Assembly: GCA_020638905.1 (NCBI GenBank)
Contig: JACKHP010000001.1
Location: 282,792-346,791, forward strand
DNA from: Planctomycetota bacterium
GTDB lineage: Bacteria > Planctomycetota > B15-G4
Direction of reading: 5' to 3'
DNA length: 64,000 bases
The notes below the pieces were generated by a model. The model was not told where the DNA came from. It worked only from the letters and a program-made list of their open reading frames with translations, and did not search any database. The translations under genes and the position numbers were made by a program. The first letter of the stretch is position 1, and the number at the start of each line of letters is the position of its first letter. Shown piece by piece: positions 1-64,000 of this stretch.

Positions 1-1549
1 GGTCGTCGAGCATCCCCGGGACGCTGCCGCGCTCCCACGTGAGCCAGCGGGTGCCGTCCTCGAATTCCGCCTGGGCGTTGGGTCCAGCCGCCTCGGGGCG
101 CACGGCGCGGGGCAGCGCGTCGAGCGGTGCCAGATCGGGCTCGCGCTGGACCTCGCCGTCGCACACGATGCGCACGTCGAGCAGGCGCCGATCGACGCCC
201 TCGAGGAGGTCGAGGTCGATCGTCAGCCACGCCGAGGGTTGCAGCACGACGTCGACGTGCGCATCTTCGTCCGGTGCGGGGAACTCGAACTCGCCGCGCT
301 CGTGGTGCAGCGCGACGACCTCGAACGCGCGATCGCCTTCGCCCACGGCGCGCAGCAGGCCCTGTCCCTCGGCGTCCGTCGGAGGACTCCAGACGCGGTT
401 GCCGAGGCGGCGCGCGACGGCACCGCGCACGGGACGTCCGTCGGGGTCGCGCACGCTGATCGTCACGTCGCGCGCCGCGACGAGCGGCAGGTCGCCGAGG
501 TCGACGGGGACGCCGTACGGGAACGGTCCGCCGCTCCAGTCGAGGCGGCCGAGCGCGTGCTCGGCGTGCAGCGTGAGCTGCTTGTCGCCGATCTGGAACG
601 GGATGCGGAAGCGTCCCTCGGCGTCGGTGACGATGGTCGTCGAGCGGCTGCCCGCGCTCGAGATGTGCGGGTCGGCGCCCGGCGCGCGCGGCTTCCCCTC
701 CTCGTCGGTCACGTCGAGCGGACAGGCCGGCACGCCGCGTCGTTCGGCGTCGACGACGCGTCCCGAGACGCAGGCGCGTGTGACGAAGGCCACGAGCACG
801 TCGCGCTGCCCGGCGGCCACGTGCGCATCGGTGTCCGGCGCGAGTTCGCAGAGCGATCCGGACGGGCGCAGCTCGCCGGTCCAGTCGTCGGGCAGGCCGT
901 CGACCGCGAAGCGTCCGTCGGCGTCGGTGAGCAGCGGGTTGCGCGGCCACGAGTCGAAGTCGCCGGGTGGACGGAAGCGGAAGTCGCCGGGCCAGCCTTC
1001 TCCCGCCGGAGAGAGCTGGAACGCGAACGGCCGTCCCGGGGCGCGTCCGTCGAGTGTGATGCGTCCGCTCAGCCGCGCGCCGGTCTCGAGTTCGACGTCG
1101 TGCTCGCCGCGTCCGCGTTCGAACTCGACCACCTTCGGACGCCACGTGGCACCGCACAGCACCAGCGACACGGCGTCGTCGCGTCCCTCGAAGCGCAGCA
1201 GGCCCGCGGGTTCGCTCGTGCGGACGTCGAGCAACTCACGGCCCGCGCGCAGGAAACCGCGCACGAGCGCCGGCTCGCCCGACGCGAGGCGCACGTGGAC
1301 CACGAGCGGCGTCGCGTCGACGGCCGCGGCCTCCGGCGCGTCCGGCGGCGGTTCGGGGACGGGCAGCGTCGCGTCGCGGGCGTCCTCGCGCGCCGGCGTC
1401 GCGTCGAGCCGCATCGGAGGCGCGGCGCCCTCGGTCGGCGGGACGAGCTCGGGCAGCGCGTCGATCTCGGCCGGCAGGTCGCGCAGCGCCGTCCACATGG
1501 CGTAGGCCACGCCCAGCGCCAGCGCGAGCAGGAACAGTCGTCGGGCCAT
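1..1549 (-). CDS. Membrane-anchored or secreted protein with repeated carboxypeptidase-regulatory-like beta-sandwich modules (3' end off window)
   Basis: Absent from the ORF track because it is open at the window edge. My reverse-complement translation from the ATG (complement of 1547-1549) gives [22 protein letters not shown], then repeated TDA(D/E)GRF motifs. The frame stays open to position 1. Confidence 0.6.
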
Positions 1550-1757
1550 GCGCACCTCCTCTCGTCCCCTGCGACGGACGCGGCGCGCCTCGTCGTCCCG
1601 ATCATGCCACGGCGCGCGCGAACCGGGCGCCCGCCGACGGTATGCTGCGCGTCCCCGCGGGAGGGCTGGCTTGGCCGACGGATCCGCTCGACGCACGCGC
1701 CGCACCGACGCGCGTCGGACCGCCGGGCCGCGGGTCGGACGGCTGCTCGAGGCGGCG

Positions 1758-2687
1758 GTGGCCATCGTGCCGGCGTTCGACGAGGCGTCCACCGTGGGCG
1801 AGGTCGTGCGCGCGCTGTGCGCGCTGCCGATCCCGCTGCGCGTCGTGGTCGTCGACGACGGTTCGCGCGACGGCACGGGAGAGGTCGCGCTGGCGGCCGG
1901 GGCCGAGCTCGTCACGCACGTGCGGCGGCGCGGCAACGGCGCGGCGATCAAGTCGGGGCTCGCGGCGACGGTCGAGCCGCTCGTGGTCATCGTCGACGCC
2001 GACGGACAGCACGAGCCGCGGCTCGTCCCGGCGCTGCTCGACGTGCTGCGCGCGGGCCACGACCTGGCCGTGGCCTGCCGTCCCGGCTTCGGCGGCTCGG
2101 GACCGCTGCGCGGCCTCGGCAACCGCGTGCTCGCGGCGCTCGCGTCGTACATGACGCGCGCGTCGGTGCCCGACCTCACGAGCGGACTGCGCGCGTTCCG
2201 GCGCGCGCCGATGACGCCCTTCGTGCCGCTCTTCCCCGACGGCTTCTCGACGCCCACGACGTCGACGCTGGGCATGCTGCACGCGCTGCGACGCGTGCGC
2301 TTCGTGGCGCAACCGGGCGCGGCGCCGGTGCGGCGCGGGCGCTCACGCACGCGCCTGCTGAGCGACGGGACGCGCTTCTTGGCCATCCTGCTGAAGGTCA
2401 CGCTGCGCTTCCGGCCGGAGCGCGCGCTGGGGCCGCTGCTCGTCTCGGCGCTCGCGGGCGTCTCGTGCGTGCTCGCGGGCGGCGGCGGCCGGCTCGCGCT
2501 CGGCGCGGCGTGCGTCCCGCCGCTGGCGTGCCTGCTCGACGGATGGCGTCGCGCGCACCGCGGGGCGCGCGACCTGGACGTGCTCGTCCCGTGCGACACG
2601 GTGCACGACGCGGCCAGCGACGCGCGACGATCACCGGTGACGGGGCGGCGTGCGCAGCCCCTTTCGGACGCGGCGACGAACCCTTAA
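1758..2687 (+). CDS. Family 2 glycosyltransferase (DPM1/polyprenol-phosphate sugar transferase-like) with C-terminal TM segments
   Basis: Motifs [19 protein letters not shown] and IVDADGQH lie in the frame of ORF 1548..2687. The start is set at the in-frame GTG 1758 because 1548 abuts the divergent gene's start. Start is uncertain. Confidence 0.75.
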
Positions 2688-2711
2688 CCTCTCTGCCAGG
2701 GAGGACGTGCC

Positions 2712-3290
2712 ATGGATGCGACCACGCCGCGACGGGTGAACAGGGCAGCACTCTCGCTCGCCGCGCTGCTCGGTGCGGCGCTCGGGCTCGGCGCATACAC
2801 CTTCGACTACGCCGAGGGCGCCTCGTACCTGAGCAGCGACCCCAAGGCCTGCGTGAACTGCCACATCATGCGTCCGCAGTACGACGCGTGGCAGAAGGCC
2901 AGCCATCACACGGTGGCCACCTGCGTCGACTGCCACCTCCCGGCCGAGGGTCTCGGCAAGTGGGTCGCGAAGGCGTCGAACGGCTACCACCACAGCAAGG
3001 CCTTCACCCTGCAGGACTTCGCCGAGCCGATCCGCATCACGCAGGGCAACGCCGACATCCTGCAGGACAACTGCCTGCGCTGCCACGGCGACCTGGTGCA
3101 CGACCTCGTGCCGGGCGCCACCTCCGACCCCGACGCCGTGCGCTGCGTCCACTGCCATCGCGACGTGGGACACGGCGAGTCGGCGGGGCTGGGCGGGCGC
3201 GATCTCGGCGTCGAGGCCGAACTGGCCGGGGCCGTGCGCGTGCTCGACGACGCACGCGGATCCGACGAACACGGGAGGGACGGACGATGA
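2712..3290 (+). CDS. nrfH: Tetraheme cytochrome c NrfH (NapC/NirT family), membrane-anchored
   Basis: N-terminal TM helix plus four CxxCH motifs (CVNCH, CVDCH, CLRCH, CVHCH). Its stop overlaps the nrfA start (ATGA). Confidence 0.9.
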
Positions 3291-4714
3291 ACGACACGCG
3301 ACGCCGCGAGCGCGGCAAGGTCCTGTTCGTGGTGACTCTGGTGGTCGTGGCGGCGGCCACGGCAGGCGTCACCGCGCTGCTTGTGAACATCGCCGAGCGC
3401 AAGGACGAGGCGCGCAACCCGTACGTCGTCCTGCAGCCGGTCGGCGAGGACGACACCGACCCGGCCAAGTGGGGGGTGAACTGGCCGCGCCAGTACGACG
3501 GCTACCTGCGCACGGCGATCAGCACGCGCACGCGCTTCGGCGGACACGGCGGCAGCGAGGCGATGCCCGAGGAGAAGCTCGAGCGCGACCCGTGGCTGAA
3601 GCGCATGTTCGCCGGCTACGCCTTCTCGATCGACTACCGCGACCGCCGCGGCCACGCCTACATGCTGGCCGACCAGGAGGCCACCCAACGCCTCACCAAG
3701 CCGCAGTCCGGGACGTGCATCCACTGCCACGCGTCGGTGCTGCCGCTGTACCGCGAGCTGGGCGACGGCGACGTGATCGCCGGGCTCGACAAGACGCACT
3801 CGATGACGTACCAGGAGACGAACGAGAAGCTGCACGAGATGGGCCACGCGCACCCGGTCTCGTGCGTCGATTGCCACGTGCCGAACACGATGCAGCTGCG
3901 CGTGACGCGTCCCGGGTTCCTGCTGGGCATCCGCGCGCTGGCCGAGTCCGACGCGCCGGTGCCGCACCTGCCGAGCATCGAGGAGTGGCGCGCGGGACCG
4001 CGCGAGCGTCCCTACGACCCGAACGTCGACGCGCGACGCAGCGAGATGCGCAGCTACGTGTGCGGGCAGTGCCACGTCGAGTACTACTGCTCGTCGAAGA
4101 TGATCCTCACCTACCCGTGGGGCGACGGGCTCACGGCCGACGACATCGAGGGCTTCTGGGACGCCACGACGTTCCCCGACGGCACGCCGTTCGTCGACTT
4201 CGTGCACAAGGAGTCGGGCGCGCCCGTGCTCAAGGCCCAGCACCCCGAGTTCGAGCTGTGGAGCCAGGGCATCCATGCGCGCAGCGGGGTGGCCTGCGCC
4301 GACTGCCACATGCCGTACATGCGCGAAGGCGCGACCAAGGTGTCCGACCACTGGGTGCGCAGTCCGCTGCTCAACATCAACCGCGCCTGCCAGACCTGCC
4401 ATCACGCCGACGAGAGCGAGATCGCGGCACGTGTCGACGCGATCCAGGGCCGCAACCACGAGCTGCTCGAGCGGAGCGGCGCCGCGCTCATGGACCTGCT
4501 CGACGCGATCGCCGAGGCCAGGGCCGCCGGGGCGAGCGACGAGCAGGTGCGTCCCGCGCTCGAACTCCAGCGGCGGGCCCAGTGGCGCATCGACTTCATC
4601 GCCGCCGAGAACTCGATGGGCTTCCACGCCCCGCAGGAGGCCGCACGCGTGCTGGGCGAGGCCGCCGACTACGCCCGGCAGGGAGTGGCCGCCGCGTTGC
4701 GCTGGGACGACTGA
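3287..4714 (+). CDS. nrfA: Pentaheme cytochrome c nitrite reductase NrfA (ammonia-forming)
   Basis: C-terminal 475 aa of ORF 239..4714, starting [16 protein letters not shown] (TM anchor). It has five CxxCH motifs (CIHCH, CVDCH, CGQCH, CADCH, CQTCH) and NrfA-like blocks such as WPRQYDGY and [13 protein letters not shown]. Confidence 0.9.
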
Positions 4715-4727
4715 TCCCGCCGTCCGC

Positions 4728-4946
4728 TCAGAACTGGAAGTCGATGAACGGCTGGAAGTCCGTGGCGATCCACGGCAGGACGAGCGCGGCGGCGGCGCCG
4801 TAGGCCATCGCGAAGCCCCAGTCGGGCAGGCGTGCCGCGGCGCGCTCGAGCACGCGACGCGACATGGCGACGTGGACGAGCGCGAAGCCGGCGAGGAACG
4901 TCCTTGCGAAGAGGCCGGCGCGCGATCGGGTCATGGGCTCGATCAT
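4728..4946 (-). CDS. Small hydrophobic protein (hypothetical)
   Basis: 72-aa ORF with two hydrophobic segments. It lies on the same strand as the lipoprotein gene and downstream of it. No recognisable family. Confidence 0.35.
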   Translation of the reverse strand: MIEPMTRSRAGLFARTFLAGFALVHVAMSRRVLERAAARLPDWGFAMAYGAAAALVLPWIATDFQPFIDFQF

Positions 4947-5006
4947 GCCCGCCGCGCGCGCCCGCCGCCGGGACGGCGCGGCCCTCGCCGTCCCGCCGCG
5001 GGTCGA

Positions 5007-5627
5007 TCAGGCGTCGGCGGCCGGCGGTTCGACGGCGGCCATGTCCTCGCTCAGTTCGGCGAAGATCGAGGCCGAGACCGACTCGAGCAGCTCGTCCTCC
5101 GAGAACGGGTACATGTACCAGCCGCCCGCGTGGCCGGCCCACATCACGAGGCCGGTCTCGATGTCGACGGCACGCAGCTCGAGCACGATGTACTTCCACC
5201 ACGTGGGCGGGAGCAGCATCCAGCCGTCGGTCATGCTGGCGCGCGCGATGACGATGTGGTCGGCGCCGCACAGCTTGCCGATCTTCTGCTGCGCCGCGCG
5301 GTTGTCGAAGATGTCGGAGATCGAGAGCGACATCTCGGTGATGGCGTCCTGCACCGACGCGCGCTCGACGACCGAGTAGAGCTTCTGGTCGACGAGGTAG
5401 CGGGTGAGCTTGTCGGTCAGCAGGTCGGTGTCGAACGCGTACGGGTCGGACGCGCCCGTGATCAGGAACGAGCCCTCGGCCTTCTGCGCGTCGACCACGG
5501 CCACGACGGCCACGGTCTTCGGCACGCGGAAGTCCTTCGAGAGCACGGTGTCGTACGAGACGCAGCTCGCGAGCGCGGTCGCGAGCAGCAGCAGGGCGCA
5601 CCTCGGGGTGCGGTCGATCGGGTTCAT
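5007..5627 (-). CDS. CsgG/LpoB-like outer-membrane lipoprotein
   Basis: Internal start MNPIDRTPRCALLLLATALASC (lipobox LASC). The body (VAVVAVVD..., YSVVERASVQDAI, KIGKLCGADHIVIARAS) resembles the CsgG-family fold pattern. Confidence 0.65.
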   Translation of the reverse strand: MNPIDRTPRCALLLLATALASCVSYDTVLSKDFRVPKTVAVVAVVDAQKAEGSFLITGASDPYAFDTDLLTDKLTRYLVDQKLYSVVERASVQDAITEMSLSISDIFDNRAAQQKIGKLCGADHIVIARASMTDGWMLLPPTWWKYIVLELRAVDIETGLVMWAGHAGGWYMYPFSEDELLESVSASIFAELSEDMAAVEPPAADA

Positions 5628-5805
5628 GGCGGCATCCTCCGTCGCGCCGCGCGACGAGAGCGACGCGGTCTCCCGAGGTGGGCGGCCGAGCACGCCGCGG
5701 TCCCGCGCGGGCGCGCCCCAAGGGCGAAGGCGCGCGCAGCGCACGCGCCGAATCGGTGCGCGGCGACGCCGTCGAACCGGGCGCTCGCGAGCCCGGGGTG
5801 GGGAC

Positions 5806-7002
5806 TCAGCGCCGGCGCAGCCGCGCGACGACCTCGAGGTGCGTCGTGCGCGGGAAGAGGTCGACCGGACGCAGCTCGTCCACGACGAAGGCCGGGGCGA
5901 GCCCGTCGAGGTCGCGCAGCAGCGTGACGGGATTGCACGAGACGTAGACCATGCGCGGGACGCGCAGCGCGCAGATCCGCTCGACGAGCGCGCGCGCCAG
6001 TCCCTTGCGTGGCGGATCGACCACGAGCGCGTCGAGGTCGGCGTCGATCTCGGCCAGCGCGGCCGGCGCGTCGCCCTCGACGAAGCGCACGCGCTCGGCC
6101 AGGCCGTTGCGGCGCGCGGCATCCCGTCCGTCGGCCACCGCCGCGGGATGGCGCTCGAGCGCGGTCACGCGCGCGCCGGCGCGGGCGAGGCGCAGCGCGA
6201 TGGGTCCGGCGCCGGCGTAGAGGTCGGCCACGTGGCGTCCGCGCACGTCGCCCAGCGCGTCGAGCACCTCGGCGTAGAGCACCGAGGCCTGCTCGGCGTG
6301 CCCCTGGACGAACGACGTGAGCGTGCGCCGCAGCGCGAGTCCGTCGCGGGTCTCGTCGAGGTGCGCCTCTCCCACGAGCGGCCGCGTGTGCTCGCCGAGG
6401 ATCACGTTCGTGCGCTCGGCGTTGCAGTTCTCGACCAGGCCCACGAGGCCGCGTGGCGCGAACTCGTCGAACAGCGCGCGCGCCAAGGCCGCGACCGCTT
6501 CCGTCCCAGCCTCGCGCACGACGAGCCCGGCCAGCGCGCGCCGACCCTCGGGATCGACGCGCGCCACGAGGTGCCGCAGGAGTCCGCGATGCGCGCGCTC
6601 GTCGTACGCCTCGACGCCGAGTTCCCGCGCGAGCGCGCGCGTGCGCACGAGCAGCGCCGTGAGCAGCGGGTGCTGGAGCGCGCAGCCGTGCAGGTCGACG
6701 ATGGCGTGCGTCCCGGGACGGAAGAAGCCGGCCACCGGTCCGGCGGCCGACGGCGCGAACGGCAGCTTGATCGACGTGCGTCCGAAGAGCGGCCGCGCCG
6801 CCCCGCGCGTGGTCCGCAGCGGGACGTCCGCGAGCGCCGGCCGCGCGCGCACGAGCTCGGCCAGCGCGCGCGTCTTCTCCTCGAGCTCGACGTCGTAGGC
6901 GCGGTCGAGGCGCGTGCAGCCGCCGCACGGCCCGAAATGCGGGCACGCGACCGGCTCGCGCGTCTCGGGGCGCGCCGCGACGAGGGGGACGGATTCAGGC
7001 AT
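5806..7002 (-). CDS. 23S rRNA (uracil-5)-methyltransferase, RlmD/RumA (TrmA) family
   Basis: C-terminal 398 aa of ORF 5806..10020, starting MPESVPLV. It has a Cys cluster CPHFGPCGGC...C, the SAM motif DLYAGAGPIAL, DPPRKG, and the catalytic VYVSCNP. Confidence 0.85.
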   Translation of the reverse strand: MPESVPLVAARPETREPVACPHFGPCGGCTRLDRAYDVELEEKTRALAELVRARPALADVPLRTTRGAARPLFGRTSIKLPFAPSAAGPVAGFFRPGTHAIVDLHGCALQHPLLTALLVRTRALARELGVEAYDERAHRGLLRHLVARVDPEGRRALAGLVVREAGTEAVAALARALFDEFAPRGLVGLVENCNAERTNVILGEHTRPLVGEAHLDETRDGLALRRTLTSFVQGHAEQASVLYAEVLDALGDVRGRHVADLYAGAGPIALRLARAGARVTALERHPAAVADGRDAARRNGLAERVRFVEGDAPAALAEIDADLDALVVDPPRKGLARALVERICALRVPRMVYVSCNPVTLLRDLDGLAPAFVVDELRPVDLFPRTTHLEVVARLRRR

Positions 7003-7080
7003 CGCCGCGCAGTATGGCCCGGCCGGGCGACGCGCGCGATGCGCATTGATCGCCCGCGCACCGCGCCGGATCATGCGGCG

Positions 7081-9354
7081 ATGCCAGCGGCGAGCGAGGT
7101 GCCCGAGCAGCCACCCGTCCCCGGCGGACGTGAGGCGACGCGTCCGCTGCCCGAGTTGCTCGGCGCGGCGGCGATCGTCGGCGCGGGCACCGGCCTGCTG
7201 CTCGCGGCGCTGCAGCTCGTGTCCGCCGCCGCGGCGCGCATGCTCTGGACGCTCGAGATGCCGGCGCTCGGCCTGGCCGCGTATCCGCTGCTGGGGGCGC
7301 TCGCGGCGGTGTCGTGCGTCCCGGCGCTGATGCTGCTGCGGCGCGTGGTGGCGCCGCGCACCGACGCGCTGGCGTGGGTCGTGGGCTGCACCTGCCTCGG
7401 CGCCGGCGCCGGCCGCGCGCTCGCGTCGGCCGCTGCGCGGACGGCAGGGCCTGCCCGGCGGACGGCTCGCCGCGCTCGCGCTCAGGGCGCGGCCTGGATC
7501 GTGCTCGCGCTGGCGGGTGCGGCGTGCTCGCGCGGCGCTCGCGGACGCACGCGCGTGACGTGGCCGCGTCTGAGGTCGCCCAGGTGCGACGGCGGAGCGC
7601 CCGATCGCGCGCCGCGCCGCGTGGGGTCGCGGCGCGACGCGTCGGCGGCGCGTTGGCGGGCGCCGCTCGTGCACCTCGCGCTGCTCGCGGTGAAGGATGC
7701 GGCTGCCCAGCGCGGCCTGCTCGGCGCGCCGGCGCTGCTGCTGGTGGTGGGGGCGTCGTCCCTCGGCGCGGCGCTCGGCCTGCTCGCCACGAGCCGCACG
7801 CCCGTGCGCCGCGTCGCCGGCGCGATCCTGACGTGCGGCGTGGTCGCGGGACTCTTCGTGCAGCGGCCCGACCCGCCGTCGGCGTCCGTGGTGCGCGGTG
7901 CGCGCGGTCCGAACGTGCTGCTGATCGTGCTCGACACGCTGCGCCGCGACGCGGTCTCGGCCTACGGCCTCGTCGACGGGACGACGCCGCGGCTCGACGC
8001 GCTGGCGTCCAAAGGCGTGCTGTGCGACGACGTCGTCGCGCCCGGCGACTGGACCGTGCCCGTGCACGCGTCGCTGTTCACCGGCGCGCAGGTCTCGCGC
8101 CACGGCACGGGCCACGGACGGCGCGTGCTGCGCGAGCGTCCCGCGGCCGGCGCGCCGCCGCTGCCCACGCTGGCCGAGCTCTTCGCGCGCCGCGGCTGGG
8201 AGACAGCGGCCTTCGTGTGCAACATGAACGTGAGTCGCGCGGCCGGCTTCGCCCGCGGCTTCGAGCGCTACGAAGAGGTCTGGCGCGCGCGCCAGGGCGA
8301 CTTCGACGCGCTCGGTCCCGCGCTGCGCGCCTGGCTGGGACTGGGCGGCGCGTTCGACAAGGGCGGCGAGCTGGCCGTGCGCGGCGTGGGCGAGTTCCTC
8401 GACGAGCACGCCGACGCGCGACGTCCGTGGCTGCTCTTCGTGAACCTCATGGAGGCGCACGCGCCCTACACGCCGCCCGCGCCGTGGGCCGGTCGCTTCG
8501 TCGAACACGCGCCGTCCGACGCGGCGCGCGCGCTGCTCGCCGACCCGCTCGCGCACGTCTGGGACGCGGGCGTCGAGCCGCCGGTGGCCGACGAGCTGTG
8601 GCGCGCGTACCTCGGCGGAGTCGCGTACCAGGACGCGTTGCTGGGCGAGATCCTCGACGCGCTGGTGCGCAACGGCCTCGACGACGACACGCTCGTGGTC
8701 GTCACGAGCGACCACGGCGAGCACTTCGGCAAGCGCGGCCTGCTCGGCCACGGACAGGATCTCGACGACGACCTGCTCGACGTCCCGCTCGTGCTGGCCG
8801 GGCCGGGCCTGCCGCGCGGCGTGCGCGAACCGGCGCCGCTCGATCTGCTCGACGTGCTGCCCACGCTGCTCGCGCTGAGCGGCGGCGACGCGTTGCCGTC
8901 CGATCCGGGACGCACCGGGCGCGCGCTGCGCTTCGACGGCCGCGACGCCGCCGCGCTGGCCGACCGCCCGCGCGTGGCCGAACGCTTCGCGTTCTCCGGC
9001 GACGCGTCCGGCGTCGACGCCGACGACGCGCTCCCGCCCGGCGCCGATCCCGAGTGGTCCTGGGGACGGGCCGCGCTGCTGCGCGGCCGCGACCTGTACG
9101 TCGAGGTCGACGCGCCTCCCGACGCCGCGCGCGCGTTCGCCGCGACGCGACTCGAGCGCCGCGACGGCGATCCCCGTCCGCCGCGCGACGACGGACGCCA
9201 CGCGCTGGACGACGCCGAGCTGCGCGCCGCGTACGCCGCCGAACTGGCCGCGTTGCGCGCGCGCTGGACGTCCGCCGACGCGCCGCGCGACGCGCTCGAG
9301 CCCGACGCCGAACGCGACGCCGCCCTGCGCGCGCTGGGATACACGGGACGATGA
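7081..9354 (+). CDS. Polytopic membrane protein with periplasmic sulfatase/alkaline-phosphatase-superfamily domain (Thr-nucleophile, LtaS/EptA-like)
   Basis: Frame of ORF 5404..9354, starting at MPAASEVPEQ (ATG 7039 is an alternative). Several TM helices are followed by NVLLIVLDTLRRD, WTVPVHASLFTG and VVTSDHGEHFG. Confidence 0.75.
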   Translation: MPAASEVPEQPPVPGGREATRPLPELLGAAAIVGAGTGLLLAALQLVSAAAARMLWTLEMPALGLAAYPLLGALAAVSCVPALMLLRRVVAPRTDALAWVVGCTCLGAGAGRALASAAARTAGPARRTARRARAQGAAWIVLALAGAACSRGARGRTRVTWPRLRSPRCDGGAPDRAPRRVGSRRDASAARWRAPLVHLALLAVKDAAAQRGLLGAPALLLVVGASSLGAALGLLATSRTPVRRVAGAILTCGVVAGLFVQRPDPPSASVVRGARGPNVLLIVLDTLRRDAVSAYGLVDGTTPRLDALASKGVLCDDVVAPGDWTVPVHASLFTGAQVSRHGTGHGRRVLRERPAAGAPPLPTLAELFARRGWETAAFVCNMNVSRAAGFARGFERYEEVWRARQGDFDALGPALRAWLGLGGAFDKGGELAVRGVGEFLDEHADARRPWLLFVNLMEAHAPYTPPAPWAGRFVEHAPSDAARALLADPLAHVWDAGVEPPVADELWRAYLGGVAYQDALLGEILDALVRNGLDDDTLVVVTSDHGEHFGKRGLLGHGQDLDDDLLDVPLVLAGPGLPRGVREPAPLDLLDVLPTLLALSGGDALPSDPGRTGRALRFDGRDAAALADRPRVAERFAFSGDASGVDADDALPPGADPEWSWGRAALLRGRDLYVEVDAPPDAARAFAATRLERRDGDPRPPRDDGRHALDDAELRAAYAAELAALRARWTSADAPRDALEPDAERDAALRALGYTGR

Positions 9355-10580
9355 GCGCCGCGCCGACGACGAATCCGCAGCCGGACCCGAGCTCGAACCC
9401 GACACCGAACCCGAACCCGAACCCGACACCGAACCCGCACGCGACCGCGACCGCGCGTCTGATGCGCGGCGCGTGCCTCGTCGCGCTCCTGTTCCCGGCG
9501 TTGCTCGCGGGCGAGGCGTGGCGGCGCGGCGCGTCCGTCGCGGCGCTCGCACTGCTGCGCGAGACGGGCGCGTCGCTGGCGCTCGCGTCGATCGCGTGCA
9601 CACTCGTCGGGATGCTCGCGCGTCGGCTCGCGCCGCGGCGTCCGTCCACGGCTTTCGCGCTGCTCGCGCTGCCGCTCGTGGTGGGCGTGGTGCGCGGGCT
9701 GCTCGCCGAGCGCCTGCGCGGGTCGTCCGGGGCCACGCCGCGCCTGCTGCTCGCGGGACTCGGCGCGACGCTGGCGCTCGCGCTGCTGGCGCACGGCGTG
9801 CGTGCGCTCGCGGCGAGCGCGCTGTCGCAGCGGCTCGTCCCGGCGGGAGCGCGCGCGACGACGCTCGGCGGTGTGGCGGCGTGTGTGCTCGGCGCGGCCG
9901 CGCTCGCGACGTCCGACGTGCCACGGCTCGTCGGCGCGCGCGAGACGTCGGCGATGATCGAGACGTCGGCGACACACGAGGCTCCGGCGGCGAACGAGGT
10001 GTCCACCGCGAGCGACGCACTCGCCGCGAGCGAGGCGCCTCGCGCGTCCGCCGTCCCCACGCTGCTGGCCGAGCTCGGGATGCTGGCGCGCGCGGGACTC
10101 TCGGCGGCGCCGCGCGACAACCTGCTCGTCTCGGCGCGCGCGCTCGACCACGAGGTCTGGGTGCGCGGCGGCGCGCCGGTCGAGATCGGACGCGACGCGA
10201 TCACCGCGCCGGACGGCACGCTCTCGGCCGAGCGGCTGGGCTTCCCCGACGGGCTCTCGACGCTCGTGCAGACCACCGACGTGCCCGCCCGCGGCGCGCG
10301 CTTCGAGGGTCGCGTGTGGGTGCGCCGGCTCGACGGCGACGGCCCGTCGGACGCCGGCCTCGCGCTGCTCCTCCGCGCCGGGCCGAAGGGCCCGTACGGC
10401 CAGCTCGTCGTGCATCCCACCGAGGTCTGGACCGAGTATTCGCTCGAGCACGCGTTCGGCGACGACGCGGGGGACGAGCCGGTGACGTTCCGCATCGGCA
10501 ACGATCACGGCGACCCGCGCGCGCTCGAGGTGGCCGTGTGGGACGCGCGCCTCGTCGAGCGCGCCGTCGACGACCGCTGA
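9351..10580 (+). CDS. Membrane protein with N-terminal (Asn-Pro)-rich tract, TM helices and a C-terminal soluble domain (hypothetical)
   Basis: ATG 9351 overlaps the upstream stop (ATGA). It lies in the frame of ORF 7314..10580 and starts MSAAPTTNPQPDPSSNPTPNPNPNPTPNP, followed by hydrophobic helices. Confidence 0.6.
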   Translation: MSAAPTTNPQPDPSSNPTPNPNPNPTPNPHATATARLMRGACLVALLFPALLAGEAWRRGASVAALALLRETGASLALASIACTLVGMLARRLAPRRPSTAFALLALPLVVGVVRGLLAERLRGSSGATPRLLLAGLGATLALALLAHGVRALAASALSQRLVPAGARATTLGGVAACVLGAAALATSDVPRLVGARETSAMIETSATHEAPAANEVSTASDALAASEAPRASAVPTLLAELGMLARAGLSAAPRDNLLVSARALDHEVWVRGGAPVEIGRDAITAPDGTLSAERLGFPDGLSTLVQTTDVPARGARFEGRVWVRRLDGDGPSDAGLALLLRAGPKGPYGQLVVHPTEVWTEYSLEHAFGDDAGDEPVTFRIGNDHGDPRALEVAVWDARLVERAVDDR

Positions 10581-10632
10581 TGCGCCGCGCCGCGGCGTCC
10601 CGTGCTTGACGGATCGGGGGGCGTGACGTGCG

Positions 10633-12789
10633 ATGGGTCGCATGGGAATGCGTCGCGCTCGGCCGGGGATCGTCGGAGCCGTCGTCGCGCTCGCGCTGGT
10701 CGGGGCGCTGTGGCGCATGCTCGAGTCGTCCGAGGCGCCGGAGCCGGTGACGCTCGCGCCCGCCGCCGAGCCGACCACCGTGCGACCGGACACCGAGCTC
10801 GTCCCGATCCCGACGTCGCGCGGCGAGGTCGCGCTGCCGGCGCCGCTCGACGTCCCCGCAGCCGCGCCCGCCGCCGGCGAGCGCGACGTGCTGCGCGTGG
10901 CGGTGATCGCGGTGGCCGGGGACGGCGTGCCGATCCCCGGCGTCGGCGTCTCGCTCGTCTCGGGGAAGGGACGCCTGCTCGGGCTGCGCTGGCCGGCGTC
11001 GGCGATCGTCGAGGCGCGGCGCGGCGCCGAGCTCGTGTTCGGCGTGTCCGACCCCGGCTGGGGATCGGTCGAGGCTCCCCACGTGGTCGGCAGCCTCGTC
11101 GGGTCGGACGTCGCGCACATCCTCGACGATCCGACGGTGGACGAGGAGCTGGTCGTGCCGCTCGCGCCGTCCGGGGTGACCTTCGGGACGCTCGTCGACT
11201 GCCTCGACCGCCCCGTGGCGAGCACCCAGCTCGTCATGCTCATCCCCGAGGCGCCCTTCGCGGCGAGCGTGACGACCGACCTGCTGGGACGGTTCCCCGC
11301 GCAACTCGACGCGGCGCCGGAGGCGCCCACGGAACAGCTCGCGATCCCGACGGTCGCGAGCGTGATCGGCGCGCCCTCGCTGCGCTCGAATCGCCTCGGG
11401 CGCATCGCGCTGGAGAGCGCCGACCCGCTCGTGCTGCGCGGTGAGTGCCTGCGCGGCGTGCTGCTGCGCGTCCACCCGCCCGAGGCCGACGTGTTCGCGA
11501 CGTACGCCACCCAGTGGCAGCCGGCCGCGGGAGGCTCGCGCGTGGGAACGCGCACGGCGGAAGGCGTGTTCGTCGAGCACCACACGATGGGTGCGTCGAG
11601 GCTGCGCGTCGGCGCCGAGGGCTGGGTGTCTCCGTGGTTCGACGTGCTCGTCGACGAGACGTCCGCGTCCAATCCGATCGACGTCACGCTCGCGCAGCGC
11701 GGGACGTTGCGGGGGCGCGTCGTCGACGCGCGCGGTGCGCCGGTCGTCGGTGCGTGGGTCGGCTTCGACCGGGGCGATCTCGACCGCGGCAACTGGGAGG
11801 TCCAGCGGCGCATCTTCGACCACGACGCGCCGTTGCCGAGACCCTCCTCGGGCTCGGGTGTCGTGGCCACCGACACCCGGGGACGCTTCGCGCTGCCGTT
11901 CGGCCTCGGACGGCTGCTCGTGATGCATCCCGCGTACCGCACCGCGGTGCTCGACGATCTGCGCGAACTCCCCGACCCGATCGCGCTCGTCGAGGGCCCC
12001 GTGCTCGCGGGACGCCTCGTCGGCTACGAGTCGCTCGCAACGCCTGCCCGTGTCTCGATCGAGGGTCCCCCGACCAGCAAGCTGCTCTCCCCGCTCGGCC
12101 GCCACGTGGTGTCCGTGCACGAAGACGGCAGCTTCCGGGCGGGCACGCTGCTGGCCGGCCGCAACCGGCTCCTGGTCGAGGCGCCCGACGGACGCGTCTT
12201 CGCGCGCACCGCCGTCGACGTCGCGCCGTTCGGCACGACGTCGGTCGTCGTCGACGTGCGTCCGCCGCAGCGGCTGCGCGTGTTCATCGCCGACAGCGCC
12301 GAGGCCCTCGACGCGCTCTCGCTGCACGCGCTCGAGTCCGAGCGCCGCACCTCGGTCGAGAGCGGCACCCACGACGGCGACACCTGGTTCGTCGACATCG
12401 ACTGGACCGGCCCGGCCGACGTCTACGGTGAGCGCGGCGACGAGAGCGTGCTGATCGGGACGATCGTCGTCGCCGACGGCGTGCTCGACCACGTGCTCAC
12501 GCTTCCCACCGCCGAAGTCCACGTCGAGGGCGTCCCCATCGCGGCGAGCGGCCAGACCCCGGTCCTGCTCGAGTTGCGGCGCGACACGATCGACGGGCCG
12601 CGCCTCAAGATGCGCTTCGCCGACTCCAGCGGACGGGCGGAGTTGCGCGACATCCCCGCCGGCACCTACTTCGCCGACGTGCGCGGCGCCGGGATGGTCG
12701 ACATCGTGGCCCGCGCCGGACCGATCGAGGTGCCCGCGACGCCGCACGCCATCGTGTCGGCCGTGCTCGTGGCCGTGGACGACGGCTGA
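10633..12789 (+). CDS. Secreted or anchored protein with multiple carboxypeptidase-regulatory-like beta-sandwich repeats
   Basis: 718-aa ORF with an N-terminal anchor (IVGAVVALALVGALW) and repeated G-x-V-x-D/TD-x-x-GRF style modules. Confidence 0.65.
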   Translation: MGRMGMRRARPGIVGAVVALALVGALWRMLESSEAPEPVTLAPAAEPTTVRPDTELVPIPTSRGEVALPAPLDVPAAAPAAGERDVLRVAVIAVAGDGVPIPGVGVSLVSGKGRLLGLRWPASAIVEARRGAELVFGVSDPGWGSVEAPHVVGSLVGSDVAHILDDPTVDEELVVPLAPSGVTFGTLVDCLDRPVASTQLVMLIPEAPFAASVTTDLLGRFPAQLDAAPEAPTEQLAIPTVASVIGAPSLRSNRLGRIALESADPLVLRGECLRGVLLRVHPPEADVFATYATQWQPAAGGSRVGTRTAEGVFVEHHTMGASRLRVGAEGWVSPWFDVLVDETSASNPIDVTLAQRGTLRGRVVDARGAPVVGAWVGFDRGDLDRGNWEVQRRIFDHDAPLPRPSSGSGVVATDTRGRFALPFGLGRLLVMHPAYRTAVLDDLRELPDPIALVEGPVLAGRLVGYESLATPARVSIEGPPTSKLLSPLGRHVVSVHEDGSFRAGTLLAGRNRLLVEAPDGRVFARTAVDVAPFGTTSVVVDVRPPQRLRVFIADSAEALDALSLHALESERRTSVESGTHDGDTWFVDIDWTGPADVYGERGDESVLIGTIVVADGVLDHVLTLPTAEVHVEGVPIAASGQTPVLLELRRDTIDGPRLKMRFADSSGRAELRDIPAGTYFADVRGAGMVDIVARAGPIEVPATPHAIVSAVLVAVDDG

Positions 12790-12800
12790 CGCGCTCCCGC

Positions 12801-14864
12801 TCAGCGCTCGTGGACGAACGTCACGCGCGCCACGCCGTCGCCGGGCTCCGCTTCGAGCCGCAGCTCGTGGCGTCCGGGGCCGGGGGCGGGGAAGGCGTCG
12901 GCGGCGTGCTGCACGAGCAGCTCGACGTGCACGCGCGCGTCCCGCGAGGCGTCCTCGTCGAAGCTCACGCGCAGCTCGAGGGCGTCGTCGGGCTGGCCCG
13001 AGCCGTTGCGCACGAAGCCCTCGAGGCTGGCGCGCGTCGTGCCGTCGAGCTCGGCACAGGGCAGCGCGACGAACTCGCCGCGCGGACGGCGCACGGCGAT
13101 CGTGGCGCGACCGTCGACCGCGATCCGTCCCCCGAGCAGCGGGTACGGGAGATCGAACGGGACGAGCAGCACGCGCGCCGCGCCGGACGCCTCGGCCACC
13201 GGGCCGGACGGACGCGCGACGTCGTACGTCCAGGTGCCGTTGCCCACGCGCGCGGGGGCGCCCTGCACGCCGTCGGAGAAGCGGGCGCCCCTGTCGAGCG
13301 CGCTCCACGTCATGCACTCGCCGGGACGCAGCGTGAACACGAGTTCGCTCGGCGGCAGCGGCCAGACGTCCTGGAGATGGTCGTCGTCGAGGCTGGCGAA
13401 GATCGGACGCAGCACGTCGGGCGCGTAGCGCGGCGCGACCAGTCCCTCGGCGAGCACCGGATTCTCGAGCGTCTCGGGGTGCTCGGCCAGGTCGACCACC
13501 GAGAGCACGCGTCCGTCGTCGCCGCGGTAGAGCACGCCGCCGTCGGGATCGTACATGTGCCAGCCGCCGTCGAAGGCGATCTCGGGCACCACGTGTCCGG
13601 CGAGGGCCCACAGGCGCGCCTCGAGTCCGGCGCGGCGCGCGAGCACCACGAAGGCCTGGGCCACGTCGTCGCACCATCCGTATCCCCACACCTCGAGCAG
13701 CCGCACGGGATCGTGCAGCACGTCGCCGGCGTGGGGCGGGTCGGCGTGCTGCCAGCGCGCGGCGAGGTGCGTCCACAGGCGTTCGGCGGCTTGCGCGGGC
13801 GGCAGGCCGGCCAGGCCGATGGACGCCACGATCGCGTCGACGTCGGGCAGCGGTCCCCGTCCGTCGACGGCGAAGCGGCGCACGACGAGCGGCGCGTCGC
13901 CGGCGTTCGCGAGCGACGTGGCGCGCAGCGCGCCCGCCGCCGCGGGGATCTCGAACGCGCGCTCGCCGTCGGACGCGCGCAGATCGAGCGACGTCGTGAG
14001 CGCGTCCGCATCGGGGTTCGCGTCGGTCGTCCGCGCGCCGCCGGACGATTCGTCACCGCGCGCGCGGGCGTCGTCGAGCTCGGCCACCGTGCGCTCGAGC
14101 AGCGCGAGTTCGAGTCCCAGGCGCGCCGAGACGCGGGCCAGGTCGGCGGGCGAGGCGTCGTCGAGCGCGGTCTCGCCGTCGAGCAGGCGCGCGTCCTCGG
14201 GCGCGAACACGTCGGGACGCGCGCGGCGCAACTCCATCTGCAACTCGCGCAGGCGCGCGAGCTGGCGCTCGAGCAGGGCCGGGTCGAAAGGCGGCTCGAC
14301 GCCGTGCTCGGTCATCGCGCGCACGATGCGTCCCCGGCGCCAGAGCACGAGCTCGTGCAGCGCCTCGTGCAGCTCGGGATACGGCCCGCGCGCGTACTGC
14401 GCCAGGCGCTGGGCGGCGAAGCCGTCGCGGTCGCGCGGCGCCACGAGCAGCGCGAGCGGCACGCCGATCCAGGCCGCCAGGCGCAGGTTCGCGTGGGCGC
14501 GGACGGGCAGCAGCGCGTGCGCGGTGAGCAGCGCGGCGAGGGTGCACAGCGCGGCCAGCGTCCACTCGAGGGCCGGTGGACCCTGGGTCAGCGCGTCGGC
14601 GATGCCGACCACCCAGAGCGCCATCGCCGGCGCGCGCGCCGACGCGAGGTGCACGCGCAGACGACACGCGGCGAGCAGCAGCAGGACGACCTCGAGCGCG
14701 CACGCTCCCGCGAGCAGCGCGGTGAGCAGCGGACGCCAGTCGGTGCCGTGCAGGCCCTCGCCCGCCAGCAGCAGCCCCGCCACCTCGACCGGGACGAGCA
14801 GCAGCGTCGCCAGGGCCACGCGCAGCGGCGCCTCGGCCAGCTCGGCGCCGAACCCGTCCCTCAT
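12801..14864 (-). CDS. Membrane protein with transglutaminase-like cysteine protease core
   Basis: C-terminal 687 aa of ORF 12801..18737, starting [11 protein letters not shown] helices are followed by a Cys-His-Asp core pattern (GYGWCDDVAQAF, AGHVVPEIAF, WHMYDPDGG). Its start overlaps the upstream stop by 4 nt. Confidence 0.7.
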   Translation of the reverse strand: MRDGFGAELAEAPLRVALATLLLVPVEVAGLLLAGEGLHGTDWRPLLTALLAGACALEVVLLLLAACRLRVHLASARAPAMALWVVGIADALTQGPPALEWTLAALCTLAALLTAHALLPVRAHANLRLAAWIGVPLALLVAPRDRDGFAAQRLAQYARGPYPELHEALHELVLWRRGRIVRAMTEHGVEPPFDPALLERQLARLRELQMELRRARPDVFAPEDARLLDGETALDDASPADLARVSARLGLELALLERTVAELDDARARGDESSGGARTTDANPDADALTTSLDLRASDGERAFEIPAAAGALRATSLANAGDAPLVVRRFAVDGRGPLPDVDAIVASIGLAGLPPAQAAERLWTHLAARWQHADPPHAGDVLHDPVRLLEVWGYGWCDDVAQAFVVLARRAGLEARLWALAGHVVPEIAFDGGWHMYDPDGGVLYRGDDGRVLSVVDLAEHPETLENPVLAEGLVAPRYAPDVLRPIFASLDDDHLQDVWPLPPSELVFTLRPGECMTWSALDRGARFSDGVQGAPARVGNGTWTYDVARPSGPVAEASGAARVLLVPFDLPYPLLGGRIAVDGRATIAVRRPRGEFVALPCAELDGTTRASLEGFVRNGSGQPDDALELRVSFDEDASRDARVHVELLVQHAADAFPAPGPGRHELRLEAEPGDGVARVTFVHER

Positions 14865-17800
14865 CGGAGCACCCACACCATCGGATAGTTCTTCTGGATG
14901 ACGCGGTTCGCCTCCTGACGGAACGACTCGTCGTCGAAGCGCCGCAGGCCGGGCAGCATATAGGAGAGCGCGCCGCCGGTCTCGTCCCCGGGCACCTTCC
15001 AGCGCGCGATGAGGTCGAGCAGCACGCGGCGGCTGGCCTCGCTGTCGATCGCCAGGCAGATGTCGGGCAGCATGCTCGCGCTGTCGCGGTTCTGGGCCAG
15101 CTCGCCGAGCAGGTCGAGGTCGTCCTCGCCGAAGCCCCTGCGCAGGGCGCCGAGCAGGTTGCGGCGCGAGAACTCGCGCGTGCGCAGGGTCTGGAACTTG
15201 GGCCCGGGATCGCTCGTCGACCAGGCGTCGAAGCGCCGCACGAGCTCTTCGCGCACGGCGCGCGGCGTGCGCTCCTCGAGCTGGGTCGGCAGGCCGTAGG
15301 CGAGCAGCGCGAGGCGCCGCTCGTCGGACGACCCGACCTCGGGACGGCCGGCGCTCAGGCGTCCGAACTCGGCCAGCAGGCGCGGCGCGAGCAGGTCGAA
15401 GGTCGCGTGCGGCAGGTCGGGCACGATCTCCACCAGCCAGCCGAGCCCGACGTCGGACAGCTCGTCGAAGCGCGCGCGCAGCGTCTCCGCCGCGGGACGG
15501 CTGCCGGCCCAGGCGCGCAGCGCGAGCACGCGCTGGTCGTCGTCCTCGAAGCGGCCGCGGTCGAGGCGTTCGAGGTCGAAGCGCACCGCGCTCACGTCGC
15601 GCTGGTAGATCGAGCGCAGCACGAAGGTGCGCGCGTCGGGCGAGAGGTCCCAGAAGCCCGCCAGCACCTCGCGCACGGCGGACGGGTCGAGCTCGTCGGT
15701 CACGAAGCGCTCGAGCACCTCGGCCGGGACGTCCGACTCGTGCGTGGCCACGAGCGCGCGCAGCAGGTCGGACTCGCGCGCCGTGAGCGCGTCGAGGCGC
15801 GCGCCGAGGGCGTCGACGAGGTCGTCGTCGAAGAGCGGCTCGCGTTCGTCGGGATCGGCGACCACGTCGTAGGCCAGGCGCGTGTCCTTGCGCACGTCGA
15901 CCACGAGCTTCTTCGGTCCCACGCGCACGAGGCGCGCGGCCTCGGTCGAGCTGCCCACCGCCGGAGCGTCGCGCGTCGCCGTCGGGTCGAGTGCCAGCGC
16001 GAGCACGCCCGACGTCCAGCAGCTCGCCTCGGCGTCGGGACGCAGCACGTCGAGCAGCGTGCCGAACAGGTCGAGTCCGCTCACCGGCGTGTCGACCGTG
16101 ATCGGACCGGGCAGGCCCGGCACCCGCATCAGGAACGGCACGCGCACGGCGTACTCGACGCAGCCCTGTCCCGCGAGGTAGCGCTCGTCCTCGCCCAGGG
16201 CGTAGCCGTGGTCGGCGGTCACCACGAGCAGCGTCTCGTCGAGCAGGCCGGCCGCGCGCAGCCCGTCGACGAGCTTGCCGACGCGCGCGTCGACGGCGCG
16301 CACGCCCTCGCGGTACGCGGCGGGCATGTCCTTCGAGCGGCCCACGTGCGCGTCGCTCCAGTGCGCGAAGACCGCGAAGGGACGCTCGTCGTCGGTGCGC
16401 GTCGCGAACGCCAGCGTCTCGTCCTCGAGGCCAGGAGCCTTGCTGTCTTGAGTCCCCGTGAACTCGGCGCCGTAGTGCGGCGGCAAGCGGATGTGCGCGT
16501 ACTTGCGGAAGACGTAGTCGCTGCCCACGTGGAAGGTGCGGAAGCCGCCGTCGCGCAGCGCGCCCATCCACGTGGCGAGCGGCAGGCCGGCGTCGGCGGC
16601 GCCCAGCACGACCTCGATCGGGAAGGACGTCATGAGGCACGGCACCGAGCGTCCCGTGTGGTCGCTGGGCGAGTACGTCGTGGTGAAGCGCACGCTCTGC
16701 TGCGCGAGCGCGTCGAGGTTCGGGGTGATCGAGACACCGTGCTCGCGCAGGCCGAGGTGGTCGTCGCGGAAGGCGTCCATGAGCACGACGATCACGTGGC
16801 GCGTCGCGGCGCGCACGCGCTCGGCCGCCGCACCCGGCGTGGGCACGAATCGGAACGCCGCGGCGTCGGCGCCGGCCAGCAGCGCGGGCGCGGCCTCGGC
16901 CTCGTCGGCGGCGAGCGTGTCGGGCGCGGCCGCGTCGGAGGCGTCCTGCGCGTCGCGCCGCTCGAGGCGCACGTCGCGCAGCTCGACGGCCAGCGGCGTG
17001 CCGGGACGCGCGTCCGTCGCGAACAGCTCGAGCACCGGCGCGCCCGACGACGGCGCGGGACGGTCGCCCTCGAGCAGCGCCAGCCGGTAGCGGCGTCCGT
17101 TCGTGCGCGGGTCGCTGCCGTCGCTGCTCGAGAACCAGAGCGAACCGCCCCAGTGCGAGTACGCGCCCGACCCGTCCTCGCGCACGACCTGATGCAGGGC
17201 GTTGCCGGGACCGAGCGGCGCGCCGTCCTCGAACAGCGTCACCGCGCTGGCCGTCGGATCGAGCTGCGAACTCGCGGACGCGCGCCACGCCTCGGGCAGC
17301 GCCACGGTGTACGCACGTCCCGTCTCGGGCGCCATGCGCGCCGGATCGAGGGTCAGCGCCGCCGGCGGCGCGGGACGGCGCACGTCGACCCAGGGCGTGA
17401 CGACCTCGGCGAACGCATGCCCCGGCGTGACGGGCAGCTCGACCGCACGGAACCCGAGTCCGTCGCCGAGCGCGACGGTGAGCGTCGGCGCGGGAGACGA
17501 AGAGGAGGCGTCGGGCGCGCGGTCGGCGTCGGCGGCGAGGCGCACGTCGAGCACGGCGCGGAAGAGCGCCGGCCGGTCGGCTTCGGCGCCGGCTTCGGCT
17601 TCGGCACCGGCTTCGGCTTCGGCACCGGCTTCGGCTTCGGCACCGGCTTCGGCTTCGGCACCGGCTTCGGCACCGGCACCGGCTTCGGCACCGGCTTCGG
17701 CTTCGGCTTCGGCTTCGGCTTCGGCTTCGGCTTCGGCTTCGGCTTCGGCATCGGCTTCGGGCCCCACGCGCGCCGCACGCAGCAGGCGCGCCCGCGGCGA

Positions 17801-18838
17801 CGCGAACGTCGCGCGCACGACTCCGTTGCCGGACGCCTCGCACGCGACGTCGCTCCCGGGCGCCCAGTCGGCGAGCGGCAGCGCCCTCTCGGACGGACGC
17901 GGGGCGCGCGTGCTCGCGGCGGCCACGTGCTCGTCGCGCGCGTCCCGAGCGCCGGACGCCTCGCTCGGCGCGTCGTCGTCGCGCGGTCCGCGCCCGTCCT
18001 GCGCATCCGCGTGGTCCGCGGCGGGTGCGGCGTGCAACCCGTCGTCGCGTTCGGCGCGCGCGGCGGTCACCACGCTGCGCAGCTTGGGGACGAGTCCGTC
18101 GCTGTAGGCCGAGAGCGCCATGGCGGACGGCGTCGACCACGCGGCCCAGGTCGTCCACAGCGCAGCCAGGCACGCGCCGGCGCAGGCGACCACGAGGCGC
18201 CCGGGCAGCGGACGCGCGCGGCGCAGCAGCAGCGCGCGCGCACAGGTCGTCGCGGCGATCACGGTCCCCGCGCCGAGCAGCAGGTGGAAGGCCGGGTAGT
18301 GCCCGACGAGCACGCGCGTGTCGACCCATCCCGAGAGCCACGCGACGAGGCCGGTCGCGAGCGCCAGCCACACGCCGCGCGCGCGCCACCCGGGGCGCGC
18401 CATGCGTTCGTGGAGCGTCACGAGCACGCGCACCACGGCCAGCGCGGCGGCGTCGAAGGCCAGCTCGAGCAGCAGCACGCCCGGCACGTCGCGGATGAAG
18501 TTGCCCGCGAACAGGCTGCGTCCGGCGAGGGCGACGGCGGGCAGCCAGAGCAGCGTGAAGAGCAGCGCGGCCCGACGTCCCGCGAGGCGCGCGGCGAGCG
18601 ACCAGAGCAGCCCGACGAGCGTGCCGCCCACCGCGGCGACGGCCAGCATGAGCGCGACGAGCAGGGCCAGGCGGGACGGCGCGGCGACGAGTCCACGATC
18701 GGTCAGGCAGGCGATCTCGACCGCGACGAGCACGCACGCGGCCAGCACCGGACGCACGAGCATCTGCGCCAGGCCGGAGGCCTCGCGTGGCGGCAGGGGA
18801 CGTCGCCCGGCGCGCGCCGGGACGTCACGGTTCTGCAT
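14861..18838 (-). CDS. Large multidomain membrane protein: polytopic N-terminus, (Glu-Ala)n linker, sulfatase/alkaline-phosphatase-superfamily domain, helical-repeat C-terminus
   Basis: 1325-aa ORF with TM helices at the N-terminus, the motifs [15 protein letters not shown] and [14 protein letters not shown], and an EA/GA repeat encoded at 17579-17758. Confidence 0.75.
17579..17758. repeat. Hexanucleotide microsatellite, 30 units (GGCTTC with GGCACC/GGCGCC/GGCATC variants)
   Basis: Counted directly. An 18-nt higher-order unit (GGCACC GGCTTC GGCTTC) occupies the 5' half, followed by nine perfect GGCTTC units. It encodes EA/GA/DA dipeptides on the minus strand. Confidence 0.95.
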
Positions 18839-19001
18839 GGCGCAAGACGGGGCCGTTTCCCCGCCCTCCCAGGTCGGGTCGAGGAACAGAGCTTAGGACA
18901 GTCGCGGGCGCGATACGACAGCGATCGGTCGAAGATGCGTGTCGCGCGAGTGTGCTGTGGCGTCGCCGGCGGCGCGTGCCTAACCTGGACGCTCGCGTCG
19001 C

Positions 19002-19526
19002 GTGGGGTGCCCGTCCCATGCGGGCGCGAGTCCCCCGGAGCGGCACACGTTGGGCGCGCGCGTTCCCCGTCCCCTGGTCTGGCTGTTCGCGGCGCTGCTG
19101 CTCGGCTTCGGCGTGTTCGCCGTGATGGCGTTCCGCGCCACGACGCTCGAGCAGGTCGACGCGGCGCTGGCCGCCGAGCGCCTGGCCGACGCGCGCGCCG
19201 AATTCGGGGGCCTGCGTCCGCTGCTCGAGCGCCGGCCCGACGGCAGGCTCGAGCGCGCGCCCGACGCGCCGGCCCACGGCGGCGCCGAGCCCGAGCGCAT
19301 GGTCGTGCTCTTCCACCGCGCGACGGACGGCGAGCTGCTGCGCATCGAGATCCCGTTCTGGTTCCTGCGCGTGAAGGGACCGGCGCTGCGCATGGTGCTG
19401 TCGGGCACCGACTTCGACGTCGAGCAGCTCGGCATCGCGCCGCGCGACCTGGCCGCGTTCGGCGCCTGTCCGCTGCTCGACGAGTCGCGCGCCGACGGCT
19501 CGACGCTGCTCGTCTGGACCGAGTGA
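19002..19526 (+). CDS. Hypothetical membrane-anchored protein
   Basis: 174-aa ORF with one TM helix (LVWLFAALLLGFGVFAVMAF). No family recognised, and the start is uncertain. Confidence 0.45.
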   Translation: MGCPSHAGASPPERHTLGARVPRPLVWLFAALLLGFGVFAVMAFRATTLEQVDAALAAERLADARAEFGGLRPLLERRPDGRLERAPDAPAHGGAEPERMVVLFHRATDGELLRIEIPFWFLRVKGPALRMVLSGTDFDVEQLGIAPRDLAAFGACPLLDESRADGSTLLVWTE

Positions 19527-19548
19527 GCGGCGCGCGCGCCGGCGCGCG

Positions 19549-19908
19549 TCAGCCGTGCACCGGCATCCCGCCGCGGAACATGAAGTAGACCGCGCCGAGC
19601 AGGCACAGTCCCGCCCACAGGAAGTCGAGCGTGAGCTGCGCCTTCATGTAGAAGACCGCGAACGGCACGAAGACCGCGAGCGAGACGACCTCTTGGAGGA
19701 TGCGCAGTTGCGGGACGCTCAGCACCGTGGCGCCGATGCGGTTGGCCGGCACCTGGAGCTGGTACTCGAAGAACGCCACGCCCCAGGCCACGAGCGCGAC
19801 GAGCATGATCGGACGGTCGGCCAGGTCGCGCAGGTGTCCGTACCAGGCGTAGGTCATGAAGAGGTTGCTGCAGCACAGCAGCAGGACGGCGGCGAGCACG
19901 GGCGGCAT
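19549..19908 (-). CDS. DMT-superfamily small membrane protein (DUF486 family)
   Basis: 119 aa. The pattern SNLFMTYAWYGHL...FFEYQLQVPANRIG...QLRILQEV matches my recollection of the DUF486 family. Confidence 0.8.
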   Translation of the reverse strand: MPPVLAAVLLLCCSNLFMTYAWYGHLRDLADRPIMLVALVAWGVAFFEYQLQVPANRIGATVLSVPQLRILQEVVSLAVFVPFAVFYMKAQLTLDFLWAGLCLLGAVYFMFRGGMPVHG

Positions 19909-20066
19909 GGGGGAGATCGCGCGGGGCGGACGTCCAGCACGCTACGTCGCGGCGGTTGGCCGGGGAAGTCGTTCCGTCGTGCGTCGGCGCCGACCATGAT
20001 GGCCGCGCGGCGCCGCACGGCGCGCCCGCGTCCGGGACGTCCGGCGCGCGTCCCCGGGAACCCACG

Positions 20067-21650
20067 ATGAGCGAGCGCGCAGGCGTGTCCGAGCCGTCCG
20101 ACGCGCGCGGCGTGGTGCGCGGGGGCGTGGCGCTCATGGGTGCCAAGGCGCTCGGCGTGCTGTGCGGCTTCCTGCTCTACGTGCTGCTGCTGCCGATCCT
20201 CGAGCGCACCCTCGGCGCGGGCGCGGCGACCGAGGCGCTGGGTGTGTTCGGCACGGCGCTCTCGGTGCTCAATCCGCTGAACATGATGTGCGCCCAGGGG
20301 ACGCTGGCCGCCGTGAGCCGGCTCGTGGCGTCCGGCGGGGGAAGCGCGGGCGGCCCGGGCGTACGCGTGCGCGACGAGAGCGCGCAGGGCGCGAGTGCCG
20401 ACGCGATCGCGTGGCGTTGCGCGCGGGTGCAGCTCCCGGGCGTGCTCGTGCTGCTGCTCGCGTACGAGGCGCTCGTGCCGCTCGTCGCGACGCGCGTGTT
20501 GCGCGACGCTTCGTACGTCCCGCTGCTGCGCTGGGGCGGCGTGATCCCGTTCGCGTACGCGGCGCGCTGCGTCGTCCAGGGCTTCTGCAACGGGACGCGC
20601 CGCTTCGCCGCCCAGTCGCTGCTCGACTCGGGCAGCTCGGTGGCGCGCCTCGTCGGCGTGCTCGGCGGCGCCGCGCTGGGCTTCGGCGCGTTCGGCGCGC
20701 TGGCCGGCTTCGCCGTCTCGGCGATGCTCGTGGCGCTCGTCGCGTGGACGGTCCTGCGTCCGGCGCGGGTCGCGCCCGCGGCGCTGCCGGCGCGTGCGAT
20801 CGTCGGCTTCGGCGCCAAGACGATGGCGCTCACCGGCGCGACCTACGCGCTCATGTCGATCGACCTGTGGGCGGTCAAGGCGCTCGCCCATCCCGACCCG
20901 GCCGTGACCGACCGCCTCGCGGGATACCTCACCGCGTCGCAGAAGATCGCGCAGATCCCGTGGGGCATCCTGACCGCGCTCACGTGGGTGCTGTTCCCGC
21001 TCTTCGCCGACGCCCGCGCGCCGGACGCCCGCGCGCGGCTCGTGCGCCAGGGCGTGCGCGCGCTGCTGCTGCTCGTCGTCCCGGTGGCGACCATCCTCGC
21101 GGCGACGGCGCGTCCCACGTACGCGCTCCTGTTCCCCGGCAACCTGCGCGCGATGGACGCCGCGGGCGACACGCTGCGCGTGGTGAGCGACCCGCTCGTC
21201 GTGCACGCGCTCGGCTACGGCGCGCTCGCGCTGCTCGCCGTGTGCACCGCGCTGCTCACCGCCGGCGGACGTCCCGGCGTCGCGCTGCTCGTGGTGCTCG
21301 CCACCGGCCTCGCGTCGACGCTCGGCGTCCGGGCGCTCACGCCGTCGGGCTCGACGTACGGCGCCGCGCTCGGCGCGTCCCTCGGCTGGGGCGCGGGACT
21401 GATCCTGGCCGCGTCGGTGCTGCGCCGCCTGTTCGGCGCCTTCGCCGACGTCGCCACGCTGCTGCGCGTGGGCCTGGCCGGCGCCGCCGTGCTCGCCGTC
21501 GGCGCGCTGCTCCCGTGGGACGGGCTCGCGGTGCTCGCCTCGGACGCGCTGCTCGCCAGCGTCTACGCCTTCGTGCTGATCGCGACGCGCGAGACGTCGA
21601 TCGGCGAGCTGCGCGCCGTCGTGCGCGCCGCGACGGGCAAGGCGCGCTGA
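20067..21650 (+). CDS. Polysaccharide/oligosaccharide flippase (Wzx/MOP superfamily)
   Basis: Internal start MSERAGVSEP in ORF 19956..21650. The protein is about 12 TM helices throughout. Confidence 0.7.
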   Translation: MSERAGVSEPSDARGVVRGGVALMGAKALGVLCGFLLYVLLLPILERTLGAGAATEALGVFGTALSVLNPLNMMCAQGTLAAVSRLVASGGGSAGGPGVRVRDESAQGASADAIAWRCARVQLPGVLVLLLAYEALVPLVATRVLRDASYVPLLRWGGVIPFAYAARCVVQGFCNGTRRFAAQSLLDSGSSVARLVGVLGGAALGFGAFGALAGFAVSAMLVALVAWTVLRPARVAPAALPARAIVGFGAKTMALTGATYALMSIDLWAVKALAHPDPAVTDRLAGYLTASQKIAQIPWGILTALTWVLFPLFADARAPDARARLVRQGVRALLLLVVPVATILAATARPTYALLFPGNLRAMDAAGDTLRVVSDPLVVHALGYGALALLAVCTALLTAGGRPGVALLVVLATGLASTLGVRALTPSGSTYGAALGASLGWGAGLILAASVLRRLFGAFADVATLLRVGLAGAAVLAVGALLPWDGLAVLASDALLASVYAFVLIATRETSIGELRAVVRAATGKAR

Positions 21651-21748
21651 GCGTTCGACGGCTGCGCCGGACGCGGCGCCGTCCCGTCGGTGCGCCGCCG
21701 CCGCCGGTCGCGGGTCGCGCCGAGACGCGTGAAAACCCATGCCGCGCG

Positions 21749-23473
21749 GTGCATGATGCGTGGTCGGACCTCGAGCGTCCGGCGCCCGTCCCCAGGAATC
21801 GCCTCTTGGACACCTCGCAGCAGCTCCGGGCCGCGTGGGCCGGCACGTCGCCGGTGGCGGTCATGGGCGTGCACGACGGGCTGGGCGCGCGCCTCGCCGA
21901 AGAGGCCGGCTTCGCGGCGCTGTGGGCCAGCGGACTCGAGATCTCGGCCTCGGCCGCGGTGCCCGACGCGGGCATCCTGACCATGACGCAGATGCTCGAC
22001 GCGGCCACGCAGATCGCGCGCGCCAGCCGGCTGCCGGTGATCGCCGATTGCGACACGGGCTTCGGCAACAGCAGCAACGTGATCCACATGGTCAAGAGCT
22101 ACGAGGCCGCGGGCATCGCCGCCGTGTGCATCGAGGACAAGCGCTTCCCGAAGCTGAACAGCTTCGTCGAGGGACGCCAGGAGCTGGCGGGCAAGGCCGA
22201 GTTCGTCGGCAAGCTCATGGCCGCCAAGTCGGCGCAGCGCGGCGAGCACTTCGTCGTCATCGCGCGCACCGAGGCGCTCATCGCCGGACACGGACTCGAC
22301 GAGGCGCTGGAGCGCGCCGAGGCCTATCGCCGCGCGGGCGCCGACGCGATCCTGGTGCACAGCAAGGCGCGCGAGCCCGACGAGGTGCTGGCCTTCCTCG
22401 AGCGCTGGCAGCGGCGCGCGCCGGTGGTGATCGTGCCCACGACCTATCCGCGGCTCACGGCGACGCAGTGGAAGGACTCTGGCGCCGACGTGGTGATCTA
22501 CGCGAACCAGGGCCTGCGCGCGTCGATCCGCGCGCTCGAGACGACGTTCGCGCGCATCCGTGCCGACGACGGGACGGCGGGCGTCGAAGGCGAGATCGCG
22601 CCGCTCGCGCGCGTGTTCGAGCTGCAGGGCATGCCGGCGTTGCGCGCGGACGAGGCGCGCTTCCTGCGCGGGGCCAAGCGCGCGCGGGTGGTCGTCCCGG
22701 CGGGCGGCGACATCGACCTGCCCGACGACCTCGCGGCGCTGCTGCGCGACGGCGGACCGCGCGCGCTGCTCGACCTGTACGGCAAGCGCCTCGTCGAGCG
22801 GCAGCGCGAGGCCTTCCGGCGCGCGGGCGTGCCCGAACTGCTGCTCGTGGGACCGTTCCGCGGCGACGAGCACGCCTTCGAGGGCGTCACGCTCGTGCCC
22901 GGCGAAGGTCCGTCGATGCTCGACTCGATCCGCGCCGGACTGCGCCGCGACGCGCACGATCGGGAGCTCACGTCGCTGCTCTGCTACAGCGACATCCTGC
23001 TCACGCCGCCGGTGGCGGCCGCGCTGCTGGCCTGCGAGGACGAGATCGCCGTGCTCGTCGACGGATCGTTCCGCGACTCGCGCCGGGCGCGCCGCAAGCG
23101 CCTCGACCTCGTGCGCCTCGACGAGCCGCTGCGGCGCGGCGAGCGCGTGCTCGATCCCGGACGTCCGCGGCGCGTGCTCAACATCGGCAAGCACCTCGCG
23201 CCCGACGAGGCCCACGCCGAGTTCATCGGCCTGGCCGCCTTCGGTCCCGGGGGACGGGCGCTGCTGCTCGAGGCGTGCGAGCGCTGGGCCGCCGAGCCCG
23301 CGCGGCGCTTCGGCCACGCACCGTCGTTCGCCGCGGCGACGCTCACCGACGCCCTGCAAGAACTCGTCGACGACGGCCACGTGGTGACCGCCGTCGAACA
23401 GGACCGCGGGTGGATGGAGATCCACGACTTCGAGGACTACCGCTCGGCGATCGAGCAGCTCTCCCGCGAGTGA
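21749..23473 (+). CDS. Phosphoenolpyruvate mutase fused to a C-terminal nucleotidyltransferase-like domain
   Basis: Frame of ORF 20162..23473. It contains the Ppm hallmark CIEDKRFPKLNS (the EDKxxxxxNS motif). The C-terminal ~270 aa has an NTP-transferase-like fold pattern with a degenerate glycine-rich loop. Start (GTG 21749) is uncertain. Confidence 0.85.
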   Translation: MHDAWSDLERPAPVPRNRLLDTSQQLRAAWAGTSPVAVMGVHDGLGARLAEEAGFAALWASGLEISASAAVPDAGILTMTQMLDAATQIARASRLPVIADCDTGFGNSSNVIHMVKSYEAAGIAAVCIEDKRFPKLNSFVEGRQELAGKAEFVGKLMAAKSAQRGEHFVVIARTEALIAGHGLDEALERAEAYRRAGADAILVHSKAREPDEVLAFLERWQRRAPVVIVPTTYPRLTATQWKDSGADVVIYANQGLRASIRALETTFARIRADDGTAGVEGEIAPLARVFELQGMPALRADEARFLRGAKRARVVVPAGGDIDLPDDLAALLRDGGPRALLDLYGKRLVERQREAFRRAGVPELLLVGPFRGDEHAFEGVTLVPGEGPSMLDSIRAGLRRDAHDRELTSLLCYSDILLTPPVAAALLACEDEIAVLVDGSFRDSRRARRKRLDLVRLDEPLRRGERVLDPGRPRRVLNIGKHLAPDEAHAEFIGLAAFGPGGRALLLEACERWAAEPARRFGHAPSFAAATLTDALQELVDDGHVVTAVEQDRGWMEIHDFEDYRSAIEQLSRE

Positions 23474-23511
23474 CCGCGGCGCGCCGCGCGCGCCAGAGAG
23501 GACGTGACGAG

Positions 23512-24822
23512 ATGTCCCTTCACATCGAACCCTTCGTCGACACACTGCGTGACCTGGGCGTCGCCGTGGCGAGCGGCGTGCCGTGCTCGATCCTCGACCC
23601 GTTCGTGAGCCACGCGGCGTCGGGCGGCGGCCTGCCGTACGTGCCCGCGACGAGCGAGGGCGAGGCCGTGGCGATCGCCGCCGGCTCGTGGCTGTCGGGA
23701 CGCTTCGGGCTCGTGCTCATGCAGAACTCGGGCCTCGGCAACGCGGTCAACCCGCTCACGAGCCTGTGCGCGACGTTCGACATCCCCGTGCTGCTCGTGG
23801 TGAGCCAGCGCGGACACGACGGCCGCGACGCCCCGCAGCACGAGCTCATGGGACGCATCACGCTGCCGCTGCTCGAGCTGCTCGAGATCCCCGCGTTCGT
23901 GCTGCCCGACGAGGACGACTCGGCGATGAACCTGGCCGCGTCGGCGCTGGAGATCGCGCGCACGAGCCGGCGTCCGGCGGCGCTCGTGGTGCGCAAGGGC
24001 ACCTTCGAGCCGTTCGCGTGCGACGCGCCGCGGGTGGTCAAGGCCCCGCGCGTGGCGCAGGTCGAGTCGCTCGACGCCTTCCTCGTGGCCGAGAAGCGCG
24101 GACGCGCCGCGCGCGGCGCCGAAGAGGTGCGCGACAGCTCGCCCGCCGCGCTGCCCACGCGCCACGCCGCGCTCACCGCCCTCGACGCCGCGCTGCGCGA
24201 CGACGACCTCGTCGTCTCGACCACGGGACACACCTCGCGCGAGCTCATGGCGATCCACGATCGGCCCGCGAGCTTCCCGATGGTGGGCTCGATGGGCTGC
24301 GCGCCGGGCCTCGCCCTGGGCGTCGCCCTGGGACGTCCCGAGCGGCGCACGCTCGTCGTCGACGGCGACGGCGCGCTGCTCATGAAGCTCGGCACGCTGG
24401 CCACGATCGGTGCGCAGCGTCCCAGGAACCTGCTGCACGTGCTGCTCGACAACGGCCGCTACGAGTCGACCGGCGGACAGCCCAGCGTCGCCCCCGGCGT
24501 CTCGTTCGAGACGCTGGCCGCCGGCGCCGGCTACGCGCGCGTCGTCACGTTGCGCGACGCCGACGAGCTGCGCGAGCTCGTGCGCGCCTTCCGTCCCGGC
24601 GACGGCCCGCTGTTCGCCGCGCTCGCGGTGGCCGACGGCCACGCCGCCGAACTGCCGCGCCCCGAGCGCACGATGCACGCCCTGCGCGACGACTTCCGCG
24701 CGTCCGCGATGATGGACACGGGAGCCGCTTCGGGATCGGCTTCGGCCGCGGGATCGGCCGCGGCCGCGGGAGCGAGCGCCGCTTCGGCTTCGGCGTCCCC
24801 GGGCGGGGCGTCCCACGCATGA
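23512..24822 (+). CDS. Phosphonopyruvate decarboxylase (ThDP-dependent)
   Basis: Starts MSLHIEPFVDTLRDLGV. ThDP motif DGDGALLMKLGTLATIG...LDNGRYESTGGQ. Ends in an Ala/Ser/Gly-rich C-terminal tail. Confidence 0.85.
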   Translation: MSLHIEPFVDTLRDLGVAVASGVPCSILDPFVSHAASGGGLPYVPATSEGEAVAIAAGSWLSGRFGLVLMQNSGLGNAVNPLTSLCATFDIPVLLVVSQRGHDGRDAPQHELMGRITLPLLELLEIPAFVLPDEDDSAMNLAASALEIARTSRRPAALVVRKGTFEPFACDAPRVVKAPRVAQVESLDAFLVAEKRGRAARGAEEVRDSSPAALPTRHAALTALDAALRDDDLVVSTTGHTSRELMAIHDRPASFPMVGSMGCAPGLALGVALGRPERRTLVVDGDGALLMKLGTLATIGAQRPRNLLHVLLDNGRYESTGGQPSVAPGVSFETLAAGAGYARVVTLRDADELRELVRAFRPGDGPLFAALAVADGHAAELPRPERTMHALRDDFRASAMMDTGAASGSASAAGSAAAAGASAASASASPGGASHA

Positions 24823-25913
24823 CGGCCTTCCGCTGCCCGGTCGAGGTGCACTTCGGACGCGGCTGCGTGGCGCGCCGGCTGCCGGCGCTGCTCGTGCGTC
24901 CCGCGCTGATCGTCACGGGACGCGCGACGCTCGCGCGCGCCGGACTCGACGGGCTGCTCGGCGACGGCGTGTTCGCGTCCGTCCCCGTCGCGCCGAACCC
25001 GTCGCCGGCGGCGGTCGAGGCGCTCGCGGCCCAGGCGCGCGAGCTCGGCGCGCGCACGCTCGTGGGACTCGGCGGGGGCTCGGTGCTCGACGCGGCCAAG
25101 GCCGCCGCGGTGCTGTGCGGACACGACGCGACGCTCGCGCACCTGGCCGCGCGCGAGGCCGGCGGCGAGCGCGTCCGGCGGCGGGTGACGCTCGTGGCGG
25201 TGCCGACCACGGCGGGCACGGGCAGCGAGGTCACGCGCTGGGCCTCGCTCTGGACCGACGGGACCAAGGCCAGCTTCGACCATCCCGACGGCTTCGCCGA
25301 CGTGGCGCTCGTCGACCCGGCGCTGACCGACACGGCGCCGGCGGCGCTCACCGCGACGACCGGCCTCGACGCCCTGGCGCACGCGATGGAGGCGCTCTGG
25401 GGACTGGGCGCGTCGCCGCTCAGCGACGTCCACGCCGAGGCCGCGCTGGCGCTCGTCGGCGAGCACCTGTTGCCCGCGGTGCGCGGCGCGCACGCGAGCG
25501 CGCGCGACGGCATGGCGCTGGCCGCGCTGCACGCGGGGCTCGCGCTGTCGTGCACGCAGAGCGCCGCCGCGCACGCGCTGAGCTACGCGCTCACCGGACG
25601 CCACGGCGTCGCGCACGGCCACGCGGTGGGACTGCTGTGCCGCGCGCTCCTGCCGGTGAACGCGCGCGCCGTCCCCGAGCGCGTCGAGCGCATCGTCGCC
25701 GCGCTGGGACGTCCCTCGATCGCCGCCGCGCAGGACTTCGTCGACGAGGTGCTCGACGCCGCCGGCCTGCCGTCGACGCTGGGCGCCCTGGGCGTGCCGC
25801 GCGACGCGCACGCAGCCCTCGCCGCGGCTGCGTCCGGAGCCGAACGGCTCGCGAACAATCCCGGGCGGCTCTCGCCGTCCGAACTCCTGTCCCTGCTGGA
25901 GAGCATCGCTTGA
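24819..25913 (+). CDS. Iron-containing alcohol dehydrogenase (phosphonoacetaldehyde reductase-like)
   Basis: ATGA overlap with the upstream gene. Fe-ADH motifs GLGGGSVLDAAK, VAVPTTAGTGSE and ALAHAMEA. The genomic context suggests 2-hydroxyethylphosphonate formation. Confidence 0.75.
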   Translation: MTAFRCPVEVHFGRGCVARRLPALLVRPALIVTGRATLARAGLDGLLGDGVFASVPVAPNPSPAAVEALAAQARELGARTLVGLGGGSVLDAAKAAAVLCGHDATLAHLAAREAGGERVRRRVTLVAVPTTAGTGSEVTRWASLWTDGTKASFDHPDGFADVALVDPALTDTAPAALTATTGLDALAHAMEALWGLGASPLSDVHAEAALALVGEHLLPAVRGAHASARDGMALAALHAGLALSCTQSAAAHALSYALTGRHGVAHGHAVGLLCRALLPVNARAVPERVERIVAALGRPSIAAAQDFVDEVLDAAGLPSTLGALGVPRDAHAALAAAASGAERLANNPGRLSPSELLSLLESIA

Positions 25914-26704
25914 GCGCCCGTCGTCAGGACGCCCACCTGCCCGTCCGTCACGCCCTGATCCTCGCCGCCGGGCGCGGCGCGCGTCTCGGCGAACACACCA
26001 AACTCGTGCCGAAGCCGCTCCTGCCGCTCGGCGCGGGGACGCTGCTCGGTCGCCAGCTCGACCAGCTCGAGGCGCACGGCGTCCAGCGCGTGACGCTCAT
26101 CGTCGGCTACCGCGGCGACCGCATCCGCTCGGCCGTCGGCAAGCGCCGCGGCGCGCTGGAGGTCGACTTCGTGCGCAACCCCGAGTGGGCGTCCAGCGGA
26201 TCGGCCTGGTCGCTCGTGCGCGCCGCGGCCGCGCTGCGCGGCGGCGAGCCGGTGCTGCTGCTGCACGGCGACCTCGCGTTCGACGACGCGCTGCTGGCGC
26301 GCGTGCTCGCCGAGGGGCAGACCGCCACCGCCGTCGACCGCGCCTGGCTGCCGATGACCGGCGACGAGGTCGTCGCCTGGACGAAGGACGGCGCCCTGGC
26401 CGGCCTGCGCAAGGGCGCGCTCGACGCCGAGGCCGAGAACGTGGGCGAGTTCGTGGGCATCAGCCGCCTCGAGCCGGCCTTCGCCTGGGCCTTCGTCGAC
26501 TACTGCGTCGCGCGCACCGCGACCGACCGCACCCTCGACTACGAGCAGCCGCTGCTCTCCGAGTTCGTGGCCCTCGGCAAGGAGTCGTGCCGGCCGGTGT
26601 TCGTGCACGGCGACTTCTGGCGCAACGTGAACTACGCCGAAGACCTGCGCGACGCCGAAGACCGCTTCGGCCGGCGATCCGCCGACGGCGGCACGGGCGC
26701 ATGA
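25910..26704 (+). CDS. Nucleotidyltransferase (LicC/PntC-like cytidylyltransferase)
   Basis: The TTG start overlaps the upstream stop (TTGA). Canonical loop ALILAAGRGARLG...KPLL. Confidence 0.7.
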   Translation: MSARRQDAHLPVRHALILAAGRGARLGEHTKLVPKPLLPLGAGTLLGRQLDQLEAHGVQRVTLIVGYRGDRIRSAVGKRRGALEVDFVRNPEWASSGSAWSLVRAAAALRGGEPVLLLHGDLAFDDALLARVLAEGQTATAVDRAWLPMTGDEVVAWTKDGALAGLRKGALDAEAENVGEFVGISRLEPAFAWAFVDYCVARTATDRTLDYEQPLLSEFVALGKESCRPVFVHGDFWRNVNYAEDLRDAEDRFGRRSADGGTGA

Positions 26705-27450
26705 CCGCGCGCGGGCTGTTCGCGCGAGCCGCCGAGATCCGGCGCGCGTCGGACAAGCCCGACGACTTCCTCTGGGCGAGGTACGCGACCCGTCCCTACG
26801 CCGCCCTGCTGCTCGCGGCCGTCGACTCCCCGCGCCTCACGCCGAACGCCCTGAGCATGGTGAGTCTGGTCGTCGGCCTGGTCGCCTGCGCCGCGTTCGC
26901 GTTCGCGCCCGGATACGCCGGACTCTGGTGCGCGTGGGCGCTGAGCCAGGCGTCCTACACCGTCGACTGCATGGACGGCATGCTCGCCCGCTGGCAAGGC
27001 CTCGCGTCGCCGTGCGGCACCGCCCTCGACTTCCTGTGCGACGCGATCAAGCAGGTGGCGCTCTTCCCCGCCGTCGCGTATCGCGTGTGGGCCGAGGCCG
27101 GGCATCCCGTGGGACCGTGGGACGGATGGGCGCTGTGGGTCGCGATCGTCGCCGGTCCGGTGGTGGCCGCGGGGCTGATGACGACGACGTTCCTGCGGAG
27201 TCCCGAGGTCACCGGTGAGAGCGAGCGGGCGCACCGCGATGCGCACGGAAAGGACGTGAAGGGCCGCGTGATGGCGGGGGTCGCGTTCCTGATGAACTAC
27301 CCGAGCTGGGTGATCGCCCCCGTCGCGCTGGACCGGATGGACGTGTTCGTGGGGGTGAGCGTCGGGTTGTATGGGGTGTATGCCGTGTGGGCGTTGGCGC
27401 GGGTTTGGGGGAAGGTGTGTGGGGTGGGGGGTGAGGTGGGTGGGGAGTGA
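26701..27450 (+). CDS. CDP-alcohol phosphatidyltransferase family membrane protein
   Basis: ATGA overlap with the upstream gene. Motif DCMDGMLARWQGLASPCGTALDFLCD (D-G-x2-A-R-x8-G-x3-D-x3-D) plus TM helices. Confidence 0.8.
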   Translation: MTARGLFARAAEIRRASDKPDDFLWARYATRPYAALLLAAVDSPRLTPNALSMVSLVVGLVACAAFAFAPGYAGLWCAWALSQASYTVDCMDGMLARWQGLASPCGTALDFLCDAIKQVALFPAVAYRVWAEAGHPVGPWDGWALWVAIVAGPVVAAGLMTTTFLRSPEVTGESERAHRDAHGKDVKGRVMAGVAFLMNYPSWVIAPVALDRMDVFVGVSVGLYGVYAVWALARVWGKVCGVGGEVGGE

Positions 27451-27800
27451 ATGAGGGTTCTGGATTGGGGATCTGGCGGGGCTGTGATCTGCCGCGTAAC
27501 GTGCCGGTCGATGGCGTGATAGGCGGGTCTGTCTATCGTGCCGAGCGGAGTGCTTGCAGGTCGGTCGAACGGGCGTAGACTCTGGCCGCGACTGGGCTTG
27601 CGGAGAAGTGGCGATGAACCGAGTTGGCGTGTTATCGGGGTGGGCAGGCGCTTCGTTTGTTCGCGCGGTGGTCACAAACGCAGTTCTGTCGAATAGGTGT
27701 TGAACGAAGCCGCTGCGCGGCAGGGGTGACGCGCTGAGTCGAGCGACACAAGAGCGGAGATTGCAGTATCCCGAGGGATCCCACTCTAGGAGGATCCCAG

Positions 27801-28640
27801 ATGACGATGCTGCGCGAGCGCATGCAGCAGGACATGCGCATCCGGAACCTGTCGCCGAGGACGCAGGCGTGTTACCTCGGTCACGTCGAGCAGTTCGGCA
27901 AGCACTTCGGCCGATCGCCGGAGACGCTCGATCTCGAGCACATTCGCGCCTACCAGGTGCATCTCGTCGAGGTGAAGAAGGCGTCGTGGTCGGCGTTCAA
28001 CCAGGCGGTGTGCGCGTTGCGCTTCTTGTACGGTGTGACGCTCGGAAAGGACTGGGCGATCGAGCACATCCCGCACGCGAAGCGGGAGAAGAAGCTCCCG
28101 TCGGTACTGTCGAGGGACGAAGTGCGGCGCGTGCTCGACGCGGTGAGGAACGCCAGACAGCGCGTGTTGTTGACGACGATCTACGCCGCGGGGCTGCGGC
28201 TGTCGGAGGCGCTCTCGCTGAAGGTGGGCGACGTGGACAGCGAGCGTATGGTGCTGCACGTGCACCGCGGGAAGGGTGGCAAGGATCGGATGGTGCCGTT
28301 GTCGCCGGTGCTGCTCGAGCACCTGCGGGAGTACTGGAGGTGCCACCGTCCGAGGACGTACCTCTTCCCGGGGGCGAAGCCCGACAAGCCGCTCAACCCG
28401 ACGTCGGTCCAGAAGGCGATGCAGACCGCGCGGCTGCGGGCGGGCATCCGCAAGCCGGCGTCGGTCCACACGCTGCGGCACTGCTACGCGACGCACCTGC
28501 TCGAGTCGGGGACGGACCTGCGTCGCATCCAGACCTGGCTCGGGCACACGAGCCTGAACACGACGGCCGTCTACCTCCACGTATGCAGCGCGACGACCGG
28601 CGGTCGCAGTCCACTCGATTCCCTGACGACGACCGGCTGA
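27801..28640 (+). CDS. Tyrosine-type site-specific recombinase (IS91-associated; IntI-like but lacking the IntI-specific insertion)
   Basis: 279 aa. R..HxxR..Y catalytic pattern (AGLRLSE, HTLRHCYATHLL, LGHTSLNTTAVYLHV). Confidence 0.85.
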   Translation: MTMLRERMQQDMRIRNLSPRTQACYLGHVEQFGKHFGRSPETLDLEHIRAYQVHLVEVKKASWSAFNQAVCALRFLYGVTLGKDWAIEHIPHAKREKKLPSVLSRDEVRRVLDAVRNARQRVLLTTIYAAGLRLSEALSLKVGDVDSERMVLHVHRGKGGKDRMVPLSPVLLEHLREYWRCHRPRTYLFPGAKPDKPLNPTSVQKAMQTARLRAGIRKPASVHTLRHCYATHLLESGTDLRRIQTWLGHTSLNTTAVYLHVCSATTGGRSPLDSLTTTG

Positions 28641-28655
28641 CGCGGTCGTCCTGCG

Positions 28656-29840
28656 ATGGGACGGCCATCCCTCGAGGTGGCCGACGTGATCGTCGCGCAC
28701 GCGGCCGGGCTGCTCGCGCGAGGCGGTGTCACGTCGGCGCGACGGCGCGTGCTCGTCGATCTCGCAGCGTGCCGCACGTCGGCGCTGGGCGGGCACGCCG
28801 ATGAGTGCCAGTCCTGCGGCCACGCGCGCGTGTCGTACAACTCATGTCGCAACCGGCACTGCCCGAAGTGCCAGGGGAGCCGGCGCGCGGCGTGGGTGGA
28901 GGCGCAGGAGGCGCGGCTCCTGCCCGTGCCGTACTTCCACGTCGTCTTCACGCTGCCGGCACAGATTGCCGAAATTGCGCTCCAGAACAAGCGCGAACTC
29001 TACGGTCTCCTGTTCCGCGCGTCGGCCGAGACGCTCCAGCAGGTGGCTCGCGATCCGAGGCACCTCGGCGGCGAGATCGGCTTCGTCTCGCTGCTGCACA
29101 CGTGGAGCCAGACGCTGCAGCACCATCCCCACGTGCATGTCATCGTGGCGGGCGGCGGCTTGTCGGCGGACGGCGCGCGCTGGGTCGCCTGTCGGCCAGG
29201 CTTCTTCCTGCCGGTGCGCGTGCTCGGTCGCGTCTTCCGCGGCAAGTTCCTGGCGGGACTGGAAGCGCTCCGTCGGCAAGGCCGACTGCGCTGGCAAGGC
29301 CGCCTCGAAGACCTGCGCGACGACCGAGCTTGGCGACAACGCCAGCGCGAGGCTCGACGACTCGAGTGGGTCGTGTACGCCAAGAGTCCCTTTGGCGGTG
29401 TCGACTGCGCTCTGCGTTACCTGGCGCGATACACACATCGCGTCGCGATCTCGAACGAGCGACTGCTCTCACTGCACGACGGCGTCGTCGCCTTCCGGTA
29501 TCGCGACTCGGCGCACGGCAACCGCGCGCGCACGATGCGACTCGATGCACAGGAATTCCTGCGCCGCTTCCTGCTGCACGTCCTGCCGAAGGGCTTCCCC
29601 AAGCTGCGCTCGTACGGCTTCCTCGCCAATCGGTCATGCAAACTCGACCGCTGCCGCGAACTGCTCGGCGTCGAAGCGGATCCCGGCGTCCGAGCCGACG
29701 AGTCGTCGGCTGCAGACGAAGTCGAGCGCCGCTGCCCGACCTGTGGAGGCCGCGAGATCGTCCGCAAGGACCTCCCGAAGCGATCCGAGGCGACCGAACA
29801 CCTTCGTGTCGCTCAGGCCAAGAGACTCGACACCTCATGA
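28656..29840 (+). CDS. IS91-family transposase (zinc-binding N-terminus, HUH, Y2)
   Basis: CxxC...CxxC zinc-ribbon motifs (CQSCGH, CRNRHCPKC), HUH-like HHPHVHVIV, and a paired-tyrosine segment RYLARYTHR. Confidence 0.85.
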   Translation: MGRPSLEVADVIVAHAAGLLARGGVTSARRRVLVDLAACRTSALGGHADECQSCGHARVSYNSCRNRHCPKCQGSRRAAWVEAQEARLLPVPYFHVVFTLPAQIAEIALQNKRELYGLLFRASAETLQQVARDPRHLGGEIGFVSLLHTWSQTLQHHPHVHVIVAGGGLSADGARWVACRPGFFLPVRVLGRVFRGKFLAGLEALRRQGRLRWQGRLEDLRDDRAWRQRQREARRLEWVVYAKSPFGGVDCALRYLARYTHRVAISNERLLSLHDGVVAFRYRDSAHGNRARTMRLDAQEFLRRFLLHVLPKGFPKLRSYGFLANRSCKLDRCRELLGVEADPGVRADESSAADEVERRCPTCGGREIVRKDLPKRSEATEHLRVAQAKRLDTS

Positions 29841-30108
29841 TCACCAAGGCCCGCGTCGACACCTCGGTCAGCCCGCGTCCAGCGTCTTTGCGTATGGACC
29901 TCGGAAGGAGTCCGCCCCGACGATTTTCGGTCGGGTCGCAGGATCGAGTCCAGGCATACGATCCGCGCGACGCGGCGTCGGCGGCCGGCGCCAGAACACG
30001 ATCTCCTGGCCCGGACGCACCGGAACGGCGCGGCCTCCTCGAGTCCGGCCCTCGCTGCTGGGGCGCCCGCCCGATACGATGCCCATAGCCGGCCGCGAGC
30101 CGACATTC

Positions 30109-30206
30109 GTTCAACACGCGCTTTCCCGAATGGCCTCGAGCTCGAGACGTCCGGCAACTCGGGGTCGTCGTGCGAGGCCACTCGGGAAAGCGCGCTACCG
30201 TTAGGC
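30109..30206 (+). other. attC-like recombination site (98 bp)
   Basis: GTTCAAC at 30109-30115 and GTTAGGC at 30200-30206. The arms 30118-30138 and 30173-30193 are complementary at 20 of 21 positions. The next ORF starts 8 nt after the core site. Confidence 0.7.
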
Positions 30207-30213
30207 GAGTTCG

Positions 30214-31032
30214 ATGACATCACTCGTTGCCTACTGCGATGAGAGTGGTCAGCGTGACTACGGCACTGGCACGGATCGCCACTTCGTTGTCGCCGGCGTG
30301 GTTGCCAACGCTACGGAGGCCTCGCAGCTTGAAGACGAGTTACGAGGCTTGAAGCGTGCCTTCTGGGGTAACCCAGACATCGAGCTCAAGTCAAACTGGG
30401 TGCGCATCCCGTCGGCCCGGAGGAAGAACTACACCGACAAGCACGGAATCCAGCAGAAGCAAATCGAGTCGCTGCTTGCCGCCGTCTATCCCTGGCTCGA
30501 GAACGCGCCGATTCGACTCCTCGCCGCCGTTGTTGACAAACAGCAAATGGAAGCCAGATACAAGGAGCCGCACTACTCTGGCACTGTGGCATACACCGTC
30601 TTTCTGCAGCGCCTGCAGAAGTACGCTGCGAAGGTGAACGCTACGGCGAACGTCGTCTTCGACGACCCCGCAGGCAAATCGCCTGGCGGGTTTGACTGGC
30701 GAGACCTTCTGCTGAGGCTTCATGCGAAACTCCTCAAGCACGGGTGTCCATACACGAGGACCACGTTCGATCGCATTGGTACGCTTACATTCACAGACTC
30801 CACGGCTAGTCCATTCGTGCAGATCGCTGATCAGGTGTCGTACAACGTCTTCCGCCAGTTCCGGGACCACGGCGACGCGTGGGAGGACGACTCGCTCAAG
30901 AACCTACCGATGTACAAATACTTCCAGCTCATGATCGACATGTTCGATCAGGGCCCTAGCCGACAGTTCGCCGGGTTTGGAGTAACGAAATGGCCGATCG
31001 ACAAGAAGGTGCAATGGGTCGTCACAGGCTGA
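30214..31032 (+). CDS. DUF3800-family protein (cassette-borne)
   Basis: 272 aa. The N-terminal VAYCDESGQ motif and overall pattern match my recollection of DUF3800. A/T-richer codon usage than the host genes. Confidence 0.7.
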   Translation: MTSLVAYCDESGQRDYGTGTDRHFVVAGVVANATEASQLEDELRGLKRAFWGNPDIELKSNWVRIPSARRKNYTDKHGIQQKQIESLLAAVYPWLENAPIRLLAAVVDKQQMEARYKEPHYSGTVAYTVFLQRLQKYAAKVNATANVVFDDPAGKSPGGFDWRDLLLRLHAKLLKHGCPYTRTTFDRIGTLTFTDSTASPFVQIADQVSYNVFRQFRDHGDAWEDDSLKNLPMYKYFQLMIDMFDQGPSRQFAGFGVTKWPIDKKVQWVVTG

Positions 31033-31035
31033 ATC

Positions 31036-31102
31036 GCCTAACACGGCCTTGCATCGGACGGTCCACTTCGCGGCCCGCCGGTGAACGCCAGACCCGTTAG
31101 GG
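31036..31102 (+). other. attC-like recombination site (67 bp)
   Basis: GCCTAAC at 31036-31042 and GTTAGGG at 31096-31102 pair over 6 bp. The inner imperfect stem has unpaired bases on the 5' arm. It begins 4 nt after the upstream stop and ends 8 nt before the next ATG. Confidence 0.55.
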
Positions 31103-31109
31103 TAATGAA

Positions 31110-31373
31110 ATGACCAATCAGGACGTACAACCTGCAAGTCTACGTTTCGACGAATCAGAAAGCTTCGCGGATAATTGTGAATCGTTCCTCGTGCGCCTCG
31201 AAGAAGTAGACGCAGAGATGGCCACCATTCTGCGCGGCAATTGGGATGCACTGGTCGCGATCGTCCGCGAGGGAGAAAGAGATTCGAAGGCGCGCGGCGA
31301 ACTCAATGCCAAGGTCGCTTCGGCGCTGGACGCTCTTGTTGCCAAGCCGGCTGAGCCTAAAGGCGGTGCATGA
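31110..31373 (+). CDS. Small acidic protein (hypothetical), translationally coupled to the downstream ATPase
   Basis: 87-aa ORF rich in Asp/Glu. Its stop overlaps the next start (ATGA at 31370-31373). Confidence 0.55.
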   Translation: MTNQDVQPASLRFDESESFADNCESFLVRLEEVDAEMATILRGNWDALVAIVREGERDSKARGELNAKVASALDALVAKPAEPKGGA

Positions 31374-33871
31374 TGCCGCGATACTACCTCACACGACTCG
31401 CCGTTGAGGGGTTCCGCGGCGTCAATAACGAGAACGATCCCCTCGATATCCGCTTCCGACCGGATGCCGTCAACTCCGTGTTTGCCGTCAATGGCATCGG
31501 AAAAAGTTCCATATTCGAAGCGCTGTGCTACGCAATCCACGGGGCCATCCCAAAGCTCCAGTTACTTCAGGCGCAGGAACATCCACAGGACTACTATTGC
31601 AACCGGTTCCACTCAAAGAACACCGCCTCCATTCTCATGGAGTTCCAGCCGGATGACGGCGCCGCCCCCGTTGCCGTCCAGGTTGAGCGCGACGAGGTCG
31701 GCAACCGAACGGTAACCAGCCCGAGCGGACACGCCGATCCCGAAGGGTTCCTCGCGACGCTCAAGGAGGCGTTCGCGCTTCTCGATTACAGGACGTTCGC
31801 CCGGTTCATCGAGGAATCCCCCTTGGAACGAGGGCGTACGTTTTCAGCTCTGCTGGGCCTCGCGGAATACTCCGATTGCCGCCAGGCGCTACAGGCAGCC
31901 TCGGATTCCCGGGCCCTCAATACGGACCTTGAGATCAAGGTTCTGGCCACGGAGATTGGCGCTGCGCGAAAAGCGGCGCAGCAGGCACTTGTCACCCTCA
32001 GGTCGAGCTACGAGAACGTCACGGGCAAGCCTATGGAAGACATTGGCACGCTTGATGAATGTGCCGCCGAAGTCTCCACCGCTTTGGGCAACGTGGAACT
32101 CCTGAAGCCCCATTTCACCGGCAAGACCTTGAACGAAATCGACTTCCATAAGATGAAGACGGCGATCAAGACGGCCGAAGGGGGAGAGAAGCGCCGCGAG
32201 CTGGAGAAGACCATCGACTCCATCGCGGCCCTTGAAGCGCTCGCCGTGCACGATTTTCGCGCCATAGCGGCCGATCAACGGAACATCGGTGAGCTGATCG
32301 ACGAGCGCGATAAATTGCTTGCCTCGACCCGCGGCGACCTTTTCAAGCGCTTGTACGAGTCCGCCAGGGAAGTGATTACGAAGGGCGTCTGGACGGAGGA
32401 CGAGAAGTGTCCCTTGTGCGAAAGTGACCTTTCGTCATCGATAAGCGGACACGTGACTGCGCAATTAGCCCAGTACGCCGGTGCGGCAGACAAGATCACT
32501 GAGATCAGGGATACGTGGCTGGCTTCCGCGTGGAAGAAATGCCTTTCGGCCCATGAAGCGGCGGCGCCGCTGGCCGTGGAGCCGGAAAAGCGGCAATTGT
32601 CAGCACTGGATACGAAATTTACGTCTGGCGACATCTCCAAGGACCAGTTGGCCAGCGCAGTAAAGTGGACTTCAGACCTCACGGGAAAAGTCGCCGGGAC
32701 TCGCAAGGCCGCCCAGGACCGCAAAGAAGCGCTCGAGAAGGAACTGCCCCAGTCACTTGTCCAGCTCACGGAGCAGGTTGAGTATGGGCGGCAGTTCAAA
32801 GACGCGCTGGAGCTCTACCGGGATAACCGGAAGGATGAAGCCGCGCAGCAGGCGCGCCGCGATATCCGTGAGAGATGGAAGACGTTCATTTCAATAGCCA
32901 CGACGGTCTTCGCCGATGCCGAGGCAGCTTTGTCGAAGGCCAGAATCAAGGGCATAGATGCGGAGTACAAGTCGATGTTCCGCGAGATCATGCAGGTCGG
33001 TGACGTGGTCCCCAACCTGCGCCGCGCGGATGACAGGGAAGATCTTCACGTCCAGCTCAGCGACTTTCACGGACAGCACAGGTTGTCCGCGCGGGCACTC
33101 TTGTCGGAAAGCTACCGCAACGCGCTTGCAATTTCCGTTTTCCTCGCAGCTGCCCTCAAACATTCCGGCGCGCCGCGTTTCGTCGTGCTGGATGACGTGA
33201 CATCCAGCTTCGATGCCGGGCACCAGTATTTCCTGATGGAGCTGATACGCACGAAACTTCAGCAGCCGCAGCACGCCAAAGGCCTCCAGTTCATCATCCT
33301 GAGCCACGACGGCTTGCTGGAGAAGTATTTCGACCGGCTGGGTGGCGAGACCGGGTGGCATCACAACAAGCTTCAAGGTTCGTCGCCGATGGGCGCGATC
33401 TTACATCAGGCGCAAGGGGCGGATCGCCTCAAGACGACGATTGCGTCGCTTCTCTCCGCCGGTCAGGTGTCGCAGGCAGAGCCGCTCATTCGTCAGTACC
33501 TGGAGTACAAGCTCCAGCAGATCATTCGCAAGGTCGATATCCCGGTGCCGATCGATTTCGCGATCAAGGACACGTCCCGCATGGTCCGCAATTGTCTCGA
33601 CGCCATCACCTCCGCGATCGAACTGCACAAGAAGGCCGGAACGCTCGTGCTCGATGCGCAGCAGGTTCAGGATACCGACACGTCGCATGTCCCCGCGATT
33701 GTCGGTAACTGGGTCAGCCACTATGAGACAGGTTCGGGCAGCAACCTTTCCGCTCCCGCCCTTGGCGGCGTAATCAGGTCTATCGACGCGCTTGCAGAAT
33801 GCTTCAGGTACGATGACACGTCCGGCGGCTCTACTGTGCGCAGATGGTACAAGTCGCTTTCAAAACGGTAG
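31370..33871 (+). CDS. Rad50/SMC-like ABC ATPase with coiled-coil zinc hook and PrrC/RloC-like C-terminal domain (putative anticodon-nuclease-type defence protein)
   Basis: Walker A AVNGIGKSS (residues 39-47). CPLC at residues 347-350 (nt 32408-32419) sits mid-way through a long helical insert. Signature-like LSESYRNAL, Walker B RFVVLDDV and H-loop ILSHD follow. The C-terminal tail has R708-x3-E712 and NWVSH784. Confidence 0.6.
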   Translation: MMPRYYLTRLAVEGFRGVNNENDPLDIRFRPDAVNSVFAVNGIGKSSIFEALCYAIHGAIPKLQLLQAQEHPQDYYCNRFHSKNTASILMEFQPDDGAAPVAVQVERDEVGNRTVTSPSGHADPEGFLATLKEAFALLDYRTFARFIEESPLERGRTFSALLGLAEYSDCRQALQAASDSRALNTDLEIKVLATEIGAARKAAQQALVTLRSSYENVTGKPMEDIGTLDECAAEVSTALGNVELLKPHFTGKTLNEIDFHKMKTAIKTAEGGEKRRELEKTIDSIAALEALAVHDFRAIAADQRNIGELIDERDKLLASTRGDLFKRLYESAREVITKGVWTEDEKCPLCESDLSSSISGHVTAQLAQYAGAADKITEIRDTWLASAWKKCLSAHEAAAPLAVEPEKRQLSALDTKFTSGDISKDQLASAVKWTSDLTGKVAGTRKAAQDRKEALEKELPQSLVQLTEQVEYGRQFKDALELYRDNRKDEAAQQARRDIRERWKTFISIATTVFADAEAALSKARIKGIDAEYKSMFREIMQVGDVVPNLRRADDREDLHVQLSDFHGQHRLSARALLSESYRNALAISVFLAAALKHSGAPRFVVLDDVTSSFDAGHQYFLMELIRTKLQQPQHAKGLQFIILSHDGLLEKYFDRLGGETGWHHNKLQGSSPMGAILHQAQGADRLKTTIASLLSAGQVSQAEPLIRQYLEYKLQQIIRKVDIPVPIDFAIKDTSRMVRNCLDAITSAIELHKKAGTLVLDAQQVQDTDTSHVPAIVGNWVSHYETGSGSNLSAPALGGVIRSIDALAECFRYDDTSGGSTVRRWYKSLSKR

Positions 33872-33901
33872 CTGTTCCACGCAGATGATGAGGGGACACA
33901 A

Positions 33902-33961
33902 GCCTAACAACAGCATGCAGCGGCCGGCGCTGCGCGCCGCCGCTGATGCTGAGCGTTAGCG
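33902..33961 (+). other. attC-like recombination site (60 bp)
   Basis: GCCTAAC at 33902-33908 and GTTAGCG at 33955-33961. An internal stem of about 18 bp spans 33911-33930 and 33934-33951, with two unpaired bases (G33917, C33925) on the 5' arm and a 3-nt loop. Confidence 0.75.
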
Positions 33962-33980
33962 GGGCAGGGAGGGCGAGACC

Positions 33981-34604
33981 ATGAAGGGCCAGAAGCGTAC
34001 GAGCAATAGGGCCACAGATGGCTGGCACGACCCGGATCCGTTCACGATCGTTGTGGGTACGATCGGCGCGCTAGGTGGTGTTGCGGCTGTTGCTGCAGCG
34101 GCAGGGCAGTTGGGTGAGTCGCGCAGACGGAAGCGGAGTCGCAGGGTATATGACCAATTGAGTGGTCTGCTCACCGACATCGAGATGCTCACTCACGAAC
34201 TTGATGCGACACATCGTAAGCTAGAGGCCATACTTGGTTCAGCAAGGCGGTCGGCAAACGACGTCGCAGATCGACACCACAGGGCGGAGTTCGGCGGATA
34301 CAGTCCTGAGTTTCGATTGCCCGACCTCCGTCGCTTCGAATACCTTACCCGAGACGCTGGGCGGGTTTGCGGTGAGCTTCAACACAAGAGCTGTCGGCTA
34401 ATCCGCAAGCTCACCCAGGCCGAAGTCGGTTTTGGCGAGGGGCCTTATCGCTTGCTCACACAATTGAGGCGCGAGCTCAACGCTCTCCTTGAACATCGCG
34501 AGTCATACGACGAGGCGGTGTCTCGATTGTATCGTGCCATCGAGCTGGGCCGGCGAGCGATCAGAGCAATTAAGGATGATCTGTTTGGGGCCGATCTTCG
34601 ATGA
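33981..34604 (+). CDS. Hypothetical single-pass membrane protein with helical cytoplasmic domain (cassette-borne)
   Basis: 207-aa ORF with a basic N-terminus, a TM helix (FTIVVGTIGALGGVAAVAAAAG), an RRRKRSRR tract, then predicted helices. No family recognised. Confidence 0.5.
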   Translation: MKGQKRTSNRATDGWHDPDPFTIVVGTIGALGGVAAVAAAAGQLGESRRRKRSRRVYDQLSGLLTDIEMLTHELDATHRKLEAILGSARRSANDVADRHHRAEFGGYSPEFRLPDLRRFEYLTRDAGRVCGELQHKSCRLIRKLTQAEVGFGEGPYRLLTQLRRELNALLEHRESYDEAVSRLYRAIELGRRAIRAIKDDLFGADLR

Positions 34605-34956
34605 TGCTCAGATGCAAGATCGAAGGGCCCGCTAGCACGTGTAAGGCACCGCGTTGTCAAGGGCGGATCTCCTCTGGCCACGACTGAGTGACGTGGATGA
34701 TGTCGAGAGTACGTGAGTGTCCAGCCGTGCCTGTCTCGGGTTGCCTTGTCGGTGCGGAGCGTCGCCCTGCACCAAAAACGTGTCGAGGATCGACCACCAG
34801 GCCTCGTTGGAGTGCGGCCGGTGGCGCTGTCGCAATCGACAAGCCATCCGTTGCAGGGTGGACTACGGGCTGCGAGCGCCCCGGCAGCTGATCGAGAACC
34901 GGATGACGCCCGACCGTCACGTGAGTAGACTCACCGCTCCTCCGGAGCGCCCCGCG

Positions 34957-35610
34957 ATGGACGCCGACCCGCACCCTCTCGCCACCCCTCGCTCCACCGA
35001 CCCCGCGCCCGCGCACGCCGGCCCCTTCGCGACCCTCGAACTTCCCGCGCCGTCGGCCCCGCTGCCGGCACACTTCATGAAGCGCTGGGGGTCCCTCTCG
35101 CTCGCGATGCAGGGGGACGAGTTCGATCGCTTCGTCCCCACGCTGCAGCGCCGGGCGGACGAGATCGACGCGGGGCTCGTGCGCGCGCTGCTGGGCGAGG
35201 TCAACTGGCGGCCGCGGCTCGTCGGGGCGTACCTGGCGGCGGTGAAGGGGCTGTGCGAGGTCGACGAGCTCGTCGCGCGGCTGCTGCTGCGCAGCGACCT
35301 GTGCTTCGCGGGGAAGGGCTACTGCCTCGCGCTGGCGTGCTTCGACACCGAGGTCGCGCGAAAAGCGCTCGACGACTACCTCGGCCACTACCTGTCCCGG
35401 CCCGACCTGCACTTCGACCAGGGCGACGCGATGGCCGCGCTCGGCCACCTCGACGCGCGGCACGGGACGCACGCGCGCGACGCGCACCTGCCGGCGTGGG
35501 AGGCGTTCGTGGCCGACAAGCCGCGCTGGCGGCTGCGGCGCTTCGACGAGCAGCTCGCGGCGCGCCTGGCCGCGGTCGAGCGCGCCCGCGGCGCGACGTC
35601 CGAGGTCTGA
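34957..35610 (+). CDS. Hypothetical protein
   Basis: Internal start MDADPHPL in ORF 34717..35610. Host-like high GC. No motif recognised. Confidence 0.45.
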   Translation: MDADPHPLATPRSTDPAPAHAGPFATLELPAPSAPLPAHFMKRWGSLSLAMQGDEFDRFVPTLQRRADEIDAGLVRALLGEVNWRPRLVGAYLAAVKGLCEVDELVARLLLRSDLCFAGKGYCLALACFDTEVARKALDDYLGHYLSRPDLHFDQGDAMAALGHLDARHGTHARDAHLPAWEAFVADKPRWRLRRFDEQLAARLAAVERARGATSEV

Positions 35611-35626
35611 CGACGGCCCTCGCCGA

Positions 35627-37756
35627 CTAGCGCACCACGAGCGGATCGGCCTCCACCGCGGCCTTCTCGGCGGCCGGCTTCAACTGGACGCGCGTGCACT
35701 CGTACTGCACGAGGCCGCCCGCGCGGCGCTCGCTCCAGCTCACGGCGTCGTCGAGGAAGTCGACGCTCTCGAGCACGCCGGTGACGCGTCCCAGCAGGTC
35801 GCCGAGCGAGTCGACGGTCCAGGCGTACTCGCCTTCGCCGACGGCGCTGCGCAGCGCCGGCAGCAGGAAGCCCTGCAGGCTCACGAAGCCGCGCACGCCC
35901 TCGGCGATGCTGCGTCCCCAGGGCGACAGGCTCGCGCCGGTGAGGTCGTCGCGTCCGAGCAGGTCGGCGGCCAGGGGACGTTCGTCGAGCCCGGGCTCCA
36001 TGTACGCGGCGGCGGCGAGGCAGCTGTCGAGCGCGTTCTGCGACGTGGTGAGCACGAAGCTGTCGCCGAGCACGCCGTACGAGAGCGGCGGGACGGCGAA
36101 CGGCAGCCCGCTCAGCTCGAGCGTGTGCAGCGACGCGTAGAGTCCCCCGCCTTCTCTGAGTTGCAGGTCGGGGACGAAGGGCGACTCGATCTGGGTCAGC
36201 GTCTCGTGCAGGTCGGCCAGCAGCGGCGGGACGAGCACCTGGTACACGGCTTCGAGCCGCGCGAGGCACTTGCGCACGCCGGACGGGTCGGCCAGCTTCC
36301 AGAGCGTCACGCTGTCGGTGGCGCCGGGCATCGCGTTCTTCGCGCGCGAGGGCATCGTCACGTTGAGGTGCTGGCTGCCGACCCACGAGAGCACGTCGCG
36401 CTCGAGCGAGAAGTCGGCGGCCGCGCCGAGAACGCGGCAGGCCATGAACACGGGACCGGCCCAGTCGTAGCGGTCTTCGGCCGCGCCGATCATCGCGCGG
36501 TAGATCGGCAGCACGTCGACGTCGCCGCGCATCTCGAACGAGACCGCGTCGGCCGGGACGTAGTCGAGCAGCTCAGGTGCGGCGGCCTTGGCGAGTCCGG
36601 CCTGGTACCACGGGTTCGCGCGGGTCGCCTCGGGATCGAAGCGCGTCACGGTCTCGAGCACGACCTCGTCGTCGACGCAGCGCGCCGTGGTGGCCACGGT
36701 CTCGATGTGCCGGTAGAGCTCCAGCGCGTCGTTGAGCGTCGACTGCCAGAAGCCGCTCGCGAAGGCGCGCCGCTGGACGAGCGCGACGACGTCTTCGACG
36801 GTGTCGACCTGGCGCTTCACGTCGACGTACTTCAGCGCGCTGACGTCCTCGGGGAGCGGGGCCACGGCGAGCTGGAAGCGCCGCGTGGCGAGCAGGCGCG
36901 GGGCCGTGCCGCCGCGCAGCAGCGCGAGGGCCTGGCCGAAGTAGCGCTCGCCCAGTCCCATGAGCAGCGTGTCGTCGCAGACCGCGAACTGCAGCACGGT
37001 CGTCTCGTCGTCGAGCGGGACGCGCACGGCGTAGCGCGTCGCCCGGGCCAGTCCGTCGGCGCCCAGGTCGTCGATGTCGAGCCGCGCGTGGATCGGCGAG
37101 GCCGCGGTGAGCGCGCCGAAGACCATCGCCAGCGAACGCTCGGCGTCGGCGGCCCCGTCGGCCCCCGGACGGCACGCGAGCAGCATCGCCGGCATGCCCT
37201 CGGCGCCGAACGCCGCGCCCGTCGACTCGGCGTACACGAACTCGTGCCCGAGCAGCTCGTCCCACGGGATCGCGCCGCCGAAGGTCGAGAACAGGTTGCG
37301 GTAGCCGCGCAGCTCGGTGACCAGCTCGGGCGGCGCGCCCGCCTTGTCGAGCGTGTCGAACACGAACCCGCAGAAGTGCGCGTCGCAGAACGCCTGCGCG
37401 ACCCGCGCGAGGTGCCCGTCGGCCAGCGCCGAGCGCGCGTCCGAGATCTTCTGGAAGGCCGAGCTCGTGTCCTCGGGCACGACGTCGAGCAGCCCGCGCG
37501 ACGTCCACGGGATCGGCGCGGGCAGCGTCACGGCCTGCGCGCCCGACGCGTCCTGCGCGGCGCCCTGGTCGCCGCCGACGCTCGCGGACACGCCGACCGC
37601 ATTCACCGAGGCCGTCGAGGTCGTGTCGACGAGCGTCCCGTCGACCGGGGACGCCGGCGCCACGGCGATCGCGAAGGCGGGTTCGATGGCCACGGACGCC
37701 GGATCGCCGGCCTGGGCCAGCGCGAACAGCGAGACGAGCAGCGGGACGGCGAGCAT
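35627..37756 (-). CDS. Secreted hypothetical protein (~709 aa)
   Basis: C-terminal part of ORF 35627..39238, starting at MLAVPLLVSLFALAQAGDP (signal peptide). Amino-acid composition is balanced through to the stop. Confidence 0.6.
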   Translation of the reverse strand: MLAVPLLVSLFALAQAGDPASVAIEPAFAIAVAPASPVDGTLVDTTSTASVNAVGVSASVGGDQGAAQDASGAQAVTLPAPIPWTSRGLLDVVPEDTSSAFQKISDARSALADGHLARVAQAFCDAHFCGFVFDTLDKAGAPPELVTELRGYRNLFSTFGGAIPWDELLGHEFVYAESTGAAFGAEGMPAMLLACRPGADGAADAERSLAMVFGALTAASPIHARLDIDDLGADGLARATRYAVRVPLDDETTVLQFAVCDDTLLMGLGERYFGQALALLRGGTAPRLLATRRFQLAVAPLPEDVSALKYVDVKRQVDTVEDVVALVQRRAFASGFWQSTLNDALELYRHIETVATTARCVDDEVVLETVTRFDPEATRANPWYQAGLAKAAAPELLDYVPADAVSFEMRGDVDVLPIYRAMIGAAEDRYDWAGPVFMACRVLGAAADFSLERDVLSWVGSQHLNVTMPSRAKNAMPGATDSVTLWKLADPSGVRKCLARLEAVYQVLVPPLLADLHETLTQIESPFVPDLQLREGGGLYASLHTLELSGLPFAVPPLSYGVLGDSFVLTTSQNALDSCLAAAAYMEPGLDERPLAADLLGRDDLTGASLSPWGRSIAEGVRGFVSLQGFLLPALRSAVGEGEYAWTVDSLGDLLGRVTGVLESVDFLDDAVSWSERRAGGLVQYECTRVQLKPAAEKAAVEADPLVVR

Positions 37757-37875
37757 GGTGGTGCCTCCAGTTCGGGACGACGGGACCTCCATCGTGCCTT
37801 CCGCGGGCCGCGCGCGATGACCTTTCATCGTCTCGTCACGGAACGCGGCCGCGGGAGCCGCCTCCACGATACGCC

Positions 37876-39162
37876 TCAGAACCCGCCGGCGAGGATCGTG
37901 AGCGCGCTCGGCCCGCTCAGCAGCGTCGCGTGGCCGGTGTCCTTCAGGAAGCACTGGCCGTAGAGCGTGGCCGCCTCGAGACCGAAGCTGGTCACGTCCC
38001 AGGCGACGAAGGGCACCTCGAAGACGCCGTCGGGCGCAGTGACCGTGACCACCAGCGGACCCTGCGGCGGGAAGCCGAGCGCGAACACGCCCTCCTTGAA
38101 GGGCAGCGGCAGGTAGCCGGGGGCGAGCGCGAAGAAGAGTCCGAACGTGTCGCCCTGCTGGCCCTCGTAGCGGATCGTCGTGAGCTGGTTCTCGCGCGTG
38201 GGCGACGCGACGACGAGCGCGCGGGGCGCGTGCGGGAGGTCGGCCACGGTGTCGCCCGGTGCGATCGACGTGTCGCTGCCCGGGGACGCGTTGCCACCGC
38301 CGACGATCGATCCGCCCGCGCCGGCGACGAACAGGCATTGCTGCTGGAACAGCAGGACGCTCCCGTCGAGGACGAGTCCGTCGCCGCCGTCGCAGGAGTC
38401 GGCCAGGGCCGGGCTGCAATGATCTCCACCCGCTCCGCCCTGCACGGTCACGCCCGACAGCAGCAGGTGCGCCGCGTGGGCGACGAGGCCGGCTCCGCCG
38501 GGGGCGCCCTCGTCCTCGGGCGTCGACCCGTCGGTGCCGCCCGTGCCGCCGGTGACGGTGCAGTCGGACAGGGTCATGTCGGCGCCGTCGACCGTGAGGC
38601 CGGGGCCGCCCGGCATGGCCGTGGGCGGGTGCGAGAACGGAGGACCCGAGTCGGATCCATCGCCGCCCCTCACCGTGCAGCGCACGAGGGTCACGCCCGC
38701 GCAGCCGTCGGCCGCGACACCCGGCAGGCCCTCGGTGCCGAAGAACACGGAGAGTCCGTCGGCACCGCGCAGGACGCAGTCCTCGACGAACAGCAGACCC
38801 GCGTCGTCGTGGCAGGACAGCGCCGGGTCGTTGGCGATGGGCATGAGGGCGAGGTTGCGCAGCGTCACGCTCTGGTCGGCGGCGAGGTGGCTCACCTCGA
38901 GCGAGCCAGCGATCGGCACGGGCTGCGTGTCGTCGCCCACGATCACGAGCGACTTGCCGTCGATCACCGCGAGCGTGTCGAGGGATTGGGAGGCGGGGCG
39001 CACGAGCAGCGTGTCGCCGTCGGACGCCGCCGCCACGGCCAGGCTGAAGGCGTTGAAGCCGTCGACGTCGAAGTCGACCACGATCACGTCGGCACGGAGC
39101 GGCGTCGCGCACGCCAGCAGCGCGGCCAGGACGAGGAACCGGACCGTCGTCGGAGGGGTCAT
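37876..39162 (-). CDS. Secreted right-handed beta-helix-like protein
   Basis: 428 aa with a signal peptide (FLVLAALLACATPLRA) and Gly/Asp-rich turns repeated between short beta segments (VTLVRCTVRGGDG, MTLSDCTVTGGTGG, LLLSGVTVQGGAGG). Confidence 0.6.
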   Translation of the reverse strand: MTPPTTVRFLVLAALLACATPLRADVIVVDFDVDGFNAFSLAVAAASDGDTLLVRPASQSLDTLAVIDGKSLVIVGDDTQPVPIAGSLEVSHLAADQSVTLRNLALMPIANDPALSCHDDAGLLFVEDCVLRGADGLSVFFGTEGLPGVAADGCAGVTLVRCTVRGGDGSDSGPPFSHPPTAMPGGPGLTVDGADMTLSDCTVTGGTGGTDGSTPEDEGAPGGAGLVAHAAHLLLSGVTVQGGAGGDHCSPALADSCDGGDGLVLDGSVLLFQQQCLFVAGAGGSIVGGGNASPGSDTSIAPGDTVADLPHAPRALVVASPTRENQLTTIRYEGQQGDTFGLFFALAPGYLPLPFKEGVFALGFPPQGPLVVTVTAPDGVFEVPFVAWDVTSFGLEAATLYGQCFLKDTGHATLLSGPSALTILAGGF

Positions 39163-39292
39163 CGTCGTCTCCCTGAGGCGATCTCGCGCCCCTCCCGAGG
39201 ATAGTGCATCCGTGCGGATCGTGGGGGAGACGCTGCACGCTCCGCGCCGTCAGGACCCGCCGGCGAGGCTCGTGAGCGCGACGTTCGGGGTC

Positions 39293-40630
39293 TTACGTCG
39301 ATCTGCGCGTGGCGGGGGACGCGAGCCAGTGCTCGCGATCGATGCCCGGCGAGGACTCGACCCGGGCGCCGAGCCCGTCGAGCAGCTCCGTCCAGCGCGC
39401 GGCCACGCGCGCGAGGGCGTAGGGCGCCGCCGCGTCCCGTGCGAGGGACGTGACGCGCGCGCGCTCGCCGCGATCGTCCGCCAGCGCACGACACGCGGCG
39501 AGCAGCGCCCGCGCGTCGCCCGGCGGGACGACCCGCAACGCGTCCCCCGCGGCGCGCGCCAGCGCCTCGGGGACGACGCCCGCGTACGCGACCACCGGCA
39601 GTCCCGCCGCGAGCGCCTCGAGGATCGCGACCGGCAGCCCCTCGGCCTGTCCCCACGCGGGACGCGCGTACGGCGCGACGAACACGTCGAGCCCGCGCAG
39701 GAACGCGCGCTTCGGTTCGCCGACGAGCGCGCCGACCCGGCGCGCGCGCGCGAGCGACGCGCAACGTGCGTCGACGGCCGCGCGCAGCGGTCCGTCGCCG
39801 GCCACGAGGAGTTCGAGGCGAGACGACGCCCGCCGGCGGCGCTGCGCGGGATCGGGATCGGGATCGGGATCGGGATCGGGATCGGGATCGGCTTCGGCTT
39901 CGGCTTCGGCTTCGGCTTCGGGCAACGCGTCGAGCACCTCCAGCACGCCCTTGCCGTCGACGAGCCGGCTCAGCATCCCCACCCGCGACCCCGCGCCGGA
40001 CGCCGCGCGCGCCGTCCGCGCGGCGACGATCGCGTCGACCTCGGCGCCGTCCCAGGGATCTTCGACGCCGCAGCCGAGCACCTCGGCGCGGCGGCCCGCG
40101 AGCGCTTCGAAGCGCGCGGCGATCTCGTCGCTCACGGCGCACAGGACGTCGCTGTGGCGCGCCACGAAGCGCGCGATCGTCCGTCCGCGCGGGCTGCGCT
40201 CGAGCCAGTGGACGTCGGCCGAGTGCAGCAGGCACGCGTGCTTTCGCCCGAGCAGCTTGCGGCACAGCGCGCCGGCCACGCCGCCGGGGACGGCCCAGTG
40301 GCTGAAGACCACGCGCGCGTCGCGGGCGGCGTCGAGCGCGGTGAGCGCGAGCGAGCCGAGGGTGCGCGCGCGGCCGCGGCGCGTGCTCGTCCCCGCGTGC
40401 AGGTTGGCCAGGGCGCCGGCGCCGTAGAACACGCCCGCGTTGCGGAACGTGCGGCGCGGGACGTTCGGCAGCGGCGGCTCGCCGATCAGGCGATCGTCGG
40501 GGCAGACGACGGCGCAGCGATGGGGCAGCGCACCCACGAGCGCGCTCACGAAGCGTCCCGTGGGGTCGGCGGGATGCCGCGGGAAGGTCGACGTGATCAC
40601 GAGCACGTCGGTCGAGCGGGGGCGACGCAT
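39293..40630 (-). CDS. GT4-family glycosyltransferase with an internal (Glu-Ala)5(Asp-Pro)7 insertion
   Basis: Internal start MRRPRSTDVLVITSTFP. C-terminal GT-B motifs (LLVAGDGPL, EGLPVAILEALAAGLPVV). The repeat is encoded at 39848-39919. Confidence 0.75.
   Translation of the reverse strand: MRRPRSTDVLVITSTFPRHPADPTGRFVSALVGALPHRCAVVCPDDRLIGEPPLPNVPRRTFRNAGVFYGAGALANLHAGTSTRRGRARTLGSLALTALDAARDARVVFSHWAVPGGVAGALCRKLLGRKHACLLHSADVHWLERSPRGRTIARFVARHSDVLCAVSDEIAARFEALAGRRAEVLGCGVEDPWDGAEVDAIVAARTARAASGAGSRVGMLSRLVDGKGVLEVLDALPEAEAEAEAEADPDPDPDPDPDPDPAQRRRRASSRLELLVAGDGPLRAAVDARCASLARARRVGALVGEPKRAFLRGLDVFVAPYARPAWGQAEGLPVAILEALAAGLPVVAYAGVVPEALARAAGDALRVVPPGDARALLAACRALADDRGERARVTSLARDAAAPYALARVAARWTELLDGLGARVESSPGIDREHWLASPATRRST
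39848..39919. repeat. Compound hexanucleotide repeat (GGGATC)7(GGCTTC)5
   Basis: Counted directly. The minus-strand frame reads (EA)5(DP)7 inside the GT4 gene. Confidence 0.95.
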
Positions 40631-41037
40631 GTCCAGGACTCCGCGGCCGGACGAGCGTAGCAGCCGGCGCGCTGCGGACGTCGCGCGAGTCCGCGCGCGG
40701 CGACGCGCCGTGCGCGAGTGTCGCGAGCGCCCGCGCGGTGCATCGCGACGTGCGCGCGTCGTGTCCCTTGCGTGCTCACGTGCGGACGCACGTGTCGCGA
40801 TGCGCAGCGTGGTGCGTCGCGGTGCGTCTCGCGCCGCGCATCGCGACGCGTCGCGTGCATCGACGCGCGCCGCGGTGTCCCAAGAAAAGGGACGCGCGCG
40901 CCACGAGATGCTTGAAACGGGGTCGTCCATGCGGAACGCTCTGTTCCGAGGTGGCGCGCTCGGAGGTGCGCGTCCTCTCCGACCCTCTCCACCTCCCCCA
41001 CGCGGAACGGCAGCACGCGATCATCGGGAGTCGCTGT

Positions 41038-41781
41038 GTGAAGCGAGCGAGGCGAGTCAATCCCGAGGAACTGTGGGAACGGTTCCTCCGCACCAAACGC
41101 CGCAAGTACAAGGACGAGCTGGTCGCGGCGTACATGCCGCTCGTCCGCCAGGTCGCCGAAGGCCTGGCCGCGCGCCTGCCGCGCACCGTCGACCAGGACG
41201 ACCTCATGGGGGCCGGGGTCTTCGGGCTGTTCAAGTCGATCGAGAACTTCGACCCCGAGCGCAACGCGAAGTTCGAGACCTACTGCCGCCTGCGCGTGCG
41301 CGGCGCGATGATCGACTTCCTGCGCCAGCAAGACTGGATCCCGCGCGAGGCGCGCAACCGCGGCAGCAAGCTGCACGAGGCCATCGCGGCGATGACCGAG
41401 CGCCTCGGCCGGCCGCCCACCGACCTCGAGCTCTCGCGCCACCTGCGCGTGAGCCTGCCGAGCCTGCGCGTGGCCCTGGGCGAGCTGCACTTCGGCTCGA
41501 TCGTCTCGTTCTCCGAGAACGGCGACGACGGCAGCGACGAGCGCTCCGACCTCATGTCCCAGGACCTCGAGCCGTCCGACATCCTGCTGCGGCGCGAGAT
41601 GTACGAGGTGGTCAAGCGCGAGCTGACCGACGTCGAGCGGCGCCTGGTCGACGCGTACTACTTCAAGGGACTCACGCTCAAGGCCATCGGCAAGCGCGAG
41701 GGCATCTCCGAGTCGCGCGTGTGCCAGATCCACGGGCGCATGCTCGACCGGCTGGCCGAACGGCTCGAGAGCGAAGTCTGA
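41038..41781 (+). CDS. fliA: RNA polymerase sigma factor, FliA/WhiG (sigma-28) family
   Basis: In-frame GTG 41038 in ORF 40738..41781. Region 2 (DDLMGAGVFGLFKSIENFDPERNAKFETYCRLRVRGAMIDFLR) and region 4 (LTLKAIGKREGISESRVCQIHGRML) are recognisable. Confidence 0.8.
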   Translation: MKRARRVNPEELWERFLRTKRRKYKDELVAAYMPLVRQVAEGLAARLPRTVDQDDLMGAGVFGLFKSIENFDPERNAKFETYCRLRVRGAMIDFLRQQDWIPREARNRGSKLHEAIAAMTERLGRPPTDLELSRHLRVSLPSLRVALGELHFGSIVSFSENGDDGSDERSDLMSQDLEPSDILLRREMYEVVKRELTDVERRLVDAYYFKGLTLKAIGKREGISESRVCQIHGRMLDRLAERLESEV

Positions 41782-41783
41782 GC

Positions 41784-42731
41784 GTGGTCGAGGGCCCGGG
41801 CGCCGACGACGCCGGGCGCGGCGAGCCGGCCGGACACGACGCCGACGTCGGCCCCCAGGTCGTCGCGCCGCCGTTCCGCCGCGAGGGCGCGCGGCTGCTG
41901 CTCGACGAGGTCGACCTGTTCGAGCTGGCCTCGGCGCTCCAGGGACGACCGGCGTTCCTGGCCTCCGACGCGGCGCTGGCTGCGGTGTTCGCCGAGCTCG
42001 GCGCGCGCACGCTGCCGCTGGGACTGCTCGCGCCGCCGGCGCTGCTGAAGCTCGCGGCCGACGCCGGATGGTGGGCGGCGGTGGGCTCCGTCCACGAACT
42101 CGACGTGGCGCTCGCGGCCGGCTTCGAGCCGTCGCGCTGCGCCGCCGTGGGCCGCGTCAAGGACGACGGCTTCGTGATGGACGCGCTCACCCGCGGCGTC
42201 GGCGCGCTCGCCGTCCACGACGCCGACGAGGCCGCCAACACCGAGCGCATCGCCGCGCTGCTGGGGCTCGCGGTGCCGCCGGCCGAGGGCGCCCCGCCGC
42301 TCGCGTCCGACGACGCCTTCGCCGCGTGCGGCGGACTGCTCGCGTCGGTGCTGCGCTGCACCGACGACGAGCTGTGGATCGACGCGCCGCTGCCCGAGCC
42401 GGCGCCGCGTGCGTCCGGCGCAGCGGCCGCGCCCGTGCTCGACGCGCTCGCGGTCACGAGCGAGGAGGCGCTCGACGCCGACGGCGCGCCGCCCGCGCGC
42501 GAGGTCGTCCTGCGCGGCTGGAGCCGGGGGGCGCGCCCGGACGTCGTGCGCCACGCGCGGCTCTCCGGCTGCCCGAGCCGCGGCGACGCGCTCGTGATCG
42601 TGCTGCCCGACGCCCTCGCGGCGCGTCCGCTCGACCCGGTGCACGTCACGCCCGACGTGGTGCTCGTCCACGGACACCTCTGGCGCCCGCTCGAACGCCG
42701 CGAGCTCCCGCCGCCGCCGCCCGAGGGCTGA
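41784..42731 (+). CDS. Orn/DAP/Arg-decarboxylase-fold protein, apparently degenerate (no obvious PLP lysine)
   Basis: Frame of ORF 40440..42731, starting at GTG 41784, 3 nt after the fliA stop. It has a LysA-like N-terminal barrel pattern (LLLDEVDLFELA..., VGSVHELDVALAAGF), but the YAVKAN-type segment reads LGLLAPPALLKL. Confidence 0.45.
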   Translation: MVEGPGADDAGRGEPAGHDADVGPQVVAPPFRREGARLLLDEVDLFELASALQGRPAFLASDAALAAVFAELGARTLPLGLLAPPALLKLAADAGWWAAVGSVHELDVALAAGFEPSRCAAVGRVKDDGFVMDALTRGVGALAVHDADEAANTERIAALLGLAVPPAEGAPPLASDDAFAACGGLLASVLRCTDDELWIDAPLPEPAPRASGAAAAPVLDALAVTSEEALDADGAPPAREVVLRGWSRGARPDVVRHARLSGCPSRGDALVIVLPDALAARPLDPVHVTPDVVLVHGHLWRPLERRELPPPPPEG

Positions 42732-42752
42732 GCGACCGCCCGGCCGCGCCGC

Positions 42753-43244
42753 TCAGTCGCGCGCGCCGACGCCCGCCGCGAGGGTGCCCTGCATGCCGGC
42801 CAGGGTCTCGGCCTCGCCGCGCGTGAGCGCCATCGAGATCGTGTCCCAGGGGCACATGATCGCGCACAGCGAGCACGAGACGCAGGTGTCGTAGTCGACG
42901 CGGCAGACCTGCGTCGGCGAGCTGTCGCGCGGGTCGGTCGAGGCCACCTTGTGGATCGCGTCGACCGGGCAGCACTCGAGGCACACCTCGCAGCCCGTGC
43001 AGCCCTCTTCGTCGACCCACGCCACGGGGCGCTCGTCCTTCTTGAGCTTGGGCGGGATCACGCCGAACGAGTTCTGGATCGCCTCGGCCGGGCAGACCCA
43101 CGCGCACAGCGAGCACTCGATGCACGTCTCGGGCGCGAAGATGCGGAAGGGCTCCTTGGTCTCGCCCTCGATGATCGACATGGGGCACTCCTTCGCGCAG
43201 AGGGAGCAGCCGACGCACTTCTCTTCGAGGATGAAGAAGGCCAT
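42753..43244 (-). CDS. Poly-ferredoxin with four 4Fe-4S binding motifs
   Basis: Starts MAFFILEEKC. Four CxxCxxCxxxCP motifs (CVGCSLCAKECP, CIECSLCAWVCP, CTGCEVCLECCP, CVSCSLCAIMCP). Confidence 0.85.
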   Translation of the reverse strand: MAFFILEEKCVGCSLCAKECPMSIIEGETKEPFRIFAPETCIECSLCAWVCPAEAIQNSFGVIPPKLKKDERPVAWVDEEGCTGCEVCLECCPVDAIHKVASTDPRDSSPTQVCRVDYDTCVSCSLCAIMCPWDTISMALTRGEAETLAGMQGTLAAGVGARD

Positions 43245-43582
43245 GGGGGAGTCTCTGGTCCGGGTCGGGGACGGGCCGCGGGAGCGGAGGCGAGCATCGA
43301 GCCACCCCGCGCGGAGCCCGCACGGGACGGCGACCGAGCCGCGCATCTTAGCCTATCGGACGCCGGGCGCGAGTCCATGCGCCGGGCATCCCCCGGCGGG
43401 GCGACGGCTCAGGGGGCGTCCGGTCTCCTGGTCGTCCTGCCCCGTGAGCGCGAACTGACCTTGCCCCGGTCGTGGACACGGGGTCGAGCATCAGCGGCCG
43501 TGCGGGCGGCTCGTGCGGTTCGGAGGGGCGCGCGGCGTCGAGCCCGGGGACCCTGGTCCCCCCGTCCCCGCCAGAACGGCCC

Positions 43583-44086
43583 TCAACCGCGCAGACGCAG
43601 CTCCATCACGATCTGTTCCGGCGCCGACACGTCACCCCAGGTGAGTCCCGGGGTCGGTGAGGCCACGAACTCCTGGGCGGGAGCTTCGGGGCTCGACTCC
43701 AGGTCTTCGGGGCTCCCGCAGAGCTGAGTGCGGGCATCGGCGAGGGTCTCGTCCGGGTGCAGGCCCATGATCGAGCAGACGACGCTGTCCTTCGAACGCG
43801 TGTCGAGCACGCATCCCTTTTCGACCGTGGCGATCAGGACGGATCCGACGACGACGTTGAGCTGCACACTCATGGTCCGGATCGTCGACTCGTCGCCGAG
43901 CGGCCTGAGGGCACCGGACAGGGCGATGCTCGCGGACACCTCGAATGACTGTGAAGGCGAGGCGAGCACGTGACCTGCGCTGACCCACCAGCTCCGCTCT
44001 GACGCTTGCGTCTCGTGCGACGATCCACCGGCGAGAGCGACCATCGACGACATGAGGACTGCGAGGATGCAGGTCAGCCGATTCAT
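43583..44086 (-). CDS. Small secreted hypothetical protein
   Basis: Internal start MNRLTCILAVLMSSMVALAGG (signal peptide), with GGAGA 7 nt upstream of the start. GC is locally reduced. Confidence 0.5.
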   Translation of the reverse strand: MNRLTCILAVLMSSMVALAGGSSHETQASERSWWVSAGHVLASPSQSFEVSASIALSGALRPLGDESTIRTMSVQLNVVVGSVLIATVEKGCVLDTRSKDSVVCSIMGLHPDETLADARTQLCGSPEDLESSPEAPAQEFVASPTPGLTWGDVSAPEQIVMELRLRG

Positions 44087-44203
44087 TTCCGATCTCCAGG
44101 ACCCATCAGTTGCACACGAAGAACACGTCATTGCAGTCGTCCACATCGCCCCAGGTCGTCGAGGGTGGCCACGGGATGACGCACACTGTGCGATCGGCGT
44201 ACC

Positions 44204-44620
44204 ATGGCGTCCATGAGCCGCCTGCCCGAGAGCCTGCGCGCCCACGTCGTCGCCCCGCGCTGCGCGGGCGAGCCGGACGGCGGCTTCACGCATCGCGGCG
44301 AGGCGCGCAACGCGGCCTGCCGCGACCACCTCGTCCTCTACCTGGCGCTCGACGGGGCGAGCCACGTGCGTGCGGCGGGCTTCCGCGCCACGGGCTGCCC
44401 GGCGGTCATGGGGACGGCGTCCGCCGCGGCCGAGCTGCTGGCCGGGCTGGTCGCCGACGCCTCGCTGCCGGACGCGCTGCGCGCGCGCTTCACGGCGGCG
44501 CACGGCGAGCCGCTCCCGCTGCACCGCCACGCCTGGGCGCTCGTCGAGGAGGCCGTCGGCGCCGCGCTCGCGAGCCCGTCCGATCGCGCCGGCGCCGACG
44601 GCGGGACGCAAGCGCGATGA
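44204..44620 (+). CDS. IscU/NifU-N-like domain protein (divergent)
   Basis: 138 aa. NAACRD and GCPAVMGTASAAAELL resemble the IscU Cys motifs, but the third Cys position is not conserved. Confidence 0.5.
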   Translation: MASMSRLPESLRAHVVAPRCAGEPDGGFTHRGEARNAACRDHLVLYLALDGASHVRAAGFRATGCPAVMGTASAAAELLAGLVADASLPDALRARFTAAHGEPLPLHRHAWALVEEAVGAALASPSDRAGADGGTQAR

Positions 44621-45312
44621 GTCCCGCGGACGGCGCGTCGACGCGGCCGTCCCTCACGATCACGAGGCGTTCGCCGGCGCTCGTCTTCGTGCTCGCACTG
44701 CTCGCGGCGTTCGTCGCGCTGCTCGCGGCCGCGGTGCTCGCCTATCCCGGCGGGAGCTGGGCCGACGCGACGGCGCCGGGCTTCGACCCGCTGCGCAACG
44801 TCTGGTGCGACCTGATGCGCAGCGAAGCCGTCGACGGCTCGCCGAACGGACTCGCGCGGCGCCTGGCCCAGGCCGCGTTCACGGCCCTCGCGCTCGCGCT
44901 GGGTCCGTTCTTCGGGCTCGCCGCGCGGCTCGTCCCCGAGGGACGCACGCGCGGCGCGGTGCGCCTCGCCGGCGGCGCGAGCGCGCTCTTCGTGCTGCTC
45001 ACGGCGGCGCTGCCGTACGACGGCTACCGTCCCGCGCACTCCGCCGCGACCCTCGCCGCCGGGTCGCTCGGATTCGTGGCCACGCTGCTCGTGGCGCTGC
45101 GCCGCACGCGTGAGCGCGACCTGCTGCCGCTCGTGCTCGACGCGGCCGTCGTGCTCGCGTTCGTGACGAACATCGCGGTCTACGCCCCGCTCGTGCTGGA
45201 CGGCGGGGGCGACGGCGCGGCGCTGCCGATCGTGCAGAAGGCCGGCACGCTGCTGCTCGTGGCATGGATGGTCGTCGTCGCGCGCGCGGGGGCGCGGCAA
45301 GGCGTCGCGTAG
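44617..45312 (+). CDS. Hypothetical polytopic membrane protein
   Basis: The ATG overlaps the upstream stop (ATGA). The protein has about six hydrophobic helices. Confidence 0.55.
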   Translation: MSPADGASTRPSLTITRRSPALVFVLALLAAFVALLAAAVLAYPGGSWADATAPGFDPLRNVWCDLMRSEAVDGSPNGLARRLAQAAFTALALALGPFFGLAARLVPEGRTRGAVRLAGGASALFVLLTAALPYDGYRPAHSAATLAAGSLGFVATLLVALRRTRERDLLPLVLDAAVVLAFVTNIAVYAPLVLDGGGDGAALPIVQKAGTLLLVAWMVVVARAGARQGVA

Positions 45313-45355
45313 CGCGCCGCTCGGGCGCGCCGGACACGCCGCGGGCCGGGTCCGC

Positions 45356-46180
45356 CTATCCCCGTGCGCCGGTCTCGTCGAGCGCGCGCCGGATCGCGAC
45401 GAGCGTCGCGAGCAGCTTCGGCATCTGCTTGAGCGGGATCATGTTCGGCCCGTCGGAGAGCGCCACGTCGGGGTCGGGGTGCGTCTCGGCGAACACGCCG
45501 TCGCAGCCCGCCGCCACCGCCGCGCGCGCCAGGATCGGCGCCATGCTGCGGTCGCCGCCGGTCTTGCCGCCCGCCGCGCTGGGCTTCTGCACCGAGTGCG
45601 TCGCGTCGAAGACCACCGGCACGCCGAACTTCTGCATCTCGGGGATGGCGCGCATGTCGGACACGAGCGCGTTGTAGCCGAAGCTCACGCCGCGATCGGT
45701 GACGCACACGTTCGTGTTGCCCGTGCTGCGCACCTTCTCGATCGAGTGGACGATGTCCCACGGCGCCATGAACTGGCCCTTCTTGACGTTCACCGCGAGG
45801 CCGCTGCGTCCCGCCGCGAGCAGCAGGTCGGTCTGCCGGCACAGGAACGCGGGGATCTGGATCAGGTCGACCTTGCCGATCGCCATCTCGGCGTGGCACA
45901 CCTCGTGGATGTCGGTCATGACCGGCACGTCGACCGCGTCGCGGATGCGCGCGAGCTGGGCCAGTCCCTTCTCGGCACCGGGGCCGCGGAAGCCGTCGAG
46001 CGAGGTGCGGTTGGCCTTGTCGAAGCTCGACTTGAACACGAACGGCACGCCCGCGTCGGCGGCGATCGCCTTCAGCTCGCGCGCCACGCGCAGCGGCAGC
46101 TCGTCGTTCTCGAGCACGCACGGTCCGGCCAGCAGGAAGAGCGGGCCGCCGGGGTCGAGGGTGAGCGGGCCGATGCGCAT
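45356..46180 (-). CDS. kdsA: 3-deoxy-8-phosphooctulonate synthase
   Basis: Starts MRIGPLTLD. Conserved blocks FKSSFDKANRTS, IPAFLCRQTDLL, NVKKGQF, VFDATHSVQ and GVFAETHPDP. Confidence 0.9.
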   Translation of the reverse strand: MRIGPLTLDPGGPLFLLAGPCVLENDELPLRVARELKAIAADAGVPFVFKSSFDKANRTSLDGFRGPGAEKGLAQLARIRDAVDVPVMTDIHEVCHAEMAIGKVDLIQIPAFLCRQTDLLLAAGRSGLAVNVKKGQFMAPWDIVHSIEKVRSTGNTNVCVTDRGVSFGYNALVSDMRAIPEMQKFGVPVVFDATHSVQKPSAAGGKTGGDRSMAPILARAAVAAGCDGVFAETHPDPDVALSDGPNMIPLKQMPKLLATLVAIRRALDETGARG

Positions 46181-46441
46181 GGGGTGGACTCGCGGGAGGT
46201 GGTGCGGTGCGCGCGCGGGGGACGGACGTCGCGCGGCGCGGCGACGTCCAGTGTGCCGCACGGGGGACGTCCGGTGCGAGGGGCGCGCGGCGCGGGCGCG
46301 GCGGACGGGCCGCGGCGGGATCGTGCGACGCACATCCGGCGCGGCGGGCGGGCCTTGTGCGGCGCTCCGGCGCCGCGCAGGCTGGACGACGGCGCGCGCC
46401 GCGCCGGATCCCACTCGCAGCGGCCCTGGGAGCGTCCCGAA

Positions 46442-47302
46442 GTGCACGTCGTCGTCCTCGGCATCAGCGGCTTCGTCGGGTCGGTGCTGCGCGTCGCGCT
46501 GCGGCGCGCCGAGCACGGCGTGACCGGCGTGGCACGCGCGCCGGACGACGCCGGCGACGTGGCGGCCGACCTCTCGCGCGCGGGCGTCGCGACGGACGTG
46601 CTGCGCGGCCTGCGTCCCGACGCCGTGGTGAACCTCGCGGCGCTGCCGGACATCGCGCCCTGCCGCGCCGATCCCGCGCTCGCGCGGCGCGTGAACGCCG
46701 AGCTGCCGGGCGAGGTCGCGGCGGCCTGCGTCGCGCTCGGCGCGCGCTTCGTCCACGTGAGCACCGACCAGGTCTTCGACGGGACGCGCGGCGCGCTGCG
46801 CGAGGACGACGTGCCGGCGCCGATCCACGTCTACGGCGAGACCAAGCTCGCCGGAGAACGCGCGGCTCGGGCGGGCGACCCGGGCGCGCTGGTGCTGCGT
46901 CCGTCGCTCGTCACCGGGCTCGCGCCCGAGGGACGGCGTTCGTCGACGAGCGCGCTGCGCGAGGCGCTCGCGCAGGCGGCGCGCGGGGCGGCCGAGGGCC
47001 CGCGCGCGTTCACCGACGAGCTGCGCACGCCCGTGGCGGTGGACGACCTCGTGCGCGCGCTCGTCGAACTGTGCGCGCGGCGCGACGTGTCCGGCCTGCT
47101 GCACTGCGGCGGCGACGAGGTCGTCTCGCGCTTCGAGCTGGCCCGGCGCGAGGCGCTGCGCGCGGGCTTCGACCCGGCGCTCGTGGGCCGATCGACGCGG
47201 GTCGAGGCGCGACTCGACGCCGAGCGTCCGCGCGATCTCTCGCTGGACAGCGCACGTCTCGTCGCGCTGCTCGGCTGGACGCCGCGCCTGTTCGGCGACT
47301 GA
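46442..47302 (+). CDS. RmlD-family SDR (dTDP-4-dehydrorhamnose reductase-like)
   Basis: In-frame GTG 46442 in ORF 45479..47302. Motifs VLGISGFVG, VHVSTDQVFDG, YGETKLAGE and FTDELRTPV. Confidence 0.7.
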   Translation: MHVVVLGISGFVGSVLRVALRRAEHGVTGVARAPDDAGDVAADLSRAGVATDVLRGLRPDAVVNLAALPDIAPCRADPALARRVNAELPGEVAAACVALGARFVHVSTDQVFDGTRGALREDDVPAPIHVYGETKLAGERAARAGDPGALVLRPSLVTGLAPEGRRSSTSALREALAQAARGAAEGPRAFTDELRTPVAVDDLVRALVELCARRDVSGLLHCGGDEVVSRFELARREALRAGFDPALVGRSTRVEARLDAERPRDLSLDSARLVALLGWTPRLFGD

Positions 47303-47358
47303 GGCAGCGGCCGGCGAGAGTGCTTCATCCGCCCGCACGGGCGAGGGATGATCCTCGG

Positions 47359-47442
47359 GAAGCCGAAGCCGAAGCCGAAGCCGAAGCCGAAGCCGAAGCC
47401 GAAGCCGAAGCCGAAGCCGAAGCCGAAGCCGAAGCCGAAGCC
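47359..47442. repeat. Perfect (GAAGCC)14 microsatellite
   Basis: Counted directly: 14 perfect units between the RmlD-like stop (47302) and the ApgM-like ATG (47467). Confidence 0.95.
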
Positions 47443-47466
47443 GATCCCGCGGACCGATCCCCGTCG

Positions 47467-48687
47467 ATGAAGCTGCTCGTCCTCCTGCCCACCGGCTGCG
47501 CCGATGCGCCCGTGCCCGCCCTCGACGGACGCACGCCGCTGGCCGCCGCGCGCACGCCGCAGCTCGACGCCCTGGCGAAGGAGGGCCGCGTCGGACTCGC
47601 GCGCCACGCGTCGGCGGGGGCGCTGCCGGTGAGCCACCAGGCGCTGCTCTCGGTGCTCGGCTACGACCCGCTGCGCGAGCAGGTCTCGCGCGGTGGTCTC
47701 GAGGCCGCGGGGCTCGGCGTCGCGCTCGGGCCCGACGACCTCGCCTACCGGCTCAACTTCGTGGCGACCTTCCAGGGCCGGCTGATCGACTTCCACGCGG
47801 GGCAGATGAACTCGGTCGAGGCGCGCCTGCTCGTCGAGGCGCTGCAGCACGAGCTCGGCGGCGAACGCTTCGACGTGCACGCTGGCACCGGCTACCGCAA
47901 CCTGCTCGTGGTGCACGACGCGCGCGGCCTGCAGATCGAGACCACCGCGCCGCAGTGGGTGGCCGGCAAGCCCGTCTCCGACGGCCTGCCGAAGGGACGC
48001 GACGCCAAGCTGCTGCTCGACTTCATGTCCAGCGCGGCGAAGGTGCTCGCGCGGCACGACATCAACCGCGTGCGCATCGACCTGGGCGAGAACCCCGCCG
48101 CGCACGTCTGGCCCTGGGGCGGCGGGACGCGCGCCGTCGTCGAACCCTTCGAGCTGCGCCACGGCCTCTCGCTGGGCGTCGTCGCGGCCGTGCCGCTGGC
48201 GCGCGGCCTGGGGCGCACGCTGGGCGCCGAGGTGCGCGACGTCCCCGGGGCGACCGGCGGCTGGGACACCGACTACGCGGCCAAGGTCTCCGCCGCGCTC
48301 GAGCTGCTCGCGCGTCACGACGTCGTGCTGCTGCACCTCGGCGCGCCGAACGAGGCCAGCCATCCCGGCAACCCGCGGCTCAAGGTCTCGGTGCTGGAAG
48401 ACGTCGACCGCCGCGTCGTGGCGCCGCTGCGTGCCGCGCTCGTGAAACGCGACGACGTACGCCTGCTCGTGACGACCGACCACATGACGCCGCTGCCCGG
48501 CGGACGCGTCACGTCCGAGGTGCCGTTCGTGATCTGGGGACCGGGCATCGCGCCCACGCGCGACGTCCCGTTCACCGAGGAGGGCGCGGCCGCCGCCGAC
48601 CTGCGCGTCGACGAAGGACGCCTGCTCTTCGACTGGCTGCTGGGACGCCGCGGATCGCCGACCGGGCGGCTCGTCGCGGACGGCTGA
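47467..48687 (+). CDS. Cofactor-independent phosphoglycerate mutase-like protein (ApgM / alkaline-phosphatase superfamily)
   Basis: Starts MKLLVLLPTGCADAP...GRTPL..A.TPQLDALA. A later block reads LVTTDHMTP. Several expected metal-ligand positions look substituted. An upstream in-frame GTG at 47320 would add an (EA)14 extension. Confidence 0.65.
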   Translation: MKLLVLLPTGCADAPVPALDGRTPLAAARTPQLDALAKEGRVGLARHASAGALPVSHQALLSVLGYDPLREQVSRGGLEAAGLGVALGPDDLAYRLNFVATFQGRLIDFHAGQMNSVEARLLVEALQHELGGERFDVHAGTGYRNLLVVHDARGLQIETTAPQWVAGKPVSDGLPKGRDAKLLLDFMSSAAKVLARHDINRVRIDLGENPAAHVWPWGGGTRAVVEPFELRHGLSLGVVAAVPLARGLGRTLGAEVRDVPGATGGWDTDYAAKVSAALELLARHDVVLLHLGAPNEASHPGNPRLKVSVLEDVDRRVVAPLRAALVKRDDVRLLVTTDHMTPLPGGRVTSEVPFVIWGPGIAPTRDVPFTEEGAAAADLRVDEGRLLFDWLLGRRGSPTGRLVADG

Positions 48688-48717
48688 CGATCGAGGGGCG
48701 CGGCGGCGCGCCCCGCG

Positions 48718-49038
48718 TCACCCGCCGCGCAGCACGCGTCGATCGGCGGACGGCGCATCGGCCGCGTAGCCGTGCAGCGTACGCGCCGGATCCTCGATCC
48801 ACACGCGGCCGCAGGCGGTGCACTGCCACGCGAGGCGCTGCGCGTGCGAGACGAGCGTGCGCAGGCGCATCGCGGCCGCGTCCTCGCCGATGCGCCCCGC
48901 GGCGAGGGGCGCGACGACCTCGTCGTCGAGGGCGTCGAGCAGGCCCGTCCAGCGCTCGTCGGCGATGAGGTGCGCCTTGTTCGGGTGACCGTCGGTCGAG
49001 TCGACGATCTGTGCGCCGCAGGTGCAGGTGATCTTCAT
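48718..49038 (-). CDS. Small zinc-ribbon-like protein (hypothetical)
   Basis: Internal start MKITCTCGAQIV. A second Cys pair occurs in WQCTACGRVW. 106 aa. Confidence 0.5.
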   Translation of the reverse strand: MKITCTCGAQIVDSTDGHPNKAHLIADERWTGLLDALDDEVVAPLAAGRIGEDAAAMRLRTLVSHAQRLAWQCTACGRVWIEDPARTLHGYAADAPSADRRVLRGG

Positions 49039-49042
49039 GGGC

Positions 49043-50095
49043 TCACTCCGTGCGCACGAGGTGCGCCTCGACCGCGAGGCAGGTGGGATGCCCCGAGGTT
49101 TCGGGCGGGATGTTGTGCATGACCATGCTCCACGCGTCGCGTGACTCGGGGACGATCGCGATCTCCCAGCCCCAGTCGGGGCCGGGCGGCGCGGGGTAGG
49201 TCGTCGCGAGCAGCACACCGCCGTCGGGAGCGGAGGCCGCGTCGAGGGTCATGATCCCGCGGCCGGTGTGGAACGAGTCGACCCACGCGGCGCCGGTGGC
49301 CGCGCCCGACGCGTCGCGCGCGACGAGCAGCAGTCCGTCGTGCGGCGTGTCGCCGTCGGCCCACGTGTACGCGATGGCGAGCGCGTGCGTGCGCTCGGCG
49401 ACGGAAACGTCGACCGTGATCGAGGACGCGCTCACGGGCGAGGTCGGCATGAGCCACAGGGCGTTGCGGCCCGTCCAGTGACCGGCGAGAGAGGCCAGCG
49501 GGTCGGACGCGGGCGCCGCGGTGCGCGCGTCCGACACGGCGTCGGCTGCCTGCGCGTCGGACGTGGGCGCGCGCGGTCCGCGCACGAGCTCGTCGGTGAA
49601 GTGTACGCGCCACGTGGCGCCGCCGTCGTCGGAGACCTGCTGCGTGCGCGTCCAGCGGTCGGCTTCGATCGTCGAGCAGACGAGGCGCGACTCGCGCCCG
49701 CGGCCGGGCGTGGCCGACGTCCAGGTCACCGCGCCGTCGGCGGGCACGTCGGCCTCGAGGCGCGCGAACGCAGGACGCGACGCGTTGCCGTAGAGCATGA
49801 CCCAGCGTCCGCCGTCGTCGAGACGCGAGCGCAGCACGAAGCCCACGTACGGCGGGTCGACGTCGACCTCCAGGCGCTCGAACTGTCCCTCGCCGCCAGG
49901 CACGGCTTCGACGAGGATCGAGATCGGTTCGGCGCTGCCGTCGTCGGCGCGGCGCACGCCGTGCCACGCGCCGAGCCATTCGTCGAGCGGTCGGGCCGGT
50001 GCCGCGGCATTCTCGCGGGGCGGCGCGCTGCAGCCGACGAGCGTGGCGACGGCGAGCGCGAGCGCGGCGAGCGAGGCCATCCTGCGGGGCTTCAT
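49043..50095 (-). CDS. Lipoprotein, hypothetical (two related halves)
   Basis: 350 aa with a lipobox (ATLVGC). Both halves carry W-x-G-x-W/WTG lipocalin-like patterns. Confidence 0.6.
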   Translation of the reverse strand: MKPRRMASLAALALAVATLVGCSAPPRENAAAPARPLDEWLGAWHGVRRADDGSAEPISILVEAVPGGEGQFERLEVDVDPPYVGFVLRSRLDDGGRWVMLYGNASRPAFARLEADVPADGAVTWTSATPGRGRESRLVCSTIEADRWTRTQQVSDDGGATWRVHFTDELVRGPRAPTSDAQAADAVSDARTAAPASDPLASLAGHWTGRNALWLMPTSPVSASSITVDVSVAERTHALAIAYTWADGDTPHDGLLLVARDASGAATGAAWVDSFHTGRGIMTLDAASAPDGGVLLATTYPAPPGPDWGWEIAIVPESRDAWSMVMHNIPPETSGHPTCLAVEAHLVRTE

Positions 50096-50256
50096 CGGCC
50101 GTCGTTCCGTGCGGGTGGGGAGGGCAGGACGAGCAGCGCGGCTCGGCCGTCCGGGGAAGGATTGTGCACCAGGGAACCCGGGGTCGTCCGGCCGACCGCC
50201 CGCGTCCGCGGATTTCGCCGTGGCGGGCCGAGTGTATCGGTGTTACCATACAGTCA

Positions 50257-52122
50257 ATGACGACGAGAGCCCTCCGGCGGCGGCTCGTGATGCTCCGGAG
50301 GCTCGTGGCGAGGAGTGCTCCGATGCAGACGAACGACCTGTCCATCCTTTCGAAGTCCACGGGCGCGTCGCGGGTGGCGGCCTGCGGCGCGGCCTGGCTG
50401 GTGGCGACGCTCTGCGGTGCAGCCAGCGCGCGAGCGCTGCCCGACGGTGGCGCGCTGCAGCAGGCCTTCGCCAGGCTGCGCGTCGAGGGCGTGCTGCCGT
50501 GCGACACGTGGGTCGCGCTCTCCGACGCGACGGCGTCGGGCGCGGTGATCCTGGCCAAGAACAGCGACCGCACGGTCTTCGACTGCCAGCCGCTGCTGCT
50601 CCATCCCCGCCGCTCGTGGCCGGACGGCGCCGAGATCGATCTCGGGCGCACGCGCGTCGCGCAGGTCGCCGAGACGTTCGCGACGCTCGGCTCGAGTCCC
50701 TACTGGTGCTGGGGATACGAGGAGGGCATCAACGAGTTCGGCGTGGCCATCGGCAACGAGGGACTGTTCACGCGCGGGTGCGCCGCCGACGTCGCGTCCC
50801 ACGCGCGCGGCGAGGGACCCGAGTTCGGTCCGACCGGCATGGACCTGCTGCGTCTCGCGCTCGAACGCTCGCGCACCGCCCGGCAGGCCGTCGAGACGCT
50901 CGGCGACCTGCTCGAGGAATACGGCCAGTTCGGATCGGGCCTGCCGACGGCGCCCGCCGAGCTGGGCGCGTACGACAACTCGTTCCTCGTCGCCGACGGG
51001 CACGAGGCGTGGGTCGTCGAGACCTGCGGCCGCCACTGGGTCGCGCGTCGCCAGGACGCGGGGACCACGTCGATCTCGAACGTGACGAGCATCGGCAGCA
51101 CGTGGGACCTGGCCTCCGAGCGCCTCGTCGAGGACGCCGTCGCGCGCGGCTGGTGGCCCGCCGAGGACGCAGCCGGCTTCGACTTCTCCGTCGCCGTCCT
51201 CGATCCGACCCCGGCGATCGCCGCCGCGTCCGATCGCGCCCGGACACGCGCGACCTGCTCGTCGGGCCTCCTGCTCGAGAAGCAGGGCGACGTCGATCCG
51301 CGCTGGATGATGCGCATCGCGCGCGACCGGTCGACGTCGCCGAGCCTCGATCTCGACGTGACGGCCAGCTCGTGCGTCGCGGTGCTGCCCCGGAGCGGGG
51401 ACGAGCTGCCGGTCTTCTGGTGGTGCGCGGGCACGCCGAGCAACGGCTGCTACGTGCCCTTCTTCGTCCACGGCGACGGGCTCCCGGCGATCGTCTCGAC
51501 CGCGGGCACGGTCGGACGCGCGATCACGCCGCCCAGCCGCGTGGCTCCCGACGGCTTCTCGCGCGACTCGTACTGGTGGCGCTTCCGCGAGCTGAGCGAC
51601 CTCGTGCGCGCCGACGACGCGCTGCGCAACCCGATCGTGCGCAAGGCCTTCGACGCGCTCGAGGTGGAGTTCGAGCGCGGGTTGCCGGGCGTCCTCGACG
51701 AGGCGACCGCGCTGCGGCGCGACGGACGCGAGCGCGAAGGCGCCGCACGGCTCGCGGCGTACTCGGCGGCTTGCGTCGAGCGCACGCTGGTCGTGCTCGA
51801 CGCGCTGCGGGACGAGCTGGGCGCCATGCACGTCGACGTGCCGGCCGCGTACGCGCCGTTCCTCGGCCGCTACGTCGCGCGTCCCGGCGGCCAGGAGGTC
51901 GCGATCGAGGCCCTGTTCCAGAGCGGAAAGCTGGCCGTGCGGCTGCCCGACGGGCGCGTCTTCGAACTCCTCGAGCCCGGCCAGGACGGGCGCCGGGTCT
52001 TCGCACTCACCGACCAGGCGGCCGTGAGCTTCACGCGCGCGGGGAGCGGACCCGCGACGAGCATGACGCTCCACCAGCAGGGCGCCGACCTCGTGCTCGA
52101 GCGCGAGGTCGTGGACGACTGA
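50257..52122 (+). CDS. Peptidase family C69-like dipeptidase (Ntn-hydrolase fold)
   Basis: Frame of ORF 49999..52122. A signal-like N-terminus is followed by LPCDTWVALSDATASGAVILAKNSDR (candidate nucleophile Cys) and then EGINEFGVAIGNE. Confidence 0.65.
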   Translation: MTTRALRRRLVMLRRLVARSAPMQTNDLSILSKSTGASRVAACGAAWLVATLCGAASARALPDGGALQQAFARLRVEGVLPCDTWVALSDATASGAVILAKNSDRTVFDCQPLLLHPRRSWPDGAEIDLGRTRVAQVAETFATLGSSPYWCWGYEEGINEFGVAIGNEGLFTRGCAADVASHARGEGPEFGPTGMDLLRLALERSRTARQAVETLGDLLEEYGQFGSGLPTAPAELGAYDNSFLVADGHEAWVVETCGRHWVARRQDAGTTSISNVTSIGSTWDLASERLVEDAVARGWWPAEDAAGFDFSVAVLDPTPAIAAASDRARTRATCSSGLLLEKQGDVDPRWMMRIARDRSTSPSLDLDVTASSCVAVLPRSGDELPVFWWCAGTPSNGCYVPFFVHGDGLPAIVSTAGTVGRAITPPSRVAPDGFSRDSYWWRFRELSDLVRADDALRNPIVRKAFDALEVEFERGLPGVLDEATALRRDGREREGAARLAAYSAACVERTLVVLDALRDELGAMHVDVPAAYAPFLGRYVARPGGQEVAIEALFQSGKLAVRLPDGRVFELLEPGQDGRRVFALTDQAAVSFTRAGSGPATSMTLHQQGADLVLEREVVDD

Positions 52123-52158
52123 CCCGCCGGCGTCCCCTCGCGGAGGCATCGCGCAACC

Positions 52159-52581
52159 GTGCTGCACTACCAGATCGACCCGGCGAACTCGGCGCCCGCC
52201 TACCGCCAGCTCATGGCGCAGGTGCAGTACTACGTCGCGTCGGGGGCCGTGAAGGCGGGCGAACGGCTGCCGTCGATCCGCGAGCTGGCGCGCGCCCTGC
52301 GGGTGAACCCGAGCACGATCGTGAAGGCCTACGGCGAGCTCGAGCACGCCGGGGTGATCGAGCGCCGGCAGGGCAGCGGCGTGTTCGTGCGTGCGGGGGC
52401 GAAGACGCCGTCGAAGCGCGAGCGCGTACGCACGCTGCGGGAACGCGCGCGCAGCCTGGTCGTCGAGGCGCGGCAGATGGGGGCCGAGCGCGAACTCGTC
52501 CTCGACCTGCTCGCCGAGGAGTGGGATGCCCTCGACGCGCGCGGCGCGCGCACCGGGGACGGCGATGGAGTCGAGTCATGA
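52159..52581 (+). CDS. GntR-family transcriptional regulator (YtrA subfamily)
   Basis: 140 aa. Winged-HTH pattern GERLPSIRELARALRVNPSTIVKAYGELEHAGVIERRQGSGVFV with a short C-terminal domain. Confidence 0.85.
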   Translation: MLHYQIDPANSAPAYRQLMAQVQYYVASGAVKAGERLPSIRELARALRVNPSTIVKAYGELEHAGVIERRQGSGVFVRAGAKTPSKRERVRTLRERARSLVVEARQMGAERELVLDLLAEEWDALDARGARTGDGDGVES

Positions 52582-53498
52582 ACACGGAACACGCTGTGCA
52601 CGTCGAGCGCCTGTGCAAGACGTTCGGTCCGACGACGGCCCTCGACGAGCTCGACCTCGCGGTGCCGCGCGGCACGGTGTTCGGCCTGCTGGGACGCAAC
52701 GGCGCCGGCAAGACCACGCTGATGCGCGTGATCATGGGCCTGCTGCGCCCCGATCGCGGCGAGGCGCTCGTCTTCGGCGAGGACATGCGCCGCGCCCCGA
52801 TCGACCTGCGGGCGCGCGTCGCCTACGTCCCGCAGGAGGTCTCGCTCATCGCGCGCCTCGATCTCGCGCGCCACGCCGACCTGCTCGGGCACTTCTATCC
52901 GCGCTTCGACGTCGACGCGGCCCGCTCCCTCGCGCGCCGGCTCGACGTCGACTGGGATCTCGCGGCGGGCGCGCTGTCGGTCGGCAGCCGGCGCAAGGCG
53001 GCGGTCGTGCTCGCCCTGGCGAGCGGCGCCGACCTCGTGGTGCTCGACGAGCCGGCCGCGGGACTCGACCCGCTCGCCCGGCGCGCGCTCTACGAGCTGC
53101 TCATCGAACGCCTGGGCGAGGGCGGCGAGCTGACCGTCCTGCTGTCGACGCATCTCGTGCACGACCTCGAGCGCCTCGCCGATCGGGTGGCGATCCTCGA
53201 CGCAGGGCGGACCCTGCGCGTCGACGACGTCGAGGGCTTCGCACGCAGCCTCGTGCGGCTGCAGGTCGTCTTCCCCGACGACGTGCCGCGCGACTTCGAG
53301 ATCCCCGGCGCCGAGACGACGCGGCGCGAGGGCTGCGTCGCGGTCGGGGTCGTCGACGTCGTGCGCGCCGGCGGCAGGCTGGCGGAGCTCGAGGCCCGGC
53401 GCGACCTGCGCGTCACCCGCTTCGCGCTCGGCCTCGAAGACGTCTTCGTCGAGCTCGTCGGCCCGCGCGAGGACAGCCTCACGGAGGTCGCGTCATGA
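52578..53498 (+). CDS. ABC transporter ATP-binding protein
   Basis: ATGA overlap with the upstream gene. Walker A GRNGAGKTT, signature-like LSVGSRRK, Walker B LVVLDEPAAGLD. Confidence 0.85.
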   Translation: MNTEHAVHVERLCKTFGPTTALDELDLAVPRGTVFGLLGRNGAGKTTLMRVIMGLLRPDRGEALVFGEDMRRAPIDLRARVAYVPQEVSLIARLDLARHADLLGHFYPRFDVDAARSLARRLDVDWDLAAGALSVGSRRKAAVVLALASGADLVVLDEPAAGLDPLARRALYELLIERLGEGGELTVLLSTHLVHDLERLADRVAILDAGRTLRVDDVEGFARSLVRLQVVFPDDVPRDFEIPGAETTRREGCVAVGVVDVVRAGGRLAELEARRDLRVTRFALGLEDVFVELVGPREDSLTEVAS

Positions 53499-54313
53499 TC
53501 CCGGCGAACGATGCGAACGTCCTGCGCCGCAGCGCCCTCCGCGGCCTGCTCTGGATGGACTACCAGCGTCACAAGGAAGGCTTCCTGGTCGGCCTGCCGA
53601 TGCTCGCCGTCGCGATGCTCGCCGTGGGCGCGATCGACGGCGCGAGCGGTCCGCTCGTGTTCTGGATGGGACTCGCGATGGGCGTCGCCTGCGGCCTCGG
53701 CTTCGGCACCGGCGAGTGGACCCAGGGCGTCGAGGAATACTCGCTCGGCCTGCCGCCCACGCGCCGCGACCGCTACCTCGTGCGCTTCGCGCTCGGGCTC
53801 GCATTCCTGCTGCCGCTGTACGTCCTGGGCCTCGCGTCGGGCCCGCTCGGATGGACGCGCGCCCTGTGGGAGCTGACGCCCTTCGAGCTGCCCGCCGGCC
53901 GACTCGACTCCGTCCTGTGGGACGGTTTCGCGGGTCCGGGCTTCTGTGTCCTCGGCATCGGCCTGTCGCTCGCGGTCTTCGCGGAGACCTACGCCGTCTC
54001 GATCAACGTCGAGCGTCGCGGCAGCCCGTGGTTCGTGCGGCTCGTGCCTTTCGGCGTCGGCGCCGCGCTGGTCGCCGTCGCCGACTCGGCCTTCTTCCCC
54101 GACGCGTTCGGCTACCTCACGGGCCTCCTCGGTCTCGCCTGGGTCGCGCCGCGCACGGTCTTCGGGGCCAGGGCCTTCGAGCGCAAGGACGTGGTGTTGG
54201 ACGGACCGACGACCGGGGGCGGGACGGCACGCCCGGCGCCGCTGCTGGCCGTGCTGCTCGGCGTCCTCGCGGCCATCGGCCTCTTCGTCTGGGCGCTCGC
54301 CGCGAAGCCGTAG
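53495..54313 (+). CDS. ABC transporter permease-like membrane protein
   Basis: ATGA overlap with the upstream gene. About six TM helices. Sits in the YtrA-type operon context. Confidence 0.6.
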   Translation: MIPANDANVLRRSALRGLLWMDYQRHKEGFLVGLPMLAVAMLAVGAIDGASGPLVFWMGLAMGVACGLGFGTGEWTQGVEEYSLGLPPTRRDRYLVRFALGLAFLLPLYVLGLASGPLGWTRALWELTPFELPAGRLDSVLWDGFAGPGFCVLGIGLSLAVFAETYAVSINVERRGSPWFVRLVPFGVGAALVAVADSAFFPDAFGYLTGLLGLAWVAPRTVFGARAFERKDVVLDGPTTGGGTARPAPLLAVLLGVLAAIGLFVWALAAKP

Positions 54314-54375
54314 GCCGGCCCGGAGCCCTGCGAGGCGAGAGCGTCGCCGCGCGCACGAGGCGACGCGCCCGCGCG

Positions 54376-55497
54376 TCAGTCGTGCGGCACCTCGACGGCC
54401 AGCTTCAGGTGCGGATGCACCCCGGGCGCGCTCACCGCGTTGAGCACCTCGAACTCGAGCTCGAACGTCGTGCGCGCCTCGCCCGCCAGGCCGAAGGTGA
54501 GCGTCCCGTGCGCCGGGACGCGGAGCGGCGTGAGGTGCTCGTAGTAGTGCTGGCCGCCGGCGTCGGCCAGGTCGAAGGTCGCGTCGGACTGGTTCTCGAG
54601 CGTCACGTCCACGAGCTTGCTGTTCGGACGGACGCCCACGCGCGCGACCGTGAGCGAGGCCGCGAGCAGCGGCTGCAGCATCGCGTCGCGGCCGATGAGC
54701 GTGTCGCCGACGTACGCCACGGTGCGGTGCGCGAAGAGCGCTTCGCGCACGGCCTCGGCGCTGCGCTCGGCGGCGAACACGAGCGTCACCGTGCGATGAC
54801 CGCCGTCGCCCTCGTGCACGTGCGCTTCCCAGTCGATCAGGCCGTGGACGTCGGAGACGCCGAGCATCGTGAGGTCGTGGTCGAGCGCGATCTGCAGCGC
54901 CTCGTTCGAGACCATCTCGCCGTTGGCCACCTCGATGCCCTGCAGCAGGCCGCGTTCGATGAGCGAGCGGTGCAGGTCGGTCAGCACGGCGATGCCGTCC
55001 GCGCGCTGGCCCGTCCACATGGGATGGTTCCAGAAGACGAACGCGCCCTGGGCGTGGGCGGCGGCGAAGGCGTCCTCGACGTCGTCGTGCAGGAGCGCGT
55101 TCGCGTCGCTCAGGAACACGGCGTTCGCGTGGCCCGGCGGCATCTTGCGCGTGATCTCGGCGCCGTTGACCACGATCACCCGCGGGTGCTCGCCGCCGCG
55201 CGCGGCGTGCTGGCTGGCCAGCTCGAACGAGCGGTTGCGGTCGGGATGCGGGATGTCGTCGGCGTGCGGCTGGTACTCGAGGTGCTCGGTCACGGCGAGC
55301 AGGTCGAGCCCGTCGCGCTCGGCCTCCTCGACGCGGATCGTCGGCCACACGTTGCCGTCGGAGAACACCGAGTGCGTGTGCAGGTCGACCACGAGCGTGA
55401 GCGCCCCGTCGACGTCCGGGAAGACGATCGGCCGATCGTGGGCGAGGGCCGCGGGCGCGGCGGCGAGCAGGGCGACGAGGATCGGGAGTGGACGCAT
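54376..55497 (-). CDS. Secreted PHP-domain phosphoesterase
   Basis: Signal peptide (ILVALLAAAPAALA). PHP histidine motifs VDLHTHSVFSDG, AVTEH, NHP and SDVHG. Confidence 0.75.
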   Translation of the reverse strand: MRPLPILVALLAAAPAALAHDRPIVFPDVDGALTLVVDLHTHSVFSDGNVWPTIRVEEAERDGLDLLAVTEHLEYQPHADDIPHPDRNRSFELASQHAARGGEHPRVIVVNGAEITRKMPPGHANAVFLSDANALLHDDVEDAFAAAHAQGAFVFWNHPMWTGQRADGIAVLTDLHRSLIERGLLQGIEVANGEMVSNEALQIALDHDLTMLGVSDVHGLIDWEAHVHEGDGGHRTVTLVFAAERSAEAVREALFAHRTVAYVGDTLIGRDAMLQPLLAASLTVARVGVRPNSKLVDVTLENQSDATFDLADAGGQHYYEHLTPLRVPAHGTLTFGLAGEARTTFELEFEVLNAVSAPGVHPHLKLAVEVPHD

Positions 55498-55747
55498 GAG
55501 GGATGTCCCGTGCGGTCGAAGGGGCAGCGTGCGCCGTCCGCGCCGCGGGCGCGTGGCCGTGGCGCAACGTACCAGTCTTCGGGCATCCCGGGGCAGGACG
55601 CTCGTCGGCCGCGATCGACGTCTTCACGCGATCGCCGCGACGGTCGGCGGTTGCTCGCGAAACGCGAAGGCGGCCTCGCCGTCCCGAGTGTGGTGGCCAC
55701 TTGCCGAGCCGCAACTCCCGTCCCCGAGCGTACCGGAATGCGATGCG

Positions 55748-55984
55748 ATGCCGACGGTACGACGCATCGGGTCGACTCGCTTCTTCTTCTACCGCAACGA
55801 GCGCAACGAGCCTCCGCACATCCACGTCGAGCACGCCGGTGCAGTTGCCAGGTTCTGGATCCACCCGGTATCCTTGGCGAGCAGCAGTCGCTTCCGACTG
55901 CATGAGGTGCGCCGCCTGCACGACCTGGTGACCGAGCACAGGCGTGAGTTCCTCGAGGCCTGGCATGACGTCTTCCGGTCCTGA
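55748..55984 (+). CDS. DUF4160-family small protein
   Basis: 78 aa. The FFFYRNERNEPPHIHVE motif matches my recollection of DUF4160. Confidence 0.65.
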   Translation: MPTVRRIGSTRFFFYRNERNEPPHIHVEHAGAVARFWIHPVSLASSSRFRLHEVRRLHDLVTEHRREFLEAWHDVFRS

Positions 55985-56237
55985 CGCCGATCCGCGCGCC
56001 GTCGACGTGGTGGTCGACGAGACCGAGGTCACCGTGCGGCTCGGCGACGGTCGACGGGTGAGCGCGCCGTTGGCGTGGTTCCCGCGGCTCGCGGCCGCCG
56101 GTGCCGAGCAGCTCTCCCACTGGCGGCTCGTCGGGGACGGGCGCGGGATCCATTGGCCCGAACTCGACGAAGACCTGAGCGTGCTCGGGCTGCTGCGCGG
56201 CACGTCGGCGCCCGGCACCGGACGACACGTGATCTGA
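55965..56237 (+). CDS. DUF2442-family small protein
   Basis: The internal ATG 55965 overlaps the upstream gene by 20 nt. Pattern V.L.DGR....PL.WFPRL...........W.L.G.G.GIHWPELDEDLS. Confidence 0.6.
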   Translation: MTSSGPDADPRAVDVVVDETEVTVRLGDGRRVSAPLAWFPRLAAAGAEQLSHWRLVGDGRGIHWPELDEDLSVLGLLRGTSAPGTGRHVI

Positions 56238-56416
56238 GCCAGGGTCGCCTCCGGCACCCGTGATGCTCACGCCGGATCTCGATCAACGTCGCGCACCGAG
56301 GCGTGCGGCGGCCGGCGCGGCCGCTCCGCGGCGAGCTCCTCCCCGCCCTTTCGCGGCCCGGACGTCGCATGGAACAATGCCGCGTCGCATAGCACGCAGC
56401 CGAGGAGAACCGTCCC

Positions 56417-59131
56417 ATGACCACGACCGAATCGACCTCGCCGGGCGAGATGGCCACCCGCTACGAGCCCGCCTCGGTCGAGGACGCGGTGCGCGCGCGC
56501 TGGGACGCCGCGGGCTGCTTCACCGCGGGACGCCATCCCGACCGCCCGCCGTTCACGATCATGATCCCGCCGCCGAACGTGACCGGCGTGCTGCACATGG
56601 GCCACGCGCTGAACGGCACCCTGCAGGACATCGTCGCGCGCCACCGGCGCATGACCGGGCACGACGTGCTGTGGCTGCCGGGCACCGACCACGCGGGCAT
56701 CGCGACCCAGGCGGTGGTCGAGAAGAAGCTCTACGCCGAGCAGAAGATCACCCGCAAGGAGCTCGGCCGCGAGGCCTTCCTCGAGAAGGTGTGGGCCTGG
56801 AAGGACGAGCACGGCGCCACGATCCTGCAGCAGTTCCGGCGCCTGGGCGCGTCGTGCGACTTCACGCGCACGGCCTTCACGCTCGACGACAAGCTCAGCC
56901 ACGCGGTGCGCGTGGCGTTCGTGCGCCTGTGGGAACAGGGCCTGATCTACCGCGGCGCGCGCCTCGTGAACTGGGACTGCGTGCTGCAGACCGCGGTGAG
57001 CGACGACGAGATCGAGTACGTCCCGCGCAAGACGAAGCTCTGGCACCTGCGCTACCCGGTGAAGGACGAGCCGGGCCGCTTCGTGGTGGTCGCGACGACG
57101 CGTCCCGAGACGATGCTCGGCGACACCGGCGTGGCCGTGCATCCCGACGACGCGCGCTACACCGACCTCGTGGGACGCACGCTCGTGCTGCCGATCGTGG
57201 GACGCGAGATCCCCGTCGTCGCCGACGCCAGCGTGAACGCCGAGTTCGGCTCGGGCGCCGTGAAGGTCACGCCCGGTCACGATCCCGCCGACTACGAACG
57301 CGGCGCGCGGCACGCCCTCCCGATCGTGAACATGCTCGAGAAGGACGGCACGATCTCCGCCAACGGCGGCGAGTTCGCGGGCATGCCGCGCGAGAAGGCG
57401 CGCACGGCCATCGTCGCTGCGCTCGAGGAGCAGGGCCTGCTCGAGAAGGTCGACGACTACGAGCACAACGTGTCGGTCTCCGACCGCAGCAAGAGCCCGA
57501 TCGAGCCGCTCGTGTCCGAGCAGTGGTTCGTGAAGATGCAGCCCCTGGCGCAGCCGGCGATCGGGGCGGTGCGCGACGGTTCGCTGCGCTTCCAGCCCGA
57601 GCGCTGGACGAAGGTCTACCTCGACTGGCTCGAGAATGTGCGCGACTGGTGCATCTCGCGCCAGCTCTGGTGGGGGCACCGCATCCCGGTCTGGTACGAC
57701 GACCGGGGCGAGGCCGTCGCGTCGGTGACCGACCTCGAGATCGGCGACCCGCACCCGACCACGGGGCGTCCGCTCGTGCGCCAGGACGACGACGTGCTCG
57801 ACACGTGGGCCTCGTCGTGGCTGTGGCCGATGGCCACGCTGGGCTGGCCCGACCTCGCGGCGTCCGACCTGCGTCGCTACTACCCGACGCAGTTCTTGTC
57901 GACGGCGAGCGAGATCATCTACCTGTGGGTGGCCCGCATGGTCATGGCCGGGTACGCCTTCATGGACGACCGCGAGGACGGCGCGCGCTGCCCGTTCGCG
58001 ACCTGCTACATCCACGCCACGGTGCTCGACGCGCAGGGCCAGCGCATGTCGAAGAGCAAGGGCAACGGCGTCGACCCGCTCGACATGATCGCCGAGTTCG
58101 GCGCCGACGCCGTGCGCTACTCGCTCGTGATGCTCACCAAGGAGGGACAGGACACGAAGCTCGCGCCCGAGAAGTTCGAGATGGGCCGCAACTTCGTGAA
58201 CAAGCTCTGGAACGCGTCGCGCTTCGTGCTGAGCAAGGCCGGCCGGCTGCCGTCGTTCCACGCGTCGACGGTGAGCGCGCTCGAAGACCGCTGGATCCTC
58301 TCGCGCCTGCGCGCCACCTGCGAAGAGGTGCACGCGCAGCTCGAGGCGTACCGCTTCAACGACGCGGCCCAGACGCTCTACCGCTACGTGTGGAACGACG
58401 TCTGCGACTGGTACGTCGAGGCCGTCAAGTCGCGCCTGGGCAATCCCGACGGCAGCGGCGAGATCGACCCGGTGGCCGCGGCCGTGCTCGGCCGCGTGCT
58501 CACCGACGTGCTGGCGCTGCTGCACCCGCTCGCGCCGTTCGTCACCGAGGCCGTCTGGACGCGTGTGCGCGAGGCGGCCGACTTCGAGTTGCCCGAGCTG
58601 CTGGCCGAGGCTCCCTTCCCGACCGGCTCCGACCTGGCGCGCGACCTGCAGGCCGAGGCCGACCTCGACGCGTCCCAGTCGGTGGTCGCCGCGGTGCGCC
58701 GGCTGCGTCAGCAGAACGACGTGCCCGAGCGCAAGCCGGTGCGGGTGACGGTGGCCGCGGTGGCACCGGCCCTGGTCGAGAACCTCGAGCGCAGCCGCGA
58801 CTTCACCGTCGGCATGGGACGCCTGCTGTCGCTCGACGCAGGCCTCGACCCGAAGCGTCCCGAGGGCGCGGCGGTCGACGTGGTCGACGGCCTGGAGGTG
58901 CTGCTCGACCTCGACGGACTGGTCGACAAGGCCGCCCAGCGCGCCTCGCTCGGCAAGAGCCTGGCGAAGGTCAGCCAGCAGGTCGGCGCGGTCCGCGCCA
59001 AGCTCGACAACCAGGGCTTCGTGGCCAAGGCGCCGCCCGAGGTCGTCGAGCGCGAGCGCGCGCGCCTGGCCGAGCTCAGCGCCGAACGCGAGCGCCTCGC
59101 CGGTCTGCTCGAGGCGCTCGGCGAGGGCTGA
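56417..59131 (+). CDS. valS: Valine--tRNA ligase
   Basis: 904 aa. HIGH-type motif (PPNVTGVLHMGHA), KMSKS (QRMSKSKGN), an editing domain and a C-terminal coiled coil. Confidence 0.95.
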   Translation: MTTTESTSPGEMATRYEPASVEDAVRARWDAAGCFTAGRHPDRPPFTIMIPPPNVTGVLHMGHALNGTLQDIVARHRRMTGHDVLWLPGTDHAGIATQAVVEKKLYAEQKITRKELGREAFLEKVWAWKDEHGATILQQFRRLGASCDFTRTAFTLDDKLSHAVRVAFVRLWEQGLIYRGARLVNWDCVLQTAVSDDEIEYVPRKTKLWHLRYPVKDEPGRFVVVATTRPETMLGDTGVAVHPDDARYTDLVGRTLVLPIVGREIPVVADASVNAEFGSGAVKVTPGHDPADYERGARHALPIVNMLEKDGTISANGGEFAGMPREKARTAIVAALEEQGLLEKVDDYEHNVSVSDRSKSPIEPLVSEQWFVKMQPLAQPAIGAVRDGSLRFQPERWTKVYLDWLENVRDWCISRQLWWGHRIPVWYDDRGEAVASVTDLEIGDPHPTTGRPLVRQDDDVLDTWASSWLWPMATLGWPDLAASDLRRYYPTQFLSTASEIIYLWVARMVMAGYAFMDDREDGARCPFATCYIHATVLDAQGQRMSKSKGNGVDPLDMIAEFGADAVRYSLVMLTKEGQDTKLAPEKFEMGRNFVNKLWNASRFVLSKAGRLPSFHASTVSALEDRWILSRLRATCEEVHAQLEAYRFNDAAQTLYRYVWNDVCDWYVEAVKSRLGNPDGSGEIDPVAAAVLGRVLTDVLALLHPLAPFVTEAVWTRVREAADFELPELLAEAPFPTGSDLARDLQAEADLDASQSVVAAVRRLRQQNDVPERKPVRVTVAAVAPALVENLERSRDFTVGMGRLLSLDAGLDPKRPEGAAVDVVDGLEVLLDLDGLVDKAAQRASLGKSLAKVSQQVGAVRAKLDNQGFVAKAPPEVVERERARLAELSAERERLAGLLEALGEG

Positions 59132-59215
59132 CGCCGGACGGAGGCGCCGCGACCCTCGTCCGCACGACCGCAGCGACCGGGCGCCGGTGCGTCGGACGTC
59201 CCCGGAAACGCACAC

Positions 59216-59246
59216 GGCGCGGCGGCTCTTCGTGAGCCGTCGCGCC
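59216..59246. terminator. GC-rich hairpin between convergent valS and the FGE-domain gene (possible bidirectional terminator)
   Basis: GGCGCGGCGGCTC (59216-59228) and GAGCCGTCGCGCC (59234-59246) pair at 12 of 13 positions around a 5-nt loop. There is no clear U-tract. Confidence 0.3.
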
Positions 59247-59278
59247 GCGTCACGCGCGTCGGACGATCGTCGTCGCGC

Positions 59279-60850
59279 CTACTTCGTCGTGGGCGCGAAG
59301 CCCTGTCCGCGCAGCTTGAACTCGAAGAAGAAGCGCGGGACCTTGCGGTCGACGGTGTCGAGCGAGAACTCGACCTTCCAGGTCTTGCCGCCGTCGGTCG
59401 TGCTGGCCTGCTGGGGCGAGACCGGACGCTCGGACGGGTCGGGGGCCGACGTCCAGCCCACGACCGCGCTGTTCACGTTCAGGTACAGGATCACGTCCTT
59501 GTCCTGCGGGAACTCGATGTCCTCGATGATGTCGTTCACCGACACGCCGGGCCACGGCACCGCGGCGCCCTCGGAGGCCTCGGGCAGGTCATCGTCCTTG
59601 CCCTTCTTGCCCTTGTCCTCCTTGCGCTTCTCCTTGTGCTTCTTGGACTCGCCGGCGACCTTGTACTGCAGCAGGTACTGCCCGGCGGGGAGCGGCGGGT
59701 TCTCGATCTCTTCGGTGGTCGCGAGGAGGCCGAGCGTGATCGGGTCGTCGCGGCTGTCCTTCTGGAGCTTGAGCAGGCCGCTGCCGCGCTTGGCGGCGGG
59801 GTGCGCGAAGGCCACCGCGCGATAGCCGGTGATCACCTGGCGATCGGCGTCGTAGTAGGTGCGCTCCTCGGCGAACACGTCGTTCAGGTCGAGGTCGGAC
59901 TCCTTCGAGATCTGCGGCGGGAGCAGGTTGCGGTAGCCCGCGAGCACCATCTCGACGCCGTCACGCGCCGAACGCGCGCCGCGGAAGCCGAGCGCCGCGT
60001 CGCTGTCGCTGGGGCCGATGCGCAGGCGCGTGTCGATGCGCGCGAAATCGCGCGTCGACAGGTAGCAGCCGCCCTTGGCGACCTTGTTCGTGCGGTTGAA
60101 CTCGGGCGAGAGGATGGTCTCCTTCTTGCCGACCTTGTGCTTGATGTTCTTGTACCCGTCGAAGGGCGCGAACGGGCTGTCGACCAGCTCCCACACGTTG
60201 CCCGCCATGTCGAGCACGCCGAACGGGCTCACGCCCCCGGCGAAGCTGCCCACGCGCGAGGTGTCCTGGGGGACGCTGGCGCCCGACTGCAGGACCTTGC
60301 TGTCCCACTTGCTGCCCCAGGGATAGGTGCGGTCGTCGTCGCCGCGGGCGGCGCGCGTCCACTCTTCTTCGGTGGGCAGGCGCTTGCCGCACCACGCCAG
60401 GAAGGCCTGGACCTCGGGCACGGTCACGTTCGAGACCGGGTGGTACTCGCGCCCGGCGGGGATCGACGTGCTGCCCCAGCCGTACTCGACGAGATCGGAC
60501 GAGGGCTGCCGTCCGGTCGCCTCGAGGTAGACCTTCCACTGGAGGTTCGTGACCTCGGTCAGGTCGATGTAGAAGGTGTCGACGTGGGCCGTGTGGCGCG
60601 GCGTCTCGGCCGCCACGAGCGTCATCGGCTCGAGGTTGTTGTCGCCCAGGCGCTGCACGTCGTCGGGATCGGTGCCGACCACGACGTCGCCGCCCGGGAT
60701 GAGCACCATCTCGACGCGCTTCTCGTCGCCCGATTCGCCGGACGACTGCCACATGACGAGGTCGTGCTCGCTCTTCGCGTTCGAGACGAGGGAGGCCTGG
60801 GGCTGCAGCGGGGGGATCTGCAGGGCGACGACGAGCAGGGTCGTGATCAC
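59279..60850 (-). CDS. Formylglycine-generating-enzyme (SUMF1/FGE) domain protein with C-terminal extension
   Basis: 523 aa with an N-terminal anchor. FGE-fold blocks (FYIDLTEVTNLQW, RLPTEEEWTRAARG, GNVWELV, KGGCY, LGFRGARS). Confidence 0.8.
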   Translation of the reverse strand: MITTLLVVALQIPPLQPQASLVSNAKSEHDLVMWQSSGESGDEKRVEMVLIPGGDVVVGTDPDDVQRLGDNNLEPMTLVAAETPRHTAHVDTFYIDLTEVTNLQWKVYLEATGRQPSSDLVEYGWGSTSIPAGREYHPVSNVTVPEVQAFLAWCGKRLPTEEEWTRAARGDDDRTYPWGSKWDSKVLQSGASVPQDTSRVGSFAGGVSPFGVLDMAGNVWELVDSPFAPFDGYKNIKHKVGKKETILSPEFNRTNKVAKGGCYLSTRDFARIDTRLRIGPSDSDAALGFRGARSARDGVEMVLAGYRNLLPPQISKESDLDLNDVFAEERTYYDADRQVITGYRAVAFAHPAAKRGSGLLKLQKDSRDDPITLGLLATTEEIENPPLPAGQYLLQYKVAGESKKHKEKRKEDKGKKGKDDDLPEASEGAAVPWPGVSVNDIIEDIEFPQDKDVILYLNVNSAVVGWTSAPDPSERPVSPQQASTTDGGKTWKVEFSLDTVDRKVPRFFFEFKLRGQGFAPTTK

Positions 60851-61102
60851 GGCGGAGCGCGGCTCCTCGGTTCGGAGGGGAGCGGGAGAGGCACCTTGTG
60901 GAACCCAGCCCGACCGGACCGGAGAGCTTCGGGGGCACCAGGCCTGGCGACACCGGACCGCACCGGGAACGGGATCCGGGGGTGTAGTCTAGCGGCCGGG
61001 GGACTGTAACAGGGACCCCCAAACTGTCAAGGTGGAGGGGATTGCGCCCTCCGTGCCCGGATTCGGGCCCGCCCGTCCCACGAGACCGACCCGCTGCCGC
61101 CC

Positions 61103-62131
61103 ATGGATCCCGACCAGGAGGACGACCGCCCGCTGCCGCCCGAGGTCGACGCCGAGGGCGCGTTGCGGGCCACGGTCCCGGCCGAGGAGCACGGCTCGCG
61201 CGTCGACCGCTGGCTCGGACGGCTGCTCGCCCCGCACTACTCGCGCAGCTACCTCTCGGCGCTCATCGACGAGGGCACGATCAAGGTCGACGGGGCGCCG
61301 GTGAAGCCGTCCTTCCGGGTCGAGCCGGGCATGTGGGTCGAGGGACCGCTGGGCACGCCGGCCGACACGCTGCCCCACGCCGAGGACATGGAGCTCACGA
61401 TCCTGCACGAGGACGACGACCTGATCGTCGTCGACAAGCCGGTGGGCGTGATCATCCACCCCGGGTCGGGGCAGACCTCGGGCACCCTCGTGAACGGCCT
61501 GCTCGCGCGCTACCCCGAGCTCTCGGTGGTGGGACGCGCCGACCGCCCGGGCATCGTCCACCGGCTCGACCGCGAGACGTCCGGGGCGCTGCTCGTGGCG
61601 CGCACGAACGAGGCGGCCAAGCGCCTCGTGAACCAGTTCAAGGCCAAGACGGTGCGCAAGCAGTACTGCGCCATCGTCTGGGGCGTGATGCCGTTCGACT
61701 CCGACTGGATCGAGCTGCCCATCGGGCCGCACCCGAAGAAGGCGCAGTTGCGCTCGGTCGCCCGCGGCGACGACGGACAGGCCGCGTCGACGTTCTACGA
61801 GGTCCAGCGGCGCTTCGCGGTGGCCTCGCAGGTGGCCGCCTTCCCGCGCACGGGGCGCACGCACCAGATCAGGGTGCACCTCGACCACGTGGGCTTCCCG
61901 ATCATCGGCGACGGCAGCTACGGACGGCAGGCGCAGGTGGCCTACGAGCGCTGGGTCGATCGGCGCCGCGCGGCCGGCGAGCGCGTGCCGATCATCCACC
62001 GGCACGCGCTGCACGCGCACAAGATCACGATCGACCACCCGCGCACCGGCGAGCAGGTCACGTACCAGTCGCCGCTGCCGCACGACATGGTCGACCTGCT
62101 CGAGGTGCTCGCGCTCGACGACCCCACGTGA
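61103..62131 (+). CDS. rluD: RluA-family 23S rRNA pseudouridine synthase (RluD-like)
   Basis: S4-like N-terminus. Catalytic motif [14 protein letters not shown], plus HQIRVHL. Confidence 0.85.
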
Positions 62132-62192
62132 CGCGGGTGCGCCGCGCGCGCGTGACGGCGCGGCGTCCGCCGACACCCACCGGAGACACGCG

Positions 62193-63824
<1,632 letters not shown>

Positions 63825-64000
63825 CGCTGGACGGATCGGCGTCGACGCGCGAAGCGGCCGGCGAGCGTCCGCTCGGACGCATCGCGTGCGCCCGGGCCAT
63901 CGCCGGGGGTACGATGCGCGGTCGATCCCCGGAGGCCTTGCGTGGCCCAGCGAGACCCGTCGCCGAACAGGAAGCGCAAGGGCCAGGACGACGCGTCCCG

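What the first reader, a model, noticed from the sequence alone, without database searches (positions are those of the whole stretch)
30109..34604. Integron-type gene-cassette array (three attC-like sites) with no canonical integron integrase
Three sites have the attC architecture: an RYYYAAC box, an imperfect palindrome, and a GTTRRRY box. Site 1 is 30109-30206 (GTTCAAC ... GTTAGGC); its 21-nt arms at 30118-30138 and 30173-30193 pair at 20 of 21 positions. Site 2 is 31036-31102 (GCCTAAC ... GTTAGGG, 67 bp). Site 3 is 33902-33961 (GCCTAAC ... GTTAGCG, 60 bp), with an ~18-bp stem and two unpaired bases, G33917 and C33925. In sites 2 and 3 the unpaired bases sit on the RYYYAAC-side arm, where canonical attC sites carry their extrahelical bases. 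All three sites share one orientation. Sites 2 and 3 each lie 4-30 nt after an ORF stop; site 1 has no ORF upstream of it. In all three cases the next ORF starts only 8-20 nt after the GTT core, which is the compact promoterless layout of integron cassettes. No IntI is present, so this looks like a CALIN (a cluster of attC sites lacking an integrase) or the remnant of a chromosomal integron. Integron cassettes have recently been recognised as reservoirs of anti-phage systems, which makes the uncharacterised cargo here worth attention.
Basis: partly seen in the sequence, partly recalled or inferred. Interest (0 to 1): 0.85.

Follow-up and report, generated by a model that had tools for sequence, protein, structure and literature searches.

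The report
Integron cassette remnant beside IS91 element
Two of the three reported sites are genuine integron attC recombination sites bounding mobile gene cassettes that lack an integron integrase, while the first site is the end hairpin of an IS91-type insertion sequence; this is an ordinary kind of element with unstudied, possibly anti-phage, cargo.

Summary

- **Sites 2 and 3 are real attC sites.** Site 2 is 31036-31102 and site 3 is 33902-33961. A covariance model built only from 16 bona fide attC sites scores them at 23.6 bits (E=1e-4) and 31.7 bits (E=4e-7). The next best hit in the window scores 13.6 bits.
- **Their geometry is canonical.** Their bottom strands carry single-base bulges at the positions (12 and 19/20) seen in most of the real attCs folded.
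- **The cassettes are mobile.** The same cassettes occur in other metagenomic arrays with different neighbours, and the sequences diverge right after the R' GTTA.
- **Site 1 (30109-30206) is not an attC.** It is the oriIS end of a 2.5-kb IS91-family element (27692-30199). This element encodes an IntI-like tyrosine recombinase that lacks the IntI insertion, plus a Y2 transposase.
- **The junction is explained by the IS91 target rule.** The element abuts GTTA, the first four bases of the array's proximal core site GTTAGGC.
- **A third attC, after the 207-aa ORF, has decayed.**

Verdict: a small CALIN-type cassette array in a Planctomycetota MAG, interrupted at its proximal end by an IS91-type element. 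The cargo is a DUF3800 protein, an 87-aa protein paired with a Rad50/LmuB-like ATPase, and a 207-aa membrane protein. These are plausible but untested defence genes.

The parts
27692..30199 (+). IS91-family insertion sequence of the integrase + Y2-transposase subgroup, with terIS on the left and oriIS on the right
   Evidence: Logan unitig L001 is identical to window 27692-30202 and breaks at both ends. Unitig L083 starts 30 nt (k-1) before its right end, which marks an assembly-graph branch. The ends are homologous to two-copy elements in L042 and L061.
27697..27708 (+). Left subterminal inverted repeat GTGTTGAACGAA (terIS side); its partner lies at 30105-30116
   Evidence: the left-end motif TGAACGAAsCCGCT.GCGCGG is shared with L042
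27801..28640 (+). Tyrosine recombinase, 279 aa, of the IntI-like ('integron-like') subgroup but without the IntI insertion; a passenger of the IS91 element
   Evidence: Pfam Phage_int_SAM_4 + Phage_integrase. TIGR02249 scores 211 bits, below the 265-bit cut-off, in two stretches. Identity to IntI1 is 33.7%, with about 43 aa missing. An alignment shows the ~31-aa and ~10-aa IntI insertions are absent. More than 7700 homologues were found; most of the 120 listed come from contigs under ~5 kb. It is paired with an IS91 transposase in 42 of 80 genome loci.
28656..29840 (+). IS91-family HUH Y2 transposase, 394 aa
   Evidence: Pfam Y2_Tnp 4e-61 and Zn_Tnp_IS91 1e-31; NCBIfam transpos_IS91 409 bits against a 125-bit cut-off
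30105..30199 (+). oriIS end: right inverted repeat (contains the 'GTTCAAC' box), a 24-bp subterminal palindrome (30117-30195) and the terminal CTACC.
   Evidence: Fold energy -33 kcal/mol with no bulges at positions 12 or 19-20. The same layout, a box then a long hairpin then CTAnC|GTTN, occurs in L004, L008, L009, L013, L016 and L018. The attC model does not hit it.
30200..30206 (+). GTTAGGC. GTTA is the IS91 target tetranucleotide next to oriIS, and the 7-mer as a whole is the proximal integron core site (R') that opens cassette 1.
   Evidence: The IS91 family leaves no target-site duplication, and its target tetranucleotide lies next to oriIS (PMC13181058). Unitig L001 ends after GTT. Relatives end CTAnC|GTTT/GTTA/GTTG with no RRRY after GTT. 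DUF3800 cassettes elsewhere have GTTAGAC 17-26 nt before the ATG.
30214..31032 (+). Cassette 1 gene: DUF3800 protein, 272 aa (predicted RNase H2-like fold family)
   Evidence: Pfam DUF3800 4.7e-16. Homologues at 61-68% identity lie in cassette arrays L121/L122 and L124/L125. DUF3800 is the associated protein or domain of type VII retrons (PMC7736814).
31036..31102 (+). attC of cassette 1 (site 2), 67 bp, GCCTAAC...GTTAGGG
   Evidence: CM R1 scores 23.6 bits, E=1.3e-4, over the full model. The bottom strand folds at -16.4 kcal/mol against -9.7 for the top strand. Bulges lie at positions 12 (C) and 19 (T).
31110..31373 (+). Cassette 2, gene 1: 87-aa protein with no family match
   Evidence: Always paired with the ATPase gene in the metagenome loci whose contig reaches that position; no Pfam or NCBIfam hit
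31370..33871 (+). Cassette 2, gene 2: 833-aa Rad50/SMC-type ABC ATPase with a CPLC hook and a conserved C-terminal domain of unknown function
   Evidence: Pfam SMC_N, AAA_23 and AAA_13, with only AAA_23 above its cut-off. PADLOC LmuB 2e-21. Weak PDB matches to Rad50/SMC heads. C347-P-L-C350 is invariant in 13 homologues.
33902..33961 (+). attC of cassette 2 (site 3), 60 bp, GCCTAAC...GTTAGCG
   Evidence: CM R1 scores 31.7 bits, E=3.8e-7. The bottom-strand fold is -25.1 kcal/mol, z=-4.9. Bulges lie at positions 12 (C) and 20 (G). The same attC follows the orthologous gene in L096 and L097, with divergence right after GTTA.
33981..34604 (+). Cassette 3 gene: 207-aa protein with an N-terminal hydrophobic stretch that I read as a membrane helix, no family match
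   Evidence: Homologues at 78-80% identity are cassettes in arrays L126/L127/L128, L129 and L130, each with its own attC
34630..34659 (+). Decayed remnant of the cassette 3 attC (CGCTAGCACG...GTTGTCA); the array ends here
   Evidence: Homologous cassettes carry CGCTAAC-ACGGCATTGCAGCGG...GTTAGG after the stop codon. The window matches only the first ~11 nt. The CM gives no hit here.

Best explanation
The region is a short integron-type cassette array without an integron integrase (a CALIN). An IS91-family rolling-circle insertion sequence has inserted at its proximal end.

Shown:
- Two intact attC sites (sites 2 and 3) and one decayed attC bound three co-oriented cassettes: DUF3800; an 87-aa protein plus a Rad50/LmuB-like ATPase; and a 207-aa membrane protein.
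- Each cassette is also found as a cassette in other arrays.
- 'Site 1' is the oriIS end of the IS, made of an inverted repeat and a subterminal palindrome.
- The IS carries its own IntI-related recombinase, which lacks the IntI insertion.

Inferred:
- The IS landed there because this IS91 subgroup inserts with oriIS next to a 5'-GTTN tetranucleotide. The integron core site GTTAGGC offers exactly that, so the IS end coincides with the cassette boundary.
- The cassettes could still be excised and captured in trans by an IntI acting on the folded bottom strands of sites 2 and 3.
- In this position the cassettes have no recognisable Pc promoter. If they are expressed, it would be by read-through from the co-oriented int-tnpA genes or from an outward promoter in the IS end.
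For: attC identity:
- Model R1 was built only from 12 class 1 attCs and 4 attCs of an Acidobacteriota integron.
- It gives 31.7 and 23.6 bits for sites 3 and 2, against 13.6 bits for the best other window hit.
- Over 1.05 Mb of integrase loci it hits only the two loci whose integrases carry the IntI insertions (L072, L082) at E<=0.1.
- It finds real attCs that were not in the training set at 41-52 bits.
- 13 of 16 real attCs have a 3'-arm-only bulge at position 12-13, and 10 of 16 have a second at 18-20. Sites 2 and 3 match both; site 1 matches neither.

Cassette mobility:
- The p87+ATPase pair with the same attC occurs in L096 and L097, followed by different DNA right after GTTA. In L094 and L096 it is preceded by unrelated attCs that end at GTTAGGC.
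- DUF3800 and p207 homologues lie in arrays elsewhere.

IS identity:
- Domain hits.
- Unitig L001 equals window 27692-30202, with graph branches at both ends.
- End homology with two-copy elements.
- A 12-nt inverted repeat at the two ends.

IS91 rule:
- No target-site duplication, and the target tetranucleotide lies next to oriIS, downstream of tnpA (PMC13181058).

No IntI:
- There is only one tyrosine recombinase in the window, and it lacks the IntI insertions.
- This agrees with the published 'integron-like' subgroup of IS91-linked recombinases (10.1101/542381).
Against: - The DNA left of the IS (27451-27691) holds no recognisable remainder of an attC or attI (and by eye). A simple insertion into an intact site therefore does not fully explain the present structure. 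A later deletion, an insertion of the array at a secondary site, or a mis-join of the MAG contig across the repeated IS must be assumed.
- The R' boxes of sites 2 and 3 deviate from GTTRRRY.
- My attC model is home-made with short calibration. It missed one long real attC (dfrA7, 133 bp) under default filters.
- The official IntegronFinder model was not run.
- Recombination activity and expression were not tested.
Confidence: 0.8

Rival explanations
1. One reading: all three sites, including site 1, are attC sites of one CALIN, and site 1 is the attC of a lost upstream cassette.
For: Site 1 has RYYYAAC and GTTRRRY boxes 98 bp apart around a strong hairpin. It has the same orientation as sites 2 and 3, and an ORF starts 8 nt after it.
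Against: - Site 1 has no bulges at positions 12 or 19-20, and its R boxes pair only through AAC/GTT.
- The attC model does not hit it at E<=10.
- Its left box is the IS inverted repeat.
- The whole structure travels with the IS in an independent unitig.
- The same structure is conserved at the right end of IS relatives that have no cassettes.
Confidence: 0.05
2. The int+IS91 element is itself an integron-like platform. Its IntI-related recombinase captured the cassettes at the GTT next to the attC-like oriIS hairpin, which would act as an attI-like site.
For: - The recombinase belongs to the closest known sister group of IntI.
- The array starts exactly at the IS end.
- The IS end has a box-hairpin-GTT layout.
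- No attC or attI remainder lies on the other side of the IS.
Against: - None of the other int+IS91 loci has an attC hit at E<=0.1 in the flanks held, up to 10 kb.
- The recombinase lacks the insertion that, by established structural work recalled here, lets IntI read extrahelical bases.
- The junction is fully explained by the IS91 target rule.
- In relatives, GTT is followed by non-RRRY bases.
Confidence: 0.05
3. The IS and the cassettes moved here together as one unit, by IS91 one-ended or read-through rolling-circle transposition from a donor integron. The cassettes would then be IS91 cargo, as with ISCR elements.
For: The whole stretch 27451-34957 has lower GC (58-69%) than the ~73-75% flanks. 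The IS and the array are contiguous. The left flank shows no trace of the target site.
Against: - One-ended transposition starts at oriIS and runs through tnpA past terIS. It therefore mobilises DNA on the terIS (left) side, not DNA beyond oriIS (my recollection of the IS91/ISCR literature; end layout and one-ended transposition per PMC13181058).
- The IS (68% GC) and the cassettes (59% GC) differ in composition.
- In the source metagenome the IS branches away from the cassettes right after GTT.
Confidence: 0.08
4. Sites 2 and 3 are generic intergenic palindromes (REP-like repeats or terminators), not recombination sites.
For: They are GC-rich hairpins placed after stop codons.
Against: - No other copies occur in the 64 kb.
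- No T-tract follows them.
- The folding is strand-asymmetric.
- The bulge geometry is canonical.
- The same sites bound the same genes in other arrays, with breakpoints right after the R' GTTA.
Confidence: 0.01

Closest known systems
CALIN (cluster of attC sites lacking an integron integrase; Cury et al. 2016, IntegronFinder)
   Same: At least two attC sites lie less than 4 kb apart on one strand. The cassettes are promoterless and co-oriented. No IntI is nearby. The cargo is of unknown function. An IS sits next to the array.
   Different: It is very small, with two intact attCs and one decayed. The proximal boundary is an IS91 oriIS end rather than an attC or attI. An IntI-like but non-IntI recombinase lies 1.5 kb away and could mislead annotation.
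IS91-family elements that carry a tyrosine recombinase upstream of tnpA ('integron-like' TR subgroup of Smyshlyaev et al.)
   Same: Gene order int-tnpA. A Y2 HUH transposase with the Zn-binding domain. A subterminal palindrome at oriIS. A GTTN tetranucleotide next to oriIS. The recombinase lacks the IntI insertion. The element is multi-copy.
   Different: This copy abuts an integron core site. No other copy examined does.
ISCR1 in complex class 1 integrons
   Same: An IS91-like rolling-circle element is physically joined to an integron, with genes lying just beyond its oriIS. ISCR1 was seen in that position in L087 and L093.
   Different: ISCR1 has no integrase. It sits after the 3'-conserved segment rather than at a cassette boundary, and the genes beyond it are not cassettes.
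IS1111-attC elements and group IIC-attC introns (recalled from the literature, not examined here)
   Same: Mobile elements that insert into integron recombination sites.
   Different: They have different transposition chemistry and insert inside attC. Here the insertion lies 5' of the GTT of a core site, and the preference is probably just the 4-nt IS91 target.
Lamassu (LmuA/LmuB/LmuC) anti-phage systems
   Same: The 833-aa protein matches PADLOC LmuB profiles (2e-21). It is an SMC/Rad50-type ATPase in a mobile two-gene module.
   Different: No LmuA-type effector gene is present. The partner is only 87 aa, and there is an extra conserved C-terminal domain. It is not a demonstrated member.

Membership tests
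integron attC site (sites 2 and 3) | Inverse core and core boxes R'' (RYYYAAC) and R' (GTTRRRY) that pair with each other | tested here: met
   Both sites have GCCTAAC. R' is GTTAGGG (site 2) and GTTAGCG (site 3). The boxes pair over 6-7 bp. The last 1-2 bases deviate from RRRY, as also seen in real attCs harvested here, such as GTTATGC and GTTAACC.
integron attC site (sites 2 and 3) | Bottom-strand hairpin with an unpaired central spacer and extrahelical bases on the R''/L'' arm | tested here: met
   3'-arm-only bulges lie at positions 12 and 19 (site 2) and 12 and 20 (site 3). In 16 real attCs the corresponding bulges lie at 12-13 (13 of 16) and 18-20 (10 of 16). For site 2 the bottom strand is 6.7 kcal/mol more stable than the top strand.
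integron attC site (sites 2 and 3) | Significant score with an attC covariance model | tested here: met
   Home-made model R1 gives 31.7 bits (E=3.8e-7) and 23.6 bits (E=1.3e-4) with full-length matches. The official IntegronFinder model was not available.
integron attC site (sites 2 and 3) | Bounds a mobile cassette: the same gene and attC in different arrays, with the breakpoint at G|TT | tested here: met
   Comparing the window with L094, L096 and L097 for cassette 2 shows divergence right after the R' GTTA on both sides. Arrays L121-L130 hold homologues of cassettes 1 and 3.
integron attC site (sites 2 and 3) | Recombined by IntI as a folded single strand | not testable with these tools
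   Needs a recombination assay.
integron attC site (site 1) | Extrahelical bases and a covariance-model score | tested here: not met
   Site 1 is a perfect 24-bp stem with no bulge at 12 or 19-20. R1 gives no hit at E<=10 with filters off. Its left box lies inside the IS inverted repeat.
complete integron | IntI: a tyrosine recombinase with the IntI-specific insertion, next to the array | tested here: not met
   The only tyrosine recombinase in the 64 kb scores below the TIGR02249 cut-off. It lacks the ~31-aa and ~10-aa insertions present in IntI1 and in the L072 and L082 IntIs. The rest of the 353-kb contig and of the genome was not available.
complete integron | attI site and Pc promoter upstream of the first cassette | tested here: inconclusive
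   The core GTTAGGC is present. The DNA that would precede it is the IS, and the left flank of the IS has no GYCTAAY-N4-6-GTT simple site. The sigma-70 consensus scan is at chance level.
CALIN | At least two attC sites clustered (<4 kb apart) and no intI nearby | tested here: met
   Two model-supported attCs lie 2.8 kb apart on the same strand, and there is no IntI in the window.
IS91 family insertion sequence | HUH Y2 transposase with the N-terminal Zn-binding domain | tested here: met
   Y2_Tnp 4e-61 and Zn_Tnp_IS91 1e-31; NF033538 409 bits against a 125-bit cut-off.
IS91 family insertion sequence | Defined ends with subterminal palindromes, no target duplication, and a target tetranucleotide next to oriIS | tested here: met
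   The ends are at 27692 and 30199-30202, from unitig breaks. There is an oriIS palindrome and an inverted repeat. No direct repeat is apparent at the two flanks by eye. GTTA abuts oriIS, as GTTT/GTTA/GTTG do in relatives. The rule comes from PMC13181058.
IS91 family insertion sequence | Transposition activity (multiple copies) | tested here: inconclusive
   Assembly-graph branches at both ends in two runs imply more than one context. There is no second copy in the window.
Lamassu defence system | LmuB SMC-like ATPase together with an LmuA effector | tested here: not met
   LmuB-like profile hit at 2e-21. No LmuA hit among the three neighbouring cassette proteins scanned. No conserved third gene in 17 loci.

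The most novel reading that the evidence does not exclude
The IS91-linked, IntI-related recombinase may use the attC-like oriIS end (box, hairpin, GTT) as an attI-like docking site and capture integron cassettes there. That would make int+IS91 elements a rolling-circle-mobilised integron platform and a living link between IS-borne recombinases and IntI. A less radical alternative that is also not excluded: the 87-aa protein plus Rad50/LmuB-like ATPase cassette is a new two-gene anti-phage system.
Probability: 0.05. Interest if true: 0.8.

Novelty: new member of a known kind. Interest (0 to 1): 0.35.

Why it matters
- **A trap for annotation.** The oriIS end of an IS91-type element mimics the attC layout of box, hairpin and GTT. 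The recombinase next to it looks like IntI in domain scans. Together these could produce false 'integron' calls.
- **A mechanistic point.** IS91-type elements with a GTTN target can land exactly on integron core sites and cut an array off from its platform. That is one concrete route to CALINs, which Cury et al. suspected when they noted the link between rearrangements and IS elements.
- **Three candidate defence cassettes.** The three cassettes recur in environmental arrays next to TIR-domain cassettes. They are reasonable candidates for the defence-gene screens now being run on integron cassettes (bioRxiv 10.1101/2024.07.02.601719 and 10.1101/2024.07.02.601686). None of this is a new kind of system.

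Tried and rejected
- **Strict regex.** RYYYAAC...GTTRRRY found site 1 and a pair at 18978-19055 but missed sites 2 and 3. The 18978 pair is not supported by the attC model.
- **MAFFT of full-length attCs** mis-aligned the 60-bp sites. I replaced it with trimmed bottom strands, 26 + 28 nt.
- **Rfam.** Only a spurious snaR-A hit on the IS hairpin, 28 bits against a gathering threshold of 98. No hit at E<=1 to any other Rfam family, including the DUF3800 motifs described by Weinberg et al..
- **Promoter and terminator scan** was at chance level.
- **Flank searches.** I looked for an attC, attI or intI remnant left of the IS, and for homology of both spacers to any fetched locus. Nothing was found.
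- **Exact-protein look-ups** of the 833-aa and 207-aa proteins found no contigs.
- **Structure prediction.** The single-sequence model of its C-terminal domain had pLDDT 41.7, which is unusable, so no fold search was run.
- **Profile search against PDB** gave only weak Rad50/SMC head matches.
- **Conserved third gene** next to the p87+ATPase pair: none found.
- **PADLOC on DUF3800 and p207** gave only marginal hits.
Full report
**Setting**

The window has about 73-75% GC. A stretch from about 27451 to 34957 drops to 58-69%. On the + strand this stretch holds, in order:
- a 279-aa tyrosine recombinase (27801-28640)
- an IS91-family Y2 transposase (28656-29840)
- a DUF3800 gene (30214-31032)
- site 2
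- an 87-aa ORF overlapping the start of an 833-aa SMC-like ATPase gene (31110-33871)
- site 3
- a 207-aa ORF (33981-34604)

Exact protein look-ups place the window in a Planctomycetota MAG on a 353-kb contig. NCBI proteins MCB9896584.1-MCB9896589.1 are annotated there only as recombinase, IS91 transposase, DUF3800, hypothetical, AAA ATPase and hypothetical.

**Checking the observation**

Site 1's arms pair at 20 of 21 positions. G33917 and C33925 are the unpaired bases of site 3. The distances to stop and start codons are as stated.

The pattern is far from chance. The + strand of the window holds only 12 TAAC and 9 GTTA. A YTAAC...GTTAR pair 50-150 bp apart occurs only at sites 2 and 3.

Two details were off:
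- The R' boxes of sites 2 and 3 (GTTAGGG, GTTAGCG) do not strictly fit GTTRRRY.
- 'No ORF upstream of site 1' overlooks the transposase and recombinase genes.

**Are they attC sites?**

I harvested bona fide attC sites from class 1 integrons on plasmids. These were the attCs of aac(6')-Ib, aadA2, aadA13, gcuF, ereA2, aac(6')-IIc, dfrA7, dfrA12, dfrA14, dfrA27, arr-3 and blaVIM-1. I added attCs from a chromosomal integron that turned up in an Acidobacteriota MAG (L072).

I folded their bottom strands as DNA, with the AAC/GTT pairs enforced. Thirteen of the 16 show a single-base bulge on the 3' arm only at position 12-13, counted back from the A that follows GTT in R''. Ten of the 16 show a second bulge at 18-20.
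- Site 2 has such bulges at positions 12 (C) and 19 (T).
- Site 3 has them at positions 12 (C) and 20 (G).
- Site 1 has none. It is an uninterrupted 24-bp stem whose R boxes pair only through AAC/GTT.

I then built a covariance model (R1) from the 16 real sites. Each was trimmed to its lower stem, giving 18 base pairs with strong covariation.
- With filters off, R1 finds site 3 at 31.7 bits (E=3.8e-7) and site 2 at 23.6 bits (E=1.3e-4).
- The next window hit scores 13.6 bits.
- Site 1 is absent even at E<=10.
- The model recovers real attCs at 28-59 bits, including sites not used for training.
- In 1.05 Mb of unrelated integrase loci, at E<=0.1, it hits only the two loci whose integrases carry the IntI insertions (L072, L082).

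**Are they cassettes?**

A metagenome scan with the 833-aa protein returned 26 loci at 59-93% identity. The 87-aa gene is present beside it in the loci whose contig reaches that position.

In L096 and L097 the stop codon is followed by the same attC as site 3 (GCCTAACAACAGCATGCAGCGG...GCTGATGCTG..GTTA). The three sequences part company right after the R' GTTA:
- window: GTTAGCG|gggcag
- L096: GTTATGC|cgacag
- L097: GTTAGGC|gtttag

Upstream, the window, L094 and L096 share T(A/G)(A/G)TGAAATGAC directly after an R' box, but are preceded by unrelated attCs. This is the signature of one cassette sitting in different arrays.

DUF3800 homologues (61-68% identity) lie in arrays next to a TIR-domain cassette and others. 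They have GTTAGAC 17-26 nt before the ATG and attC-like sites after the stop.

Homologues of the 207-aa protein (78-80% identity) lie in arrays, including one with roughly twenty co-oriented small ORFs on a 907-kb scaffold. Each has its own attC, CGCTAAC...GTTAGG. The window keeps only the first ~11 nt of that attC (34630-34640) and then diverges. The third attC has therefore decayed, and the array ends there.

**What site 1 is**

The recombinase protein is found on a 2511-bp Logan unitig that is identical to window 27692-30202. A second run gives a unitig that starts at the same base. The DUF3800 unitig from the same run starts exactly 30 nt (k-1) before the first unitig ends. These are assembly-graph branch points. 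The 2.5-kb unit is thus a repeat that meets different DNA at 27691 and at 30203.

The int+tnpA pair recurs in 42 of 80 genome loci across many phyla. Two loci with two copies each (L042, L061) define the element ends.
- The left ends share TGAACGAAsCCGCT.GCGCGG with window 27700 onward.
- In many of these relatives (L004, L008, L009, L013, L016, L018) the right end shows a TTC(A/T)A(C)-type box, a long palindrome, and then CTAnC followed by GTTT, GTTA or GTTG.
- In the window the 'R'' box' GTTCAAC lies inside a 12-nt inverted repeat (GTGTTGAACGAA) shared by the two ends.

A 2026 paper on IS91 summarises the family rules. There is no target duplication. oriIS, downstream of tnpA, carries subterminal palindromes. 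The target tetranucleotide (CTTG, GTTC or GTCC) lies immediately next to oriIS (PMC13181058).

Read this way:
- The IS is 27692-30199.
- The site 1 stem is the oriIS palindrome.
- GTTA (30200-30203) is the target.

Relatives do not have RRRY after GTT. The full GTTAGGC here is therefore best read as an integron core site that the IS used as its GTTN target. This explains why the IS end coincides with the start of cassette 1.

**The recombinase**

Its best NCBIfam match is the integron-integrase model, but at 211 bits against a 265-bit cut-off and split in two stretches. It is 33.7% identical to IntI1 over a span about 43 residues shorter. An alignment with IntI1 and the L072 and L082 IntIs shows that it lacks their ~31-aa and ~10-aa insertions, as do all IS91-linked relatives aligned.

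This matches Smyshlyaev et al., who place IS91-borne recombinases in an 'integron-like' subgroup as the closest homologues of IntI without its insertion (10.1101/542381). It is the only tyrosine recombinase in the window. The array therefore meets the CALIN definition of Cury et al. (PMC4889954).

**What remains unexplained**

If the IS simply inserted 5' of GTTA, the DNA to its left should be the rest of an attC or attI. It is not (and by eye).

Possible reasons:
- an IS-mediated adjacent deletion
- original insertion of the cassettes at a secondary site
- a mis-join of the MAG contig across the repeated IS

I could not discriminate among these.

Mobilisation of the cassettes by one-ended IS91 transposition is unlikely, because by my reading of the IS91 model that process carries DNA from the terIS side, not from beyond oriIS. 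The more exciting idea is that the IS recombinase captured the cassettes at the attC-like oriIS end. It is not excluded, but it has no support: no other int+IS91 locus has an attC hit in the flanks held.

**Cargo**

- DUF3800 is a predicted RNase H2-like domain. It serves as the associated protein or domain in type VII retrons (PMC7736814). It is accompanied by many different structured RNA motifs (PMC5737381), none of which is detected here.
- The 833-aa protein is a Rad50/SMC-type ABC ATPase. It matches Pfam SMC_N, AAA_23 and AAA_13, with only AAA_23 above its curated cut-off, and PADLOC LmuB at 2e-21. It has an invariant CPLC hook and a conserved C-terminal ~180 aa with no detectable relatives.
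- With its 87-aa partner it forms a self-contained two-gene module that has no other conserved neighbour.
- It is not a Lamassu system, because no LmuA is present.
- The 207-aa protein has an N-terminal hydrophobic stretch that I read as a membrane helix, and no family match.
- A defence role for these cassettes is plausible, given recent work on integron cassettes, but it is untested.

**Verdict**

This is a real but ordinary element: a small CALIN-type cassette array in a Planctomycetota genome. One of the three claimed attC sites is reassigned to the end of an IS91-type insertion sequence.

Interest is moderate to low. The useful points are the annotation trap, the IS91-at-core-site junction, and three candidate defence cassettes.

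Noticed in passing
window 27395-27450: An extremely G-rich tract (GGGGTGTGTGGGGTGGGGGGTGAGGTGGGTGGGGAG) at the 3' end of the CDP-alcohol phosphatidyltransferase ORF. GC skew is +0.28 over 27000-27499. It may be able to form a G-quadruplex, and it lies just before the low-GC island.
   Followed up: no
window 18978-19055: A 78-bp GCCTAAC...GTTGGGC pair that satisfies the strict RYYYAAC/GTTRRRY regex. It folds weakly and is not hit by the attC model at E<=10. It is probably chance.
   Followed up: partly
window 27692 and 30202 (unitigs L001, L002, L083): Logan unitigs from SRR12358675 and SRR12358676 break exactly at the IS ends. The IS is therefore multi-copy in the source community, and the join of the 353-kb MAG contig across it could be chimeric.
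   Followed up: partly
L072:9788-20726 (Acidobacteriota MAG CAWBLW010000003.1): A complete chromosomal integron whose intI is co-oriented with the cassettes. An attI-like GTCTAATTCGCGTTAGGC lies about 360 nt after the intI stop. At least six 98-101-bp attCs (GCCTAAC...GTTAGGC) include a duplicated pair of cassettes.
   Followed up: partly
L126:4000-14100 (ENA scaffold ZHEN20-1_SAMN07748057_METAG-scaffold_4, 907 kb): A large array of roughly twenty small co-oriented ORFs with several attC hits. It includes CAP12-PCTIR TIR, faint AbiGi-like and acetyltransferase cassettes next to the homologue of the 207-aa protein. It looks like a sedentary chromosomal integron rich in defence-like cargo.
   Followed up: partly
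L121:131-1994 and L122: A DUF3800 cassette is immediately followed by a TIR_2-domain cassette, each bounded by attC-like sites. This co-occurrence hints at a defence role for this DUF3800 clade.
   Followed up: no
L009:3883-3979 and L052:9198-9293: The oriIS ends of other int+IS91 elements also satisfy a loose attC regex of box, hairpin and GTT. This is a systematic look-alike that could generate false attC calls.
   Followed up: partly
window 34717-35610: The gene flanking the array on the right encodes a DUF6000 protein (Pfam 6e-39). Its function is unknown and its GC3 is 0.91, typical of the host.
   Followed up: no

Follow-up and report, generated by a model that had tools for sequence, protein, structure and literature searches.

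A two-gene integron cassette of a Planctomycetota bacterium that looks like a partner-dependent relative of the RloC/PrrC phage-defence nucleases

The two-gene unit at positions 31110–33871 of a 64,000 nucleotide stretch from a Planctomycetota bacterium (GCA_020638905.1, JACKHP010000001.1:282792-346791; the whole stretch hereafter called the window) looks like an undescribed, partner-dependent relative of the RloC/PrrC phage-defence nucleases. It encodes a small acidic protein followed by a zinc-hook ABC ATPase with a helical tail, and is probably a two-component abortive-infection module of RloC/PrrC type with a predicted RNase activity; the activity of the tail, its RNA target and the role of the partner are what we infer. 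The following features were identified:

31036..31102, + strand: upstream attC-like site GCCTAAC...GTTAGGG, 5' boundary of the cassette (pattern match)
31110..31373, + strand: small acidic partner protein, 87 aa (from the ORF list; pI 4.46, net charge -7)
31370..33871, + strand: 833-aa Rad50/RloC-like ABC ATPase with zinc hook and C-terminal HEPN-like tail
31493..31510, + strand: Walker A / P-loop GIGKSS, residues 42–47 (N41, G44, K45 and S47 invariant in 66 members)
31862..32380, + strand: ascending helical arm, ~residues 165–337 (AF2 helices H165-177 through H323-337)
32408..32419, + strand: zinc-hook motif CPLC, residues 347–350, in the apical loop between the arms
32441..32992, + strand: descending helical arm, ~residues 358–541 (AF2 helices H358-384 through H461-541)
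33101..33127, + strand: ABC signature-like LSESYRNAL, residues 578–586 (L578 and E580 invariant; S581 and N584 in 65/66)
33176..33229, + strand: Walker B and D-loop RFVVLDDVTSSFDAGHQ, residues 603–619 (D608, D609, S612, S613, D615 and Q619 invariant)
33296..33310, + strand: H-loop ILSHD, residues 643–647 (H646 and D647 invariant)
33419..33847, + strand: C-terminal HEPN-like helical domain, residues 684–826, predicted RNase effector
33491..33505, + strand: R708-Q709-Y-L-E712 in tail helix 2, corresponding to PrrC R320-N321-x2-E324
33707..33721, + strand: N780-W-V-S783-H784 at the C-terminal end of tail helix 3, corresponding to PrrC N352-x3-H356
33902..33961, + strand: downstream attC-like site GCCTAAC...GTTAGCG, 3' boundary of the cassette (pattern match)

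The 87-aa ORF (31110–31373) and the 833-aa ORF (31370–33871), both on the + strand, form a coupled pair in the ORF list with ATGA at 31370–31373 as shared stop and start. When recomputed, the ORF coordinates, the overlap and all motif residue positions agreed with the initial annotation, which had also placed the pair in one cassette bounded by attC-like sites. This was confirmed by a search of the 64-kb window for CTAAC-N40-70-GTTAG that gave two matches only (0.03 expected by chance), 31038–31100 and 33904–33959, directly flanking the pair. Both sites form putative bottom-strand hairpins closed by R''/R' boxes (CCTAAC/GTTAG), the downstream one with -25.1 kcal/mol and z -3.25, a value reached by 0 of 200 shuffles, and the upstream one with a weak z of -1.4; the R' boxes, GTTAGGG and GTTAGCG, differ from GTTRRRY in their final one or two letters. 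The gene and its attC recur together in other genomes: the same 60-nt attC is located 30 nt past the stop codon at two loci of other organisms with 85%-identical homologues (L009 and L010), and a decayed copy was seen at a third homologue locus (L012). The G+C content is 59% in the cassette and 73% in the window. The two-gene pair is one attC-bounded integron gene cassette, and no genes beyond the two are found between its attC sites. No bona fide IntI was identified near the cassette, nor an IntI and attI adjacent to the array. A 279-aa, IntI-like recombinase (27801–28640) has the same orientation as the cassettes, with an IS91 transposase behind it, and since it reaches only 211 bits of the 265-bit cut-off for TIGR02249 (NCBIfam) the array resembles an attC cluster without its own integrase.

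The 833-aa protein is an ABC ATPase in which a long antiparallel helical arm splits the head lobes and carries an invariant CPxC hook at its tip. In the full-length AlphaFold (AF2) model (pLDDT 89) a split ABC head of Rad50/SMC/LmuB type is made up of residues 1–165 and 546–680, and the two helical arms, ~170–180 aa each, meet at the invariant CPxC, with CPLC lying in a non-helical part (338–357) between H323-337 and H358-384. A Foldseek search with this model gave an SMC head (4e-14), Rad50 (2e-13) and LmuB (2e-11; 9hqu_A 1.6e-11) as closest PDB folds, so that the split head and hooked helical insert proposed earlier are borne out by the model. Among the Pfam families AAA_23 was above the cut-off (1.4e-8) and SMC_N (1.7e-9) and AAA_13 (5.9e-7, 29 bits vs a 36-bit cut-off) were below, and AAA_13 and PADLOC PDC-S06 each match both the 833-aa protein and PrrC.

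Conservation was assessed in 66 diverse family members, 24–66% identical to the window protein, and at such identities the invariance of C347, C350, R708, E712, N780 and H784 argues that the motifs are not there by chance; P348 of the hook is found in 62/66. The ATPase features common to RloC and PrrC are all present and invariant (n=66): Walker A, the signature-like loop, Asp-Asp in Walker B, the SSxD D-loop and the switch His. The feature specific to RloC, a CxxC hook on a coiled coil inserted into the split head, is present as well. The signature-like LSESYRNAL resembles ISKGEESNF of PrrC, the Walker B sequence RFVVLDDV (residues 603–610) contains Asp-Asp, not Asp-Glu, and the PrrC counterpart of the Walker B and D-loop region is FIDDPVSSLDENH. 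In PrrC D215/D216 are essential, with Glu being no substitute, as are S219/S220, D222 and H251 (PMC3025547).

The head is followed by a helical tail of ~150 aa which, modelled alone in AF2, gave pLDDT 88 and pTM 0.83 and which among 1.84e9 representative proteins is confined to the C-terminal end of proteins of ~830 aa. The closest PDB entries to it are two HEPN proteins, 2q00 (prob 0.99, E 0.095, TM 0.44/0.56) and 2hsb; the Foldseek E-values are weak, 0.095 at best, and helical bundles are easily matched. HEPN domains are all-alpha, with a core of four helices that often has an insert separating helix 2 from helix 3; helix 2 contributes an acidic residue, and the His motif lies where helix 3 ends (PMC3710099). 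The order in the AF2 model is helix 1, helix 2 (R/E), a helical insert, helix 3 (N..SH at its end) and helix 4, which places E712 in helix 2, with H784 where helix 3 ends, and the tail is on this basis predicted to be a HEPN fold, a probable assignment and not a certain one. Of the HEPN motif Rx4-6H the His is present and the Arg absent; the HEPN family of 2q00 'lacks R but H is conserved'.

When comparing the 66 members, R708, E712, N780 and H784 were the only invariant polar residues of the tail, with Q709 in 58/66 and S783 in 45/66. The R-x3-E...His triad suggested initially is thus invariant across the family, and it comes with Asn/Gln after the Arg, a frequent Ser before the His and, in 66/66, an Asn four residues before the His. 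In RloC a Ser often precedes the His (PMC2610378), while the mutationally essential residues of PrrC are R320, N321, E324, R349, N352 and H356, where Q after the Arg takes the N321 position ('Asn or Gln') and both N352A and N352D are inactive (PMC3025547). R708, E712, N780 and H784, with Q709 and S783, reproduce the essential set R320, N321, E324, N352 and H356 of PrrC and the frequent Ser-His of RloC. An equivalent of R349 is absent, position 777, seven before the His, being I/L/V/Q, and no Arg other than R708 is invariant among the 66 tails. The Glu-to-His spacing is 71, and 66–84 in sister families, which falls outside the 36–52 of RloC and the 31 of PrrC and can be explained by the helical insert, seen in AF2 as extra helices at tail residues 57–85. 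One sister family keeps R...E...SH and matches tail against tail with 97% probability in hhalign (E 1e-10). In about half of the family a 4-Cys element is added at the C-terminus.

A match of the tail to PrrC/RloC domains in Pfam or PADLOC, the check proposed at the outset, was not obtained. The AAA_13 and PDC-S06 alignments to the 833-aa protein end at ~residue 655, where AAA_13, which spans the PrrC nuclease domain (profile 485–694), has been matched to profile position 578, and the strongest PADLOC match was LmuB PDLC03859 (2.2e-21, residues 139–653), not an RloC-type model. The tail itself has no Pfam or PADLOC match, and 0/46 tails match any relevant Pfam family. When aligned with PrrC C-domains in hhalign the score of 18.2 (P 0.03) was not significant: 15/150 block shuffles and 3/150 column shuffles scored as high. 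At low stringency the alignment is collinear, with both motifs aligned. What stands of the proposed PrrC/RloC-type tail is the residues with their N/Q/S context and the HEPN neighbours, and what does not is a significant sequence match, the spacing and R349.

The 87-aa protein contains 17 D+E vs 10 K+R and is acidic, though 'highly acidic', as it was first described, is overstated. No match was found in Pfam, PADLOC or NCBIfam, and no RHH, HTH or other DNA-binding domain and no autoregulatory domain was detected. In 78 out of 79 genome loci a homologous ORF of 70–90 aa ends at +1 or +4 of the ATPase start, and this small-ORF family is consistently acidic (mean net charge -5.9). Three plasmid-borne loci of sister families carry, in the same overlapping position, an equally small acidic ORF that is unalignable to that of the window family. 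No third gene is conserved across the 79 loci. This co-occurrence supports the earlier proposal that the small ORF is an obligate partner of the ATPase, to which it appears, judging from the gene overlap, to be translationally coupled.

In 185,579 species, each represented by one genome, 241 loci were found. They are sporadically distributed, and homologues of 69–92% identity occur across Planctomycetota, Alphaproteobacteria, Acidobacteriota and Nitrospirota, which fits a mobile accessory gene and not a housekeeping one. Some family members are located on conjugative plasmids, and sister families on plasmids share the layout. The 131 immediate neighbour ORFs include type III REases (7–8), type IIG and type II R-M, pAgo, HamC, DrmMI, IetA, ArdA/ArdC, integrases and resolvases; one locus adjoins Gabija and another MmeI and T5orf172. 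The module moves horizontally between phyla, as an integron cassette in the lineage of the window, while elsewhere it is carried by plasmids and by defence or mobile islands. Phage and viral collections contain no members of the family, which speaks neither for nor against a role in defence. In the source databases homologues are named 'RecF', 'SbcCD ATPase subunit' or 'double-strand break repair'.

RloC, by its published description, is likewise a single chain of ~800 aa in which a coiled coil bearing a CxxC hook divides the ABC head and R-x3-E...(S)H belongs to a helical domain at the C-terminus; in G. kaustophilus RloC (GkaRloC) this is 804 aa, hook C291 and triad R692/E696/H737 (Davidov & Kaufmann 2008, PMC2610378), here 833 aa, C347 and R708/E712/H784. 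Type III R-M and ArdC-type genes are occasionally linked to both, and both have a sporadic, mobile distribution. In contrast to RloC, the tail studied here cannot be aligned by the Pfam AAA_13 or PADLOC PDC-S06 models, has its Glu and His 71 apart instead of 36–52, lacks the Arg equivalent to PrrC R349 that is said to be conserved in RloC, and in ~half of the family is followed by the 4-Cys element. The coupled acidic partner is a further difference, and since GkaRloC is active without any partner (PMC2610378) a role for one has no precedent in the RloC family. With PrrC the protein shares the Asp-Asp Walker B, the SSxD-x2-H D-loop, an S-x-x-E-x-x-N signature region and the nuclease motifs L-R-[NQ]-x-x-E-[KY] and N-[FW]-x-S-H and, as predicted here, the idea of an RNase silenced by a partner protein. 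PrrC differs in being ~390 aa without coiled coil or hook, in its position between hsd genes, in having R349 and a LARP motif for tRNA-Lys recognition, neither of which occurs here, and in that the silencer of EcoPrrC is the type Ic R-M enzyme EcoprrI, not a small acidic protein. The closest structural neighbours of the tail, the HEPN-T/PaREP1-type protein 2q00 and AF0298 (2hsb), share the four-helix core with its helix 2–3 insert, and PaREP1 also lacks the R of Rx4-6H and keeps the H, whereas both are stand-alone archaeal proteins of 120–130 aa partnered with MNT-type genes, with 12–14% sequence identity to the tail and a Foldseek E of only 0.1.

In the proposed mechanism two ATPase chains would pair via the zinc hook and the ATP-engaged heads, as in Rad50, RloC and LmuB, and head and arm would sense abnormal DNA, or the loss of restriction, during infection. 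The tail would be a metal-independent endoribonuclease of HEPN type, silent in the resting complex, and when released may cut tRNA anticodon loops or another essential RNA so that translation stops and the infection is aborted. The small acidic protein would act as a stoichiometric regulatory subunit, most likely keeping the nuclease or the DNA-binding heads off as an in-cis equivalent of the silencing of PrrC by EcoprrI.

A compacted Lamassu/ABC-3C-type system is a possible but rather unlikely alternative, in which the ATPase would be an LmuB-like sensor of DNA ends with the effector fused in cis and no separate LmuA, and DNA ends or hairpins would trigger release of the tail for oligomerisation. 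The small protein would then be the counterpart of the LmuC 'middle component' or of the Rad50-binding C-terminal region of SbcD and would bind the hook-proximal arm and a head. The top PADLOC match to LmuB and the solved LmuB chains 9hqu/9hqx among the best structural matches (1.6e-11) agree with this, and Lamassu, DdmABC and ABC-3C systems also have a Rad50-derived ATPase with a short arm, in many clades with a CxxC hook, an effector that is sequestered and freed on DNA sensing (here predicted), and, immediately upstream of the gene for the ATPase, a small gene, the place that the small ORF takes here with its stop/start overlap. However, Rad50 and SMC score equally well or better than LmuB, and the family sequence profile retrieves Rad50 and SMC but not the solved LmuB. 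The small protein shows no similarity to PADLOC LmuC models at E<=1, is half the usual size of LmuC and is acidic, whereas LmuC binds DNA through Lys/Arg. The attC-bounded cassette holds no separate LmuA-type effector with a CTD docking on LmuB/LmuC; the effector is fused to the C-terminus of the ATPase and is HEPN-like, not Cap4, Mrr, Sir2 or a protease, and its motif is PrrC/RloC-like; the Asp-Asp Walker B and SSxD-x2-H D-loop are PrrC-like. The Lamassu-type explanation overlaps with that of an RloC/PrrC-type module and does not exclude it.

The gene order and overlap, a small upstream gene and a larger, toxin-like downstream gene, also fit a type II toxin-antitoxin layout, and the module could be mainly an addiction module stabilising the cassette array, plasmid or island, with a labile small protein that neutralises an RNase-ATPase toxin; phage defence would then be incidental at most. 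Its presence on plasmids, integron cassettes and mobile islands would suit this, as would the fact that HEPN RNases are common toxins of such systems and that integron cassettes carry RNase toxins (PMC3710099), but we regard it as improbable: no DNA-binding or autoregulatory domain is recognisable in the small protein, an ATP-driven zinc-hook sensor of 830 aa is far more elaborate than a toxin of this kind requires, and R-M and other defence genes, not maintenance genes alone, are enriched around the module. Very improbable is a Rad50/SbcC paralogue in DNA repair or processing, with the tail as a non-catalytic binding module and the small protein as accessory factor. Sequence and fold similarity are strongest to Rad50 and SMC heads, the database names point to repair, and some HEPN domains are non-catalytic (PMC3710099); against this, no Mre11/SbcD nuclease partner was found at the family loci examined, the sporadic spread with 69–92% identity across phyla fits an accessory gene that is mobile and not a housekeeping one, the gene lies in an integron cassette of foreign G+C content, and the R/E/N/H residues, all invariant, are of a kind typical for active sites.

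As a probable RloC/PrrC-type module the cassette can be compared with the anti-phage cassettes of integrons (Darracq et al. 2024, preprint, 10.1101/2024.07.02.601686; Kieffer et al., 10.1101/2024.07.02.601719), which are likewise compact, complete, attC-bounded modules of defence type. It differs from these in that the sedentary-integron paper names no RloC/PrrC-type or ABC-ATPase system, and in that the host is a Planctomycetota MAG without a bona fide IntI nearby. Other candidate defence cassettes adjoin the two-gene cassette.

The two genes of the proposed cassette lie on the forward strand as follows.

31110..31373 (+), ORF of the small protein (87 aa, from the ORF list)
31370..33871 (+), ORF of the ATPase (833 aa, from the ORF list)

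Reading of the sequence confirmed that the stop codon of the first gene and the start codon of the second overlap in ATGA at 31370-31373. The small protein had been described as highly acidic and it is indeed acidic (pI 4.46, net charge -7), but not extremely so. An exact-protein look-up gave four loci, in all of which a 79–88-aa ORF, 45–74% identical to the window small protein, abuts or overlaps the ATPase start. A scan of one genome from each of 185,579 species revealed 241 loci that encode a relative; 80 were fetched and 79 could be analysed, and, as the initial annotation had anticipated, a small upstream ORF of 70–90 aa ending at +1/+4 of the ATPase start is kept (78 of 79 loci). A single HMM recognises all 78, the family means being a net charge of -5.9 and a pI of 4.8. 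Only 86 members were found among 5.8 billion proteins with the small-protein profile, all of 50–115 aa (mostly 68–115), and none carries a Pfam domain or a name. The window small protein matches no Pfam, PADLOC or NCBIfam model, and 35 small proteins run against Pfam gave chance matches only. An identity as LmuC or a known antitoxin was rejected since no model matched. It follows from these results that the partner is obligate and specific to the ATPase, produced in a fixed ratio with it, and we lean towards a regulatory subunit.

The motifs of the large protein were located by script, each at the residue where the initial annotation had placed it.

residues 42-47, GIGKSS
residues 347-350, CPLC
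residues 578-586, LSESYRNAL
residues 603-610, RFVVLDDV
residues 643-647, ILSHD
residues 708-712, RQYLE
residues 780-784, NWVSH

In Pfam the protein scores above the cut-off for AAA_23 and below those for SMC_N and AAA_13, the last aligning residues 344-655 only, to profile positions 254-578 of 713. The best PADLOC model is LmuB (2.2e-21, residues 139-653), followed by mad3 and PDC-S06, while NCBIfam gave sub-threshold SMC, RecF and SbcC relatives only. Sequence searches of the PDB with profiles of the tail and of the full-length protein returned Rad50/SMC heads only, with no PrrC, RloC or LmuB. AlphaFold2 (AF2) models were made of single chains, the ATPase and the tail alone, and the full-length model (66-sequence alignment as input, pLDDT 89.2) consists of the following parts.

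residues 1-165, N-terminal head lobe
residues 165-337, helical arm
residues 338-357, non-helical apex with CPLC
residues 358-541, returning arm
residues 546-680, C-terminal head lobe
residues 684-826, separate helical domain (the tail)

When this model was compared with the PDB using Foldseek, the matches were an SMC head with coiled coil (4e-14), Rad50 (1.7e-13) and the Salmonella Lamassu protein LmuB (1.6e-11). Conservation was studied in 66 full-length relatives, 24–66% identical to the window protein, and among these the P-loop columns N41, G44, K45 and S47 are invariant, as are both hook cysteines (C347, C350), the further head columns L578/E580, D608/D609, S612/S613/D615, Q619, Q640 and H646/D647, and in the tail R708, E712, N780, H784 and F812. 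The Walker B motif of the window protein is Asp-Asp and its D-loop reads SSFD-x2-H; the corresponding Walker B/D-loop region of the recovered PrrC orthologues is FIDDPVSSLDENH, and in EcoPrrC both D215 and D216 are essential, with Glu no substitute (PMC3025547). The window protein is almost certainly a Rad50-like hook ATPase.

When residues 660-833 were searched against 1.84 billion representative proteins, 156 matched, and every full-length match is a protein of about 800–920 aa (mostly 820–850) with the tail at its C-terminus, the remainder being fragments; the domain is therefore confined to this architecture. Forty-six diverse tails searched against Pfam revealed no relevant family, only scattered chance matches, and a fold search of BFVD with the tail gave no match. 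Modelled alone, the tail is predicted with confidence (pLDDT 88, pTM 0.83) and has the following elements.

tail 11-25 (protein 682-696), helix
tail 29-50, helix with R708 and E712
tail 57-61, short helix
tail 64-85, helix
tail 92-115, helix with N780 and H784 at its C-terminal end
tail 124-139, helix
after helix 124-139, beta-hairpin

The predicted layout agrees with a published description of HEPN domains (PMC3710099), in which four helices form the core, extra helices are often inserted between the second and the third, helix 2 bears a conserved acidic residue and the His motif lies at the end of helix 3. The best PDB neighbours of the tail are 2q00 (probability 0.99, E 0.095, TM 0.44/0.56) and 2hsb, both of them listed as HEPN; the family of 2q00, PaREP1, is one that "lacks R but H is conserved". 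The models thus point to a probable HEPN fold, graded no higher because the Foldseek E-values are weak, and we consider it fairly likely that the tail is a catalytic HEPN-type RNase. A CxC...CxC element, probably a zinc ribbon, is present at the extreme C-terminus in 29 of the 66 family members. In residues 813-833 of the window protein (33806-33868) all four cysteines have been lost and the AF2 beta-hairpin is kept.

To compare the tail with known anticodon nucleases, PrrC orthologues were recovered from metagenomes (using a degenerate DNA pattern for KYGDSNKSFSY), IMG/VR and plasmids, while for RloC the published motifs and description were used. The orthologues, with 47–71% identity, were found on 22 IMG/VR viral contigs (L135-L156), and the plasmid-borne ones are, as expected, embedded between hsdS and hsdM/hsdR genes; a plasmid tblastn search with PrrC listed only PrrC-like genes of about 345–440 aa. 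The helix motifs compare as follows.

PrrC orthologues: helix 2 LLRNLYEK, helix 3 RIINFTSHS
window protein: helix 2 LIRQYLEYK, helix 3 AIVGNWVSHY

The essential nuclease residues of EcoPrrC include R320, N321 (Asn/Gln in homologues), E324, R349, N352 and H356 (PMC3025547). With R708-Q709-x2-E712 and N780-x2-S783-H784 the window protein agrees in kind and internal spacing at five of these six positions, and no polar residue of the tail other than R708, E712, N780 and H784 is invariant. The sixth position, equivalent to R349, is instead I, L or V in the family. The RloC motif is Arg-x3-Glu-x36-52-His, often with Ser preceding the His, and GkaRloC (804 aa) has its hook at C291 and the triad R692/E696/H737 (PMC2610378), whereas the spacing from E to H in the window tail is 71 because of inserted helices. 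AAA_13 extends over the nuclease domain of PrrC (residues 134-351 to profile 485-694), but its match to the window protein ends at residue 655.

Alignment of the tail profile by hhalign with increasingly diverse PrrC C-domains, in three versions, was not significant (P 0.03–0.075); the score of 18.2 was also attained in 15 of 150 block-shuffled and 3 of 150 column-shuffled controls, and the same comparison with a sister-family tail gave P 0.16. At low stringency the alignment is collinear, with both motifs and the last helix aligned, which is no proof, and as proof of homology the hhalign result was rejected because it is not robust to block shuffling. The window protein does combine the RloC architecture with candidate catalytic residues of PrrC/RloC type on a HEPN-like fold. 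For the tail, homology with the PrrC/RloC nuclease domain is plausible but undemonstrated, since the alignment tests are not significant and RloC was compared by description. The RloC/PrrC interpretation of the initial annotation is therefore largely right as regards architecture, motifs and fold; a significant match of the tail to PrrC/RloC-type domains was found neither by Pfam nor by hhalign. Overall it is partly supported, since the link through the tail rests on motifs, fold and architecture and one essential PrrC arginine is missing.

When plasmids were searched by tblastn, 18 full-length family members were found (on Rhizobium, Bradyrhizobium, Sinorhizobium, Rhodococcus, Arthrobacter and other plasmids), and 13 of the 27 matching plasmid records are conjugative. 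The weaker matches represent sister families with the same two-gene layout.

L169 1176-3786, Brucella anthropi plasmid, 73 aa + 798 aa
L170 1179-3786, Aliiroseovarius plasmid, 71 aa + 799 aa
L168 2304-4930, Phaeobacter plasmid, 58 aa + 817 aa

In all three the genes overlap, and the large protein has a CP[FM]C hook around residue 310, a DDxVxSxD Walker B/D-loop and a tail with R-x3-E, then N-x2-[SV]-H, then a C-terminal four-Cys element. Between the family tail and the Brucella-type tail hhalign gave 97% probability (E 1e-10) across 145 columns, and the R, E, S and H positions coincide. The sister small ORFs have no alignable similarity to that of the window family (P 0.12) and are just as small and acidic (net charge -5 to -7).

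Architecture, invariant residues, two-gene coupling, mobility and defence-island context are established, and the overall reading that we favour, at somewhat better than even chances, is a two-component abortive-infection module of RloC/PrrC type. By analogy with Rad50, RloC and LmuB the protein would dimerise via its zinc hook and ATP-engaged heads, and the signal may be abnormal DNA or loss of restriction; the ACNase of RloC is described in PMC3458546 as governed by the hook and the DNA-dependent ATPase, and Lamassu senses DNA ends. The tail would act as an RNase with tRNA as the most likely substrate, anticodon loops being a tentative choice of target, and the acidic partner would silence the nuclease or occupy the DNA-binding site. 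The main rival is a Lamassu-like system in which the partner binds the arms like LmuC or an SbcD C-terminal domain and the effector is fused in cis. The LmuB matches in PADLOC and Foldseek would fit it as well, and it differs from the RloC/PrrC reading mainly in the contact surface of the small protein; we regard it as unlikely. A role as an addiction module is improbable, and one in repair more improbable still.

A wider proposal would unite the family and at least two plasmid sister families in a superfamily of "sensor-effector in one chain plus acidic clamp", an evolutionary and mechanistic link from single-chain RloC-type tRNases to three-component Lamassu. Here the partner, as a DNA mimic or arm-binding clamp, would fill the Rad50-like DNA site until displaced by phage DNA ends or phage anti-restriction proteins; after that, two tails would pair to form an R-less HEPN active site to which helix 2 contributes R/E and helix 3 N/H, an arrangement that would be new among solved HEPN RNases. 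Taken as a whole, the two-component superfamily, DNA-mimic or arm clamp and R-less tail dimer together are speculative, with the odds clearly against them.

Integron cassettes that carry defence systems are already known, as are RloC, PrrC and Lamassu. New in the literature examined are the family itself, with its unannotated tail and partner (the ABC-ATPase classification of Krishnan et al. 2020 might mention the clade), the obligate small acidic partner whose position is conserved across at least three sister families, the predicted R-less HEPN-like active-site constellation with helical insert, and the packaging of such a system as an integron cassette. If the favoured reading is true, the family, like its two sister families, consists of so far unannotated immune nucleases that target translation; current defence finders overlook it, PADLOC reporting an orphan LmuB-like ATPase only and Pfam being blank for tail and partner. 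It would be a natural experiment in the gating of a fused RNase by a Rad50-type zinc-hook ATPase, a built-in protein partner standing in for the restriction enzyme that silences PrrC, and would add a large two-gene ABC-ATPase system to integron-cassette functions outside Vibrio and clinical integrons. Structures of PrrC or RloC nuclease domains were absent from the results of the PDB searches, and because of this, the confident models (pLDDT 88–89) and the compact two-gene form, the family is a good route to that long-missing structure.

The family is present in at least 241 of 185,579 species genomes from more than 10 phyla and also on conjugative plasmids. A protein identical to the window ATPase is on record from a Planctomycetes MAG, and homologues 69–92% identical in Alphaproteobacteria, Bryobacterales and Nitrospira indicate recent horizontal transfer. 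No members were found in IMG/VR or INPHARED phages, and a phage-encoded origin was rejected on that ground. Among 131 immediate neighbour ORFs there are 10 HTH_3 regulators, 7–8 type III restriction enzymes, five integrases and three resolvases, besides ArdC, ArdA, MmeI-type IIG and EcoRII enzymes, pAgo, HamC, DrmMI and IetA. Such a distribution is what one would expect for a mobile defence gene, and it echoes the "restriction-linked" settings in which RloC has been reported. In one subclade (about 41% identity) the gene of an 862-aa type III restriction enzyme (PADLOC 3e-186) ends right before the small ORF (L066, L075, L077, L078, L080, L085, L086), and in Litorimonas (L001 1537-7499) four genes overlap in series, encoding a DEAD/ResIII helicase, T5orf172, the small ORF and the ATPase. 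As these genes run into the small ORF, larger operons are suggested in some lineages.

In the window the pair had been proposed to form a single attC-bounded cassette, and CTAAC-N40-70-GTTAG sites do lie directly on either side, at 31038-31100 and 33904-33959, the only two matches in 64 kb against 0.03 expected. The bottom strands of both fold as hairpins closed by the CTAAC/GTTAG boxes (z -3.25 downstream; -1.4, weak, upstream). As the R' boxes of these sites have G/CG at their ends, a strict attC scan (GTTRRRY) overlooked them, while a relaxed scan succeeded. The 60-nt attC downstream of the gene recurs at that place in two other genomes, and a Nitrospira MAG has a decayed copy; most family loci are not cassettes. 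In that MAG (L004 4149-7779) the module, decayed attC and a 192-aa ORF are immediately followed by a Gabija-like pair of genes, one for an OLD-family ATPase/TOPRIM protein and the other for a UvrD helicase. The G+C content is 59% in the cassette and 73% in the window, and the low-GC island of about 27.2–34.7 kb includes the cassette; a scan of the cassette for sigma-70 promoters and terminators gave nothing exceeding chance.

A third hairpin site of attC type (30109-30206, z -3.9) precedes the neighbouring upstream cassette (30109-31102), which is closed by the attC-like site at 31036-31102 and encodes a DUF3800 protein (30214-31032; Pfam 4.7e-16, faint PADLOC match to PDC-M04A). Further upstream, within 27801-29840 (+), a 279-aa tyrosine recombinase has "integron integrase" TIGR02249 as its best NCBIfam match (211 bits in two stretches, under the 265-bit cut-off) and is directly followed by an IS91-family transposase (NF033538, 409 bits); both are co-oriented with the cassettes and there is therefore no classical intI/attI arrangement. 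Downstream of the cassette, a 207-aa ORF (33981-34604, +), with no clear attC after it, has faint matches to CARF-HEPN/Csx1 models at residues 172-190, and profile matches assign it to no family. The gene at 34717-35610 (+) encodes a DUF6000 protein (Pfam 6.1e-39) and begins where the high-GC host sequence returns.
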